This document shows, in pieces, positions 1-64,000 of a stretch of 64,000 bases of DNA. The notes below the pieces were generated by a model that ran no database searches, was not told where the DNA came from, and saw nothing but the letters and a program-made list of their open reading frames with translations. The position numbers were made by a program, and so were the translations under genes. Numbering within the stretch: the first letter of the stretch is position 1; every line of letters starts with the position of its first letter. This DNA is from Phyllosticta citribraziliensis (Eukaryota), in the NCBI RefSeq assembly GCF_038025025.1, contig NW_027117338.1, positions 992,001 through 1,056,000 on the forward strand. The letters run 5' to 3'.

Positions 1-52
1 TCCGGGACGCGGCTCGCGTCTCAATCTTCCGCTTCATGCTAATTGCCTGTAG

Positions 53-555
53 TCCTCATTGTCCCCAATCTCGTACTCCTGTTAACAACACTGCTTACGG
101 CTCCCTTCACCAATTCGATCTTTCTATGGATCCCAAGGGAAGCCCGTCGCTCCCATGAAAACCTCATGCGTTATCTGAAAACGCTCCCTCAATCAGCCCG
201 CATAGATCTCATCACCATGCGTCTCTCTGGACTGCACAAAACCACGCGCACCACGTTGGGTGAATTGCGCGAGTTCCGCGGCGGTTTTGGTGCTGCAAAC
301 TGGGTTCGCGTTCCTCCCAAAGCTTCAGTCTGGGCGGCAGAAGAGCGGCGAATGAGAATGGGGTTTGGGCAGCGGATCATGGCGCTGTTGAAGGAACCGC
401 GGAACAGATTTGCGATTGACTTGAGAGATGGAAAATCCGGGTCGAGGTCGCGGGTGCCGGGCGTTGTGGAGATAGTGGCACAAAAAGTCAAGAGGAATGG
501 GTTTGTCAAGGCAGGAACCTGGAGTGAGGACTTGAAGAAGGTCTTCAGGGGGTGA
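53..555 (+). CDS. Last exon of a hypothetical protein with a hydrophobic segment; gene starts upstream of the window
   Basis: Branch GCTAAT (38-43) and TAG acceptor at 50-52 precede an open frame (LIVPNLVLLLTTLLTAPFTNSIFLWIP...) ending TGA 555; family not recognised. Confidence 0.65.
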
Positions 556-851
556 TGTCGTTCAGTTGGGGTGAGATCAGGGGGTTGTGTCTGGATCAGT
601 GTGATCAAAACAATAGGGAGGCGTGCAATGACAATATTTGCAAGGCAAACATCTCCGAAAAGCTCCAGCACATGCATGTAGCCTCAGAGTGTTCTACTAA
701 TGATTCTGCCCGTCAAATTGGTGATGCGAGTGTGGTACCATCCAGGTGCTCAGTACCTCATGCCGGTATCGGACGCTATTGGTCAATGCGCGAGCTTCCC
801 CAGAAAATATTCGGCACGCGCGTTGTCCCGCATCAACACACCATCGCAACA

Positions 852-2128
<1,277 letters not shown>

Positions 2129-2480
2129 GACCTCGGATAGGTCTGTTTTTGTAGGATTTGACGATGGGTCATGATGGGATGAGCTATTCGTGGGCACGAA
2201 TATCGTATGAGTGCCCAAAAAAGAAAGACTTTTGGCCGTTCATAGAGCTTTGGACAATCCAGAGAGCGTAAAAGTAGGTAGCAGTTGCAGCTCCGTAGCA
2301 GCACTTGGCTGTCCGTGATGGCAACCAATCTGCATGGTCAAAATGGGAGGAACACTGGTTTCAATCACCAAATGGAAAATTGGTCCGCACCAGGAGACCT
2401 CCAACATCAGAAGCGTGATTGGAATTCATTAATTCTTCAATCCATAATCATAACAAGTCCAACTCGACCTACGTCCCCAT

Positions 2481-3415
2481 TCAACCCCTGCGCCTGGTGC
2501 TGGGGCCTTTCGACTTGCTGGCAGTCGCAGTCGAGGTCGCCGACGGGGTGCTTGGTTGACCAGCCGCGATGGGCTTCTCGGTCTTCTTGCTTGCAGTCTT
2601 CTTACCCGAGGGGCTGTTCCAGTAGTACACCATCTGGAAAGCAAGGATGCAGTTGAGCACGAAACCCGAAACGAAACCGTACAGGACCAGCGTGTCGTTG
2701 ACCTCCTGAAGCGTGGTGAAGATGCGGGAGAGAGAACCAAGAAGGTAGTTGAAGACCTGCACGCGGGATGTCAGTTGGGGTTTGCCTTTCGTTGGGGGAA
2801 GAGAGCGTGTCCTACCGCGAAGGCGCTCAGTTGTCCAGTGCTGCCTTGCTCGTAGTTGGCCACGATCTGGGGAGCCTTGCTCGCGATACCGAGCACGCCG
2901 GCGGCCGCCTGCAACACAGCCATAGTCTTGGGGTCGACAATGCGCTGGTCAAACAACGCGTATCCCGCGGCCGCGAGGCCAGCTACCCAAACCGCAGCGC
3001 CTGCGCTCTTGCGCTGGTAGTGCAGCACCAGCGCCGCGATGGCGACGTTTTGTACCAGGATGAAAGCCGTCTCGCCAAATGTGCTGAACGGGAATCCTTG
3101 GCGAACATTGTATGCCAGGCTTATCAGGTAGCTGCTGGTCTCGAGCAGGTAGCTCAGGAAGCTGATTCCCTCGGCGGACTGGCTGTTGACGAGCTTGATC
3201 AGCTGTGGGATCTTGACAATGGAGCTAGCCCCGATGATGCCGATCCCAAGGCCTTTGCTGATTGCAAGCTTGACGCATTCTGGGGACGCGGCCGGGTCGA
3301 TGTCGAGGATCAACGTCTTGTAGCAGGAGGTGCCGAGGAGAGTGACCCCAGTTTTGAAGATAGGCTTGGGGAGTTTGTGCGTAATCGGCTGGAGAGCGCT
3401 TCGTAGGGCGTCCAT
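2481..3415 (-). CDS. PQ-loop protein, mannose-P-dolichol utilization defect 1 (MPDU1/Lec35) homolog, ~291 aa
   Basis: Exons 3415-2816 and 2756-2481; two PQ motifs (VKIPQLIKL, SKAPQIVANY), GQLSAFAVFNYLLGSLSRIFTT, multiple TM segments. Confidence 0.9.
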
Positions 3416-5592
3416 GTTGCTGGCGTGGAGGACGAGCGAGAGCCAGAGGGCTGTGAAGACTGGGGAGGAAGATAGGGCTGGTTCCAAAAGTTTACGCAAC
3501 CTGGTCTGGAAGTTTTGTGCCAGGGTGATTCGCGTTGAGGGCGGTGTGAGCTCCCACCCAGGCATGCTCGGCGCGTTTCTCCCCCGCGAACTCTGACCCG
3601 ACACCCACTTTGTTTCCCCCATCTCTTTGCACCGCACTTCGTCCGCTCGATACGTTTTCGGTTTTTCGGTGACTTCTCTGGTGCCTGCTCTTGTCCACCC
3701 AATAGTCTTTCCGGCGATGTCGTCTCAAATCGACTTGGAACTCGAGAGGTTGGAATTCATCCAACTGGCCCGCAGAGGTCCTTGGACACAACTCTTAGTG
3801 CTTCGTTGCACCCAGGAACCTGCCGTTACCACTACAGCTACAACTACAATGCTGCCACGTTTCTGACCCCTCGACGTGCTACTCGCCTGAAGAAGTGACT
3901 ACAGCCTTCTGATTCGGAGACGAGGCATCAAAGTCCATGATCGACCGTCATTCGTGGCTGCCAAGCCATTTCACAACTCTCTGAGATTTCTTTGGCGCCC
4001 AGGCAGACTTCAAATGCTTTGTTCCTCGGATCCGATCACCAGGCTTGATCAAGAGACCATCTCCGGGTGTCGAGGAATCCCTGACCATGCTGCAGGCTTT
4101 CTAGAATCGAGTCCTACTCTTCTGTTGTGCCTTGAGAGATTGGTGCAGGTCCTCTGCTGGTTGTCACGATTATATTTTGTGAATTGATATCTTCATCCAG
4201 TTGGCTCAAGGGCTGGAGCCCACGGAGAAAGCCTTTCGCGTCTTGACCTGGTCGCACTTTGCAAGCACTTTCCCACTGATCCCGCGCTCCAAGGTCTGGC
4301 AGGAAACCCGCAGCACATACGAAAATCAGTCGGAAAGCAGGTAAGGAGTATTTCTATGTATGCTTCAGCAGACTATTGGAAGGAAGCATTTGGGCTTTCC
4401 TGCACCAAAGCATTCAGGAGCATTCAAGAGCATCCAAATATCGAAGGGGCCTCAACGCGGAGCGGAGCGTTCGAGCTCAGATTTGCGAGACTCCAAGATT
4501 CATGCGCTACGAATTGATCGCCAAGCTTCGCTCCAAACCAACAAGCTGGTCGTCCGCTCACCCCTCAAGCAATAAGGCAGATGAACGTGTTGACTGAGGG
4601 TGCCTCGGTAGACAAGCGGTTACTCCAAAGACCAACTTCGGAAATGTTTGCAGAACTAAATGGATAGCATGAGGTCAGGATCGCAGGGCCAACAACACAC
4701 TGGCCAATCGTTTTCCGGAAGAGCACGCTCGCGCCGGTTTGGGCCACTGATGTCTGTCTGCATCTGCAAAGTCCACGAAAATGCAATGCCGACCGAGATC
4801 ACATCCTGTGCAAAGCAGAACATTTTCCCGAGTACGACTTGCCAACAAGAACCACATCTTCCAGGATTTTAAAAACGTTTGACAGCCACGGCGCAGCTTT
4901 TACCTGGTTTTTGACGGACTAACAGTGCCACGGCTATGGGTTAGGCCGGCCCGGCGAGTCCTTCTGCAGGCTGCCCTGTCGCTAGCTGAACGTCCCCACC
5001 CCCTTTCTGCATCTTCTCCGTCGCAGTGTGACGATTGCTTTTTCGAGCCCAGAACTAGACACGATCGTTGCCACGCGGCGCTGACACTTGTACGTAAACC
5101 ATCATGCTACCAAGGCTGATGAACGTGGCAGTCGGACCTCATTTTCTCTAGCGACTGACACGAAACAGTCTGGTTTGTCGTTATGACGACTTGCTCGCGA
5201 CTGGCGCAGATCCCGCGCGTGTGGCTGCAGCTCAGCTGCTTTTTGGGAGGGTCCCTCTGCGGGTCTTTGCATTCACCACATCCATGTGGCTGGTTGTGTG
5301 CGAATCATTGCGCGTGGTTCTGGCGCTGTCCACCCAGAAGCGGTGCTAATGTTAGGACTGTGCTAGAGGGTGGCTGCCGTTTCTGGACCGGCTAACCGCC
5401 ACATGCACCATCCTCTGCCTTCACGGCACATCGGCTGATGGGCCAAAGGCGCAGTTTCTCGCTACTACCCAATGGCTGAAGTGGTGCGGTACAAGTTGCA
5501 TGCCTTGTGGATATAAGGGGCGGTACTTTCACGTCCTTTTTTTCTTGCAGTCTCTCAACCCCAGTCACTCCTTCTCTACGATTCAATCCATC

Positions 5593-6864
5593 ATGCATAT
5601 TTCCAAACTTGTCGCTCTTGCGGCGTCTGTCTCTACGGCTGCTGCGCAAATCAAGGGGTTCAACTACGGTGCAACTTTCTCTGACAAGTCTGTCAAGCAA
5701 CAGGCAGATTTTGAGAATGAGTTCAAGACTGCTCAGGGGCTTGTTGGCGCCAGTGGCTTCGCCAGCGCTCGTCTCTATACCATGATCCAAGGCGGAACTA
5801 CGAATGCTCCCATTTCGGCCATCCAGGCAGCCATCAATACCAAAACGTCACTCCTTCTCGGTCTTTGGATATCGGCAGGCCCGGACAGCGTCAACAATGA
5901 GGTCGCCGCGCTCAAAGCAGCAATCACACAGTATGGAACGGCCTTCACGGACCTCATCATTGGCATCTCGGTCGGGTCCGAGGACATGTATCGCGAAACG
6001 CCCGAGGGGATTGCCAGCAACGCAGGACCCGGAGTGCAGCCCGACCAAATAGTCAGCTACATCCAACAGGTCCGCGATGCCATCAAGGGCACGACTGCGG
6101 CATCAGCGCCCATTGGACATGTCGACACGTGGACGACGTTTGCGAATGCCACGAACAGCCGTGTCATCGCGGCCTGCGACTGGCTGGGCATGGACGCCTA
6201 CCCGTACTTCCAGAGTGCCATGGAAAACACCATCGATAATAGCAAAAGCATCTTCTACGATGCTCTCGGCCAGGTCCAAACGGCCGCCTCGGGCAAACCT
6301 GTTTGGATTACTGAGACTGGGTGGCCCGTCTCCGGAGCCACGCTGAATAAGGCCGTCGCGAACGTCGAGAATGCGAAGAAGTACTGGGACGAAGTCGGCT
6401 GCTCGCTCTTTGGCAGCACCAACACCTGGTGGTACACGCTGCAAGACGCAGCGCCTGTCGACATCCCCCTTCCCTTTGGCATCGTTGGGTCGACGCTCAG
6501 CACCACGCCGCTCTTTGACTTGACCTGTGGCTCAAGTGTGTCCAACTCTTCCTCCACTCCTTCTGTCTCTTCTTCTTCCTCAGCTGCCCCCATGAGCACG
6601 TCGGCATCGCCCGTTGCTTCTGCTCCTGTCGCTGACCACGCTTCGCAGGCAGAAAGCGGCGCCTCAGCAGGAGGCGCGTCGGCTCTGCCCAGCAGCCCCG
6701 TGGGCGGTAACGCTGCTGCACCGTCTGCACCTGGTGCCACCACTCTCTCTAATGCTGAAGGCCTGACGGCGCCTAGCGTTGGGACCAGCACGAACGTCGG
6801 CAGCGATGGTGTCACTACCATCTTGGTTGTCACGATGGAAACTGTGTCTGCCTGCCACGCATAG
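5593..6864 (+). CDS. Secreted GH17 endo-beta-1,3-glucanase, EglC-like, with Ser/Thr/Ala-rich tail
   Basis: Signal peptide [51 protein letters not shown] (GH17 catalytic Glu motifs); TATA-like ATATAAG at ~5511. Confidence 0.92.
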
Positions 6865-7293
6865 ATGGCGGGGTAGCTGCGGTGTATGTGCAGATCGTGC
6901 GTCTATCGAAGTGGCCGGATCAGCCTCTATTTCGATTCCTGGCGCCTGTATTATCACCTTTGTACCTACTTTCTTTCTCCGCATGGAGCATTTGATTGCA
7001 TAGCGACGTGCCAAACTCAACAATTATACCTGCAGGCTTATCAATTCTACTTGGTTGTTCTTGTTGTTAATAGCAGGATGAACATACACAAATCTTCTTC
7101 GTCTCTTGTCTCCACGGCTTCCCCTTCGACCTGGCTCATGTCATTTCAGTGGTGTTCAATAACTCACAATAAAAGTGTAAAGGAGAAGAGAAAAGAGTTT
7201 TAGACATGCATCCGCGCACAACACTTCATAAACATAATAATCTGCCCGCCTCCTCAACAATCAGCAACAGCTGCCGATTCAAAGTCATCCACT

Positions 7294-7399
7294 TCTTCCG
7301 TGGCGCAATTGGCTAGCGCGTCTGACTGTTAATTCGATTGCTCCACAAGAGCAATTGATAGCAATCAGGAGGTTGACAGTTCAAGCCTGTCCGGGAGAG
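7294..7399 (+). tRNA. tRNA-Asn(GTT) with 32-nt intron (7332-7363)
   Basis: Acceptor TCTTCCG/CGGGAGA plus G discriminator; D arm GCGC-AATTGGCTA-GCGC; anticodon stem TCTGA/TCAGG with GTT at 7328-7330; T arm GACAG-TTCAAGC-CTGTC; intron after position 37. Confidence 0.95.
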
Positions 7400-7409
7400 T
7401 TTCTTTTTT
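7400..7409 (+). terminator. RNA polymerase III terminator (T-run) of tRNA-Asn
   Basis: TTTCTTTTTT immediately after the tRNA 3' end. Confidence 0.8.
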
Positions 7410-8129
7410 GGCCTTTCGCCACGATCACTTTTTTGTTCTGTCCGAGGGGAAGTGAAGCAATTGCGGGGTGAGGTGGGGCGCCTTGAGGCGCGGCGATGCG
7501 CTGGTGGACCGGGCGTCGTGTTGGTCGGGCCGGCTGACGATGCTGTGTGTCGTGGATTCGTTGTTGTGGTCGGTGGTCGGTCCCGTCGATTCGGCTGCTG
7601 TTGGATGTCGATGAACGGTGGAGAGAGTGGACAGCTGGCAGGGATAGGTTGGACAGTCGGGTGCGCAGGGGCCATGGGGCTGTCAGGATGGACTAGGGGG
7701 AATGGGACTGGGATGGAGTGTTTAGCTGATTTGCTGTTTGGAGTATGAGATAGGCGCGAGAAAAATTGCTGGAGCTTGCAAAAAGAGAGGGCAGCATGCA
7801 GTGTTTATGCAGTGTTTGAGAGTGAACGGAAGACCAGCCGCAGAAAATTGCCAACTTGGCTGCTTGTTGCAAATCGGGGTATTCAAGGCGAAAGCAACTC
7901 AAAAGCGAAGGAGACCTTTTGAGATGAACGTTTGAATGGTCATGTACAGAAGAATTCCATCTACCACGTTGCAGTCGTTTGCCCATGCATCAGTCTATAG
8001 TCTACTTCTACTCTTCCAAACACCTTTTGTCCCGTCACATCACCATGGCCCGCCTCTTTCGCACCACAAACCCTGGGTCTATTTTCAACCCCTTTCGAAC
8101 GCATCAACAGTCCGTCTACCCTGATCTAT

Positions 8130-10043
8130 CTACCTACTCAATCGCTTCTCACGGATGAACCACGCAGCCACAGCAGCGCCTGCAACGAGCGCGACTCCGA
8201 GACCAAACGCAGCCTGAGTGCCCTTGGCATAGCAGTCGCGGACGACGGCCTGCAGATGGGGGCCGAGGGTGTCGATGAAGGAGATGCTCTGGCGGACGCG
8301 CTCAGCGATACGGGTGGCATCCTCGCCGGTGCCCAGGGCCGCTGTCAAGTGTGACCGCAGCGAGTCGTTGACCAGCGTCGCCGCGATGCTGACGCCAAAG
8401 ACGGAGCCCATGCTGCGGAAGAGGTACGAGCACGCCGTTGCGACGGCTTGGTCCGAGTGCGAGGCATTGGCGACTTGGGAGCGAGGTCAGTATTTGGTCT
8501 TTGTGGGAAAGAGACGAGGACTTACTTAGTGCTATCAGGGAAGTCGTCACTCCAATGCCGTTGCCTATACCGGAGATGCAGAGTCCGACCATCATTCCCG
8601 CGATCGAGCTCAAGCCGACAACGCCTGAAAAGAATAGCAAAGCGGCAGCGCCGATTGTGAGCGTCGAGTACGCGATGATGGTGATGTAGTAGTATTTGCC
8701 GGTGCGCTGCATGTAGAAGCCGCCAAACAGGCTGCCAGAGACGCCGCAGATGATGGCCGGGATGAGGCGAAGGCCCGCCTGCGTCGCCGAGTCGCCATTG
8801 ACGACCTGGAAGTACAGCGGCACGTAAAACAACGCAGCCATGTATCCCCCAAAGGCGCAAAAGTTGCAGATGTAGCTGGCAAAGAGGCTGCGCTCGAAGA
8901 TGATGTGCCCAGGAGCAAAGGGCTCGGCCGCAATCTTAGTTTCAACAAAGATGAATATGCAAAATAAGGGAACCGAGCATGCCAGGGAAATGATGGCCAG
9001 CTTGTTTTTCCATGAGACATTGGAGCCGCGGTCAAGGCCAAGCAGCAGCAGGAAAACGGCTGATATGAGGATGAGGGCCCCGAGGAAGTCGATGCGGCCG
9101 AGCTTGGCTTTCCAGTGCGATTCGGCGCGCTTGGGAAGCTTTAGAACGAACGAAACAGCGAGGATGGCCACAATGCAGAGAGGCGCTTGGAAGAGAAAGA
9201 CCCAGCGCCATCCGATGCTGTCGGCGAGGATGCCGCCCAAAGGTGCGCCAGTTGAGGCTCCTGTGGCATAGACAATGTTGATGTAGCCTTGCCATTTGCC
9301 ACGCTCGCGCAGAGTAACGATGTCAGACATCATTATCGACACAACAGTCGTCATGCCGCCACCGCCTATGCCGGCAAAGGCGCGGGCGATGACCAACTCG
9401 TTCAAGGAGCGGGCAAGACCACACCAGAGACAGCCAATGCCAAAAATGATGTAGGCAAAAAGAAGACATGACTTGCGGCCGAAGATGTCGGACAGTTTCC
9501 CATAGAGAGGCTGGAAGGAGGTCAGGGTGAGGAAATATCTGTACCGTGTTAGCAGCGTGCCAATCTTAGCTTTGTTTTTGACCTACGCTGTAGCTATCCA
9601 CGAAGTATTATTCAGAGCGCCCAGGTCCGATCCAATGCGGCCATAACTCGACACGATGATGGTCTGGTCCGCCGCAGAAAGGAAAATCTACCTGATGGTT
9701 AGATTCTTCCACGCGCTTCACATTGAGATTCCAAACTCACTCCTACAGCCACAGCGGGCAGGATGTACTTTAGCCTCTTCTTTACATCGGGCAGTCCTTC
9801 GTAATGTTTGGATGTTCCCCCATGGCTCTCATTGCTTATCTGCCTCTCCAGGTCCGCCTCTTGCTCGTCCCGAGGTATTGTCTCCCCTTCACCTTCGCGA
9901 CTCTCAATCGTGCCAGCCCGCGAGTCAATCGGCCGCGGCGGCACATATCTCAGCCCATCCGAGTTGTAGAGCAATGGTGAGTCCTCGGTTGGTTCGACAT
10001 GGTCGTTGTCGTCGTAGGTGGGGTGCGACCCGGTGGGAGGCAT
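8130..10043 (-). CDS. MFS transporter, DHA2/VBA-like 14-TM family, ~586 aa, 4 exons
   Basis: Exons 10043-9741, 9687-9587, 9538-8526, 8473-8130; [57 protein letters not shown]. Confidence 0.92.
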
Positions 10044-11093
10044 GATGGCGCGGCGGGATGGCGGAGCGATGCTCTATCGAGGACGGAATCGTCGTTGCTA
10101 AGGGTACTTTACGGTATCGACGAGGGCATGTATGTTCACGCCTTTCTTCAGCCGATTACGACACGGGGATCCTCTGGAGACTCTGCCTGAGGGCGCGGTA
10201 GCTGACGGAGCGGTTCGTTTGCGTCTTTATTTTGGAGACGGGCAGGCGGCGCACTGGGCGGTGTCCACAAGGCTACAAGGATGGCATCGGAGGAGACCAC
10301 TGGCAAGCCCACTTCCCACGACGACGCCGCTTTTGATTAGTCGATTAATCAGTGCAATTCGGGATCAACAAGACGTGAGCCGTTGGGTTCTCGGCAGAAG
10401 TGTGGTCGCTTGCTTACCCCCCACCATCATTTGATCTGCCAGCCGCACAACATCCACAGACAAGTCTCAAAGTCCGGAGAGGTCGCACTCTCGGACCACT
10501 CGCGCATTGAATCAAGCGTTGTAGCATGGCCGTTGTCGACAAAGCAGAGACGTCCGTTGTGGCACGGAACCTGAGTCGGATTGCGTGCTGCCTCTGCCTC
10601 GGACATACCCGCACATCGGCCGGTTATCGCCTCTTCCCATGCCGCTAAGCTTATCGGGAAGGCTTCGACTTGAGCAAAAAAGATCGCACCCAACATGGCA
10701 ACATGGCAAACTTCTCGGCGAACATATCGTCCATCTCAATCGTCTTTTTCCTCATCTTTTCATACTCATTTGCTCATACATTAGGCAGCGTCTTGGCAAA
10801 TTTGAGACAGGAACCCAACACGTAGGCGGAAAATAGGCATCTAAGCGTCGATCCAATCGCTCGTGAGGAAGAGAAAAAATGGAGAGGAAAGAAAGGGCAC
10901 GCACCCCAGAGAACTGTTCCAGGCTTGCCGTATACCGCAGTACGCCGTCGAAATGCGCAGCATCCGCCATAAATACAAAAAAGCCTCAGCCCAGCGTGGC
11001 TCTCAACCCCGACATCAAGCGGTCCTCGTGCCTTCGTTTTAGCCTGGTTGGCTGGCTTGAATAAATGAAAAAATAACTGTCCGCATCAACGCA

Positions 11094-13519
11094 TCACAGC
11101 TTGACGCCCCAAACGCCTCTTCCGCCACTTACCCCCAGCCACTCGCCTCCTTGTTGCGTCAGTCCGCTCTGCGGTGCCCAGCTCAGATTGCCGACTTCAT
11201 AGTCACACCGCCAGCTGGCTGCCGGTCCCTTGAGGTTGATGCCGCTTGGGTACTGCGAGCTAGGAGTAGTGCTCCCGTTTTGGCCACTGTCGATATTGCT
11301 GACGGCGGCGCCGTTTTGCGAATGCAAAAGGTCCCAGACGAGGACGAGGTTGTCGTCTCCACCAGAAGCCAGCATTCCCCGCCGCGTAGGTGACCACTCG
11401 ATGCTGTTTACAGGTGCGTGGTGGCCACGAAGCTCAAGGAGGGCTTGCCCCGGTTGCCGCACATCTAGGATTCTGATGATTTTACTGTCGGCTGCAAAAG
11501 TGGCCAGTAGGTGCGCATCATGAGGTGAAGCTGCCAATCTCAAGAGCGGAGGTGCATATTGCATCACTTGTTGAGATTTCGTGGGGGATACTCGTCCAGG
11601 AGAAGCTGTTGACCTCGTCAGAGAAATCCCGCCATTGCAGGGTCTTTTCAGCCTACCTCTCTCTTCCTTCTTCTCAGTCGGTTCGTAGATGATCGTCGAG
11701 TGTTCTAGGCTGCGGAGGTCAAACATTCTGACGCTGCCGTCTGCTCCACAGCTGACAAAAACATCAACGCTGCCAGCGCAGAACCGCACGTCGTAGACTT
11801 CCTTGTCATGGGCAATCAATTGCGTCTTGGCTGTCAGCGTCGGAATGTCCCATATTGTGCAAGTCGTGTCGATGCTCGACGTGATGATGAGCTTCGGGGA
11901 TAGCGTATTCCAGTCGAGGGAGGTGAGGGGAGCAGTGTGCTCTGGCGACTTTGAGTTGGACAGGAGCGCGAGAGGCGTCAACTTTTGGGGAGGAGGATCT
12001 CGGCTGGACATTGGGCGCGTTATGGTGTTGCTGACATTGGCCGTCGTTGACTGTGGCAGCGACCACAACCGAAGATGGTCGCCCGAGGTGGCCAGCAGGT
12101 CGGTGGATTGTTTGGACGAGGAGGGAGGTTCCCATAGTATGCGGGTAACAGGGTATGAGCACGTCGCCTCGGCCACACGCGTATACTCAAGCCCAAAGGC
12201 TGGAGCGCCCGGAGAAGTGACTTCTTGAGGTGTTATATGGGTATCAAGAATTTGAATCTAGGTCGCACAGTCAGCGCTTCTGCATGTCACGGTCTGCGGG
12301 CCGAGCTACGTCTGTGCAAGCCAAGCAAGGTATGGAAGCAAGTCTCGGGCAAGGCATGTCCATCCTCACCCGTGAAGCCCGCTCCTCAAAGCCTCATCCG
12401 GCGGCATTGCCTCGACCACGTCCTAGCCCCGAGCGCCATTGTACTCACGAAATTGTGTGGATCCTCCAGGTAGCTACCAATGGCAATCTTGCCAGCGCTG
12501 TTGGCGCCTTGTACGGGCCACTTGCACCAGTCGAAGGCGTACATGGCCCATGGCGCCAGATAGTTGCTGTTCCCGGGCGGGCGGCTGTCCAGCTCGGAGA
12601 AGAGAGAGGTACCGACGGCGCCGTCGTCGCCGACGTTTGAGTTCGCTCTGGGCCGTATGTCTGTCAGGGCGAGGGGAGAGTTGGAAGCAGCGCCGGCTTG
12701 GGGCGTCTGTGGCTGGTAATGTCTCGATGGTTGGCTTGGCGTCTGGGTGTACTTGGGGGCTTCGGGCGTCTGGGCGGTCGAGGAAAAGGGAATGTATTTT
12801 TGGTCCAGGACGGTAGGGCTCGATCGCGAGTAGCTATGTTGGGCGGAGGACGAGGACGAGTGCGAGGTATTCATGGTACTGGATCGCGTGGGTAGGGTGT
12901 ACTGCTGGGCGTTTGTGTTGATCTGGGGCACGGTGGTTGGCGCGGTATAGGATGAGGAAGGGCCAGGGCGTGGCTGCGCGCCTGCTTGCAACGGCGCCGG
13001 CACTGGCACCTGTACCGGTACTGGCACCTGTTGGGTCGTGTTTGTGGGCGACTGGAAGTCGGGCATGGCGCTCCCCGGATTGGCGTACTGGTCGGGTGAG
13101 TTGTACAGCTGCTGCTGGGTCGACGACGTGTGGGGAGCAACCGTGTTCGGTATGTGCAGCTCTTCGGGCGCCGGCCTGACCATGTGGGTAGTAGCGGACG
13201 ATGCTGGAGTCTGCCTCGTACGTGACGGCGCGTCGTAGGGCGAGCCTGCTCCTCGCGCACCAGCAGAGATGGTCCCGCTGATGAGGTTATGGTTTGGAAG
13301 GCCCGATGAAGAAGACGACGGTGGGGCAGTATGAAAGCCAGGGTCGTTGCCGCTGCCGGGGAGCAGAGCGTCGGTACCAGCCGTCGTGATGCCAGATGCG
13401 GCGGCGCGAAGGTTGCCATGCGGAGACCCTATGGCGCCCAGAGCCTGCGACGCCTGAAAGATTCCCGTCGCCGCGCCCTGCGATGAGCTGGCGCTGTGGT
13501 GGTGCGAGTGGAACGGCAT
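11094..13519 (-). CDS. WD40-repeat protein, DCAF7/WDR68/An11 (YPL247C-like), with long low-complexity N-terminus, ~727 aa
   Basis: Exons 13519-12449, 12257-11657, 11605-11094; LLATSGDHLRLW, APLTSLDWN, TSSIDTTCTIWD, KTQLIAHDKEVYDV, DGSVRMFDLRSLEHSTIIYE. Start codon uncertain. Confidence 0.9.
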
Positions 13520-13830
13520 GGGGGCCGTGGGGAACTGCGATGCGGTCGGCTTCAGGATCGAGTAGAGGTAGTGACAACGGCCCAGGAGTAGCTCCAGAAG
13601 GTATCTGGTGGCCAGAGAAGAGGGTACTCGGCGTGTAAGGTAGGGATAGTGGGATTGAGGCCACGCGCTGACTGTACAGTACGCCGGCGCAACGACCTAT
13701 GAAGCAGTCAGGGCAGCGCGGGGGGCCACCGCCCTGGTGAGGTGGGTGGGTTCCTCGTTGTTCATGCCCAACCTCTCCTTGCTTTCAGCTTCAACTCGAC
13801 TCGACTCGACTACCTACGGTACTTCTCAAC

Positions 13831-15051
13831 ATGACGACCCCGTCCTCCCAATCTCTGCTTTTGTTGCCGCCGCCGCCCCATCCACCCTCGTTTGCCGCTC
13901 TCAGGGCCGCCTACCACGCTCCTCTAGTCGCAGCCGTGAGAGACATCAGATCCAGCCCAGCCCTGCTCGAGGTTGCCCTGCCATGCCCACACCTCTATGG
14001 CAACGAGAAACTGCCGCGGAGCGCCCTGTATGCCGAGACACAGCGGCTGGTTTCGGGACTCTACAAGCTGATATGTGTGCTGGCGGCGCAAGAGGCTTCG
14101 GCCACGAGCGAAGCAGGCGGCCTGGACGCCCGCGTCCTGCTGCTTGCCTACCCGCGAGACGGACGGCTGGCACATGCCGTGTCGGGCGGTCGAACCGAGG
14201 ATGACCACCAGGGGCCCGTCGTCAATGTTGGCACGCTTGCGCGCAGTGGTAGACCCTGGCAGACGGTTTACGCGGTGCAGACCGAGGCTGGAGAGGAGCT
14301 GTTGAAGAACTTCCAGGCGGCCGGGACGAGCACGTACAGCATTTTGAGGGTTCGCGGAGGCACCACGCAGCTCCAAGGCCAAGAAAACCCGGAGCCGAGC
14401 TCAGATGATGTGCGCAGGCACGTCGCTGTTGCGGTTGGTGGAACCTTTGATCATCTGCACATTGGTCACAAGCTGCTACTCACCATGACAGCCTTTGCGG
14501 TGGAAAGCGCCGTCAATGTGGAAGAAGACGTGCAGCGGAGCATCACAGTCGGCATAACAGGAGACGAGCTGCTCAAGAACAAAAAGCATGCCGAGTTCCT
14601 GGAGAGCTGGGAGACGCGGCAGCGGGCCGTCTACGGCTTTCTCAGCACAATATTGGAATTTGGACCTGCCGGCAGCAACTTGAAACGGACGGAGGAAGTG
14701 CACAATGCCGGGCCCAACGGACATGCAGTCAACATCACGCTGCCAGCCAAGCTGACGGTCAAGTGCGTCGAGATATGGGATGCGTTCGGGCCCACGATTA
14801 CGGACGAGAGTATCACGGCCTTGGTGCTTTCGGGAGAGACGCGGTCTGGCGGCAACGCGGTGAATGACAAGCGGCGGGAGAGGGGATGGCCAGATCTGGA
14901 CGTGTTTGAAGTTGACGTGTTGGATGCCGACGAGACGGAGCTCGAGACGGGACAGGCAGAGCAGCAAAAGTTCGCGAGCAAGCTGAGCAGCACGGAGCTG
15001 CGGCGGCAGCAGAGCGAGCGGGCCAGGGCCAAGCGGACAAGCAGGGTCTGA
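13831..15051 (+). CDS. CAB4: Phosphopantetheine adenylyltransferase (CoA biosynthesis)
   Basis: HIGH-type nucleotidyltransferase motif VAVGGTFDHLHIGHKLLL, DAFGPTIT, ETRSGGNAVNDKR, KLSSTELR; single exon. Confidence 0.88.
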   Translation: MTTPSSQSLLLLPPPPHPPSFAALRAAYHAPLVAAVRDIRSSPALLEVALPCPHLYGNEKLPRSALYAETQRLVSGLYKLICVLAAQEASATSEAGGLDARVLLLAYPRDGRLAHAVSGGRTEDDHQGPVVNVGTLARSGRPWQTVYAVQTEAGEELLKNFQAAGTSTYSILRVRGGTTQLQGQENPEPSSDDVRRHVAVAVGGTFDHLHIGHKLLLTMTAFAVESAVNVEEDVQRSITVGITGDELLKNKKHAEFLESWETRQRAVYGFLSTILEFGPAGSNLKRTEEVHNAGPNGHAVNITLPAKLTVKCVEIWDAFGPTITDESITALVLSGETRSGGNAVNDKRRERGWPDLDVFEVDVLDADETELETGQAEQQKFASKLSSTELRRQQSERARAKRTSRV

Positions 15052-15717
15052 TGTATCTGCCGTGTAGCTCTGCAAGCCCAGTGTGACATGACAGCTCGCG
15101 CACCTCAGGCTACGTGATGATGCTGTGAAGCAACCACCTACATGTAGAACCTGACTCGACGGGCCTGAGGTGAGACTAAAGAAAGGGCCGCTCCGGCGGG
15201 CGTCGATCTCCCTTGGGGGGGTCGATGGATGGATGGATGGACGATTGACTCCGGTCGGCGTCGGATACGGCCCTGCCTCCCTGCCTCCCTGCCTCTGGGC
15301 TCTCTCACCGCTGCCCTGCACCGCCTGCAGCGCTGTGCTGGCAACGCATCTCGCAGCGTCCCCGTCCCCTTCCCCTTCCCCGGCTCCCATGTTGCTTGCA
15401 TTCTGGCGTGCTCCATGCGGAAGACTGCATCCAAAATCAATCACCTGACGAGCTGCTAGTCCTCTTACGGTCCGCCCCCCATGGCCTCATTGGTTCCGCC
15501 TTCGCATTCCCTCTCCACATACTCGCGACCTGCTCGACCTCCACCCACGATAGCGCTCGGCTGACACGTCTGCACCTCTCTCTTTATTTTTTCTACCTTC
15601 TGTTGCCTGCATCGTCCCGTCAAAGCTCTTATTATGCGCCGCCTCCGTCTTGACTCCATCTTCATCGTCTCCCGCGCCGCTCCTCTCGCTCCTCCGCCGT
15701 TGCCCGTCCAAGCCCTA

Positions 15718-15752
<35 letters not shown>
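15718..15752 (+). repeat. (CCTCGT)n hexamer microsatellite in the leader of the 15866 gene
   Basis: About six tandem CCTCGT units. Confidence 0.85.
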
Positions 15753-15865
15753 ATCGTGACTTGGCTCCTCCGATCGACTCTGATCGCCGTACCACCTTGT
15801 CGCTTGACTCGTTGATGAAAACCCCGAGCCCCGCGTGTGCTTGTCTCCGTTCCTTGTAAATCACC

Positions 15866-17490
15866 ATGGCCTCCAGGAACCACGACTCGGCGAGCGGCCT
15901 CTTGAAACTCTCCAACGAGCTCTTACGCGACATTCTCGACCACATCGAGTCCGATCCGGACAAGCTGGTGAACTTGGACCGCCGTAACTATCTTTCCCAG
16001 GAGAGCTTCAAGCCGCCACCGTTGCCAGCACCCAATCAAGCTCAGGATATTGGCAGTTTCCGCCTGACCTGCAAACGCTTCTCAGAGCTCGGCGCAATCC
16101 ATCAATTTTCCCGTGTGACGACGCGCTTCTCCAAAAAGGGCTTCCTGCGCCTGCAAAACATAAGCAGCTCTCCGCATCTGGCCAAAAATGTCAAAAAGTT
16201 CAGCTACATGGTTCCGTACTTTTACGTCGAGGGTCCGACTACTCTGCCTCTAGCGCGGGGCCGCAAAGGCTGACTTGTGGAATAGGACGGGAACGAGTGC
16301 AGCAGATTCTGCCCGCCCTCCAGGCGAGCTTGGGAACTGTGGACGTCCGGCAAATCGTGAAAAAGATCAACGAGCAGAAAGAAATTGTTACCTCGAGGGA
16401 AGACGAGAGGGTCTTGACAAATGCCCTGGCTGCCTTTACGTCACTGCAGCATGCACAACTTCTAAGAGTCCTGGACCAAGAGACGGCTGCTCTTCAGGCC
16501 TACATACGCCAACATGACGATGCTAACCAGCTGGTTGAGCTGAATTGGACCCCAGCATGCTCACACAGCGCCAAAACGCTTGGAGCAGCACTGCTAGCAG
16601 CACGCTCTCCATGCACGCGTTTCTCTTCGCCCATGTTGAGCCCGCAAAGCGCCATGGTCCTCGCGACACATCCACCAAAGACCACCCGAGCACTGGCAGA
16701 ACGCCTGACCTGCCTTGAGTTGCACTTTGACGATGGTCAGGACCTGGATAACAAAATGCGAGAGCTTTCTTCGCTTTTCAAAGTCATCTTCACAGCTGCA
16801 AAGAACATGCAGGCTGTTCACATCGGATTCCCATCCCATCGGCCGCTTTCTCTGAAACTGGAGGAGATATTCCACAATGTTCGTTTTGACAAGCTACTTG
16901 CGTTTGGCATCCAGGCATGGAGGTTGGATGCGGATGAAATAATTGCATTGGCAAGACGGCACCGGGATCGACTGAAAGGCCTGCGGCTACGGGATGTCTT
17001 GTTGAAAGAGGGGAGCATGTGGAAAGACGTCTTGGCTTTTCTGCGCGAAGACATGTTCCGTCTGGATTGGGTCAGCTTGCGACGCATCGGATATGCAAAG
17101 CACTTTGATGAGCAGTGGGCAGCAGCCGGCGCAGAAGTCCCGGATGATCCGCCTGGCGGAGCCAGCGAGAGCGATGATGAAAGCGACTGGGACCCGCACG
17201 CCAATGCAGACCAAGACGATGGCTCGCTCGATTCCTTGGGCGATGACAGCTCTATTGAGTCAGAAAACGAGCTCTCGGACGACGACAACGGACCCGAAGA
17301 GGAGGGCATGGACTTTCCCATGATTTCGCCGGACACGCCGTCTAGCGTGCCGTGGTGCAACTGCGGAAGAAACGCATTTCCCGAAAACCCAGAGGCGCTC
17401 AACGACAACGGCATGTTTGTATCGAATCCACAGCGCAAGATTTGGGAGAAGTGGGTTGTCAGAAGATGCCCAGAGCATAGCGAACGATGA
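15866..17490 (+). CDS. F-box-like / LRR-like fungal protein, ~523 aa, 2 exons
   Basis: Exons 15866-16232 and 16286-17490; F-box-like LLKLSNELLRDILDHI...FRLTCKRFSEL; LRR-like LKGLRLRDV segments; acidic tail. Confidence 0.75.
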
Positions 17491-18557
17491 AGAAATCAAC
17501 CGACCAAGGAACCGATGCTTGCTTTCCACCACAAGAATCGGGCCCGGTTTGTTCAGCCCATCTCACGGATTTTGGACCCTGACCTTCAATACACCACGAT
17601 TCATCTCATGTACCCTCTCTGGAGTTTTTGGAGTTATCATTGGTCGGCTGCATGCACATGAGGACGCATCACACACGAGCAAATATCTACGGCGTTCAAA
17701 ATCCAACATGCAGCAAACTAGTTACTGAGCATACAACGCCCATGGGCTGATGTCTTCTCATGCTAATCATTCTTGGTTTATTAAATTCTCATTCGCAGGT
17801 TGTTGGATGGAAAATGGCGACAAACAAACTGGGTAGCACATTGGCCTTGGAGAAGAGGGGCAACTGGGGGCGCCGTCTTGCGGTATCTACATATGTTTTC
17901 AACACTGCGATGCTTGCCTTGATTCACTCAGTTCCGTTTCAGCCTGCGCTGAGATGCAGACGGACATCTGTAAGTCTCGCTCAGAAGGAGTGGCATTTGA
18001 AGCAAAGTGGATAAGGCGGAGGCTGGGTATAGATGATGTGCACGAGCTCCACACTACGTAAAATAAGTAATTTATTATCTGTCATTTGAAGGATTGGAAT
18101 GCTGTTGTCATTCTACTTTCCTGTGCTTAGGTCGAAAGCAACCAAGCGGAGCAAGTTGATGTAGGACAGGTAGCTCTTACGGCCCAGATGGATCATCTCC
18201 GCTCCAGGAATGCTTACGACTACATCGACGATTGTTGACATGGTAGCGACGAGAATAATGCGGAGGTTGCTGCGGGAGCTCGCGTGAGGCCTTTCCCTGC
18301 TCACATGTTCCCTGTCATCTGGGGGCCCCGGCTTCATGACGCTATCGTGCGCGCGTGGGCCAACACCTCCACACCCACCCGGACTGCCTCAACCAACCTC
18401 CCCAGTCGCTCGTGCTGAGACACGAAGCCATCTCGTGCCCCTCTGCAGCCGCTCAAGTCGCGAAACTGACAGGCAAGCATGCCCGCGTTCTCTTGAACCT
18501 CATCGCCAGCTTGCCATACCACCCTCCGCCGCGACCAGACAAGTTGTCTAACATTCA

Positions 18558-20267
18558 ATGTCGATCTTCAGGTCGTGGTCTGCGCGCCTCGACGGCCAGT
18601 CCTCGCCATCCTCGTCCGCATCGTTCTTCCATTTCCCCAATATGTCCTCTCCTCGGGACATGGACCGCGAGCACGAGCTCCCACACTGGAGCGACTCGCC
18701 CTCGGATACGAGCATGAGCAATACTACGACAGGCATGAGCGTCAACTCGCCCGCATCACCTCCGCCGCGCCCATTCTTTCCGCCCGCCCCGATTCTCGCC
18801 AGTGTTCACGCCTCGACCGCGCGACTGAAGCAATCGCGACAACTGCCCGACGCGCTTGTGCTGCTGCGGCGCCGCGAACAACAGCTACATGACGAGCTGC
18901 AGGACTTGTTATTTGCGCAAGAGGAGGCACTGGCAGAGGCTACGGGAGGCGGGATTTCTGGAGAACCAGAGGCAGTCGACTTGAGCGGGAGTTTGACGCC
19001 GACGGTGCAAAGCTTGACCACGGCGAGTGTAAATGAAAACGGGAATGGGACACATTCTGAACGGCGGCAGTCAGCGCGAGTCAAGCTGGGCGTCAACGCC
19101 GCAAGAAAGGGAATCCGTCGGGCGATGCGCAAACTTGCGGCCGTCAAGGCCCAAGAGAGCAGGCTTCTGGACGGCGATAAGGAGGGAAGCAATGCAGTGC
19201 TGGAGCAGCTCAAGAAGTGGGACGAGCGCAAGGAAAAGCTCAACCAACAAATCCACGATATTGAGACAGGGGACCACCACTCGAAGACGGATCGACTGAG
19301 ACACGAAGCAACAATGCTTGAAGGTGAGATCTCCGAGTTGGAGGAGAAGCTGCGCATCATGAAGACGCGTCACCGCGAGCTGCTGTCCGAGATCTCCGAG
19401 ATCGACAATTCGGTGCAATCAAAACTCTCATCATACAAGACATCACTCTCCTTACTCGAATCCGACATCACCAATTTTCTTCGGCGCGCGCCTTCGCGAG
19501 ATCGTGGTGGCGCTGGCGGACACGGAGATGCCCCCTTCTACAAGATGCCCCCTAAGCGTCGCACCCTCGAGCTGGCCAAAGATCACTATCACGACGAGCT
19601 CGAGGCAGTACAGGAGCAGCAAGCAGAGCTCGCGCGCGAGCGCAACGCCCTGGAAGAAGGCGCGGCCATCTGGAGCGACATTCTACGCGCCATTACGGCA
19701 CTGGAACGGCACATTGCGTCGGCGACTGCGCATCTGGCATCGTCATCGGAAGACTCGACTGCCGAGGCCAAAGGTCTCCTGCACCACTTCGAAGACACGA
19801 CGACGTTTTTGGAAGCGCAGATCGACGCGGCCGAGGAGCGCGGCTGGAAACTGCTGGTCGCGTGCGTGGGCGCCGAGCTGGCCGCGCTGCACCAGGGCCG
19901 CCGGTTCCTCGAGGACATGGTTGGCGAGGCCGAGGGCACGTCGCCAACGGTGGAGCGCGAAAAGCTGCTGGGCGACGTCGACGTCGAGTTTGCGCCGAGC
20001 AGCGGCGCGGCGAGTCCAAGGCTCCGCGATGGGTCGACTGCGGACGGCGGCGCTGCTGCGAATCGCGGCGGCGGCGCCGGCTTGTCGAGCAGTCAGCGCA
20101 CCATGCTTCCGATCAGGAGTTCCAGTGGCAGCAGTCTTGCTGGTAAGAGCTCTGCTGCTCCGTCGGGCGAAAAGACTAGAGTCAAGGAGTACCAGAGTAC
20201 CGATGAGGACGAGCCCGATCCCGAGCTTTTGATTTCGCATCAAGACACGGATGATGATTTGAGATAG
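18558..20267 (+). CDS. ATG28: Autophagy-related coiled-coil protein Atg28 (filamentous-fungal type)
   Basis: Coiled coil with recalled family motifs LQDLLFAQEEAL, NSVQSKLSSYK, PPKRRTLELAK, ALEEGAAIW, WKLLVACVGAEL. Confidence 0.78.
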   Translation: MSIFRSWSARLDGQSSPSSSASFFHFPNMSSPRDMDREHELPHWSDSPSDTSMSNTTTGMSVNSPASPPPRPFFPPAPILASVHASTARLKQSRQLPDALVLLRRREQQLHDELQDLLFAQEEALAEATGGGISGEPEAVDLSGSLTPTVQSLTTASVNENGNGTHSERRQSARVKLGVNAARKGIRRAMRKLAAVKAQESRLLDGDKEGSNAVLEQLKKWDERKEKLNQQIHDIETGDHHSKTDRLRHEATMLEGEISELEEKLRIMKTRHRELLSEISEIDNSVQSKLSSYKTSLSLLESDITNFLRRAPSRDRGGAGGHGDAPFYKMPPKRRTLELAKDHYHDELEAVQEQQAELARERNALEEGAAIWSDILRAITALERHIASATAHLASSSEDSTAEAKGLLHHFEDTTTFLEAQIDAAEERGWKLLVACVGAELAALHQGRRFLEDMVGEAEGTSPTVEREKLLGDVDVEFAPSSGAASPRLRDGSTADGGAAANRGGGAGLSSSQRTMLPIRSSSGSSLAGKSSAAPSGEKTRVKEYQSTDEDEPDPELLISHQDTDDDLR

Positions 20268-22255
20268 ATGATAGGGGCAGAGTGCCCTTACTCGCGACAT
20301 AAAATGGCACATTGCTTAGCGAGAGTATCAGAAAGGGATTCGAGGAGACAGTCTTATCTTTCTTGTAAATACTTTTTGGCAGCGTCTTTGGTCACGGCAT
20401 AATGGGTGTCAAAGGAGATGGCTTGTGGCGGCGTCCGAGGAGCTATCGTTCACTGCCCCGGCAGCTTTACCCAAAGTTGTGCCCTTCTTTTTGGCACTCA
20501 CACACTGCGCCGGCTTCTTTGGTGGATTGAATAGAACAGTCAGTGTTGTTGAGCTACGAAATTCTGTACTTTACCCCCTTCTGTTGTCGTCATCCTTCCC
20601 ATCGAATTGCATCATCATTCGAATAATCCAAACCAACGCACAATGAGGCAAACATTCACGTCATATGTATAGCCTCTGCAATTCTTCAGCTTCTCCCTGC
20701 AACCTCTTCCACATCAAACTCGAGGGGCCCCACAGCCCACGTCCACCCCATTAAGAGAATTTGTAGAGCCAAGGACACAGCACAAAACAATCTCATCCGG
20801 AATTGAATCCATTGACTCTATGTATACCCTCTGTGAATGTGTTTTGTTCGGCGAGCGCTCTCAGCCGAGCCCGCGTCAAATTGTCCCATCCCATCCCATT
20901 CCGTCCTGTCCATTCTATCCCATTTTGATTTCCAGCCGCACTCTGATCCAGCATCCAGCATCCGGCGTCAATCTGAGCGGCCTCGCCTTGCCTTCCCTTC
21001 CATCTATAGACGCAACAATCCATCCATCAAAGGAAAAAAGCAGCCTCGAGGGCAAAAATGAAAAGGGGACAATCTAGTGGTAAGTGGTGGTCAAAGTGGT
21101 CGTCTCGATCGATAGGAGACGACCGACAGACAGAGAAGAAGAATAGGAAAGAAGAAAAATAAGAAAGGGGGAAATGAGAAGAAAAAGGTCCGACAAGGAC
21201 AACGAGCGCTTCCATCAAGCGCGTGCGCGCGCAGTCAGTCTGACGGTTTGACCTTGACCCCACGCCGATTCCAATCTATCGAACCGGCTACGAACACAGC
21301 CTGATGATTCTCAGCAATCGACGAAAGAACGACTGTGCCGGCGTTGGCTTAAGCCAAGCAAACAACGAAAGCAAAGAACAGACATAAGCAAAAAGTATGA
21401 GCCATAGCCATTGCAGTCAACCAGGAAATAGCTATAACTACAGTAAAGCAAGATAGGGTTACTAGCAGAGAGGTAAGAGGTAAAGGGGGAAAAAGAAGAC
21501 AACAAGGGTGGGGAAAATAGAAAAGTGTGTTGGAGGTAGTGACTAGCTGCAACACGCAAGGTTTCCCGCCCTTTGATTGTCATTACTCCGTTCCCAGTCC
21601 ATCACCCGCCCTGCCTGCCCTGGGTTGCCTTTTGCCTCGCCTGTTCCACTCCGTGTCAAATAAGCCACTTGCCCGCCCCCACGTCCCCTGTGCGTAGCTC
21701 GTCATCGTGAGTAACCTGCTCGAATCCTCTCCTTTGGCTGGATAAGAGATGCCGAGGACAGAGGGGAAAACAAAGAGGCCACCGAAGAGGAGGGGCGACA
21801 ACAGAGGCAGCAAGTGATTCTGCCCGCCGATCCGTTCCGTCGAAAGAGAGAAACTGTCATGATACACATGCTCATAGCCATAGCAAGGGGAAAAAGGAAA
21901 AAGGGAAGAAAAGAAAGAAGTGCCGGTGAAGTAGAAGCGTGCTGAGCATGATTCCTATCGTTGATGCACGGAAGAAATCATGCCAAGGGGTATTGGGGTG
22001 GCTGTGACGGGAGAAAAGTAGTTGTCGGGACAAAACCAAGTCTGCGGCTCTGAGTTGACCGGTCTCATCGTCCAAGAAAAGTCGCGCGAGACGTTGCCCC
22101 GATCGAGAAGAAAGGAAACCGGCACGACTTCAGAACTTTTGAGCACCACCCAGGGAGTCAAGCGACGGACCGAACGCCTCATACGCCGAGTGGGAGTATC
22201 GAAGAAAAGAAGACATTGAATGGACGACGCGGAACGATTAGGTCAAGAGCTATGC

Positions 22256-24606
22256 TCAAGCCTTGTTCTCAGCGGCCTCTCCCTCCTTGGCCGCCTCCTT
22301 GGGAGCCTGGTTCTCGTCCTGGCCGTTCTCACCCTTGGACTTGATGTACTCCTGGTAGACGCCCATGGCCTCCTCAACCTTGGCACGCAGGGCGGACTCA
22401 TCACTGGTGCTGAGAAGAGTCAGTAAAGCAGTGTTGAAACAGTCGAAAAGGCAACTTACAGGTTGATGAGCTCGGCGTTGTCCATCTCCAAAAGCATACC
22501 GGTAATCTTGCCAGCAAGCTCGGGCTGCTGGGTGTGGATCTTGGGGTACAGGGCCTCACCAAGCATCTGCTTCTGCTGAGCCTGGGGCGCAGCGTTGAGA
22601 GCCTGGAGGTCGAGGCCGCCTTCGGCAGCACCCTGGCCAGGAGCAGGGCGGCCGCCGGGGAAGCCAGGAGCCTGCTGGCGGGGAGCACCACCACGACCGG
22701 CGTTCGGGCCGCCGCGGTTGTTGCCGGGCATTTGACCGGCCATCTGGGGCATACCAGGCATGGGCATACCGGGGACGGCACCACCACGGCCGGCACCGCG
22801 ACCACCCATGGCCTGCGCGGCGAGCATCTGAGCGTAGGCGGGGTTGAACTGAGGAGGAATGGCACCGGGCATAGGAGCACCGGGGTAGGGCATGCCCATG
22901 GGCGGCATCTGCTGGGCGTTGGGACCGCCACGGCCACCCTGCATGGGCATACCGCCAGGGAAGCCAGCACCGCGTCCACCCTGGGGCATACCCTGAGGGT
23001 AGCCAGGCATTTGGCCGCGACCAGGAGGCATGAAGGGCTGCTGTCCAGGACCAAAGAACATCTGGGGCTGGACAAACTGCTGAGCGGGCATGCCAGCAGC
23101 GGCAGCGGCCTGCTGCATACGGATCTGGTTGCGGGCCTGGATGGTTGCCTCGAGCTGGCTCTTGCGGACGTCCTTGCGCTGAGCGAGAGCGACGTAGAGA
23201 GGCTTGCCGCCGGACATCTTCTGGTTCATCTCGGTAACAGCCTTGGTAGCCTCGTCGGGGTTGCTGAAGCAAACGAAGCCAAAGCCCTTGCTCTTGCCGA
23301 GAATCTTCTTCTCGCCCTTGATGGTGACCTTGTCCATCTCCTTGGTGAGCTTGTCAACGCCGTCCTTCTTCTCCTCCTCGTCGTCGGACTTCTTCTCCTC
23401 CTCCTCCTTGTCCTCTTTCTCATCGTCCTTCTTCTCCTCAGACTTGGGGCTCTCGGAGTCAGAACGATCGACGGGAGAGGTGTCGCGCATGACCTTGGCC
23501 GAGGTGATGGTGCCATAGGGAGCAAACATGTCGCGCAGCTTCTCATCGTCCACGTCGTCGGTGAGGTTCTTGACGTAGAGGTTGACACCCTGGTACTTGG
23601 ACTGCTTCTCGGCGCGAGCGGCTTCGTACTGCTTGCGGAGCTCCTCCTCACGCTCGTGCTTCTTCTGGGCGCGACCGACGTACAGCTTCTGACCCTTCCA
23701 CTCGCGGTCGTTAAGGTCATCCACAGCCTTGGCAGCGCTCTCGTGCCTGGCGTAGTTGACGAAACCAAAGCCGCGGCTCTTGCCGGTCTCTTGGTCACGA
23801 GCCAGCGAGGAAGAAGTGATTTGACCAAACCTCTCGAAAAGCTCGCGGAACTCGTCATCGGTGACATCAAGGTCAATGTTCTTAACGTAGACATTGGTGA
23901 AGTTGGCCTTCATCTCCTCGAACTTGCTCATGCGGTCCTTCTTGGGAATGTGGTGGCCGACAAACACCTTCTTCTCGTTCAGAAGCATACCGTTGACGTG
24001 CTTGATAGCGTTGTTGGCGGCCTCGGCAGTCTCGTAGTGGACGAAACCGTAGCCCTTGGAGTTTCCATGCTCGTCGGTGGCGACCTTGCAGCTGAGAATG
24101 GTGCCAAAGGCAGCAAAGGTGTCGTGGAGGGCCTTGTTGTCAATTGCCGAGTCGAGGTTCTTGATAAAGACGTTGCCCTGGCCAGTCTTGCGCAGAGCGG
24201 GATCACGCTGGGACCACATGATGCGGCACGGCTTGCCCTTGATCAGGGTGTAGTTGAGCTCCTCGAGGGCGCGCTCACCATCCTCCGAAGAGTTGTAGTT
24301 GACGTAGGCGTAACCGAGCGAGCGGCGGGTGACGGCGTCACGGCAGACGCGAATGGAAGCGACCTGGCCGATGGAGGAGAAGAGCTCGAAGAGCATGGCC
24401 TCGGTGACGGACTGGTCGAGCTCGCCGACGTAGAGCGAGGCCGAGTTCTGGTGCGCGGAAGGAGCGGCGGAAGTGGGCGTGGGCACCTCTGCGGCAGTCG
24501 CGGAGCCGACGTTGGTGTTGATGGCAGTGCCGTTCGCGTCGGCAGCGACAGGCGACGTCTGAGCGGCATCAGCGGCCGGAGCGGCGTTGGCAACCTCGGC
24601 AGACAT
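22256..24606 (-). CDS. PAB1: Polyadenylate-binding protein, ~766 aa
   Basis: Four RRMs ([43 protein letters not shown]) and MLLE domain ([12 protein letters not shown]); intron 22410-22459; stop 22256-22258. Confidence 0.98.
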
Positions 24607-24944
24607 TTTGCTGATAGTGTTTTCTGGACTGGTCAGCGGTGGTGGAGGTCGAGGGTGCAGAGACTCGAGAGGGTTGGCGCGAGCGGTGCGCGAAAATTAT
24701 GCGACAGGCATGTGGGCTTTGCTCACCTTGAGTAAAAAGCTAAAGAACACCTAACCGATGGAGAGAAGAGCGAGCTCGTTTGACGACCGAGGCAGGACGT
24801 GTGCAGTGAGTCAACGGACGCGACAAGCAGAAGCAGCGAGCTCAGAAGAGGTGAGGGCGAGGGTTCTGGGGCCGAGGAGCAGAGTGGGCGACTGGTGGGA
24901 TTGAGATGGAGCAGTCGCGTCGAAGCCGGCAGCTGGACTGGAGG

Positions 24945-24986
24945 TTTTTTGAAGTTTTTAACTTTTTTTTCAGTGGACGAAGTTTT
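24945..24986 (-). promoter_or_regulatory. A-rich tract in predicted PAB1 5'UTR (candidate autoregulatory element)
   Basis: Minus strand reads AAAA...AAAAAAAAGTTAAAAACTTCAAAAAA just downstream of a CT-rich initiation-type region. Confidence 0.6.
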
Positions 24987-25635
24987 CTGGAGGGAACCGG
25001 GGGCAGAAGAGAGACAGAGACTCAGAAAGAGGCTCGCTCGGGAAGCAGCGTGTGCGTGTAGCTGTGATGGGAGGTGGGTTGGCTTTTGTCGCGACGACGG
25101 GCGACTTTGTCTGAATGAAATAATTTTGTGCCAAGCCGCCTCGCCAAATTCGGCAGCGGCGGCCCTTGGCGCACACTCCGGCTCCCGTCACTCCAGTCAC
25201 CACGACCTCTCCGGGCACAACTCCTCACGCGGCCTCTACACGTCCTCCTCACTGGGCTGGACTGGACTGACTGAACTTGACTGGACTCAAATGTCCATTA
25301 GATCCTACCACCCCCTCACTCCTCCAAAATATGGCTCGCTAACGTCATCTCCAACCTCCAGCCTTTCCGGCGTGCGCCGGCCGTTGGCGAGCCCTCCATT
25401 ACTCAGACTGCACAAAGACCCTCAAACGGTCCTTTTGCACAAAGAATACATCTTCGCCTTCTAGAAACTATCAAACAATCCCCAAGGCTCCCCTCGGCGT
25501 TCTTTCATGACGTATCTCCTATGCATGCTCCTTGTACACCACCGCAAACGGGCCTCACCGACAATTAAAGGTGCAAAACAAGCCATTCGACTCTCTAGCA
25601 AACAACGACTACCACATGCAACCATCCCTCGGCCA

Positions 25636-28600
25636 CTACTCTTGGAGACTCTCGTCCCACCCGCCTCGGTCCTCCAAGAACTCCTTGACCCTGTCCATGC
25701 AACCTTCCAACCCTTTGCCCAGTGCCTCGCTCCACTGCCCTTCCACAGTGCTCACCTTTTCCTTCAAATCAAGCGTGAGACGCTCCTCTTCGTCACCCCG
25801 AATGGCCGCGATCTCGCCCTCGACCGTCGCGCCATCTTCGCCCTCTTGCGTCCGCTGCGTGCAAAACAACCTCGTATTGGCCGTCATGGCCGCCGTCTTG
25901 ACCTCGTGCAGCAAGCAGAGTAGATTGGTCTGGCTCTCGATGAACTGGTATGCGCTCCGTCGAGCGTGGACGAGCACGCTGAACAGGTATTGCAAGGGAA
26001 AGTCGGCGTACTGCGGATTCTCGGCCATCTCCTGCGCCGGAATGGCGATCTGAAAGGCGTCGCTAAGCCGCTCGGGAACCTTTTGAACTACGGCTAGCAG
26101 GCCAGGCGCAATGTCCCAGAAGGCGGATAGTTGATCCTCCACTCCCCGCGTGACGTTTTGCTCAATGGTGGAGAGCAGGTCTTCAGAGCGGAGTAGAGCC
26201 TCTTTTTCGTAGCTGAGCTTGCGCTCCGATGAGTCGCCGTTGAAGAAAGCTTCTGCCTCGCGCATTTTCTCGGTGTTGTTGGCAGCTTTGTACGGAGTGA
26301 GGACGACCGTCTTGTAGAGCTCGTTCCGTTCGCCTTCGAGCTCAAACAAGTCCTTGTGCAGGTTCTCCCGTGCCTCGAAGAGCCATTTCAGCAGCGTCAA
26401 CTTCTCGAGAATCTCAGGCTGGTTGTCTCCTTCTTCCAGGCTCTGATTTGGCGAGGCCATCTGCGCATCGTTGCACAGCCCGCTTCGGACGTGTTCAATG
26501 CAAGCCGTGGCTTTGCGCACGCGCTCCGAGAGTAACGCGTGCAGGGGCGTCATCACATCTTTCTGGAACATATCAAACTCCTGCTGCACTCGTCGTTGCG
26601 TAATCTGCGCTTCTGTCACTTCGAATTCTGCTTCTGCCTTGGCTGCTTCAGCAAAGGTAATTTCGCCTGCGCGTACTTTTGCTGAGATTTCCTCTCGAAG
26701 CTCAGCACGCCTTGACCTCTCCCCTTGCAATCCTCTTTCGCGAAGGGCACCACCTGTTGTGGTATATTTTTCCTTGATCTGCTTGGCATCCTCGAGCTCG
26801 TGGAACGAACGCAAGTTTGCACGGATCGGCGCAAGGTCAGGGTGGTTGTTATTGACTGCAGGGTGGTGGCGCGGGTACGGCGGTGGCAGAGTCACGAGGC
26901 GGCTGACATCCAGTTTCCTCGGATCTGGCGTGCTTGGCGCACTCGAAAGCCCGTGGAACTCCCATTGACTTGGCGATGAAGATGGCGGTGGTTCAATCTT
27001 TTCTGGGGGATACGAACTCCCTGGCCAGCGGGCCGCAGTGTTGCTGGGCCCGGGCAAGGAGGCTTCGGGTTGGAATGAGTCCTGAACCTCGGCGAGATCT
27101 GAAAGTGCGACTCCCATGTACTTGCTTTCTCGTTTGCTTCTTTCAAGTTTGATGCGGTCGTTGCCGTTTGAACCGTCGGCACTGCCCTCCCACCAGCGGC
27201 TAGCCGAGCGACCTCGGGAATTCTCTTCGTCAGGAACTGTGCTCATTGCCATGCTTGGGATAGGGGAAAGACAGGGCTGCCAGCCGCCTTGACTGTCGCC
27301 TCGAGCGCGGCCAGGCTGGAAGCGAGGGCTCCCTCCATGACTTGCAGCGCTACTAACGCTGAGTGGGGACTCTGAGGCTGAAATCTGTGGATGGGGACTA
27401 TATCCAGGGGAAGAGGTCGAGATGCTCGCATAAGACTGGCTCTCTGAGACCGACGACGAAACAGAGTCCTTGCGCTCAGTTGGCCTGTCGAGAGACATGT
27501 TTGGGGTCGTGCTTCTACGGCCTGTGGAGGGAGTCTTGTAGCTCCGCCACATGTCCCTGGTGAGATCCAGGATATCGCTCGCCATGGCATCGAATGCTCC
27601 TGAGTATCGGTCTCGACGCAGTCGCGATTCGTTGACAATGAAGTCAGCAAATAGTTCCAATCGTTCCTGATCTGTTGCTGCGGCAGTTTCACGTTCGATG
27701 AATGAACGGTGTCTTTCTAACGCTGCTGTAGCGAACATTTCTTGGTCTGTTGGCCGTCCAGACCCTAAGCTCTTACTGCCCGACACGGAAATAGAGGCGG
27801 AAGGGGATGAACGGGAAGGTAACAACGGGACCGGCATTGGAACATTGTCGTTTGGTGTATGCAATATATGAGACAAAGGCCTGTCTTGTGGTGTCGAAAG
27901 TGACGACATCGTGGAGATCATTGGAGCAGAATGGGGTGGCGACGTAGGTAGTGTCTTGAGCGACTGGGCTGGGGCAGTTTTACTTCGGGGTTCGCGTTCG
28001 AGTACCTCTTTTCTCGGAGAAAACGGCGGCGTGGGCGCAGAGAAGCCAAAGGCAGAAGGACATGTTATCAGTCTGTGAGGTGTCTGACGTGGCGTAGAGT
28101 GACTTGACCGCGGCAAGTCTCCAAACGACTTGCTCGATTTAGCGCTCGGCTGTCCACTTGCAGGGGAGTAAAAGTCCCGCCCGCTATTTGGCGTAGGCAG
28201 CTTATTCTTTCGCCTTTGACTGATGGCGCCCTCATTGGAGGCGAGTACCAGATTTGCTGGCCGAGCTGGCTCCATTGCAGCAAACCAGGGGTTGTTACTC
28301 GGTTCGATAGCGGTTAGGATTTCGCCAGCACGTTCGCGAGCGGCACGACTCTCGCTGCGCCTCTCTCGAATACCTCTTGCGCTAGGGTCTCGCAGTGCAG
28401 GCTGACGATCGAGATCACTGCAGGATCCTGACGTTGCTGGTTGTGCCGTTTGAAACTCATCTGCCGCGATATTTTGCTCTGACTGATGGGGGTCTGCCGT
28501 TGTGACACGCAGAGATCTACTGCAAGGCGATCTAGAACGATTGCGCGCTTCTTCCTCAGTCCAGTCGGCTGGGGTTGGGGGAATAGGCCCAAGAGTGCTA

Positions 28601-29977
28601 GCATGCCGGTGAGGTCTCCGTGGTTCCGGCATCGACAACTCGGCAGGTGATATACGGGAAGAAAGCTCGGCGGCTCTATTGGTGCTTTGTGAGCGCGAGC
28701 CACTTGGCGGCGGCCCAGGTGGTGGAGGGGGAAGAGGCATGCCCGGTTCCCACGCAGCAGCTCTCGCCTGGGAAACGTGGTCTTCATTTCTGATAGAGGT
28801 CCCGATTGCGCCGGTAGATGCAGCACGGCGGGAAGCTGGAGGGCGCCCAACACTCTCTGGGCTCCAGGGCACCTGTCTCTGGGGTGGAGCAATCTCATAC
28901 GGCCTGGAAATGTCAGCTTGTCAGTGCGAGATGGCAAAGTTGACTTACATTGTTCCCGCTCCCGTGTTCAGAGCCGGAGTCCTCAGGAGGGCTTCGGTGG
29001 TCTGATGTTGCAGGCTGTCGATCGCATTAAAGGACACAGGCTGTTCGGACGGTCCTCCTCGACTTCTCAGAGCGGAAAAGCTGAACCTGGGATTTCTCTC
29101 TTTCGGCCGAGATGAGGAGCGATCTCGTCCATTGCGTGGAGGAGGTGGAGGAAATGCTGCTGAAGGCAGCGCCGGGGAAGACGTCAGGGTTCCTGAAGCA
29201 CCAACAGGCCGAGGACGTCCACTTGTTCCAACAGAGGGCGTCCCGGTAATTGGCAAGCCTTGATCTAGGGGTCCGATCCTTGAACCCGAGGCTTGAGGCG
29301 CTGGGAATGCTCCGCCCGATAGCACCGGCGATGGGTTCACAGACTGCGATAGACTGTTTCTGGGATTTGGAGAGTACGGTGGCGGTGGAGAAGGTAAATT
29401 CGCTGATGAAGCTCAGACTCAGCATTTTGTGTAGTGGGAGGAGCAAGTGAAGAAGAAACATAACTTTCGACACGAAGGGAAGAATGGTCCAAATATTTGG
29501 TAGTATCGAAAGAATAGTCTTACCTTCCATGCCAGTTGCTTCCACCGTTCCCCTCATGGCGCTTGAAGATACAGAGTGGGGTACATATTGGCCACTGACG
29601 GGACCAGATCGACTCCACTCCTGCGGGTTGTAGGAGGCCACCATAGATGTCGCACGGTAAGCCATTGGTGATGTTCCCCTTGACGCGCTCGAAGGAGCGG
29701 GAGAGTTGTGGAGAGAAACGCCTCTATTGGACGCAAGCATTGGGGAGAAGGGGGTACTTGAGGGCGTAATGGCAGAGACGGAAGTCTGCAGGGACAGTGT
29801 CCCTTGTTGCTGCTGCGACCCAAACAAGCCGTTTGTTGTGAGAGCTGGCGGTGGCACAGCGATGCGCCTTTGAGAAGCAGAACCAGACGACGGGGAAGGC
29901 CGTGCTACAGCTGGCACTATCGCAGGGGAAACTCCTGAGGCCAGTGGAGGAAGCGTGACCGGAATGTTGGAACTCAT
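25636..29977 (-). CDS. Large hypothetical protein (~1390 aa): Pro/Ser-rich disordered N-half, helical/coiled-coil C-half
   Basis: Exons 29977-29524, 29402-28949, 28903-25636 join in frame; C-terminal blocks LDVSRLVTLPPPYPRHHPAVNNNHPDL, LLKWLFEARE, AYQFIESQTNLLCLLHEVK. Confidence 0.85.
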
Positions 29978-30990
29978 GGCGCAGCAGGATACAGCCTTAC
30001 TTTTGCGAGGCGCTTCTCGACTGCAAAGCTGCTTGCCTGGCTGTATTCCGTCGGCTTGGAAAAGCAGTGTTCAGCGGCTGCTGGAACAAATTGCGCTGCG
30101 CAACACACGAGGAGTGGAAGAGGCGCTGCAGCTCAAATCATCCCTTGTGCATATGCCACCGAGCGAGGGCGTAAAAGTTGTCTGATGTGTGACCAAAAAA
30201 TGGTTCCTGGAACAAGAGTCTAGCTGCCGGCTGCATAAAAGGAGTAGCTAGAAGAAAGACTTGGTGGTGGATATAGAAACGCCATTCGCCCAAGCTCTGC
30301 CCGCATTGGACGCGGGAGGCGGGCAAGCGGGTGTGCTTGAACATGGTTGCCAACGTTGGTCGCGCGGCCATGCCCCCAATGGCGATAGAAGCAGATCGAC
30401 CTTGCAGAAGCGAGGGTCTCCGAGCAGGGGATGAGACGAATAAGAGAACCAGACGCAAACCTCTCAGCTGCGTGGGAGGGATGTGCAGTAAGGTGGACAA
30501 GGCCGGGCGCTTAATCCTGATCCTCGGTGTGACCGTTCTGGGGGCCGTTGACAGAAGCCGCGGCGCGATGGAACACAAAAAATGGGAGGGAAAAAGCCAC
30601 AGCGCGAACCTCAACAAGCCTGCGTGATGTTTGACGCGCAGGTTTCAAGTGCTGTGTGTTGTTGAAGAGGTGTTGTCGTGAGTGGAAGGTTTCCCACCAG
30701 AACAGTGCTAAAAATAGCCACTCCGAGCGGGACTGCCGCAACGCACGCGAGCGTGGGCTAGATAGGCCCCTCCACTCCCCTCGTCGCTCAAACCACGGCA
30801 CATGCAGATAGTCGGGTGATGTGGACGCAAAAGATGGAATCACGACTGCCATGTTGCGCTTGAAACCCGAAGTTCATTCGAACATGACATTATTCAGCTA
30901 CAGACCCCAACTTGCCCCAATCCGAACCTAACAATTTGCTTTACGCCAGTCATAATGCATACAGGTATCAAGAGTTCCGAGATTCACCAC

Positions 30991-32201
30991 CTATTTCAGG
31001 TACCCGTGCTTCTTGTGGACGTCGATGACCTTCTGGACCTCGTCATGGCTACCCATGAAAATGCCCGATCGGTCGTGGATGTGTTGTGGAACGACTTCGA
31101 GCATCCGCTCCATCTTGCTGTTCACAGCTTGTCCACCGGCTGCCAATCGTCAGTACATGTACATGAGCAGCCTGCGGAGCACTTACCATTCTCGAAAACC
31201 ATGGCCATGGGACCACATTCGTACAAGATTCGCAGCTTGCCCTTGGGGCTCTTCTTGTCGGCTGGATAGGCAAAGATGCCACCATACAGGAGCGTTCGGT
31301 AGGCATCTGCTACCATGGATCCGATATATCTGGCGCTGTAAGGCTTGCCGCCTTCCGTGACCGGGTGCTTCAGGCTGTCGATGTATTCCTTGACAGGCTC
31401 CTCCCAGTACAGGCTGTTGCCCTCATTCACCGAGTAGATGGCGCGTGTCTTCGGGATCCGCATGTTGGGGTGCGTAAGGATAAACTCGCCAAGGGAGCTG
31501 TCGAGGGTGAAGCCGTTGACACCACCACCCTTCATCGTCATGACCAGCTGCGCCGAGGCACCATACATGGTGAATCCACTCGCGACGAGCTCAGTTCCCG
31601 GCTGCAGAATGTCTTCCTTCACCCCCTTTGCGCCCTCGGCAAGTCTGAAGATTGCGAAAATGGTTCCGACTGACACACCCGCGTCCAGGTTGGAGGATCC
31701 GTCGATGGGATCGCACGCGACAGCGTATCTTGCGTCGGGGTATTCCTCGAAGGTGATTGCCTCTTCTTCTTCCTCTGATACGAGCAACCGAACCTTGCCG
31801 CTGCTCCGCATGGCCGAGATGAACAGGTCATTTCCAATAACGTCGAGCTTCTTCTGCTCATCGCCAGTTGTGTTCGAAGATCCCGCCAGACCAGAAAGCT
31901 ATCGGAGCGTCAGCCGACGACCCGGCGGCAGGGAGAGAAGGTGCTTACGTTGATCAGGGAGGCTCTCCGGATGTAGTAGGAAATGCTCTTGAAAGCAAAC
32001 TGCAGTGCGTGGCACAGGAGCCTGCGCCATTGTCAGTCAAGGGAAACACAGGGCCGGGGAGGAGTATGCGCACGTAAAGTCTCCCGTTGCCTCCTTGACC
32101 TTGACTTGCTCCTCGGTCAAGAATCTGGTGATGGTGATGATCTCTGTGTTGATCTTCTCCTGGCCGACAGGGCCGGAGCTGGTTTCGCCATTGGTAGTCA
32201 T
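30991..32201 (-). CDS. FBP1: Fructose-1,6-bisphosphatase, ~353 aa, 4 exons
   Basis: Exons 32201-32074, 32021-31949, 31898-31187, 31139-30991; GDEQKKLDV, DPIDGSSN, ARYIGSMVAD, GKLRILYE. Confidence 0.97.
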
Positions 32202-33532
32202 TTTGAGTGGGAGTAGTTGGTTGCAACGAAGTTGACGAGCGTTGGAGGGGTATCAAGAAAAGGTGGTGGGATGAAGAGGGGTCGTCTGGGGGCAAAGCTG
32301 TTGAAGTAGGCAAGGCTCTCGTCGAAGCTGGACGGCGGATATGAAGTAATGGAGTGGGTACAGCTGGGGTCGGGATCGCGGAGAGTAGCTCGGTCCAGGA
32401 TTTAGGGCTCGTGGTTGGGTCGCTCCTCCTCGGCAACAGTGGGAAAAAGAACGGGTCCCAAAGATCTTCAATTGATGTCACGATGAACTGGCGTGGAGGC
32501 GCTCAAGCTGGATTGGGACCTTGCCACGGCCACGGGCAGCAGATCTATATATGCGTCTGGGTCCTTGGACAGATGGCCCTTGAACGCGCAACGTACATTG
32601 CGCTGCAGTTGCTGATGGCCGAATGAAAGGGTGAGGGGCAACGGAGGCGGGCACGCGGGGTCGCGTCGAGCTTAGAGCTTGAGAAGCTCAGCCGCCACAT
32701 GCGCTCCAGCTCCCGACATCTCCCGCTCGACCGGCGGGCTGGACAGCGGCTTCGAGCCTAGACTGGGGCTTGCCGCCCGTCACGACAACGTCGAAAGTGT
32801 CCTCGTCGCGGAGCGTTCAGGAAAAATACACTCCCGTGTCTTTTCCGAGCTCGGGTGAAGACGAAGCTCGCGCGTTTGGGAGCATCCATGGCCTTCCGTG
32901 TCGGCACGCGTTCGGCGAGGTTTGAGCTGCTTCTGGCCTGGCAGGACGCTCAGGGATAGAGTCAGGAGTGTCCTCGCGGTGAGATTTGGCCGAGGAGCGA
33001 ATGCAAGCAGCTGCAGGGACTGTTGTCTGTCCTTTGGACCTTTTGCGCATTGGCGATGACAAAGGGGGCGGAAAACTCAGAGTGCGGCGTTGGCGAGCAG
33101 GGAGCCAGACAGGCGATGACGCTTGTCATGACCAAGAAGATGGTGTTGAGTCGCAGGCCTGATCAGTAACCAGGCAGGTCGCTGACCTGAAGCGGCCCAG
33201 ACCTGGAAACCCCAGCCCAGGGCAGCCCAGGGCAGCTGGACGGCACCCGACGTCATTGCGTTCCCGATCGGGTGGAGTCTGGGGCGCGGGCGCCGGTCGG
33301 CTTCGGCCCGGGGACGGCGCTGAGTTGGGTTGGGCGACGATTCGCCGCTAAGCGACAGAAATTTGTCCCTCCATCCAACAAAAGTCGTCGACAGACCTAA
33401 CTCTGTCCCTCCCACTCCATCATCCCACCACTCTCACCACAGCAGAGCTCACAATGAAGACGGGCGGCTGAGTGGCTGCTTTGTCGGCGCTGGCCTCACA
33501 GGTAAGACTCCCTCTCCTCTCCCCCCCCCCTG

Positions 33533-33627
33533 CTTCGATGATGAAAAGCAATACCACAATCAAACTAGAGTCTTTGATCTCTATCGAGAAATGAAACTTG
33601 AACTTGCTTGCACGTCAGTCTGAGAAG
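33533..33627 (+). ncRNA. snR78/snR72: Box C/D snoRNA with both snR78-type (D') and snR72-type (D) guides
   Basis: C ATGATGA 33538-33544; guide CAAACTAGAGTC + D' TTGA (25S GACUCUAGUUUG, yeast Um2421); guide TTGCACGTCAG + D CTGA 33620-33623 (25S CUGACGUGCAA, yeast Am876); terminal stem CTTC/GAAG. Confidence 0.9.
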
Positions 33628-33778
33628 TCTCAAAGCCGCCATGTTCATTCAGACATGATGCGACCGCAGCTAACGCCTGTCAAGCAGTCAGACATCCCAT
33701 CTTGCGACTTCGCGACCGTTGCGCGCACCGCCAACTTCCTGTACGTATCTCGACTCCCATCTCTCCCGTCCCACAAGC

Positions 33779-33867
33779 CCACAAGATGATCATCGTGTTT
33801 ACACGCTGGAAATTACCGTCAGAGACCTTCGGGTTTTAGAAGATAACAATAGGCTGTTTCTGAGCAA
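33779..33867 (+). ncRNA. snR77: Box C/D snoRNA snR77 homolog (18S Um578 equivalent)
   Basis: C-like AAGATGA 33783-33789; guide GCTGGAAATTACCG + D' CAGA versus 18S CGGUAAUUCCAGC; D CTGA 33860-33863. Confidence 0.85.
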
Positions 33868-33992
33868 GCTTTTCACACGCGCATTGACATTCATCGCACC
33901 GTTGGACCAGCTGCTAACGGCTCACAGATCTAGGAGCTGAAGGCCTGGTTTCCTTACGGTACGATCTTGCCTTCCCAGCTATTTCGAATCAT

Positions 33993-34080
33993 CTCGAATG
34001 ATGAATGGCACTGGGCTCCGAACAGCATGACGGATACGCCCCATCGCGGCAGGCCTAGAAAACCTCGCCCACTGATCTCG
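33993..34080 (+). ncRNA. snR76: Box C/D snoRNA snR76 homolog (25S Cm2197 equivalent)
   Basis: C ATGATGA 33998-34004; guide GCACTGGGC + D' CCGA versus 25S GCCCAGUGC; internal GGCCTAGAAAAC as in yeast snR76; D CTGA 34072-34075. Confidence 0.88.
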
Positions 34081-34230
34081 CACCGGCACACTCGCTATTT
34101 CAGTATCATGGCTAGTTCTCAAGCTGAGACATGAATTTCAGGCAGCACAATGGCGTTATCACCCAGCATCGCCGTCGATTCTCCCACGAGTGGTAAGTCA
34201 CGAGAGCTTATTTCTTTTCGCAAAACACGA

Positions 34231-34322
34231 CCATCATGATGAACCCTTAGATGACGAGTCTTATCGGGGTTTCCCATGCAGACAACACTTTTTCAAATAC
34301 CATTCATGCCTAACTGAATTTT
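34231..34322 (+). ncRNA. snR75: Box C/D snoRNA snR75 homolog (25S Gm2288 equivalent)
   Basis: C ATGATGA 34236-34242; guide TTAGATGACGAG + D' CTTA versus 25S CUCGUCAUCUAA; second element CCATTCATGC; D CTGA 34314-34317. Confidence 0.9.
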
Positions 34323-34445
34323 CGGTCAAAATCTTGTTGCTTTACTTGGGTCTTTGTCGACGCATTCTAACAAGTCACAGACCCAAACCGCTCCTGTAGT
34401 CGTCGCATTGAAGAGTACGTCTCGCGCCGTCGAAGTCCTTTGAAC

Positions 34446-34527
34446 TCAACATGATGAAACGACATTACAAATTGACAAGCATATGTCCAAGCCCTAGGGC
34501 GAAGACGAGACTGTCTTTTCTGAATCC
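34446..34527 (+). ncRNA. snR74: Box C/D snoRNA snR74 homolog (18S Am28 equivalent)
   Basis: C ATGATGA 34451-34457; guide GACAAGCATATG + D' CCAA versus 18S CAUAUGCUUGUC; hairpin GCCC-TA-GGGC; D CTGA 34520-34523. Confidence 0.9.
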
Positions 34528-34667
34528 ATCACCGAGAGATCAGTCCAGAATGCTGAAAAGGGTTTCTGGGCTAACATGAGACCTCAGGATTTTGAAGAAT
34601 TGGTGGGACCCGAAAAGTCTTCACAACTTCGACAGGTACGTATCCACAACATCATCTTCTCTCCCCT

Positions 34668-34763
34668 TTTACATGATGATTCTTTTTCAATCTCACGACG
34701 GTCGACATAGCCACACGTTGGCATTGATGAGAACGCCCGCTGACACGGGCTTAATCTGAAAAC
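34668..34763 (+). ncRNA. snR73: Box C/D snoRNA snR73 homolog (25S Cm2959 equivalent)
   Basis: C ATGATGA 34673-34679; guide TCTCACGACGGTC + D' CATA versus 25S GACCGUCGUGAGA; C' TTGATGA 34724-34730; hairpin GCCCG-CTGACA-CGGGC; D CTGA 34756-34759. Confidence 0.9.
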
Positions 34764-35465
34764 CATTCATGTCATTACTTGCTTCGAACTCTTTGAGAAT
34801 CTCGCTGACATGTTCTTCAGATCCACCGTCCTTGTGACTTGGTCGCTTCCACGTGTTGGGTTTTTCAATGATCATTTCGCCTTGCGCGGGAGGTTGTAGA
34901 GAAACACGTTGGGTCATGCTCATGGCACTGTTCTTAATGCTTGTGCTGGAGTCATCCAATGTACAAGATCCACGCCATGATACCTTTGCATGCTGCTCGA
35001 GTTTGAATGTTTAGATGTTGGTATTGGCTGCCGCTCTGCACAAAGCAACCAAGATCTATGCTTCCCACGCTGTCTAGCCCCTTGTTCAATGCTGTGTCTA
35101 GCCTGATCGTCCTTCTCCAACGCCACCTTTTTGTACATGACGTAGTTGCTCGTCTCACGGCTCGATCTTTTTGAACACCAATGCCTTGTCCTGCCATAGC
35201 CATTCGCGAGATGACCTTGAGATACTGTCGTGGAGACCCGTTCATTCGCTCTGCGGCCCAAATTATACCATCACGGTGGGTGTCGAAGGAAATGGGACCT
35301 CCTGGCAATGCGAGCGCATCTGGGGGAGAATTCCTTTACTGCCACAGTTGCGTTATGGAGCGTTTAGCTGTAGCTGCGCTCAGGGAGCCGTCACTCATTT
35401 CCGCGGCCACACTCAGGGAGTCTGTCTCATTTCTTTCGACGCCCACTGTGCCATTGCCCATCCCA

Positions 35466-35828
35466 CTATGATCCAGACTCTTTGGATCCCCCCTCGAGAG
35501 TCGGTAGGTCCATGCCAACCCTCCTCGCCGAGAGCCGAACGCGCTCCTCGTCGGTCAGATTCGCTCCGGGGTTGTAGCGTTCGACCAAGGTGATGTACAT
35601 GCGCTGCGCTCTTGCGTATTGCGCATACTGTTCCGTCTCCTCGACGGACGGCGTGCGCACGGGCTGCTGCTCAGCTGGGGTCTGGAGCGAGCTTCGGATG
35701 TGGTGTTGCAGTGGCGAAGGGTTCGAGAGTATGGATTGCGAGGCGCGCGTGCTGGCGGCGTGTTTTGCCGGGCGCGATGGTAGCTCGCGCAGGAGGCGTC
35801 GATAGAGGGAGCGGAGTTGCGGAGACAT
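35466..35828 (-). CDS. FMC1: Mitochondrial ATP synthase assembly factor Fmc1 (LYR family)
   Basis: LRSLYRRLLRELP N-terminus and YARAQRMYITLVERYNPG...EERVRLSARRVGMDLP C-terminus. Confidence 0.9.
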   Translation of the reverse strand: MSPQLRSLYRRLLRELPSRPAKHAASTRASQSILSNPSPLQHHIRSSLQTPAEQQPVRTPSVEETEQYAQYARAQRMYITLVERYNPGANLTDEERVRLSARRVGMDLPTLEGGSKESGS

Positions 35829-36027
35829 GCTGGACTAGCTCTGAGCCGGGTTTGAGGGCTGTTGGATAGGTTGGAGGCGCTAGGTAGAGCAATCAGGCGG
35901 ATGTGGGTGCGTGTAGTGGTGGAGAGAGATATGCGGATAATTTGCGGAGAAGCGGCGGTATGTTTTCTCCTCCGATCACCAGCTCCCACCCGACACTTTT
36001 CTCTCCAAACATTCTACGCCCCTTGCA

Positions 36028-37617
36028 ATGCTGAAGATACCCGGCGTGGCATCTGCGACATTATCTCGACACAGCCTTCGAAGTCTTGAACGACGGCTTC
36101 TCATCCCGCACCATGGCATCGTGTTCCAACGAGCCAACTCCAAGTCACCTCAACTTGCGAAGACACGATTAGAGCGAAGGGGATTCGAATTACCAAAACG
36201 CAGCACTGGCTTCGTAGGACAATCAAAACGAAAAGTCAGGACACCTGAGGTTGTGGAGAAAAGACAAGCGCGAAAGTTGAAGAAAAGGGAGCGGGAGGCC
36301 CAATCAGCGCGGGACCGGCAGACACGATCAGAATCACCTGGACATAGGAAAACGAGAGAGTCAGAAAGAGTTGATCTACCAAAACACAGCACTGGCCCCG
36401 TTGCAGGATCAAAATCGAAGGTCACGGCACCTGAGGTTCCGGAGAAAACACAAACACAAAGGTCGAAGAAGCGGGAGCGGGAGGTTCAAAAGTCGACGAA
36501 GCAATCAGTCCAGGGCCGGCAGACACGATCAGAATCATCTGGACATGGGAAAATGAGTGAGGCAGAAGGTTTCAATGTGCCAATCAGACGTGTCAATGGG
36601 GAAATTTTTGGAAGACATAAATTACTCGAACAAGGGTTAGATGTAGATGTGCCAATTCGCCAACTCGACCCATACTGGAAGAAAGACCCCCCTCAGAGTA
36701 CACGGCTCGGACATATACGAAATCCCGATTTCCCAAGACCCAACGAGCCGCACTTTTACGTCGACACAGCTCCACCTTCCGATGATCAGCTGCGAGATGC
36801 CCGACCGTTCTTCCTAAACACGATTCCCAAGTTCGCCTTTTCATGCAGCCACTTCGCCGACTTTCCAAAGAGCGACGTCCCCGAATTCGCCTTCATCGGC
36901 CGCAGCAACGTGGGGAAAAGCAGCCTGTTGAACGCCCTATTCTACGGTCACTCTTACAACAAGCAGCAGGAAAAGGAGCTGGCAAGAGTTGGGGCACGCG
37001 CAGGACTGACGAAGCTCATGAATGTCTTTCTGGCGGGCGACATAGACGGCGGCACCGAGATCAAACAACACAATGGAAAAAAGAGGACAGAGCGGTGGAT
37101 CAGGGCCGGACGCGGTATTGCCATTGTTGACATGCCTGGTTACGGCTTTGGAAGTCACGATTCCCAAGGCGAAGAGATAATCAAGTACCTGTCGCGGCGA
37201 ACACAACTGCGGCGGACTTTTGTTCTGATCAACGGCGAACACGGGCCGACGAATCTCGACTTGGAAATGTTCAAAATCATGGCGCAGGCGGGAATATCGT
37301 ACCAGATAGTCTTGACCAAGACGGACAAGTGCTTGAGCCCGGGGAATGATATCCCCTCGGTCATCCGGCTCAGATACGGGCTGGAGCTGTTGCAACGGAC
37401 CAAGTCACAGCTTGACGAGATGGTCAAGCCGCCTCTGAGAGACGTCCTGTGCGTCAGTGCGGAAAAGTCCCTCTACTCGGAAGGACGATCCAAGAATGAT
37501 ATGATTGGCATGAATGCGCTGCGCTTGGCCATGTTGCAAGCTGCCTCGATGGCCCGGGAAGAACCCCTTCCACTACCCATCGCCAAGATTGACCCAAAGG
37601 AAAATATGAGGAAATAG
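36028..37617 (+). CDS. EngB/YihA-family GTPase, probably mitochondrial (Mrx8/GTPBP8-like)
   Basis: G1 GRSNVGKSS, G2 AGLTK, G3 DMPGYG, G4 TKTD, G5 VSA; Arg/Ser/Leu-rich N-terminus; head-to-head with FMC1. Confidence 0.88.
   Translation: MLKIPGVASATLSRHSLRSLERRLLIPHHGIVFQRANSKSPQLAKTRLERRGFELPKRSTGFVGQSKRKVRTPEVVEKRQARKLKKREREAQSARDRQTRSESPGHRKTRESERVDLPKHSTGPVAGSKSKVTAPEVPEKTQTQRSKKREREVQKSTKQSVQGRQTRSESSGHGKMSEAEGFNVPIRRVNGEIFGRHKLLEQGLDVDVPIRQLDPYWKKDPPQSTRLGHIRNPDFPRPNEPHFYVDTAPPSDDQLRDARPFFLNTIPKFAFSCSHFADFPKSDVPEFAFIGRSNVGKSSLLNALFYGHSYNKQQEKELARVGARAGLTKLMNVFLAGDIDGGTEIKQHNGKKRTERWIRAGRGIAIVDMPGYGFGSHDSQGEEIIKYLSRRTQLRRTFVLINGEHGPTNLDLEMFKIMAQAGISYQIVLTKTDKCLSPGNDIPSVIRLRYGLELLQRTKSQLDEMVKPPLRDVLCVSAEKSLYSEGRSKNDMIGMNALRLAMLQAASMAREEPLPLPIAKIDPKENMRK
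36191..36578 (+). repeat. Intragenic tandem duplication (~186-200 nt unit) in the EngB N-terminal extension
   Basis: TACCAAAAC(G/A)CAGCACTGGC at 36191 and 36377; both units contain CACCTGAGGTT, GGGAGCGGGAGG and CCGGCAGACACGATCAGAATCA. Confidence 0.9.
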
Positions 37618-38081
37618 AAAAGAAAACTCCCGGTCGAAAATAAGGGAAAAAGATTTGAGCAAAAGCACCTCCGAGAGGAGATCAGGAAGAGGCGATTGGA
37701 GGTCATCAAGCAGAGAATGCAAGACTTGCAGATGATACAGGAAAGGAGAAAGGCAGAGGAGGGGCAGAGTCAATAATGGTAGCACCTTGCCGATCAGATA
37801 TTGGAACTCATCAAGTTGAGTGGAAAACCTCGACCAGAAAATGGAGGAGGATTGGATGGAGAAGGTCGAGGAGGAACCAGGGAAGATCGCTTCAAAGATA
37901 CAACAAACCCCATCCGCTGAGAATACACGACTAACAGCCACTCCACGCCTAGAGGTTGGCTCGCCCACCTGTTGTCCGACTCGAGCCAACACTGTAACAT
38001 TCCTCTTGTCTCAATCCAGATTGACGTGGAGTCAGAAGATGATATCGAGGAAATGTTGGAAAGCGACGTCTACATTCCGCT

Positions 38082-38947
38082 CTATGAAGCTGGCTTTGGA
38101 GAATAAACAATGCCCTTTGCTGGACACGTACTGGCATAAGTCGTGTTGGTTGGGACATATGTTCCATGAGGCACTCTCCCAGCCAGGTGGTAGTAGTACC
38201 ACAGCTCATTGAGGATGTTTCCCGTGCATCCAATGTGTGGCAAATAGCCGCCTGTTGCTCGGACAAAGCAAGCCTCAATATCTGCCAGAGCATACGTCGT
38301 GCTGTTTGAAGGAAAGATGCCACAAGCTGTGAGGTATTCCTCGCTTGGCAATTGCTTGAAGAGGGACACCGCTTCATTGAGGAATTGGACAAGCTCGAGA
38401 TGCTTTGTATAGTTGGAATAGCACGATGGTCTGATGGTAGACATGCATGTGCCGTGTTTGGCCCACTCGTGCTCCCACAACTCCTCGTCTGTGCCGTTTG
38501 TTGTGGTGATCACCGGGTCATTCTGAGAGCAAGCTTAGTTCGCAGCACTACAAATAAGGACTTCATCCCACGCACTCTCCAGTAGACACGCATGTAATCG
38601 ATGAGGCTCTGTTGGTCGTAATCTTCCAGTATTGCCGCCATGTCCGTGTAGTTCCTCGAATTGTCACACGAAGCAGGGTAGCTCCCATTGCAATAATCAT
38701 TCCACAACCCGTGAAGCGTCCATGTGTTTTCCGGGCCCCCAGCTGTCGCAGAATACAACTGGGTCAGCAGCAGTAGCCCGCCGGGAGACTCGACGCAGCA
38801 CGTATCCGTTGTCAGGCTGTCCGATGAGCATGAAAGAACGCCCAGATCATGTTTTGAGCAGGCGCCAGAGGTGTGAGGCGCGTTGAGGCGTGCGGCTGAG
38901 AGGGAAATGTAGGCTGCTGCGCCCAGAATCAGATGAAGGATCGCCAT
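38082..38947 (-). CDS. Secreted ribonuclease T2, ~270 aa, 2 exons
   Basis: Exons 38947-38576 and 38522-38082; signal peptide; DTCC..SPGG, CAS I WTLHGLW, CAS II WEHEWAKHGTC; TATA-like TTATAA at ~39000. Confidence 0.92.
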
Positions 38948-39045
38948 GGTGGGAGGAGAGCACACTGGGAGGCGGAGGACGCCATTGTACCTGGCTGCGT
39001 TATAAGCATCTCGTGCGGGCAGTGGAGGGGGCGCTGGCAGATGTC

Positions 39046-39086
39046 AGGTACGTCTTCAAGCGAGGTACGTCTTCAAGCGAGATACG
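39046..39086. repeat. Perfect 17-bp tandem duplication upstream of RNase T2
   Basis: AGGTACGTCTTCAAGCG x2 (39046-39079) plus partial AGATACG. Confidence 0.9.
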
Positions 39087-39500
39087 AGCAATTGTGAGCT
39101 TCTGATTTGGGAAAGTAAAGGCCGACGAGTTGATAGCTGCAGCAGGTCCGTGTCGAGTTGTGGAGTGCCCTGGAGTGGAGGTCGATGCAGGTGGCAGCTG
39201 GGCCCAGGGAGAGCCATGAGAGTCCGTGCTTTTGATGTCATAGGCAGGCAAACATCCACGCCTACCAACTTCTCCCTCCACGTCTCCATTGCCTCTATCG
39301 GCTCAGTCAGTAATGCGAATCGACTGACCTTTATCAATTCATCACTTGGACCACGACGTGTGCAGTCCTGCTGCTTCTTGGCATTCCATCGTCATTAAGG
39401 GTCAAGGAAAAGAAGAGGCAATATTTTTTTCTCGCTTCGCAGCTTCGCCAACTTACGGGTCTCATAACTTGTCGTGCCACACGGACTGGTTGCCGGAGTG

Positions 39501-41398
39501 ATGACGGCGATCGACGAGCCAAAGATCACCGAAGCAGATGTTGCTCGGCTGCTGGAGTGGTTCGTAAAACACGGCGGCTTCATCCATCCTAGTGTGAGGT
39601 TTGGCCAAGACAGCGCTGGCGGCATTTCCGCCTTTGCAACTGAGGATATCCCTGGACCTCCCCGGGGCGGCATCAAATTATGTGCCTGTCCGCCCAAACT
39701 TCAGCTCTCGCAACGTCAGGCTCCGCAGGTGCTGTGTGGTTTGCTACCAGAGCACGTCCTCGCAAACATTGCGCTCATTCACGAAGTATGCCGTGGAGAA
39801 GATTCGCTATGGGCACCTTACATCAAATGCTTGCCGAAAGCGGATCAGTTGACGACTCCCATTTACTTCAAAGAGGAGAGGACTCAGGTCGCAGCTCGTG
39901 AAAAAAGAAATGACACCGCCTGGCTGCTCGGGACGAATCTCGACAAAGCATGGCGCGCGAGAGAGACTCAATGGAAAGAAGAGTACCAACAGTCGCGTAG
40001 AGCCATGGAAATGAGTGGCATTCCATTGGCTGGATACTCATGGTGAGGCATGACAAGGGCGCCGGCCGAGCCATACAACATCTGGGCGAAATGAAAGCTA
40101 ACACATACATCAGGGACCTCTTCAAATGGGCCGCAACCATCTTCACCTCGAGATGCTTTCCTTCAGATCCTGGCTTTAGCAAAGCGAACAAGCAGTATCG
40201 CGTCCTCCTGCCGGTTGTCGATCTATTGAACCACAAGTTCCCTACAAGAGTCAACTGGTTCTTCGACAAGGGCTCATTCCAGCTCAGCTCGGAGGAGCCT
40301 CTGGTCCAAGGCCAAGCAATTTTCAACAACTATGGTGGAAAGGGAAACGAAGAGCGTCAGTTGACATTGTGCTTTTACGGTCTCGTTCACTGATTCTGGC
40401 AGTGCTTAACGGATACGGCTTCTGCATCCCCAACAATCCTTGCGATACTGTAGCGTTCAGATTCGGCCAACTTCCTCCGCCTGTGGTCGAAAAGATGACA
40501 AAGGCCTTCGGCAAATGTGAACCGGTCTTACACGTCCGAGGTCGCAACTTTTACGGTGGCCTCTATCCAGTGAACTTGGAAGATTATCCCAACGTCAAAG
40601 AGTCAGGTATTCCACAAGAACTTTGGGCTGTTATGGAGGCATTCAAGAAATTCGAATGCAATCGAGGTAGCGAAAGAGCAGTATGGCGGGACACCCTGTC
40701 TGCCAGGTGTGATTTGCTCGAACTACTCTCCACCAGGTACGACAACATCGACCAATGGGTCGACTTCCTTCAGCCTGAGCCTCTGAACGACAAGCAGCGA
40801 TATGCCAAGATGTACCGGGACGGCCAAATGACTATCTTGAGAGAAAACATTGAACAACTGGAAGAGCTTTTGCTTGAGGAGGACTTCTTCACACTTGAAG
40901 AGGCTCTCGAGGCCTTGCGAGTGGACAGCAACGAGGCTGTGCAGAAGTGGCAGCACCTGGCTAAGAGTGCCTTCGGAACGAAAACTCTGAGGAAGATTCG
41001 CGACAAAAATCTGGAAAAGGAAGGCTGGATGTTGTGGCTCTGTGTGGCTTGGCTATGCGCGAGTGAGTACCATTAGCTTTTGCTCAAGAGCTCCACTGAC
41101 TAGTGCCGCAGATGATTACGATTCCGAAAGACCTTCACGCATACGAGGGTGGATCAACGACTTGCTCGATTCACAGCCCTTCAACTCCGACTCTGACTGC
41201 TCCGACGACTCCGGCGAACAACCCGAACCACACGATATGTTCCAGCAGCTTGGCGTGGAAGCATGGGCGGACGACCGCGTTGGATGGGTCTTGTTCGAGT
41301 GGGCAACGCGGACGGCTAGAGCAGAGGCAAGAGTGCTCGATCTGCTAAATGATCATGAAAAGGCTGGCAAGATGGTGGTTTGTATGGAAGAAATGTGA
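39501..41398 (+). CDS. SET-domain lysine methyltransferase (Rubisco-LSMT/Rkm/Efm1-like), ~576 aa, 4 exons
   Basis: Exons 39501-40042, 40114-40355, 40403-41062, 41112-41398; WAPYIKCLP, FKWAATIFTSR, LLPVVDLLNH, FNNYGGKGNEELLNGYGF. Confidence 0.88.
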
Positions 41399-41738
41399 GG
41401 AACTCAGCCTCTTTCATCCATAAAAAGGCCCGGCGAGTAGCATTCTGGTAGTAAGCATGGTCTTCTTGCAACCATTTTTCATCTTGGCTCTGATGCCTCA
41501 GGCAATCTGCCTTGTTCTTTCCTCCTCTGCCCCCTTCCCTTTACCAGCCAGTTCTATATTGGGCGTTAGCGCGCCCACGCGCCTGTATATATTTGCACGT
41601 CCATTGACGCGCCGCCATCTCCACCGAACATCACAAATCATTTTGATTGAAAACCATTGCCTCGCCGCTCTTCGTAAGTTCTCCGCTCCCGTATCCAGAG
41701 GAGAACAACAATGACTACTTCATTAGCTTTCAATAAAA

Positions 41739-42242
41739 ATGATCATCCCCACCACCATCGTCGTCGCGATCGCTGCGGTTGGGGTCGTCGCGTTCCTCTT
41801 GGTGCTGACGGCTTTGCTCTGCGCTGGGTACACGCCCGCGTACTGCGTCTCCTCCGTTCGGAAGCGTCTCAAGGCCTTCCGTGACAAGCAACAAGGAGAC
41901 CCAGAACGCGGAGCCGTGGAGCCTGGCGTGGAGTTGCCCCAGTACCCTGGGCGCGCTGACTCCACCCAGCCTTCGTCACCATCCTCGCCGCCTCTCCCGC
42001 CGCAAGCGCGTCTCCCGTCCTCTCGCCTGCCGCCACCGTCTCCGCCGGCCCCAGACACACCAGTCTCCCGGTCTCGGGCAGCCAACTCACCTCGCCGGGC
42101 CTCGAGCCCTGTGCTCTCCATCATGTCGCCGCCGACGCCAACTTCAAGCGGCAGGGCTCGGCCGAGGCCGAGGCCGGTGAGGCCGGATACTGTGTTCTGG
42201 TGGCAGGGCGTGTCAAGTTACCAGAGACCCAGGCCACTGTGA
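41739..42242 (+). CDS. Small single-pass membrane protein with Pro/Ser-rich tail (hypothetical)
   Basis: N-terminal hydrophobic helix then basic RKRLK; TATATA at ~41586; candidate 5'UTR intron 41674-41726; AAAATG context. Confidence 0.6.
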   Translation: MIIPTTIVVAIAAVGVVAFLLVLTALLCAGYTPAYCVSSVRKRLKAFRDKQQGDPERGAVEPGVELPQYPGRADSTQPSSPSSPPLPPQARLPSSRLPPPSPPAPDTPVSRSRAANSPRRASSPVLSIMSPPTPTSSGRARPRPRPVRPDTVFWWQGVSSYQRPRPL

Positions 42243-42967
42243 GGGGAGGGGGTTGTCCTGGTGAGTTCCTCTCCGTTCTCTGATGGTACACGATGATCTC
42301 AGATGCCCTGTGCTCTTCTCCAGCGAGGTGTTGACTGTTCCCAGGATGCCTGTTTGTTATTCGGCCGGGTGCAGTACGGGGGGAGCCCATGGCCCCATCC
42401 TTTTTCTGTACAGGTAAGCCGCACCAGCATGAATGCTCCCCGTCGCAACGCACTAACTCCAGCTAGAAGGCTCCAAGGACGTGGGTCTGCGTTTTGCGGC
42501 CACGCGAAATCTGCCCTGTGAGCAGCAGGTAAGAATGCCAATGTCAATAAACAGAAGAGGCAAGCTGCTAATGGTATGTTCAGAAGCAAGCAGTCAAGGT
42601 GGGAATGAAATGGAGTGGTATTCAGTGGCCAAGCTCCTCCCAATGTGCAAGTTCGTCGTTGTTCCCCAAGATAGCCTGGGATCGCCTGTTCAACGTCCCT
42701 AATGAAATGACTCCCGTTGCCATTGATGGAACTGTGATGCAATTGATGTGTACCAAGTAGTTGAGGAAATCTATATGGTGTTGACGCCGTCGTGGTCGCC
42801 AGCCAGTGATTTGGCTTGGATTACGCTTACATAAAGGGCCTAGCGCGAATTTCCAAAGCTTCCGGCCGACTCGACGATTCTTCCCGAACCAGCGTCGCCC
42901 TCGCCTTCAAGCCCACCAGCCCACCGCTCCAACGATCCTCACGGCAACCGCATCCCAATCGTTCAAG

Positions 42968-43748
42968 ATGGGTCTCGCAGACTTCTTTTCCGACGTCTAC
43001 TCCACCCTGGCCGGCCAGCCCGTCGAGGCCGAGGCCCCAGCCTCCGAGGAACAGGACACTCAGGACCAGGGTACGTACAACAGAGGGAGTGCCGAGCAGA
43101 GAGGTGCGGGTGTTCGCGGTGGTGCGAGCACCCAAAGCCCCGCTTCGCAGAGCCAGGAGAGTCCCCAGGAGGCCGAAGCAAATCGCATGGATTCCAAGAA
43201 GAACGATACTAAGGGAGCAGACACTTCCAAGGACGAGCCCGCCGAGGAGGAACCCGCCGAGGAGGAGCCCGCCGAGGAGGAGGAAGAAGAGGAGGAGGAG
43301 GAGCCTGAGGACATCAAGCCCAAGCTCGAGGAGGGTAAGTTGCTACAACAATCCTGGGAGGCACCCAGCCTGCGCCTCTCACTTGGCTTCCACTTGGACG
43401 TCATTGAAGCGCGATTGGCAACCTCGAATCCGCAAAAAGAGCAGGGCAGTGACTGACAATCTTTACAGAGTGCGCCAACTCCAAGGAATGCGCCCCCGCC
43501 AAGCACCACTACGAGCACTGCGTCGAGCGCGTCCAGAAGCAGGAGGAGGAGAATGGCAAGGCAGAGGAGGATTGCGTCGAGGAGTGTAAGAATCCCCACG
43601 CGCTGCCGGAGGAACACAGCCAATCTCGCTGGCGTTTGGTGTCTCGGCCAATGGCAAAGCCGCAATACTAATGATGTAAACAGTCTTCCACCTTGTCCAC
43701 TGCGCAAACCAGTGCGCCGCCCCCAAGCTCTTCGCTGCCCTCAAGTAA
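42968..43748 (+). CDS. QCR6: Cytochrome b-c1 complex hinge subunit 6
   Basis: Exons 42968-43334, 43469-43585, 43684-43748 (optional intron 43071-43220); acidic N-terminus; ECANSKECAPAKHHYEHCVERV...EDCVEEFFHLVHCANQCAAPKLF. Confidence 0.95.
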
Positions 43749-44193
43749 ACGCACCTCGCCGAGAATCGATGCGATCCCTTTCCCTTTCGACGACGATGGC
43801 GGCGAAAAATCCGAGATCAACCCGACAAGCCTGTGTACGCTCGAGCCCCTCCGGGCCTCCGATAGACGACCGAAAAAGACGGCGTACCTGTACAGCTCTT
43901 CTTTCCCGAATCCCAGCATGTATATTACGAGAAGGTGTTAGCAGATCAATAGAGCAGAATCTGCTGCGAATGGCATAGAGATTTCACGTATTGTCATGTT
44001 TCGCTTGTCGAGTGCAACCGCCGTGGCCAGGTCATGATGAGTACCACTTTCATTTCTCAAACTTTTGGGATGTTGCTCAGCTATGACCGCTCCTTATGCC
44101 GTACCGTTGATGTCTGACAAATAGCAAATGGGGAATATTCAGGTATACGCAAAACGAAAAGCCCTCAAAACGCCAATGATCTGCACCTATGCT

Positions 44194-45891
44194 TCATGCG
44201 TTTTCCACGACATCGCCATGCGTGCTCGCAACCCGGATTCCCTCGCGCTGGACCCCATCGGCCTCGACCCTGCCTTCCCTCCTCGACTCGCCGAATCCCA
44301 GGCTCTTGACGCCCAAAAGCAGCGGCGCAGGCAGTACCGCCAGCGCTACAACAGCCTCGAATATGAGAGCTTTCCACATGCTGCCAGGCGGTCTCCACCC
44401 CGTGCTTGTCTTGCCCTTTTGCTGGCAATCATCCGTGTTCGGACAGCCCGGCTCTTTCAATGCGTCCATGATGACAATGAAGATGCCACCCAGAAGCTGA
44501 CCGCCGGCCCAGCACAGCGTCGAGCCAATCTCAGGCGACGCAGGCCATGTCATCTCAACGAGGTATTCCAACACGATGGGAACGAGCGCAAAAGACGAGG
44601 CGCCCAGCAGCGCGGCGATGATGAACGGCGCGGCTTCGCTGCGGGTCGGCGGCGCAAAGATAAACGCAATGTAGCAAGCCACCACGACGGGACACAGCAC
44701 CTTAATGACCAAGATGTAGGGCTTTGGATGGCGGCGGTCGATGAGTGGCGACAGCAGCGCGCTGAACAGCAGACCGACAAAGATCAGAAGCGCGCCGCAG
44801 ATGCCGGCGTCGGTCTCGGAGAAGCCGTACGGGTACAGTATCTGGTTGAGTAGGGAAGAGAAGGCGTTGAAGAAGCCGACGTAGACGGCGAAGGGGGCGA
44901 AGACGAGGTAAAAGGAGCGCGAGCGCGCGATCAAGCGCAGACTCTCGGCCAGCGTCGTTTGCGGAAATGACGACGACGCGCTGGCCGGCGTTGGCGGCGC
45001 CGCGGGGATGAAGAAGGACGGCAGCGCCGCCGCGGTCGACAGGATGGCCGTATACAGCACCATGTCGGGCACGTCGCGCGGCTTGCTGACCCACATGGAA
45101 TTCACCAGCTGGCCCAGCGCCGCGCCCAAGGGGTTCGACAGGCTGGCCACGGCCGTCGCGGAGATGCGGCCCTGCTCGGTGAACCAGAGGTCAGAGAAGC
45201 GCGTCGGCGCTGCCAGCACGAAGGGTTGCGCCAGCCCAATCATGATCTGCCCGACCATGACGGCGCCGTACTTGCCGCTTGTGGCGCGCGCTCCTGCATA
45301 CCGGATCCAGGAGCCCACGAGCGTCAGGGCAGAGGCGACGAGGATGGCGGGCTTGGGGCCGCGATGGAGGATGGGCATGGTTACACTGCAGCCGTGTGTC
45401 AGCGCGTGGTTGAGCATGGGGGTGCCAAAATGGGAAGGAGGGCGGGTGATGGCTGCATATTGAGTGGACTTACGGGACGGCCGCGATAAATGCGAAGAGA
45501 AAGGCGATGCTTAGCCAGTTGATGACGGATTCAGAGACCTGAAAGAATTGGGCGGCGTCTGTTGAGACGGCGGAGAATGACAACCACTGCGTCGCGCATC
45601 AGTGATCTGGTCTTTGAGAGATGTTTAGGTTGATAGGGTGCTTACATCCCAGCTGATAACGATGTTCAGCAGAACGAGTTGAGCCAGTCCGAACCATCGT
45701 CGTTTGTACACACGGTAGACAACCTGTGAGCCATGCGACTGAATTCTGTCAAGGTCTTGGTGTTGATGATTGTCGACATGGTTATGATTATGGCCATCCT
45801 GACTCGCGTTAGACGAGAGTTGCTGTTGCGTCACCTCGCGAACCATGTCGGTCTTGTCGAGGGCCGGGAGCTCACGACGAGGTTGGTCCAT
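44194..45891 (-). CDS. MFS transporter, FLVCR/SLC49-like, ~516 aa, 3 exons
   Basis: Exons 45891-45646, 45586-45474, 45385-44194; YRVYKRRWFGL, GQIMIGLAQPF, PTRFSDLWF, PPTPAS. Confidence 0.88.
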
Positions 45892-46860
45892 GGCCGCGTG
45901 CTGGGCTCTCCGTCGACGTCGGAGCTGGGGAGAGGAGAGAGGAGAGGGCGCGTCTCAACACCAGCCAGCGCAACGGCGGGCCCGCCGCAGGTTAAGAAAC
46001 CCGGCATAGCGTCTTATGGACAGTAATCTGGCAGAGTTTCCCGTCCCTGTTTGAGTCTGGTTGACCAATGGTTGCCGTGTGCGCATAAAGGGCCCTGCGC
46101 GCCTTGTCCTGGGTTGTTGGAGGATGGCGGGAAGCTCCTCACGCTGGAACCAACGCTCCTCGGTTCGTGGGGGCAGTTGTGGCGCGGGGCTGAGGTGGGC
46201 AACGAATTGCGCGTGCTGATGTCACAAGCCTTCGGCTCTCGACTCGTCGGCTGCGTCGTCTCTAACGCGACTTGGCTAGTTTGCATCACCTCCAAAGTCC
46301 GCCTTGCCCAGACTGTCAACCTCTTTGTCTTGGCCCAATCTCTCTTTTCAGCGTTTGGTGCTTTTGGCCCTGCAGCCGTCTTCTTTGGGTGTCATCAAGG
46401 ATCCTCTCGCCCAAGGCGTTGCCAAGCACACCATATAGGCGCGGCTATAGCCAGAGCTACTCCTCCGCAATATGCCAGCGTCTGCGCTTAAGGTTGCCTC
46501 GGTCTTTTTCACGAATCCGATGCTGAGCGAGCACGAGAATCCTTCCCGCCTCGAGCCTATCGTAATCCCTGGGGCTCATAGTGATAGTGCGGGTTAATCT
46601 TTCCTGCCTTTCTTTGAAAATTAGCTTGACTTCATGCAGGATCGACATGTAAGAACTGACATTACGCACCACTCTACTGTGATTCGAGTTCATTGAATCT
46701 CCCGTGGCGCGCTTGCCAGCACCGTCGAGGCTAGAAACATCGATTCAACGAGGAAAACTGGAGAGCTGAACCTGAGTAGATTTGCGGCATAACTGGCCAT
46801 CATGTTGGAGAGGTACAGTCTCCTTTGATCTGGTGCCCGCTGATAGCCGGCCTGCCAAAA

Positions 46861-46886
46861 GAGTCAGTCATGAGAGTCAGTCATGA
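46861..46886. repeat. 13-bp tandem duplication GAGTCAGTCATGA x2
   Basis: Direct read; each unit contains TGACTC on the minus strand. Confidence 0.85.
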
Positions 46887-47200
46887 ACCTTCGAAGAATG
46901 CTGCATGACTGAGTGGGTGCTCACAACTTGCTGGTCTCAACGGCAGCACGATGATGGGGCAAGAACCCATCGAAATCTGTACAGAATTTCTTCGGCAAGC
47001 CCAAGTGCCATGCGATTCGAGATGTTGGGGGAGGCGATGTCTGTTTAGGTTGCCTGCAGCTTCAGGCATGATGCTCAAGCCCCACTCTGATTGGCTGCAG
47101 GCGGACCACCCAGGTTTCCTTTTTGGGACGTTCTTTCTCTCCATCAACCACCTACAACCCACGCCTTTAAAATATCTCCACCGGCCGGACTGGACCTCCC

Positions 47201-47244
47201 CTCTTCATCACCTCTTCATCACCTCTCCATCACCTCTCCATCAC
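47201..47244 (+). repeat. 11-bp minisatellite CTCT(T/C)CATCAC x4 in the leader of the dynamin-like gene
   Basis: Units at 47201, 47212, 47223, 47234. Confidence 0.9.
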
Positions 47245-47369
47245 ACTCCACCCACAGTGTTCTCCTTCAACCTTCATCCTTCATCGACCTTTCACTCACC
47301 CATACAAAGCTCGCTGCCTCTGTCCTTCTTGCTCGTCAACCATCAACGCCGCGGCCTAGTCTCTTCAAC

Positions 47370-50300
47370 ATGGCTGATGCTGGTGAGAGTGACGGCGGAG
47401 CTCTGCCGCCCGGCGATACGGTGCCCTCTGCATTTGTCCCAAAGCGCCTGACGGATGGTTGTGAGCCTCATGGCCGTGATCCGACTGAGCGTACGCCCAA
47501 GCTTGCCTCAGGTGAAGCCACTTCACTGCACGAAAACGATAATTCCAGCCCTCAGCAATGCACCTCTACGGCTCCGGTTCTTTCGGCAGAAGACTGGCGT
47601 CGAGCACCCCTTCGTATGGGAACTGCTTACCCCAATGGTATTCCAGCCGAAGTTTCCCTTCAGGCGCAAGCATCTACTGCCATGACGCCAACCTTCACTT
47701 CCACGGCGACACACCCGCCTGGCGCGCAACTTGCAGCTTTTGAGGGGTGCTCTCCAGCTCAGCCGAGTGAGAGGCCTGTCATCAAGACAGAGCCGGATCT
47801 TCTTCACTTTCAGCAGTCAGGTGCATCAAGGAGCCCAGGAACCATTCCGGCAAGCAGTGCATACGCATACACTCCAGGTTTTGGATCTACTGCGAATGGG
47901 TCTCAAACTCCAATGCCCACTCAAGGAAAAAAACGCATAGGTAAGACAGTGTCCGTTTTGGATCTTGAGAATGCTAACACGAGGATTTTAGGAAATCATT
48001 CAGACTATTTCGATGACGATGACGATGACGACACTGAGCTGGTCGCTCGTCACGATCCCAAGACGGAAAGACAGCCCAGAACACAAGTCCATCATCCCTC
48101 TTTTCGATTGGCCGAGGAACACCACAACAAAATTTACCAGAGATTCCTCGACATCTTTGGAGAAGAAAAAGAGGATGGAGACTCTGACATAGACTACCTC
48201 AGGAAAACGGCAATTTCGAACAGTGGAATCGACTACCCTAGCGACATCGTTGTTGGTCTCAAAGGAGCTTCAGGTGTGGGCAAGTCCTCTTTGCTGAATT
48301 CTATCCTGGGACTTGATGATGCGATCGAAACGGTGAGTCTGACTTCTACGCCTGAAACGAATCATATTGCTGACAGTTTGACTTCAGGGCGATGGTTCCA
48401 AAGCATGCACAGCTGTCGTTCAGGAGTTGCGCTACCGCGATAGCGGGGACGAAATGGCCTTCCAAGCGGAAATCGATTTCATCCCGGAAACCTCTCGTGA
48501 AGACGCCATCGCCGGATACCTTGATGACTTTTTTGACCACCAGAGAAATGAAATCGATCCCAACGATCCGGACTATCACGACCTGCTCAAGCCCTACTCA
48601 ACATGCATCGAAGCTCTCGGTTCGATGTTCTGCGACCACGAACACTTCGACAACCAGGACAGCATTGAAGAGTACTTGAAGTCTTTCAGTGATGCATCGA
48701 TTGCGTCATTGAAGCGAGAGATGGTATCGTGGCTCAATGCGACCATGACTTCGCTGAACGTTCGTTCAGATTCTGTTCAGATCAGCGCGCCATCAGATAC
48801 GGAGCTTTCTGAAGCGATTAGACCATTTCTCACATTTTCAGAAACCAACTGGGAAGATGGTGAAAGAAGACCTTCGCTCTGGCCTGTGGTCAAGGTCGTA
48901 AGGCAAGTCAGCTGACGTGAAAGAAAAGCGAGAAGTTGAGCTAATGAAATGCTACAGAGTGTTCTGTGACTCCCCGATTCTTAAGCAAGGAATCATCCTA
49001 GTGGACCTTCCGGGAACTGGAGATACGAACCGGACCCGCATGGCGGCAACCAATGAGTACATGAAGAAGGTTGACTGCACGGCGGTCGTCTCGAGTATTG
49101 AACGGTCGGAGACAAACGAAACGCTCCATGCAGATGTCCTGGCAGCATACAAGAGAACGAGACAGGGCAGCGCTGTCCTTGTTCTGACAAAATCTGACGT
49201 AAGTGCTCAAAACGACTTCAGTCTACTCCTCTGACATTTTCACAGGAATACAAGCTGGACCCATACTCGAACAGGAACCCATCCGGCGTGAGCAGTGCTA
49301 GAGACGTTCGCGAAATCACCCGAATGAGGCTTGAAGTGAGAGACATCAAGGAACGTTTGGCGCGCCTCAAGAGGCAGGCCACGAAAGCTCGTCAGGATGA
49401 TGACTATGATGCGGAACGCAGAATCAATTATGAGAGGGAGCATTTGGAGTGAGTCTTTACAAGATTGCACAGCCAGGCCACAAGTTTGAAAAGGATTTGC
49501 TAATGTGTATTTTCCAGGCTGGAAGAAGTCAACCAAAAGAGCAGATTCTTTGACTACTGTGTCTGCGCACGCAACGCGGGCATCGCCCAGGGTTTCACAA
49601 AGAACTACAGGAAAATGACCAACGGAAGGACACCACTGGCAGTGTTCTGCGTCAGTAACAGTCTCTACAACCAGCACATTTGCGGCATTGAACGCGGTCA
49701 AGACGTCAAGATGAAGGTTGAGACGACTGGAATTCCTGCCTTGAAGGCGCACCTCTACAGTCTCCCAGCAGCGAAGAAGTTCAAGGCCCTGGAGCATCAA
49801 TGCGGTACCCGCCTTGATAACTTCTTGAACATGGTCGAGATGGTCTGCAACGTCACCAAGCTCAAGAGGAAGGAGGACATGGAACAGATCATCTTGTCCC
49901 CTAACAAAGTAAGACCCACAGGACGTCCAAGAAACACTCCACTAACAACACAAGATGCTGTTCGAAGACATTACTGGAGCCTTTGCACAGTTCAAGGAAC
50001 TGGCCATAACTCCAGTCTTGGAGAAAATAAGTGAGCTCACCGATACAGATGTTCTGACCTTACAATTTGGCTAATGTTTTGGGTGTAGAGAACAATCGAA
50101 ACAAGTGGATTTCCATGGCCAAACCAAGTCTCGAAGAGTGGGCAAAGGTAAGCTATGAAGCCACAGACAATGCGAGTCAATGCTAACATTGTAAACAGTG
50201 GAAGTCGGGTAAGACTCAAAGCTAATCTTGGTCGAATCAGATCTCATTATGCTAACGTCTCAAAGTTACTTTCAGAGCCACTTGTAGGAGGCAAGGAAAA

Positions 50301-51164
50301 TGCGCAAACAAGACACTCAACAAAGTGGATTGGAACACAGTCCTCTTGAAGCCTGTAGTGAGAGACCTTGAAAAAGACATGGAGCAGTTCGACAACACTG
50401 GCGAGATCCTAGTTCCTATTCTCAGGACCTTCTTCGACAACACAATCGACTCGATCTATCAAAGACTTGAAAGTATGTGTCCCTAAATAATTTCAAACAG
50501 AAAGAGGCTTACAGAAACAGAGGAGGCTGTAACCTCGAGAGATGCTCTCGAACCTTTCTTCAGGATATTGAAGAATGCCAAGGACCAATTCCTGAGGATA
50601 TCTACCGATGCGAGTGAGAATTTGGCACGCGATTTGGCGTAAGTTCGACTTACTGATACGACAACGCACATGCTGATCGTTCCAGAAACATCAAGACGAA
50701 GATGCTCTTGGCATCAGACACCGAGCAAAGTTACTTCATGGGAAACTTGAAAGATACCTATCGAGAATGTACCGGAATGACAGGTGGGCTACTCCGAACG
50801 TTTGGCAGCACACTGTAAATGCTAACATCCATCAGGGAAGAATATGCACCCCGCTCGCGTGAGGGCTTTCCAGGAGCGAGTCAACGACGTCAAGCAAGGC
50901 CCCTACATGGCAATCAACAATGGTGCCAGAGATGCGACCCGCGACCTCCTGAAAGTGCGTGCGAACGCCCTCACAGATGAGGCCATCAAAAGCTTCAGTG
51001 ACATTTCAAGGATGTTCGCCATGAACTTCAGCACTGATGGTGGCAATACACCAAGAGCGCGAGAAATTCGCTCGAGGCTGCGCTCTGAGGTCGACTCCGC
51101 TAGGGCGGTTGCGGATGGCTCCTTGGCCATGTGCCTCGACCAATGCCGCCAGTGGGGAAATTGA
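47370..51164 (+). CDS. Dynamin-superfamily GTPase (NUGGC/SLIP-GC-like), ~1052 aa, 13 exons
   Basis: Exons 47370-47940, 47992-48332, 48388-48902, 48958-49198, 49246-49448, 49518-49908, 49955-50030, 50089-50147, 50199-50208, 50266-50472, 50521-50638, 50686-50783, 50836-51164 total 3159 nt with no internal stop; G1 GASGVGKS, G2 ACT, G3 DLPG, G4 TKSD; helical C-terminus. Confidence 0.85.
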
Positions 51165-51485
51165 CAACACCTCGACGGAGGAATTGCTCACCCTTATTAC
51201 ATGACCGACCTACCATAAAAGCACAACGGACCTCAAACAGGCTTTGCGGTCATTGATTTCTTGGATTCCGGATTGATTTTGGACCTCTTTTTTCCAGCAC
51301 GGACAGTCAGTTGGTACTTTGCCACTGCTTTGATTTCTCTCAGCCCATGCGGCTAATCATTACACTGAAGCTACCTGCTTCGGCTACTTTTCTTCATCCC
51401 CTTCTGAATATCAGCCTAGTCCTAAAGGGACAGCAAAAGTCGATTGCATCACAATTTGATTGCGCCTGAAAAGTACACAGCAAAA

Positions 51486-51712
51486 AGCGGAGAGACAGGA
51501 TGGACGAGTGTCTCCACGACCCAAAATCGGTGCCGGAACGAGCTACGGAAATGGTGATGAAGGCGTTTTTGGTTTCTTGATTTTGCGATCGAAAAGCACG
51601 CGGTAACAAGCGACAAGGAGGAAAGGTGGACGAGTGAGTCCACAACTAAAAATCGGTGCTGGAACGGACGACAAAAAGGCGATGAGAGTGGTTTTGGCTT
51701 CTTGATTTAGCA
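51486..51712. repeat. Diverged direct repeat with ~126-bp period
   Basis: TGGACGAGTG..TCCAC..AAAATCGGTGC.GGAACG...TTTTGG.TTCTTGATTT at 51501 and again at 51627. Confidence 0.85.
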
Positions 51713-52503
51713 GTTGGCAGTGCAATTGAATGCGAGTCTTGATCTTCACATCAAACGCCCCCGTGTGCCAGTCGGACCGACCCCTGCCTATCCCTTCTGA
51801 ACCCCACTCAAAAGCGAAATCCTCCACCACACTGAAATGTCAAAAGGGTTGAACGCTGGCTTCATGGTCGCTGTGTCAAATGGCTGCTCTTTGATGTCTG
51901 CCGCCGTGTCGGCTGGTCGCTCCCAAGTTTCAGACATGCCGTTTTGTTCAACACCAACTATTCTGGTCCACGCCCACAAAAAGACAAAACGTACAACAGC
52001 CGGGATTCGCTGCTGGTCACCCACGCAACTACTAATCGGCCGCAAGGTAGCTTATCTATGGAAGAGCGGACGGGGTTCCGAGTTTTCTACCTGCTATGGT
52101 CGTACGTGGAAGTTATGGTTACTTTTTTGCACTATATTCAACACACACGTAATGGTGCGAGACATCAACAACGTTCTGGACGACGTCGTTCTTGAAGGGC
52201 ACCTATTCGCGTCTCAAAACGATGGCTACCAGACTGTGCAAGAGCCAATGGTGCGAAAGCGTTGAAGGTGCGACGAAAACGTTTGTCGAGGCTACGGCCA
52301 TGACGGCGTCATGATTTTGTTGGCCTTCCTGGTCCTTCTTGCTTGTCCATTGACTGCTTCCCATCTCCACTCTTGCAGAGCCCGAAAGCTTGAAGAGTTC
52401 TTGTGGGCCCGGGGAGACGATTTCTTCGTGTGCTGCAGTCCACGATATTTCGGTGAATCTTTCTCACGGGCCCGTAGATCTTCTGGATGCCGGGGATTTT
52501 CTC

Positions 52504-53737
52504 ATGGAGCATCGCACTCAAGGCGAATTGCAACAAGACGATGAGCTCATTGTTGGGGGGCAGAACCAAACACAGAGGCCTCTCAGTTTTGGTCGTGTCC
52601 AGTCGGAACCGTTAGCTCAACCAACATCTATCACCGCTCCATCAGTACATATGTCACCAGCCCGCTTCATTCAAGCATTTCTTACCTCTCCAACACCAAG
52701 TGCTCAACCATACCGTCCCGCTTCATCCAGGCTTCCTCCGTCCCCGAACCGAGATCTTGAGCCAGTACACGGCTATGCGAAAGCCGCGCCATACGAGAGC
52801 AACATCTTGGCACCAATGGATCCTATAATATGGACAATCATCCTAGGAGTATGCGAGGGAACACTCCGGGAAAACTTACAGGGGACCTTCGAGGAAGTAA
52901 TGGCGAGGGCCGCGGAGCTCCCAAGAAAAGTTCACCGACTATTCTTCTTCCAGCCGAGGATCGGCCACACCCAAGAACAAACCCACCAACGCTGGGTCCG
53001 CTGGCTCCTGATAAAACTCCTATATGTCACTCTGGGGTGGACGTACCTGTCGGTGGGGCCCGGAGAAAAACCAAAAGTCGTCCAACTCGTTCCGTGCCGA
53101 CTCGTAGCTCTTGTTTCGGCCGGGCTGTCCCTCGCTGCGGCGATTTCTCTTGAACGCGAAGATGAAGAGCAAGATGAGGAGGAGGAAGATGAGGAGGAGG
53201 AACAAGAGGAGGAAGAACAAGAGGAGGAAGAACAAGAGGAGGAACAAGAAAACGGAGAAGAAGAAGAAGAAGAAGAAGATAATGTCGATGAAAAAGCAGA
53301 CGATAATGGCGAAAAGGATGATGATGAGGACGAGGACGAGGACGAGGATAACGACGACGACGGAGACGACGACGACGAAGACGACGACGACGAAGACGAA
53401 GACGACGAAGACAACGAAGACAACGAAGCCCTCGAGCTGCTCGAAGATTCAAATGAGGAGTACCTCTGCATTTTTTCGATCATAATAATTGGTGTCGCTT
53501 ACGTGAGGTAAGTAAATCATGATGGGCGCTGCGTCTTTGCCTTAAGCTAACGTCCGTTGGGCTTCCAGAGATCTGTGGCGTCCTATTCCAGACGAATTTC
53601 TCCTCAACTTGTTCATGGAATTTGGCGCCTACCTTTGTTCCGACGTTGAGGATATGGTACTGTTCATGCGGTTACATGTCCTTTTCGGGTGCTGGTCTGC
53701 TTGGGCATTGATTACCATCCTTTCCGGGCTGTGTTAG
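52504..53737 (+). CDS. Orphan hypothetical membrane protein with ~100-residue Asp/Glu tract, ~390 aa
   Basis: ATG 52504; intron 53508-53568 (GTAAGT, GCTAAC, CAG) continues the frame to TAG 53737; hydrophobic segments flank the acidic tract. Start and functionality uncertain. Confidence 0.5.
53152..53460 (+). repeat. Compound GAR/GAY trinucleotide repeat encoding poly-Glu then poly-Asp
   Basis: GAGGAGGAAGAACAA units, then (GAA)n, (GACGAG)n and (GAC)n runs. Confidence 0.9.
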
Positions 53738-54879
53738 TCTGATGATCGTCATCTATATTGGCACTTACAACTTGTCTTCTATCCAAAATGGCCAGAGATG
53801 GAGGGGGAGACCTCGACAAAGAGTGAAGCGGGTCTGTAAAGAAAAATGGAGCTCCTTGGGTGCAGCCGCAATGGTGATGACAAACGCAAAGATGCGCGCA
53901 CCTTCTACTGCAGTCTTTGCTTGCTTGCATATTCTGCTCCATGTAATCTGAGACCGCTTCGTAGCAACCAGTCGCTTCTCTTTTTCTGCTGTTATCGCCG
54001 TCTTGCGCAGCAGGCGCGATGGCCCGAATCATGCTGTGTCCGTACTGTCTTCGTCCATCATTAGGTGAACAGCTGCTTCCTTGGTTGGTCTGCGGTGGCG
54101 ACGACAGGTTCTTTGGTACAGCCACAGTTTGTTGAGCCCGCGGAGTTGTGGAACGGTCACGCCAGGTTCCGGTTGTTGAGGTCCAGTCACGACACTTAGC
54201 CGGACCATCTGGTAACCCGTAGTGAGTAAATCTTTCTCGTCCCAGATATTTCACTTTCAACGACTTACCGCGTCTCTGGAGCATCCAGACCCATAAGCGT
54301 TGCTCCTCCGAGAAGTTTCAATGCAAGAATTACGCGCCCACGATGGATTTTGAATGCTCCCCACACTGTGCGCGCTTCCAAAGACAAGCAGAAGAAGCAG
54401 CAAGAGAAGGAGACCGGCCGAGAAAGGTCTTCTTGCTTGAGACCAACGCCCAGCACACGGCGGGACAGGCATTTCGATACGGCATCCGCTATAGTCCGAG
54501 CAATCAGCGGCTTTCGAGGTATGTAATGGGCTCGCAGCTGGGAGCATGTGGCCTCTCCGCTGAGAAAGGACGCAAAGCTTCCCGAATACTCCGAGGAATG
54601 CAGTTGATACGGCCTTCCGTCTTCTCTGGAAGAAGTAGATAAAGGTCAACATTGGCTTTCACCATCGGAGTAAGGACAGAAGCATAGGGGAAGCCTCCAG
54701 ATGAGGATGATTAAACACAGCCATCAGTATAGCAAATGACACCCGGTATATTGGCAGCAGTTGATCCAAGGAAAGTCGTCAATTAATACGTTGGGTATCG
54801 CGCAAACACTTTTCGCTCAAGGACAATCAAAAGGGAAAGATGTGACGGGCCGGTCTGCAAAATCACTTGCCCCGACCGA

Positions 54880-56405
54880 CTACAAAGTCTTGTCCAGCTT
54901 CTTGAACAATCTGTTGACGCCCTTCTCCATCTTGGTCATGCCGTGCTCGAATTTCCCGGGTCCAGGGACACCAGGGCCTGCCTGCGCCGCAGTGTTCGAT
55001 GCAGACCTGTGCTTCGACCCGTGTGCGTTGGCCTCGAGCTCTGTGGGGCGGTATGCCTGACTGTGTATTCCATAAGGGTCGGCGGGGGCCTGGTTTTGGT
55101 GGTAAGAGTAATTTGAATAGCCCTGTACGGTGACGCCGGGCGACTGGACCCGAGCCGGATGTGCCGCTTGGGGATGTCCTGGGGATTGAATGGGTGCGGG
55201 GGGGTGTGGGTATCCCGGGGAGGAAGCGTAGTTGGGGTATTGTGAGGGTGATGTTGGCTGCGAAGATTGAGCCGAGTAGTTGGAATACGAGGTGTGGGAG
55301 CTTGGGTGTCGTTGAATATCACCGTGTGGAGACGTCGTTTGGGCATAGGGCGACGCGCCAGCTTGGGCGGGAGGGGCAGCAAAGGACATTCCGTAGGGGG
55401 ACGCAGCATGAGTATTCTGCACGGGCGGAGGAGGGAAAGATCCTGTGGCATTTGTCTGCGGAATGCTTGGTTGACGCTGGTGGTTCTGAGCATGATAAGA
55501 GTGTTGTTGTTGAATCTGGGGCGGTCCATGCTGAGTGCCCTGTTCGTGAGCGGCCGCTTCGACAAGGCCGGTTCCAGACTCTGCATCTGGTGGCGGAGGC
55601 GTCTTTTCCCGGTGTGCAATGGGCTCGGGAGCTGCTGGAGCCGCTGGGTTGTAAGGTGCAATTGGCGCATAAGGCGGCTCCGAGTCCTGGAGAGGTTCAA
55701 GAGACATGTGATGCGCTGCGGTCGTGGGAGGACCCGCAAATGATTGAGTTGTGCTAACGCTGTTGCTGCGAGGCTGGTGATAGCCTTTCGTAACGGCCAG
55801 GTGCTCCAGCTTTTGCACGACCGGACTCATGGTATCGGAATGCTCAGAATGCCTGTTTTTGGGGGTTGGAGCATCCAGTACCCGGACCTGGTGGGGCTGA
55901 AGGCACTTTTGAAGGGTATCCGAGAAGAGGGTGGCGTCTGTCTCGGTCCAGAAGTAAATATCCAGCGTATGGATCTTGAACATGTATTTCCCCTCATTCC
56001 GCTGATCGGCAGCAGGCAAGTGCCACTGTGTGTAATCTTGCTGCGGAGTACTGTGTGCACTTCCTGCGTACGAAGGATCCACGGTGATGGTGATCAAGGC
56101 GGGCTGTTTGAATGTCCGGTTGACCGTGACAGAGTCGAGATAGCCCATGAAAGCGTCCTGGTCTGGTGTGCCCGCAGCATTGGCGACCTCCATTCTCGCG
56201 CGCCGCTGAGCGGGATTGTGGTAGAGGTAGACATAGGAACCCTTGTCGAAGCGATGATGCGGGGGCTTTGCGCTAGGATGGCTGAAGTAGTAGTGGACAT
56301 CGGCGTAGCTGTTTCACGTCAGCATTTGTAGAGCAGGTACTTTGTATGACATGGAGCATTCACTCACAGCGTCAGCAGAGAGGCTTCGCCGTGTTGTTGA
56401 GGCAT
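54880..56405 (-). CDS. Hypothetical protein (globular N-half, Pro/Gln/Tyr-rich C-half), ~488 aa
   Basis: Exons 56405-56368 and 56308-54880; LYADVHYYF..PPHHRFDKGSYVYLY, HTLDIYFWT, SPVVQKLE, YNPAAPAAPEPIAHREKTPPPPD, HSQAYRPTE. Confidence 0.85.
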
Positions 56406-56869
56406 TGCGGGGTATCAAGTGAGGCTGGAGGAAGATGGAGCACGGCCAGCCAGGAGCAGAAGGGGAAACGGCGCGAGAAATAGGACCTGGCAGTCGGACG
56501 GGAGCAGCTCACCGGAAGAAAAGGCGTGGGAGTAGGACATGGTTGCTCACAGATGGCGTAGGGCAGGGTCAGAGCTGAGGGTTGGAGGGGAGGGCGCGCG
56601 CGTAGGCGTCCAATCACCATGGCCGACTGGGGCTGCCGAGGAGCGCGTGGGCGGTCAGGTCAGCTCGCAGGGCTCCCGTCTGCAGGCGTCCTCCGAATTT
56701 TTGGATTTGGACCGCAACCCTACCACTGCTCCATGACCACCGCCCATTGCTCCGTCTCTCCAATCACCGCCCTTGACATCATCCCGACATCCTTTGACCT
56801 CCGCCAACTTTGACCTGCTCGCATTTGCAATTGCGCCCTCCGGGCCTCCCTCTCCACGCCGTCGTCGCC

Positions 56870-57472
56870 ATGTCTCTCGTCGAGCTCGCCCACGTCTGCT
56901 CTCACCTTCAAAATGCCTCCAAGGCGCGCCTCGGCTTGACCTCCATCTCCCTCACCAAGCTCCACCTCAGCCTGGCCCTCGGCATGCAAAGGCAGGGCTT
57001 CATCTCCTCCGTCACGCCCGGCGGACCCCAACCACCAATTCCTTTCGCAATGCAACCACAAGGAGACGACTCAGGACCATATGGCGACGACAACCCAGGC
57101 TCTTACATGCTGAGCAGGCAGCCCTGGCTCGCATATCCGTCGCCCGAAAACCCCCAATCGAAAACGCAGTCGAGCGCACAGCACGTGCAGGTGCCCGAGA
57201 ACCGCGCGCGGCAAAGATTATGGCTGGGTCTCAAGTACTGGAATAACGAGCCCGTCATCAGCAAAATGACGCTGCTCAGCAAACCGACCAAGAGGATATG
57301 GCTCAACGCGGGGGACCTGGAGCTCATATCAAAGGGTCGCGAGGCGGGATACGTCAAGGGACTCTCAAAGACGGGCGAATGCTTGTTCATCACTACCGAC
57401 AAAGGTATCATGGAGATCAGAGAGTGCGTGGAAAAGAAGATTGGTGGCATGGTTCTTTGCAGGGTCTTCTAG
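56870..57472 (+). CDS. MRPS8: Mitochondrial small ribosomal subunit protein uS8m
   Basis: MSLVELAHVCSHLQNASKARLGLTS, RLWLGLKYWNNEPV, SKPTKRIW, TDKGIMEIRECVEKKIGGMVLCRV. Confidence 0.95.
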   Translation: MSLVELAHVCSHLQNASKARLGLTSISLTKLHLSLALGMQRQGFISSVTPGGPQPPIPFAMQPQGDDSGPYGDDNPGSYMLSRQPWLAYPSPENPQSKTQSSAQHVQVPENRARQRLWLGLKYWNNEPVISKMTLLSKPTKRIWLNAGDLELISKGREAGYVKGLSKTGECLFITTDKGIMEIRECVEKKIGGMVLCRVF

Positions 57473-57984
57473 AGTCGCATGGTTGAGAAGCTTGGGGAAG
57501 AGACAGAGCTGTATTATACCAACCATACCGCAAAGCGGACGGCATGGGATTCGGGCCGTCTGGTGGTCTTCAACCTTGCAAGAAGGCTGGAGAATCCACA
57601 CGATCAAACACCAGGGCGGGAACACCAAGGCGGGAACATCGTGGCGGCAAATCATGACCAGCATCGTGGCCTTTCAGGTGTACCAAACATGTACGGCTTG
57701 GTCGGAATGACAACGGTTGGGAAAAAAGAAGAGAGGCTCAGACACCAATCGCTCGCGGCAAAATGTTGCAAAATTTCAAACCCCTTTTGGCGTGCGTCTA
57801 CAAATCCTCCTTGAGGCTGTAGAAGCCGTCGTTCTCGAAATAGATGCCCAAGGCCTGGTACGACCATGACCTGCATATCCAATGCTTCGGGCACCTCTGA
57901 CAAACCATCCGTCTATGCCACAATCTATCAGGGTATCTCTGGCCATCCAATTCAATCCAATCCACTCCCGGAGCATCCACCGTC

Positions 57985-58874
57985 TCACGCCCTCTCCCTC
58001 CTGTTCCTCTTCCTCCACATCTCGACGCCCCTATCAATCTCATCTCTCGTGACTCCATCCCTCACCAAACACATGACCACGCCCAACGTCTCGACATTCC
58101 GGTTTCGCGCCTCGTCGTCAAAGAACAGCATCTCCTCGTAATCGATGCCGCTGGCGTCGCGTATCTTGGCAAAGTGCGTCGTCTTGCTGCCCGGGTAGAT
58201 TTGAAGGATGTCGAAGAAGTTTGCGGCGCGCTCACCGGAGCTTTTGCCTGACGCGTCGTCGCCAGAGGACGACGGGATGCGCAGCAGCGACAACATCTCG
58301 CGGCCAAGCTCCGGCGCACTAGTGCGCGACGCGGCGGCGACCTTGATGCCTTTCTGGCGGGCCTGCAGAGCGCGGAGAGACGTTGGGTCAGCACACATAT
58401 CGAGACACACATGGCACGGCATGACGGGCTGGCGTATGCGGCGAATATTGGCAGGGCTGAGAAGGATGGATCAGGGCAAGGGAAATGGGCGGGCACGACA
58501 GGACGAGCTGCAGATGCGCTAGGAGAATTTCCAGAGGAGTGCAGACGAGAACGCGCAGCATCGTTCGTGGTTGCTGGCGCGCTGACCGGCGGCTCGGATG
58601 GGCAAAACGAACGTACCGCCACGAGAACGCTCCCGACGTCGCGATAGAAGCCGTACGACTCGCCGTAGCGGTCCTTGACCTTGAGCCCGTTGGCCTCGGC
58701 CTTGAGCGGCGGCGTCACATGCGTGTCCACCCAGAATGGCCACAGCGTGTAGTCCAGGTCGAAGGCCAGCAGCTTGGGCAGGGGTAGGCCGTCAGTGAAG
58801 GTGCGCGGCCAGGGTATCGCGGAGGGCACGGCCGTCGTCGGCGTCGTCGAGGCTACGCTGAGGTTTCGCGGCAT
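57985..58874 (-). CDS. MDP1: Magnesium-dependent phosphatase 1 (HAD superfamily), ~211 aa
   Basis: Exons 58874-58617 and 58362-57985; FDLDYTLWPFWVDTH, AASRT, IYPGSKTTHF, MLFFDDEARN. Confidence 0.92.
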
Positions 58875-59471
58875 GGTAACTAGGAGGCGTGAGAGTAGGA
58901 TAGCGATGAGAGCGAGGACTAGCGGGCTGTGGGCGAGTTGGCGAGATAGTTTGTAAGGTGAGTGATGGAAGTCTGATGGAAATTTAGGTTGGCACCGTCG
59001 TAGGGCTGATAATGTACGTCATTGGAAGATCTTCCCTTCGGTTCCGTCGGAATGCACCTGGACGGGTCTGGAGCTGGCGCGACCACAAATTCTCGCAGCA
59101 AAACCTCTGACCGTATGCCTTGTAACCAAACAAAAGCATCTACGTATTCGAAAGTGGCATGGAGGGACAGTAGCTTTGTCGACCAGAAGAAGTAGAAACA
59201 ATCAACAATCAAGCGCCTGAAAGGGTAAGCTAGACAATCTTCCGATGAATGTTACTACGGTACTTGTACAGCAAAATCAGCACCACAATTTGCTTGCAAG
59301 TTGATTTTGAAGAACTCAATTTTCTATGGACGGTTTCCATACGGCCAGGTGAAGACCTACAGTACTCGGTCCCTTGAGCCCTCCCAGTCCTCACCTTTTT
59401 CGAAGTAATTTACAATCCCGAATTGAATCCGTCATTTTGAGGTGATTTTGAGGTGGCCAACGCTACCAACC

Positions 59472-61329
59472 TCAGGTCCGCATTTCGTACGCCAAGCAGC
59501 CGATGCGCTGCAGAATCCACCAGAGCTGGGCTGCTTCGGGCTTGCCAAGGTCGCCCTTCTCCAATTCCTCCGAGGTCTTGTCGCGCGCGTAGTAGATGAT
59601 GGCCTTTTGCTGTTGTTCAGAGACGATGTCCTTGCCGCCAGCAGCCTGCAGAGTAATGCCCTGCCAGAGATCTTCCGGAAGCTCTCCAACAAGATCAGGG
59701 TCGCGCTCGAAGTCATCATTCTCTTCAAGGATGATGGGGACTGTCGTGTTCTGATGAATGAACCTGGCACCCTTGCATTGGGCCACCTGGTATGTCGCGT
59801 GGTTGGAGTTGAGCTCAGCAGTAGTGAAGCTGGCCGTTGCAGAAGGGTGCGGAAGGTCTGCTTCGGAAGATGCTGTCGCGCTTGAAGCGTTCAAGTGTGT
59901 GTCCATCATCTGCATGATCGGCATCCTATCGACGACTGGCAAAGGGGAATTCTCGTCTCGATCGCGGTTGAACAGGACCCGAGCGATGGCCAGCATCTTG
60001 AGAGCGCACTGCCACAGGTCGACACTGTCGTATCCACACTGCTCAAGAGTGCTACGCTGGATCTTCTTGCGGTAATTCTCAATGTCCAATCCGACCGAAT
60101 GCTTCCTGTGATCGTGCATGGACCGTCTCCTCAGAATATCCAGAGCATTCGACATTCTTCTCAAGGTGTCGCGGGACGAAGGCGAGGAGCGTTCGTCCTC
60201 ATCCACCTGCTGATCACTGACCATCACGAATGATTCCTGCGACCCGTTGCTGGGAAGGTATCCCATCTCTTCCTCGATCCCAGTGAACTCGCGGCGTGCA
60301 TCTTCAGCCTTGTCAAGCAGCTTGAGTCCATTGTCGGTGAGCGCATTGTTCGGAAGGTAGACAACACCCCAACAACCAGTCCTGAGATGGTACTCGTCGA
60401 GTTGGTTTGCCTGTGGTCCAGCCTTCAGAGGGCACATGAGTTGCGGTGGAAAGTAGTGCTTCTCCAGAGCGTACGAGAGGAACAGGGCTCCACAGTCCGT
60501 CATAGAGCAGTCATTGAGGATGATGTATGGAACAGCGCGCAGGCCCTCCCGACGCTTGAGGTATGTGCCTTTGGACATGTGCTCGGCGCAGAGGCTCAGC
60601 TTGCGGGTCCGTTCAGTGAGGGTCGCAGTGGAATCGCCATCGACAGCTTTGTCTTCTTCGCTGGTATAGCTGCCCGTCCACTCTTCAAGTTCAAGTGGCT
60701 CGACCACAGGCTGCTTCACATAGACCCTCGTCAGGCATTCAAATGCTCGTGGTCCGCTCAAGTTGTTGTGGCTGAGGTCGAGCCTTCGAAGCACTCGGCA
60801 GTGCCTCAGAGATTCAAGAAAAAAGGTAAAGTCGCAAGCCTCCTGGTCACTCTTGACGGTGATGTTGTTGTTTGACAGATCCAGGTCGACGATCTCGAGT
60901 TGCGCGAGTTTGATGATTTTGGCCAGCGCGCGCAAAGAGGCTGTAGTGAGGTCGTTGCCAGAGAGATGCAGCTCCTCCAGTCGATTCGGCGACACTCCGT
61001 TTCGCGCCTCCAAGGTCTCCGCGAGACCCTCAATCATGGACAGACATCCTTCGTCGGTGAGCTTTTTTCCAGGAAGCTCGAGGACGAGCGGCGAGATCTC
61101 TGGACGAGGGATGGACTTGGCAAAGCATTGCTTCGTTTGCTTGCGCTGTGCGAGATGTCAGCAAACTGCAGCTGGCTGAGCAGGAGCGGTCAGGCGCACC
61201 AAGTCTTTTGCGACGATTTGACCCAGCTTGGGTCCATCGGACTTTCGCTGCGAGCGGAGTGTTAGCTTGCGTGCGATGCGAGTTGGGAGTTTGCGACAGC
61301 GTCCTTACATTTTTGTAATTGAGCTTCAT
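59472..61329 (-). CDS. RNI-like leucine-rich repeat protein, ~580 aa, 3 exons
   Basis: Exons 61329-61309, 61247-61200, 61145-59472; LEELHLSGNDLT, IVDLDLSNNNIT, LRRLDLSHNNLS. Confidence 0.85.
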
Positions 61330-62059
61330 TGCGCTCAGGTAAGCGCGTCAGGTGTCGCGCGCCGAGAGTGGTGATGTCGTGGTCGGCGCCGTTGGTGGGT
61401 GTGTTGTGGAGAAGGGAGGGTCAGTATTGCGACGGCGTCGTCGACGTCGACGTGCGCCCGCAGCTTGGAGACTGGAAGCAGTCGCGAACAAAACAGAAAG
61501 AGCGACCCCAGGCAGGCAGGGACGCCAGATTTGGGAAAATGGCAGCACAGATTTCTTCAGCCAGGTGCATGCAACATATAAGCAAACCACGTCGCGGGTC
61601 GGAAACGGGTGATTGCAGCCACCTTGATCCGCCTTGAGAAGAAACGTCCCTCTCCATTCACCAAACAGAAGCTCGTTTGTACAGGTTCAATTCCAAAAAG
61701 AAAATATCATGGGTATCTTTCCTCTTTCTACGAGAGCCAATGGCCTACCAGACGATCAAACCGTTGCGGAACACTCAACGGCGACGGTCAACTCTCTGGA
61801 TATGCCTCCATCGCTCCCTAGCAGCCAGCAGTCTAATCAGCCAAGCCCGTATTTCTACGTGTTGTGCTCAAGGTCTAAACGGAGAAGCAGTTGCAAAGCC
61901 CCGTTGACGGCTGTCTTGTCTTGCGCGGACTCAATTTCCGCGAATACCTCTTTGAGCGACAAGAGAGTGTGGCAAAGCCAGTCGCTTCGGCCCGAGACAT
62001 CTTGTCGCGTTGACTTGTTCGGGTTGGAATGTCTTGACATGAAGCTGACGTCGTGGAGT

Positions 62060-63499
62060 TCATATCGCCGTGATGGAGATTTCTCGTACAGCTCGAGTCA
62101 GGCTGCGTTCGTCTTCTGCTTGCGAATTCTCTTCGCCCATTCCGACAGACGTCTTGGGGCGATTTTTGTTCAAGCCCTCCAAAAGCATGCATGCTTTGCA
62201 AATGGTCTGGCTGGACAGGTAGCCGCAGCGAACACATTGTCCCATTGTCTGATTGACGGCTTTCTTTGTCTGGGCATCTCGCGAAGGGTGGCCATTTGTT
62301 TGGTCCTTTGCCTTGCTCTTCTTCTTTGGGGCCTTTGGAGCAACGGAACTCAAGGTTATTTCTGTTTCTAGCCCTTGGGATTCCGCAGCCTGATTTTGTG
62401 TGAGGGCAAGTTCCATCTTGGCCATGTCCCCGCCCGAGCTTCGGCCTTGCGCGCTTCCACATCCACCTTCTTCTTCGTCGGGGACCGCTTGGGCAGCAGA
62501 TCCGCATCCGGTTCCTCCGCAAGTCTTGTCGCCATCTGCCCCTGGGACCAGCTTGGCCATGTCTTCTCCGCTTCTCACGACATCCAGAATTGCGCTTGGC
62601 CGCACACGCTCTAGGTTTTTAATCAAGGCTCTGGCACTTCCACGGAATGCTTCGGGGGAATATATGCACTCGGTGCTGAAGTAGTCGAGATTCTTGTGGT
62701 GGGCGTAGAGGACGATTTCCTTTTCGTAGGCGTACTTGAGCGGCTTGCTTCTCTTTATTTTGGTGTGATCGAACATGGGCTTTCCGTCAGGACCAGAAGG
62801 GGGCGGAGCAGCAGAAGGAGTCGACGTCACGATCGAGGTAGTTCGGGCAAGCCGAGGGAGATCGCCTCTGAGCACTGGGATTCGTCGTCAGCTTTGGTGT
62901 TTTCGAAGGGTGATACACAAGAGACTAGGATGAAGGCAAAATCCATTCCACTCCTTACAATTCATGAGCACTGTCTCTGCGACATCATCTGCATTGTGGC
63001 CAGTGACGACATGGCCAACGCCCAACTTTGCGGCTCCGCGGTCAAGCGCCTGGCGCCTGAAGACACCACAGTAGGTACAGTTTCCTTTCTTGCCAACCTG
63101 CTCGACTACTTGATCCATTGTCCAGCCATAGAGCTCGTCGTAGCCAACGATGGTCAAGGGCATGTCGTACTGATGGGCATTTCGTTTGACCGTCTCCAGA
63201 CTATCATCTCGGTATCCCTTGATGCCCTCATCGATACTCAGAAGTATGAGCTCGACGCCATAGTCGTAGCGCTCGTTGAGGGTCTTGAGGACGCTGGCGA
63301 GAACGGTGCTGTCCTTGCCACCGGAGGCACCAATCGCAATCTTTTCGCCGCGCTGGAAGAGGTTGGTCGAGGTAATGGTGTGATGGATTTCAGTCTCAAA
63401 GACTTCGAGGAAGCAAGGCTTGCACAATTTCTGGTGATTTTTGGGCCGCAATATCAGGGCGCGGTTGCGCTGGCATAGGGCGCAGAGCGAGGGCGGCAT
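62060..63499 (-). CDS. NCS6: Cytoplasmic tRNA 2-thiolation protein 1 (Ncs6/Ctu1), ~451 aa
   Basis: Exons 63499-62959 and 62874-62060; PP-loop [37 protein letters not shown], terminal CxxC pairs. Confidence 0.96.
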
Positions 63500-64000
63500 T
63501 TTGGAGAAAGTGTTGGAGTTGGGAGGCCTGAGTCAGTGGAAATGGATGAGCCGTGAGACGCGGCTCGCGGCTCCGCTTCGCCCCGCCGCTAGGGCGCGTT
63601 GGCCCTGGTGCGTGGGGAGCCCTGGCCCGGGCCAATATCAACACCACACCTATCGACAAAGCTTGCACAGGTGCCAGGACGCGACTTGATGACTTGGTCA
63701 CCATTGATTGGCCTCTTCGATGGAATTAATGAAAACCAGCCCGTTCGATTGGATGGTTGCACCAGTAGCACTGACAGCGCGCTGCGACGCGGCATGGCCG
63801 TTATGATCGGGATGCTATACTGTCGGGCGACAATGACGTGCAGCGGGGCTGGATAGATGAGCGAGGGAAATTGATTTGACTGAATCGGAGATATCGCCAG
63901 TATTTGTTCCTGACTTTCATCTCTCACCTCACGATGGGCATCGAAGCCTACAGTGCAGCTAAGTAACATGCCCATACCCATCTCTTGACACGACCCAAGG

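Follow-up and report, generated by a model that had tools for sequence, protein, structure and literature searches.

Fungal snoRNA gene cluster I, which is snR78-snR72 in yeast, has been described in two forms. In S. cerevisiae, Rnt1p cuts seven separate snoRNAs out of a transcript that has no introns (PMC5033589). In the Euascomycetes every snoRNA of cluster I sits in an intron, and snR78/72 occupy one recombined intron (Luo et al. 2013, PMC3596301); the order of the cluster and its size of ~1.5 kb are conserved across the Ascomycota (Canzler et al. 2018, PMC5824354). For N. crassa, PMC2780460 describes a cluster that was verified by RT-PCR and called UHG-like, host ORFs of 159-267 bp, and an RNA named CD5 that is a double guide for the snR78 and snR72 sites.

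Positions 33421-34900 on the (+) strand of the window (the whole 64-kb stretch of DNA that was analysed) are, with high confidence, the Pezizomycotina orthologue of this cluster, with a non-coding host that is spliced at six introns and frees six box C/D snoRNAs. The basis for this in our analysis is the sequence anatomy, three family memberships, guide complementarity, and the removal of introns 1-3 in the RNA of a relative; exonucleolytic release, snoRNP assembly and the methylations are proposed by analogy with the literature on the family. The locus is real and was correctly interpreted by an earlier sequence-only reading, which had also noted that intronic versions are reported in other filamentous fungi. 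This organisation is indeed already known there: the fused snR78/72 guide, the non-coding host and the one-snoRNA-per-intron layout were published in 2009-2018 (PMC2780460; PMC3596301; PMC5824354).

The snoRNAs run on the (+) strand as a fused snR78/72, then 77, 76, 75, 74 and 73, over ~1.5 kb. This order is given by the Rfam names and by the guide targets, and it is the one claimed from the sequence. The locus resembles fungal cluster I elsewhere (PMC3596301, PMC5824354) in its order, its ~1.5 kb size, its entirely intronic snoRNAs and its poorly conserved exons. The snR72 guide has been merged into the snR78 snoRNA of the first intron, a feature that defines the intronic form of the cluster (PMC3596301, PMC5033589) and is shared with the Pezizomycotina; we found no difference from the surveyed cluster. 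N. crassa has the same six functions, including the double guide for snR78 and snR72, with one snoRNA per intron (PMC2780460). The S. cerevisiae cluster has the same families, order and rRNA targets, and its snR75 also has the extra rRNA-pairing element (PMC3116282); in contrast to its seven snoRNAs there are six here, release is proposed to occur by splicing, and the snR72 guide sits on the first snoRNA. The locus neatly illustrates an evolutionary contrast that is already known, between a splicing-dependent intronic cluster in filamentous fungi and an intron-less, Rnt1-cut polycistron in S. cerevisiae, and it raises no new question. Its value is mainly one of annotation: protein-centred gene calling leaves these 1.5 kb empty, and the six snoRNAs in that blank are predicted to guide seven conserved rRNA methylations.

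Intron-exon layout and the six snoRNA units

The introns of 173-188 nt and exons of 31-53 nt that had been read from the sequence were recovered with those lengths (Table 1). Donor, branch and acceptor signals are present in 6/6 introns, with GT..AG ends throughout. Four introns have a CTAAC branch site, intron 3 has CTGAG and intron 6 has CTGAC; all of them lie 10-14 nt before the YAG. The geometry is very regular: 36-43 nt separate the 5' splice site from the C box, 61-66 nt separate the D box from the 3' splice site, and the distance from the D box to the branch A is 49-54 nt. Beyond the last exon, the next gene is covered by contigs from 35002 (run X2) and from 35108 (run X1) onwards.

Table 1. 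Exons, introns and box C/D snoRNA units (sno1-sno6) of the locus, in window coordinates.
Feature	Position	Strand	Details
Exon 1	33421..33501	+	5' end unmapped; relative's RNA contig (X4 record 9) aligns from 33427 to the intron 1 donor
Intron 1, 186 nt	33502..33687	+	GTAAGA...CTAAC...CAG; RNA contig skips exactly 186 nt, GT..AG ends
sno1, double guide snR78+snR72, N. crassa CD5 type	33534..33627	+	C 33538-33544; D' TTGA 33574-33577; D CTGA 33620-33623; terminal stem CUUC/GAAG
Exon 2, 53 nt	33688..33740	+	Block 33685-33740 in relative's spliced RNA contig, 3 ambiguous junction bases
Intron 2, 187 nt	33741..33927	+	GTACGT...CTAAC...CAG; missing from X4 record 9
sno2, snR77 orthologue	33779..33865	+	C AAGATGA 33783-33789; D' CAGA 33820-33823; D CTGA 33860-33863; Rfam Afu_300
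Exon 3, 31 nt	33928..33958	+	Between intron 2 acceptor and GTACGA donor; no direct alignment in any RNA contig
Intron 3, 183 nt	33959..34141	+	GTACGA...CTGAG...CAG; missing from X4 record 9
sno3, snR76 orthologue	33994..34077	+	C 33998-34004; D' CCGA 34018-34021; D CTGA 34072-34075; Rfam Afu_513
Exon 4, 51 nt	34142..34192	+	X4 records 9 and 10 align to 34192, last base before GTAAGT donor; ATG 34150 of longest spliced ORF
Intron 4, 188 nt	34193..34380	+	GTAAGT...CTAAC...CAG; no cleanly spliced contig seen
sno4, snR75 orthologue	34234..34319	+	C 34236-34242; D' CTTA 34260-34263; extra rRNA-pairing element 34300-34309; D CTGA 34314-34317
Exon 5, 34 nt	34381..34414	+	Between CAG acceptor and GTACGT donor
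Intron 5, 173 nt	34415..34587	+	GTACGT...CTAAC...CAG; contigs only unspliced (X4 record 11, X2 record 7, X1 record 3)
sno5, snR74-type, N. crassa CD21 type	34447..34527	+	C 34451-34457; inferred D' CCAA 34487-34490; D CTGA 34520-34523
Exon 6, 48 nt	34588..34635	+	Between CAG acceptor and GTACGT donor
Intron 6, 185 nt	34636..34820	+	GTACGT...CTGAC...CAG; contigs only unspliced (X4 record 12, X1 record 3)
sno6, snR73/SNORD35 orthologue	34669..34763	+	C 34673-34679; D' CATA 34706-34709; C' TGATGA 34725-34730; D CTGA 34756-34759
Last exon, start	34821..34900	+	3' end unmapped, before about 35000; 67-codon ORF stop near 34899

Every intron contains a single C box, which reads ATGATGA in five units and AAGATGA in sno2, and a single terminal D box, CTGA. 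With C-to-D spans of 73-87 nt all six show the box C/D pattern of RUGAUGA and CUGA 70-100 nt apart. The claim of one C/D unit with an rRNA guide in each intron holds in this respect for 6/6 units, and the guides themselves find matches on two rDNA loci, L003 and L068 (see below). The first snoRNA carries two guides as the sequence-only reading implied, one upstream of D' for the snR78 site and one upstream of D for the snR72 site. The D' boxes are degenerate in all six units (TTGA, CAGA, CCGA, CTTA, CCAA and CATA), and because of this the exact target nucleotides of sno5 and sno6 depend on where the D' box is placed. In sno5 no terminal stem was found by eye, and in its predicted fold no more than five C-box bases pair with the 3' flank, which does not amount to the terminal stem of a box C/D RNA; the position of sno5 within its intron agrees with that of the other five units.

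A search for direct repeats linking the six units found none, and the units are not recent duplicates of one another. RNA folding gave them no unusual stability (z of -1.9 to +0.9), which is usual for box C/D RNAs. No seventh snoRNA unit emerged 3' of intron 6 in the Rfam search at E up to 10. A scan for bacterial-type promoters and terminators, irrelevant to a eukaryotic locus, yielded 2 against 1.4 expected.

Family assignments and guide pairing with rRNA

Rfam, which the sequence-only reading had put forward as a check, bore it out at the gathering score for three of the six units: sno4 matches snR75 over its full length (84.6 bits, gathering 40), sno3 matches Afu_513 (80.3 bits, gathering 48) and sno2 matches Afu_300 (73.9 bits, gathering 40), with E between 1e-12 and 1e-16 when all 64 kb were searched. 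Two further units gave sub-threshold matches. For sno6 this was SNORD35 at 31.3 bits, below the gathering score of 36 (E of 1.2e-4 in a 2-kb search and 0.0039 in the 64-kb search), and for sno1 it was snR78 at 24.8 bits (gathering 48) and snoZ122 at 23 bits. No Rfam match to sno5 appeared at E up to 10. Rfam also found a tRNA with an inserted block, and ARAGORN found none.

We matched the guides to metagenomic rDNA of unknown eukaryotes (97 loci, of which L003 and L068 were annotated by cmscan), and the rRNA positions given here are those of such loci, not of the host's own rRNA. On L003 and L068, seven guide elements adjoining a D or D' box pair with conserved rRNA sites over at least about 9-10 nt. 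Applied to this metagenomic rDNA, the fifth-nucleotide rule leads to the conserved sites that were expected, whose nucleotides are U, A, U, C, G, A and C and which in L003 are LSU U2421, LSU A894, SSU U568, LSU C2197, LSU G2288, SSU A28 and LSU C2957. The seven yeast sites named in the sequence-only reading therefore have the expected nucleotide in 7/7 cases, and four of the site numbers stand in the literature, namely 25S-2421 and 25S-876 (PMC5824354) and L2288 and L2197 (PMC3116282). The numbers 18S U578, 18S A28 and 25S C2959 were seen only as their N. crassa equivalents, which Table 1 of PMC2780460 gives as Um575/snR77, Am28/snR74 and Cm2917/snR73.

The extent of pairing varies among the guides. 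The D' guide of sno1 matches LSU at the snR78 site over 12-13 nt in L068 (13 nt at most) and over only 9 nt in L003, and its D guide matches LSU at the snR72 site over 11 nt in both. The sno3 guide forms 9 Watson-Crick pairs and 1 G-U pair with LSU. In sno4 the 12-nt guide and the 10-nt second element match LSU ~10-20 nt apart in 97/97 loci, a count that follows from the construction of the search. The 12-nt guide of sno5 (34474-34485) matches SSU 25-36 of L003 and is present in 18/97 loci, and the 13-nt guide of sno6 matches LSU in 31/97. At the SSU site, the sno2 guide forms 9 bp (one of them G-U), followed by one bulged A and then 5 bp; none of the 97 rDNA loci examined contains the perfect 14-nt complement of this guide. 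For the N. crassa RNA CD24, in contrast to sno2 with its extra bulging A, PMC2780460 lists a 13/0 match with 18S and also assigns the D guide a U5 snRNA target. The bulged A of the snR77-type guide is common to the Aspergillus family model.

As a control, we used as pseudo-guides the 16 nt that precede each of the remaining CTGA motifs on either strand of the window (n=524) and compared them with the rRNAs of L003; the control was limited to rRNAs because 12-mers can match by chance in a 12-kb locus. None of the 524 had a perfect antisense match of at least 11 nt, and the maximum of 10 nt was reached by 14/524. In the same L003 test four of the real guides reach 11-13 nt; for one of the four, the sno4 D' guide, the result is circular, since its complement served to retrieve the rDNA loci. 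The pairing of sno2 and sno3 lies within the range of the pseudo-guides, and the assignment of these two rests on family homology. A separate 12-nt match of the sno1 D' region in L003 falls in the spacer ~550 nt beyond LSU and was rejected as a chance match.

Evidence for splicing of the host and proposed release of the snoRNAs

We compared contigs from four of five listed sequencing runs, X1, X2, X4 and X5, which as assembled contigs carry neither RNA ends nor levels. The one spliced contig comes from a 'plant metagenome' RNA run (X4) and belongs to a 90-95% identical relative, not to this organism. In this contig, X4 record 9 (217 nt, depth 15.4), 33427-33498 is followed directly by 33685-33740, and the 186 nt left out between them have GT..AG ends; a further 53 letters, in place of 417 nt in the genome, lead to 34158-34192. 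Introns 1-3 are absent from it. The contigs of X1 and X2 (at least 99% identity) have no cover over 33204-34213, a gap that speaks neither for nor against splicing, and include no spliced contig. The spliced host claimed from the sequence is in this way borne out for introns 1-3 in a single RNA contig of the relative, whereas introns 4-6 are seen only in unspliced form among the contigs of the examined runs. In the relative of X5, 0 of the 22 listed differences that lie within 33421-34900 fall in the six C-to-D bodies, although these account for 33% of that length, and indels of 1-2 nt occur in exons 2 and 4; the comparison has 88 further differences beyond those listed, so the count covers part of the variation.

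In the mechanism that we propose, RNA polymerase II would produce a ~1.5 kb transcript with little or no coding capacity, which would be spliced at six introns. Each excised intron would be debranched and trimmed by exonucleases as far as the box C/D snoRNP assembled on it, and this trimming would free six snoRNAs of ~75-95 nt. Each snoRNA is predicted to pair with pre-rRNA through 9-13 nt just upstream of D' (in sno1 also upstream of D), and Nop1/fibrillarin to 2'-O-methylate the rRNA nucleotide opposite the fifth guide position. Expressed as yeast equivalents, the predicted sites are 25S U2421 and A876 for sno1, 18S U578 for sno2, 25S C2197 for sno3, 25S G2288 for sno4, 18S A28 for sno5 and 25S C2959 for sno6; at G2288, sno4 would be aided by its second 10-nt rRNA-pairing element.

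Some contigs cross introns 5 and 6 unspliced (X1 record 3, X2 record 7, and X4 records 11 and 12), as they would if an Rnt1-like endonuclease cut the snoRNAs from an unspliced polycistronic precursor and the splice-site-like motifs were relics; Rnt1 cuts are how the S. cerevisiae cluster is processed (PMC5033589). However, such contigs are expected from pre-RNA or contaminating DNA, in 6/6 units the donor, branch and acceptor signals still stand at fixed distances from the snoRNA, and introns 1-3 are missing from the relative's RNA contig, intron 1 being cut out exactly at its GT..AG ends. RT-PCR and ESTs, moreover, have confirmed the introns in N. crassa and other Euascomycetes (PMC2780460; PMC3596301). 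We consider endonucleolytic release from an unspliced precursor extremely improbable, and favour release by splicing.

One contig may point to a more complex picture. In X4 record 10, position 34192 is followed by 15 unplaced letters and these by 34301-34322, inside the snR75 unit, which may reflect a cryptic acceptor or an assembly artefact; if this joint is a true splice, it would destroy the snR75 snoRNA. For Candida and N. crassa there are reports of exon skipping and of a comparable splice inside snR78 that destroys the snoRNA. The host could be active in its own right, with the choice of splice sites tuning which snoRNAs are made; introns 5-6 occur only in unspliced contigs. In addition, because the snR77-type guide has a bulged A and its perfect complement was found in none of the 97 loci, it could differ in its 18S geometry or its primary target. 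We regard this combined reading as very unlikely.

Coding capacity of the host

The spliced host model has a 5-codon first ORF, and its longest ORF, of 67 codons, starts at the ATG at 34150 and runs through exons 4-7 to a stop near 34899. This ORF could encode a small protein, in which case the host would be a protein-coding gene that merely carries snoRNAs in its introns; the ORF does end close to where the sequence-only reading ended the gene, and in the relative of X5 two deletions in exon 4 (2 nt at 34163 and 1 nt at 34179) total 3 nt. Nevertheless, the 5-codon ORF lies upstream of it, 67 codons are unremarkable for an RNA of ~500 nt, and N. crassa hosts with ORFs of like size were judged non-coding (PMC2780460). 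Spliced host RNAs are also reported to be poorly conserved across fungi (PMC3596301), and exons 3-4 of the relative's RNA contig are too diverged for alignment at 90%. A coding host is very unlikely. The claim of a snR78-72 cluster in a spliced host stands, and with a longest spliced ORF of this size that host is apparently non-coding and UHG-like.

Like vertebrate UHG/GAS5, the host is apparently non-coding and has several introns, each with a single box C/D snoRNA that lies some 50 nt ahead of the branch point, but the genes are not homologous and carry other sets of snoRNAs. N. crassa shares the short ORFs, the canonical splice signals and the resemblance of the host to mammalian UHG/GAS5 (PMC2780460), a likeness drawn from description rather than from sequences. 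Exon 1 of the locus contains a C/T-rich tract together with its 5-codon ATG ORF.

Architecture and splicing of the host gene

Six introns, called by reading 33000–35400 together with a splice-motif scan (see table), interrupt the snoRNA host gene at 33421–34900; their sizes and those of the internal exons (53, 31, 51, 34 and 48 nt, in order) match the 173–188-nt introns and 31–53-nt exons described in the sequence-only reading. Each intron contains a single C box (ATGATGA in five, AAGATGA in intron 2) and a single terminal CTGA. The branch motif is CTAAC in four introns, CTGAC in one and CTGAG in one, with a YAG acceptor 10–14 nt downstream. The donor lies a highly uniform 36–43 nt from the C box, and the D box ends 61–66 nt before the acceptor and 49–54 nt before the branch adenosine; the available text of a Neurospora crassa study treats such spacing as important for intronic snoRNA processing (PMC2780460). 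A repeat search found no repeats between the six units apart from box motifs, so they are six distinct genes rather than recent copies.

Features of the host locus and the rest of the window; rRNA positions are those of L003, a metagenomic rDNA locus
Feature	Position	Strand	Details
Intron 1	33502–33687	+	186 nt; donor GTAAGA
sno1 (snR78+snR72)	33534–33627	+	D′ pairs 13 nt in L068, only 9 in L003, predicted target U, LSU 2421; D pairs 11 nt in both, predicted target A, LSU 894
Intron 2	33741–33927	+	187 nt; donor GTACGT
sno2 (snR77 type)	33779–33865	+	Afu_300, 73.9 bits, above gathering; D′ 9 bp (one G-U) + bulged A + 5 bp, predicted target U, SSU 568
Intron 3	33959–34141	+	183 nt; donor GTACGA
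sno3 (snR76 type)	33994–34077	+	Afu_513, 80.3 bits, above gathering; D′ 9 Watson-Crick pairs + one G-U, predicted target C, LSU 2197
Intron 4	34193–34380	+	188 nt; donor GTAAGT
sno4 (snR75 type)	34234–34319	+	snR75, 84.6 bits, E 8.7e-16, full length, above gathering; D′ 12 nt, predicted target G, LSU 2288
Intron 5	34415–34587	+	173 nt; donor GTACGT
sno5 (snR74 type)	34447–34527	+	D′ 12 nt, SSU 25–36, predicted target A, SSU 28
Intron 6	34636–34820	+	185 nt; donor GTACGT
sno6 (snR73/SNORD35 type)	34669–34763	+	SNORD35 at 34674–34762, 31.3 bits (gathering 36), E 1.2e-4 (33200–35200) or 0.0039 (64-kb window); D′ 13 nt, LSU 2955–2967, predicted target C, LSU 2957
FBPase gene	31122–31898 (ORF piece)	−	Fructose-1,6-bisphosphatase, upstream, divergent from host; Pfam FBPase 4.2e-57, FBPase_C 2.3e-31
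19-nt direct repeat	33354–33372, 33394–33412		79% identity, 40 nt apart
GTPase gene	36028–37617	+	Downstream; MMR_HSR1-type, 529-codon ORF, domain 2e-11
tRNA gene	7294–7399	+	Rfam 47.9 bits
5S rRNA gene	51988–52107	−	Rfam 85.8 bits
tRNA gene on L003 contig	218–288 (L003)	−	70.3 bits (cmscan)

We compared the locus with four of five available sequencing runs (X1, X2, X4 and X5), all as assembled contigs; X4, the sole run recorded as RNA-seq, carries a relative at 90–95% identity. A 217-nt X4 contig aligns to 33427–33498 and then to 33685–33740; once a 3-base ambiguity is applied, the 186 nt missing between the two blocks are bounded by GT..AG and are exactly intron 1. Past 33740, the predicted end of exon 2, 53 unaligned letters precede 34158–34192. 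The genome has 417 nt in this interval, whereas exon 3 and the start of exon 4 would amount to 47 nt, so the relative's RNA lacks both introns 2 and 3 and the snoRNAs they carry. The splicing proposed in the sequence-only reading is thus observed in the relative for introns 1–3. For introns 4–6 we infer it; introns 5 and 6 are spanned by unspliced contigs (X4 records 11 and 12, X1 record 3, X2 record 7), and the near-identical runs X1 and X2, which have no cover over 33204–34213, yielded no spliced contigs.

In X4 record 10 (relative's RNA, depth 8.6), the end of exon 4 at 34192 is followed by 15 unplaced letters and then 34301–34322, inside the snR75 unit. This joint (34192 to about 34282–34301) reflects either use of a cryptic acceptor within the snR75 snoRNA or an assembly artefact; a comparable snoRNA-destroying splice inside snR78 is described in Candida in the excerpt available from Donovan et al. 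(PMC5033589).

In the spliced model (499 nt, from 33400–35000 minus the six introns), an ORF of 5 codons comes first; the longest ORF, 67 codons starting at 34150, fits the 159–267 bp range of ORFs in N. crassa hosts judged non-coding (PMC2780460, available text). Against the relative in X5, 22 differences (16 substitutions and 6 indels) are listed across 33421–34900, none within the six C-to-D bodies that make up 33% of it; exons 2 and 4 carry 1–2-nt indels. Because 88 further differences fall outside those listed, this sparing of the snoRNA bodies is just a hint of conservation.

Family assignment and comparison with fungal clusters

Rfam was scanned across the whole window at the gathering threshold, giving five matches, three of them at the locus, and permissively across 33200–35200 (E up to 10), giving 11. 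In the permissive scan, snoR77Y overlaps the Afu_300 unit and snoR118 the Afu_513 unit, sno1 matches snR78 (24.8 bits, E 0.58, D′ guide) and snoZ122 (23 bits, D guide) weakly, and sno5 has no match at E up to 10. These scores make three units certain by curated models and two weakly supported, below gathering; the fifth unit rests on anatomy and guide. A HOTAIRM1 match at 34508–34562 was discarded as noise. The Afu_* matches and the fused first snoRNA place the organism in the Pezizomycotina.

In N. crassa, according to the available text of PMC2780460, the cluster on chromosome VI provides all six of these functions, including a double guide (CD5) that covers yeast snR72 and snR78 as sno1 does; its host is UHG-like, RT-PCR verified and alternatively spliced. 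Across fungi, all snoRNAs of this cluster I are intronic in Euascomycetes, the snR78/72 intron, a recombinant, occurs in all Euascomycetes as well as in Y. lipolytica, and the host RNAs, once spliced, show poor conservation and contain no long ORFs (Luo et al., PMC3596301); cluster order and ~1.5 kb length are kept throughout Ascomycota (Canzler et al., PMC5824354). In S. cerevisiae, by contrast, Rnt1p cuts an unspliced transcript (Donovan et al., PMC5033589, excerpt), whereas the present locus has one snoRNA per intron. Of the published cluster's defining features, the gene order, the ~1.5 kb span, the fused snR78/72 guide and one snoRNA per intron with canonical splice signals are all found here, and intron removal is seen for introns 1–3 in the relative. 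This makes the locus orthologous to a clade-wide system that is already published; the original observation is confirmed, its interpretation is supported, and the intronic versions it mentioned in other filamentous fungi are indeed published (PMC2780460, PMC3596301). The locus deserves annotation; it is not a discovery.

Guides and predicted rRNA targets

Metagenome contigs supplied eukaryotic rDNA, fetched with the complements of two conserved snR75-unit elements 5–25 nt apart; at least 97 loci match, many spanning only part of the rDNA. Both sno4 elements at this spacing correspond to the guide-plus-extra-pairing arrangement demonstrated experimentally for yeast snR75 (PMC3116282, available text). 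SSU, 5.8S and LSU were located by cmscan on two full-length loci from unknown eukaryotes, L003 and L068; the L003 contig, with its complete rDNA unit, also holds a tRNA gene. Targets were assigned by the fifth-nucleotide rule from placed boxes, in L003 rather than yeast numbering. The nucleotides expected by the sequence-only reading (U, A, U, C, G, A and C) fall at the seven predicted positions on L003; that reading gives the yeast equivalents of the predicted sno2 and sno6 sites as 18S U578 and 25S C2959. The D′ boxes are degenerate in all six units (TTGA, CAGA, CCGA, CTTA, CCAA and CATA), so precisely which nucleotide sno5 and sno6 would target depends on box placement; such divergence is reportedly tolerated (PMC3116282, available text).

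Published sites are 25S-2421 for snR78 (D′) and 25S-876 for snR72 (D) (PMC5824354), L2288 for snR75 and L2197 for snR76 (PMC3116282, available text), and, in the available Table 1 of PMC2780460, 18S-Am28 for N. crassa CD21 (homologue snR74), 18S-Um575 for CD24 (snR77) and 26S-Cm2917 for CD31 (snR73). CD24 is listed there as a 13/0 match to 18S, whereas the sno2 guide (33805–33818) has one extra A; its perfect 14-nt complement occurs in none of the 97 listed rDNA loci and the version without the extra base in 21. The extra A is present in the Rfam Afu_300 consensus and absent from plant snoR77Y. Exact targets of the other guides occur in 5 (sno1 D′), 51 (sno1 D), 74 (sno3), 18 (sno5) and 31 (sno6) of these loci, many partial, and for sno4 in all 97, by construction of the search.

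As a control, the 16 nt upstream of all other CTGA in the window, both strands (n = 524), were scored on the L003 rRNAs only. The longest perfect antisense match was at most 7 nt in 317 of these pseudo-guides, 8 in 154, 9 in 39 and 10 in 14, and none reached 11 nt. Real guides gave 11 (sno1 D), 12 (sno4 D′ and sno5 D′) and 13 nt (sno6 D′), with shorter matches of 9 (sno1 D′ and sno3 D′) and 8 nt (sno2 D′); the D-side regions of sno2, sno3, sno5 and sno6, read as non-guides, gave 7 nt. The weak points are the sno2 and sno3 targets, which rest on family homology, and the sno4 test, which is circular because the rDNA was fetched with its complement. A 12-nt L003 match was rejected as chance, being located in spacer, not rRNA.

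Flanking genes and other features

The host lies between the FBPase and GTPase genes. A very deep contig from X1 (word depth 4794, 768 nt) extends to 33115, well upstream of the FBPase coding part. This points to either a long FBPase 5′ UTR or a distinct transcript and suggests that FBPase and the snoRNA host share a promoter region of ~300 bp. The direct repeat, ending in GTCCCTCC, lies directly upstream of the first aligned host RNA base (33427) and may be a promoter element. Because RNA contigs on the GTPase side start at 35002 (X2) and 35108 (X1), the GTPase transcript probably starts ~1 kb upstream of its ORF. The 5S rRNA gene is solitary, with no linked rRNA gene elsewhere in the window. 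In the tRNA gene at 7294–7399, missed by ARAGORN in its bacterial setting, the anticodon loop is followed by a block of 33 nt that is presumably an intron.

Follow-up and report, generated by a model that had tools for sequence, protein, structure and literature searches.

The closest described counterparts of the RNA considered here come from other ascomycetes. In Neurospora crassa, an intronic RNA of 80 nt, CD5, is listed in Table 1 of the original survey with a D guide for 26S-Am856 (as homologue of snR72) and a D' guide for 26S-Um2383 (as homologue of snR78), and the host genes of the N. crassa clusters are described there as UHG-like, with short reading frames only (Liu 2009, BMC Genomics 10:515). 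In yeast numbering the two sites are 25S-Am876, the D target of snR72, and 25S-Um2421, the D' target of snR78; the N. crassa names 26S-Am856 and 26S-Um2383 stand for the same positions (Liu 2009; Canzler 2018). The cluster of budding yeast is reported in the order snR78-77-76-75-74-73-72 (Luo 2013, PLoS One 8:e58547), which agrees with the statement of an earlier note on this DNA that snR78 and snR72 are separate RNAs at opposite ends of the yeast cluster. The same report places an snR78/72 intron in all Euascomycetes examined and in Yarrowia lipolytica (Luo 2013), and a later treatment of fungal snoRNAs files the dual RNA as clan CD_5 in its section 'Target switches' (Canzler 2018, RNA 24:342).

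The window, by which we mean the whole stretch of 64,000 nucleotides that was analysed, holds an RNA of this kind. A guide of the 25S-2421 type at D' and a guide of the 25S-876 type at D are joined in one molecule at 33533-33627 on the plus strand, and we are highly confident that this locus is the orthologue of N. crassa CD5, the 'snR78/72' RNA and the fungal family CD_5, with two 2'-O-methylations of the LSU rRNA as its predicted products. The earlier note had read the locus as one RNA carrying an snR78-type guide before D' and an snR72-type guide before D. This structural reading is right and has been in print since 2009. The observation is confirmed but already known: papers of 2009, 2013 and 2018 describe the family, to which the locus adds one more member. 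The RNA, the two targets, the position it takes in the cluster and the two evolutionary scenarios were all published between 2009 and 2018, and the finding itself matters little. The parts of the RNA are these:

33533..33627 (+), the complete box C/D snoRNA with both guides, 95 nt when the terminal stem is counted; delimited by box layout, sub-threshold Rfam alignments and 25 other variants
33533-33536 / 33624-33627 (+), terminal stem CUUC / GAAG, four Watson-Crick pairs, separated from the C box by a single unpaired G; from the sequence
33538-33544 (+), C box AUGAUGA; from the sequence, with GAUGA invariant in 26 of 26 aligned variants
between C box and D' guide (+), spacer 1, 16 nt; from the sequence
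33561-33572 (+), D' guide CAAACTAGAGTC (= CAAACUAGAGUC), snR78 type; agrees with the snR78 consensus in 11 of 11 letters
33574-33577 (+), D' box UUGA, non-canonical, one base past the D' guide; CUUUGA invariant in 26 of 26 variants
33578-33589 (+), D'-C' hairpin UCUC/GAGA, 4 bp, loop UAUC; by RNAfold, 22 of 26 variants having 3 bp or more here
33590-33596 (+), C' box AAUGAAA, degenerate; three A columns invariant in 26 variants
between C' box and D guide (+), spacer 2; from the sequence
33608-33618 (+), D guide TTGCACGTCAG (= UUGCACGUCAG), snR72 type; 11 LSU pairs, and 16 of 16 letters identical to snoZ122 when the D box is included
33620-33623 (+), D box CUGA, one base past the D guide; from the sequence

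This is a real box C/D snoRNA, with all expected parts present and correctly spaced. An RUGAUGA C box lies near the 5' end, a CUGA D box near the 3' end and a short terminal stem encloses both, while an rRNA-complementary antisense element (~10+ nt) ends one base before D or D'. Both guide strings were placed exactly in the earlier note: the D' string at 33561-33572 equals the Rfam snR78 consensus guide CAAACUAGAGU in all 11 letters, and the D string at 33608-33618 sits before the D box and makes 11 pairs with the LSU rRNA. Each string is unique in the window. The D' 12-mer, with at most one mismatch, matches once in the 64 kb (0.20 expected from 100 shuffles), and the 16-mer of D guide plus D box, with at most two mismatches, likewise once (0.04 expected from shuffles).

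The relation to Rfam models is less direct. The full-length alignment to the snR78 model (RF01176), whose gathering score is 48, reaches 24.8 bits (E 0.038 on 131 nt), and the RNA is therefore not a member of that family at the gathering level. The plant model snoZ122 (RF00343) reaches 23 bits against a gathering score of 38, and no family named snR72 matches at E <= 10, even with a 47-nt query stretch. The check that the earlier note had proposed, that both Rfam models should match at this locus, thus fails formally (24.8 below 48 bits for snR78, and no snR72 family at E <= 10). Both snR78 and snoZ122 describe single-guide RNAs that share only their guide segments with the window RNA: what resembles the snR78 model is the 5' half, and the resemblance to snoZ122 is confined to the 3' guide and D box. 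In control genomes the snR78 model gave no match.

Compared one by one, the known single-guide RNAs each resemble one part of the molecule. S. cerevisiae snR78 has in common with it the C box, the D' guide (11 of 11 consensus letters) and the 5'-most place in the cluster, but carries a single guide, a CUGA D' box (Rfam consensus) and a C' box described as 'split', whereas the window RNA has two guides and UUGA. S. cerevisiae snR72 shares the function of the D guide, with 25S-Am876 given as its D target (Canzler 2018), and differs in being a separate RNA at the cluster's 3' end. With plant snoZ122 (RF00343) the D guide and D box are identical at 16 of 16 letters; the remainder is unrelated, and the full-length alignment treats the D'-guide stretch of the window RNA as an insertion. 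We infer that snoZ122 is the plant counterpart of snR72; the table of Liu 2009 uses the name snoR72Y. The dual RNAs are much closer. N. crassa CD5, likened here by its published description, is likewise an intron-encoded dual-guide box C/D RNA with the same D and D' targets, and is listed at 80 nt as against ~87-95 nt here, depending on where the ends are set. The snR78/72 (CD_5) RNA of Euascomycetes and Yarrowia also heads an snR77-76-75-74-73 cluster and directs D' to 25S-2421 and D to 25S-876; in the published accounts, so far as they go, we found no difference between it and the window RNA.

To place the guides on their targets, LSU rRNA was located through a 16-nt motif around the expected A site. 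The 18 loci that this motif picked out in viral contigs contained no rDNA and are chance matches. Assemblies of prokaryotes gave 83 loci, 28 of which have a eukaryote-type context. Seven eukaryotic LSU loci made up the pairing set; six of them were scored with Rfam (L098 being left out of that scoring), and all six were recognised as LSU_rRNA_eukarya, at 1424-2782 bits. In all seven, the D guide forms 11 contiguous Watson-Crick pairs, at -19.0 kcal/mol. Counting five bases upstream from the D box leads to the U at 33615, which faces the A of CUG-A-CG in LSU domain II; the same count from the D' box leads to the A at 33569, whose predicted target is a U in domain V. The domain V site reads GACUCUAG plus variable letters in the four loci that extend far enough, all of them non-fungal at the site, and there the D' guide makes 7-9 contiguous pairs with GACUCUAG-type sites. 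The distance of about 1.5 kb between the two targets, as the earlier note had put it, holds in these four loci, where the second site follows 1534-1840 nt downstream of the first. Among the 83 loci from prokaryote assemblies, each one with a GTCGAATTTGGG- or GTCAAATTTGGG-type context stops short of the domain V site.

The 28 loci of eukaryote type among these 83 are an observation of their own, since they are filed under genomes of bacterial or archaeal species. They are L063, L070, L074, L081, L083, L086, L088, L090, L091, L093, L096, L098, L103, L105, L107, L111-L114, L120, L127, L128, L132, L134, L137, L139, L141 and L143, and two of them hold a whole rDNA unit with SSU and 5.8S. This stray rDNA, found mostly on short contigs of low coverage, is likely contamination. 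For L111, the contig around the eukaryote-type LSU rDNA measures 532 kb and is filed as an Actinomycetota MAG.

Conservation of the dual RNA was followed in metagenomes with a pattern that required both guides exactly, 15-45 nt apart. The scan returned 42 loci with both guides; 39 of these hold the full RNA, in 25 distinct full-length sequences besides that of the window, and in the other three (L001, L027 and L032) the 5' part is missing from the available sequence. The invariance of the guides across the 42 loci proves nothing, because the pattern fixed them. Outside the scan requirement, 26 of 26 aligned variants agree on the C-box letters GAUGA, on CUUUGA at D' and on three A's in the C' box, which otherwise varies (ACUGAAA, UAUGAAA, AAUGGAA). 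RNAfold gives the linker between D' and C' a stem of at least 3 bp in 22 of the 26 variants, with differing letters in the stem, and RNAalifold on the 26 variants predicts the D'-C' hairpin only (-1.51 kcal/mol), with three predicted pairs changed on both sides. The scan shows that the dual form is widespread; the frequency of separate guides lies outside its scope.

For the 20 of the 42 loci with most sequence (3.3-5.1 kb), the surroundings were checked with Rfam. Afu_300, Afu_513 and snR75 follow downstream in the same order and on the same strand in all 20, and in 10 of them the cluster position of snR73 is also recognised by the snR73 model at its gathering score. None of the 20 loci has a match at gathering level on the dual RNA itself. 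An annotation gap follows: no model of Rfam release 15 reaches its gathering score on the dual RNA, in the window or in the 20 related loci, and Pezizomycotina genomes annotated through Rfam will therefore lack it. In the window's cluster, snoRNAs 5 and 6 fall short of their gathering scores as well. An Rfam family could be seeded from the 26 aligned variants. In five loci (L008, L012, L024, L028 and L031) the gap between Afu_300 and Afu_513 measures ~430-470 nt, compared with ~130-150 nt elsewhere; a crude motif scan found no C/D snoRNA in this gap in L008.

A further observation concerns the two spacers of the RNA. AAGCAA (33546-33551), after the C box, is complementary to UUGCUU (33604-33609), which precedes the D guide and overlaps its start. 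Among the 26 variants, the duplex of spacer 1 with its own spacer 2 averages -2.89 kcal/mol as against -2.15 for swapped partners, and 18 of 20,000 permutations were as good (0.0009), a figure that ignores kinship among the variants. The pairing is absent in two lineages (L008/L012 type). Spacer-to-spacer pairing is only a lead, suggested by these alignments.

In the window, the dual RNA is the first of six snoRNAs that lie one per intron (78/72, 77, 76, 75, 74, 73), as is described for the CD_5 family: homologues of snR77, 76, 75, 74 and 73 follow the first member, and the cluster has no snR72 at its 3' end. The introns and their snoRNAs are:

33502..33687 (+), intron 1, 186 nt, GU..AG, CUAAC at 33670, with 31 nt between its 5' splice site and the dual RNA and 60 nt between the dual RNA and its 3' splice site; placed relative to a spliced contig of a relative
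33779..33865 (+), snoRNA 2, Afu_300, in the snR77 position, intron 33741-33927; Rfam 73.9 bits (gathering 40), and a weak snoR77Y match
33994..34077 (+), snoRNA 3, Afu_513, in the snR76 position, intron 33959-34141; Rfam 80.3 bits (gathering 48)
34234..34319 (+), snoRNA 4, snR75, intron 34193-34380; Rfam 84.6 bits (gathering 40)
34446..34523 (+), snoRNA 5, SNORD27-like, in the snR74 position, intron 34415-34587; SNORD27 18.4 bits (gathering 52), the identity following presumptively from cluster order
34674..34762 (+), snoRNA 6, SNORD35/snR73 clan, in the snR73 position, intron 34636-34820; SNORD35 31.3 bits (gathering 36)

The layout (33502-34820) is very regular: all six introns are canonical GU..AG introns of 173-188 nt, with 31-41 nt separating the 5' splice site from the snoRNA and 58-64 nt separating the snoRNA from the 3' splice site. 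Removal of three of the introns is seen in contigs from public runs. For intron 1, a contig of run X17, on record as RNA-Seq, joins 33498 to 33685 (cut ambiguity +3, GT..AG). For introns 4 and 5, run X16 shows the joints 34191 to 34380 and 34414 to 34588, both GT..AG; the kind of this run is only guessed, though its contig is spliced. As the X16 and X17 contigs are 90-95% alike to the window, they come from relatives and not from this strain. In the contigs of all four public runs, 33544-33665 is uncovered. The approximate spliced host transcript contains no ATG reading frame of more than 67 codons. Run X4 contributes two contigs that match the window exactly and run out into sequencing-adapter letters. 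Spanning 34245-34377 and 34465-34808, they cover unspliced intron sequence around snoRNAs 4 and 6.

The earlier note had also stated that no seventh snoRNA follows snR73, and the search for a second D guide supports this. With at most two substitutions allowed, a single copy of D guide plus D box is present in the window and in each of the 42 related loci, so that in these 43 sources no seventh, snR72-like RNA comes after the sixth snoRNA. A crude C/D motif scan of 33400-36100 returned the dual RNA and two spurious candidates; as it missed snoRNAs 2-6, it is too insensitive to count against a seventh snoRNA.

By the general rules for box C/D snoRNPs, the host transcript would be spliced and the RNA then trimmed out of intron 1. 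Core proteins would assemble on its C/D and C'/D' motifs, and the resulting dual snoRNP would direct two 2'-O-methylations of the LSU rRNA, the target in each case being the partner of the fifth nucleotide upstream of the D' or D box. The D' guide would select the U equivalent to yeast 25S-U2421 in domain V, and the D guide the A equivalent to yeast 25S-A876 in domain II. One could instead suppose that a single guide is active and the other is a relic, as the non-canonical D' box (UUGA) and the degenerate C' box might suggest. Yet conservation or covariation is seen in CUUUGA, the C' box and the D'-C' hairpin, none of which the scan demanded, divergent C'/D' motifs, that of snR78 included, are reported from yeast to be as active as the consensus motif, and the D guide makes 11 perfect pairs with LSU rRNA. 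A relic guide is on this evidence very improbable, and we keep to the prediction of two methylations.

The earlier note went further and proposed that a single RNP binds both LSU sites at once and, as a folding chaperone, ties domain II to domain V over about 1.5 kb. Both sites do lie on one rRNA, 1534-1840 nt apart, and both guides are by construction in one RNP. S. cerevisiae, however, carries the guides on separate RNAs and its whole cluster is called non-essential in the literature, and fission yeasts join the guide of 876 type to one of 817 type (snR60-I in the table of Liu 2009; Canzler 2018), a combination which means that the pairing of 2421 and 876 guides is not conserved. Nor does spacer 1 show consistent extra complementarity to the LSU rRNA: in most of 12 variants, on two LSU fragments, shuffled sequences do equally well or better, and next to the A site its duplex is at the median no better than 14-16% of all windows. 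Spacer 1 of the RNA studied here has a 9-bp LSU match ~1278 nt downstream, which 6 of 300 shuffles equal on L114 and 23 of 300 on L074. For spacer 1 of the other 11 variants the corresponding counts are 64-266 of 300 on L114 and 1-236 of 300 on L074, and the variant with the lowest (L036, 1 of 300 on L074) has its match at an unrelated place. The 9-bp match, reproduced neither across variants nor against shuffles, was rejected as chance, and with it extra pairing between spacer 1 and the LSU rRNA. We consider simultaneous bridging highly improbable. Fainter still is the prospect that the guides have been kept on one RNA in filamentous ascomycetes since the RNP engages domains II and V of the nascent LSU together, as a transient tether in 60S assembly, with the spacer helix (33546-33551/33604-33609) perhaps setting the geometry of the guide strands; what speaks for it is that the guides share one RNA and that the spacers are slightly more complementary than expected.

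How the two guides came to share an RNA has been discussed before, and published work leaves a split and a fusion undecided. The earlier note held that an ancestral dual RNA was duplicated and specialised in yeasts. In its fuller form, the ancestral dual RNA would have been split or duplicated in budding yeasts after the divergence of Yarrowia into snR78 (5') and snR72 (3') with one guide each. This account is already in print, as the second possibility of Liu 2009 and as hypothesis A of Canzler 2018; the rival fusion is in print as well and the choice is left open there. In that rival, ancestral single-guide RNAs of snR78 (5') and snR72 (3') type recombined independently in Pezizomycotina and in Yarrowia, with loss of the snR72 intron. 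It is the first suggestion of Liu 2009 and hypothesis B of Canzler 2018, and Luo 2013 reads the dual RNA as a recombination product, the snR78/72 intron having in its words 'came from recombination'. The distribution of similarity in the window RNA, to the snR78 model in the 5' half and to plant Z122 only in the 3' guide and D box, would fit a fusion. Against this, the same fusion with the same placement of guides would be needed twice, which Canzler 2018 calls coincidental, and the 26 aligned variants show no visible fusion scar. Given that Luo 2013 reports the dual form from Y. lipolytica as well as from every Euascomycete examined, one split would be simpler than two identical fusions. Yeast snR72 is moreover reported to bind core proteins still at a conserved C'/D' motif beside an inactive guide, as would fit the loss of a second guide. 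We put the split at about even chances and an independent double fusion at somewhat below even, and lean slightly to the split because the same fusion twice is less economical.

Two further RNA genes were noticed in the window away from this cluster. A 5S rRNA gene (51988-52107, minus strand, 85.8 bits) stands alone, apart from other rRNA genes of the window, and a tRNA gene (7294-7399, plus strand, 47.9 bits) carries an insertion of 33 nt, presumably an intron, following the anticodon loop position.
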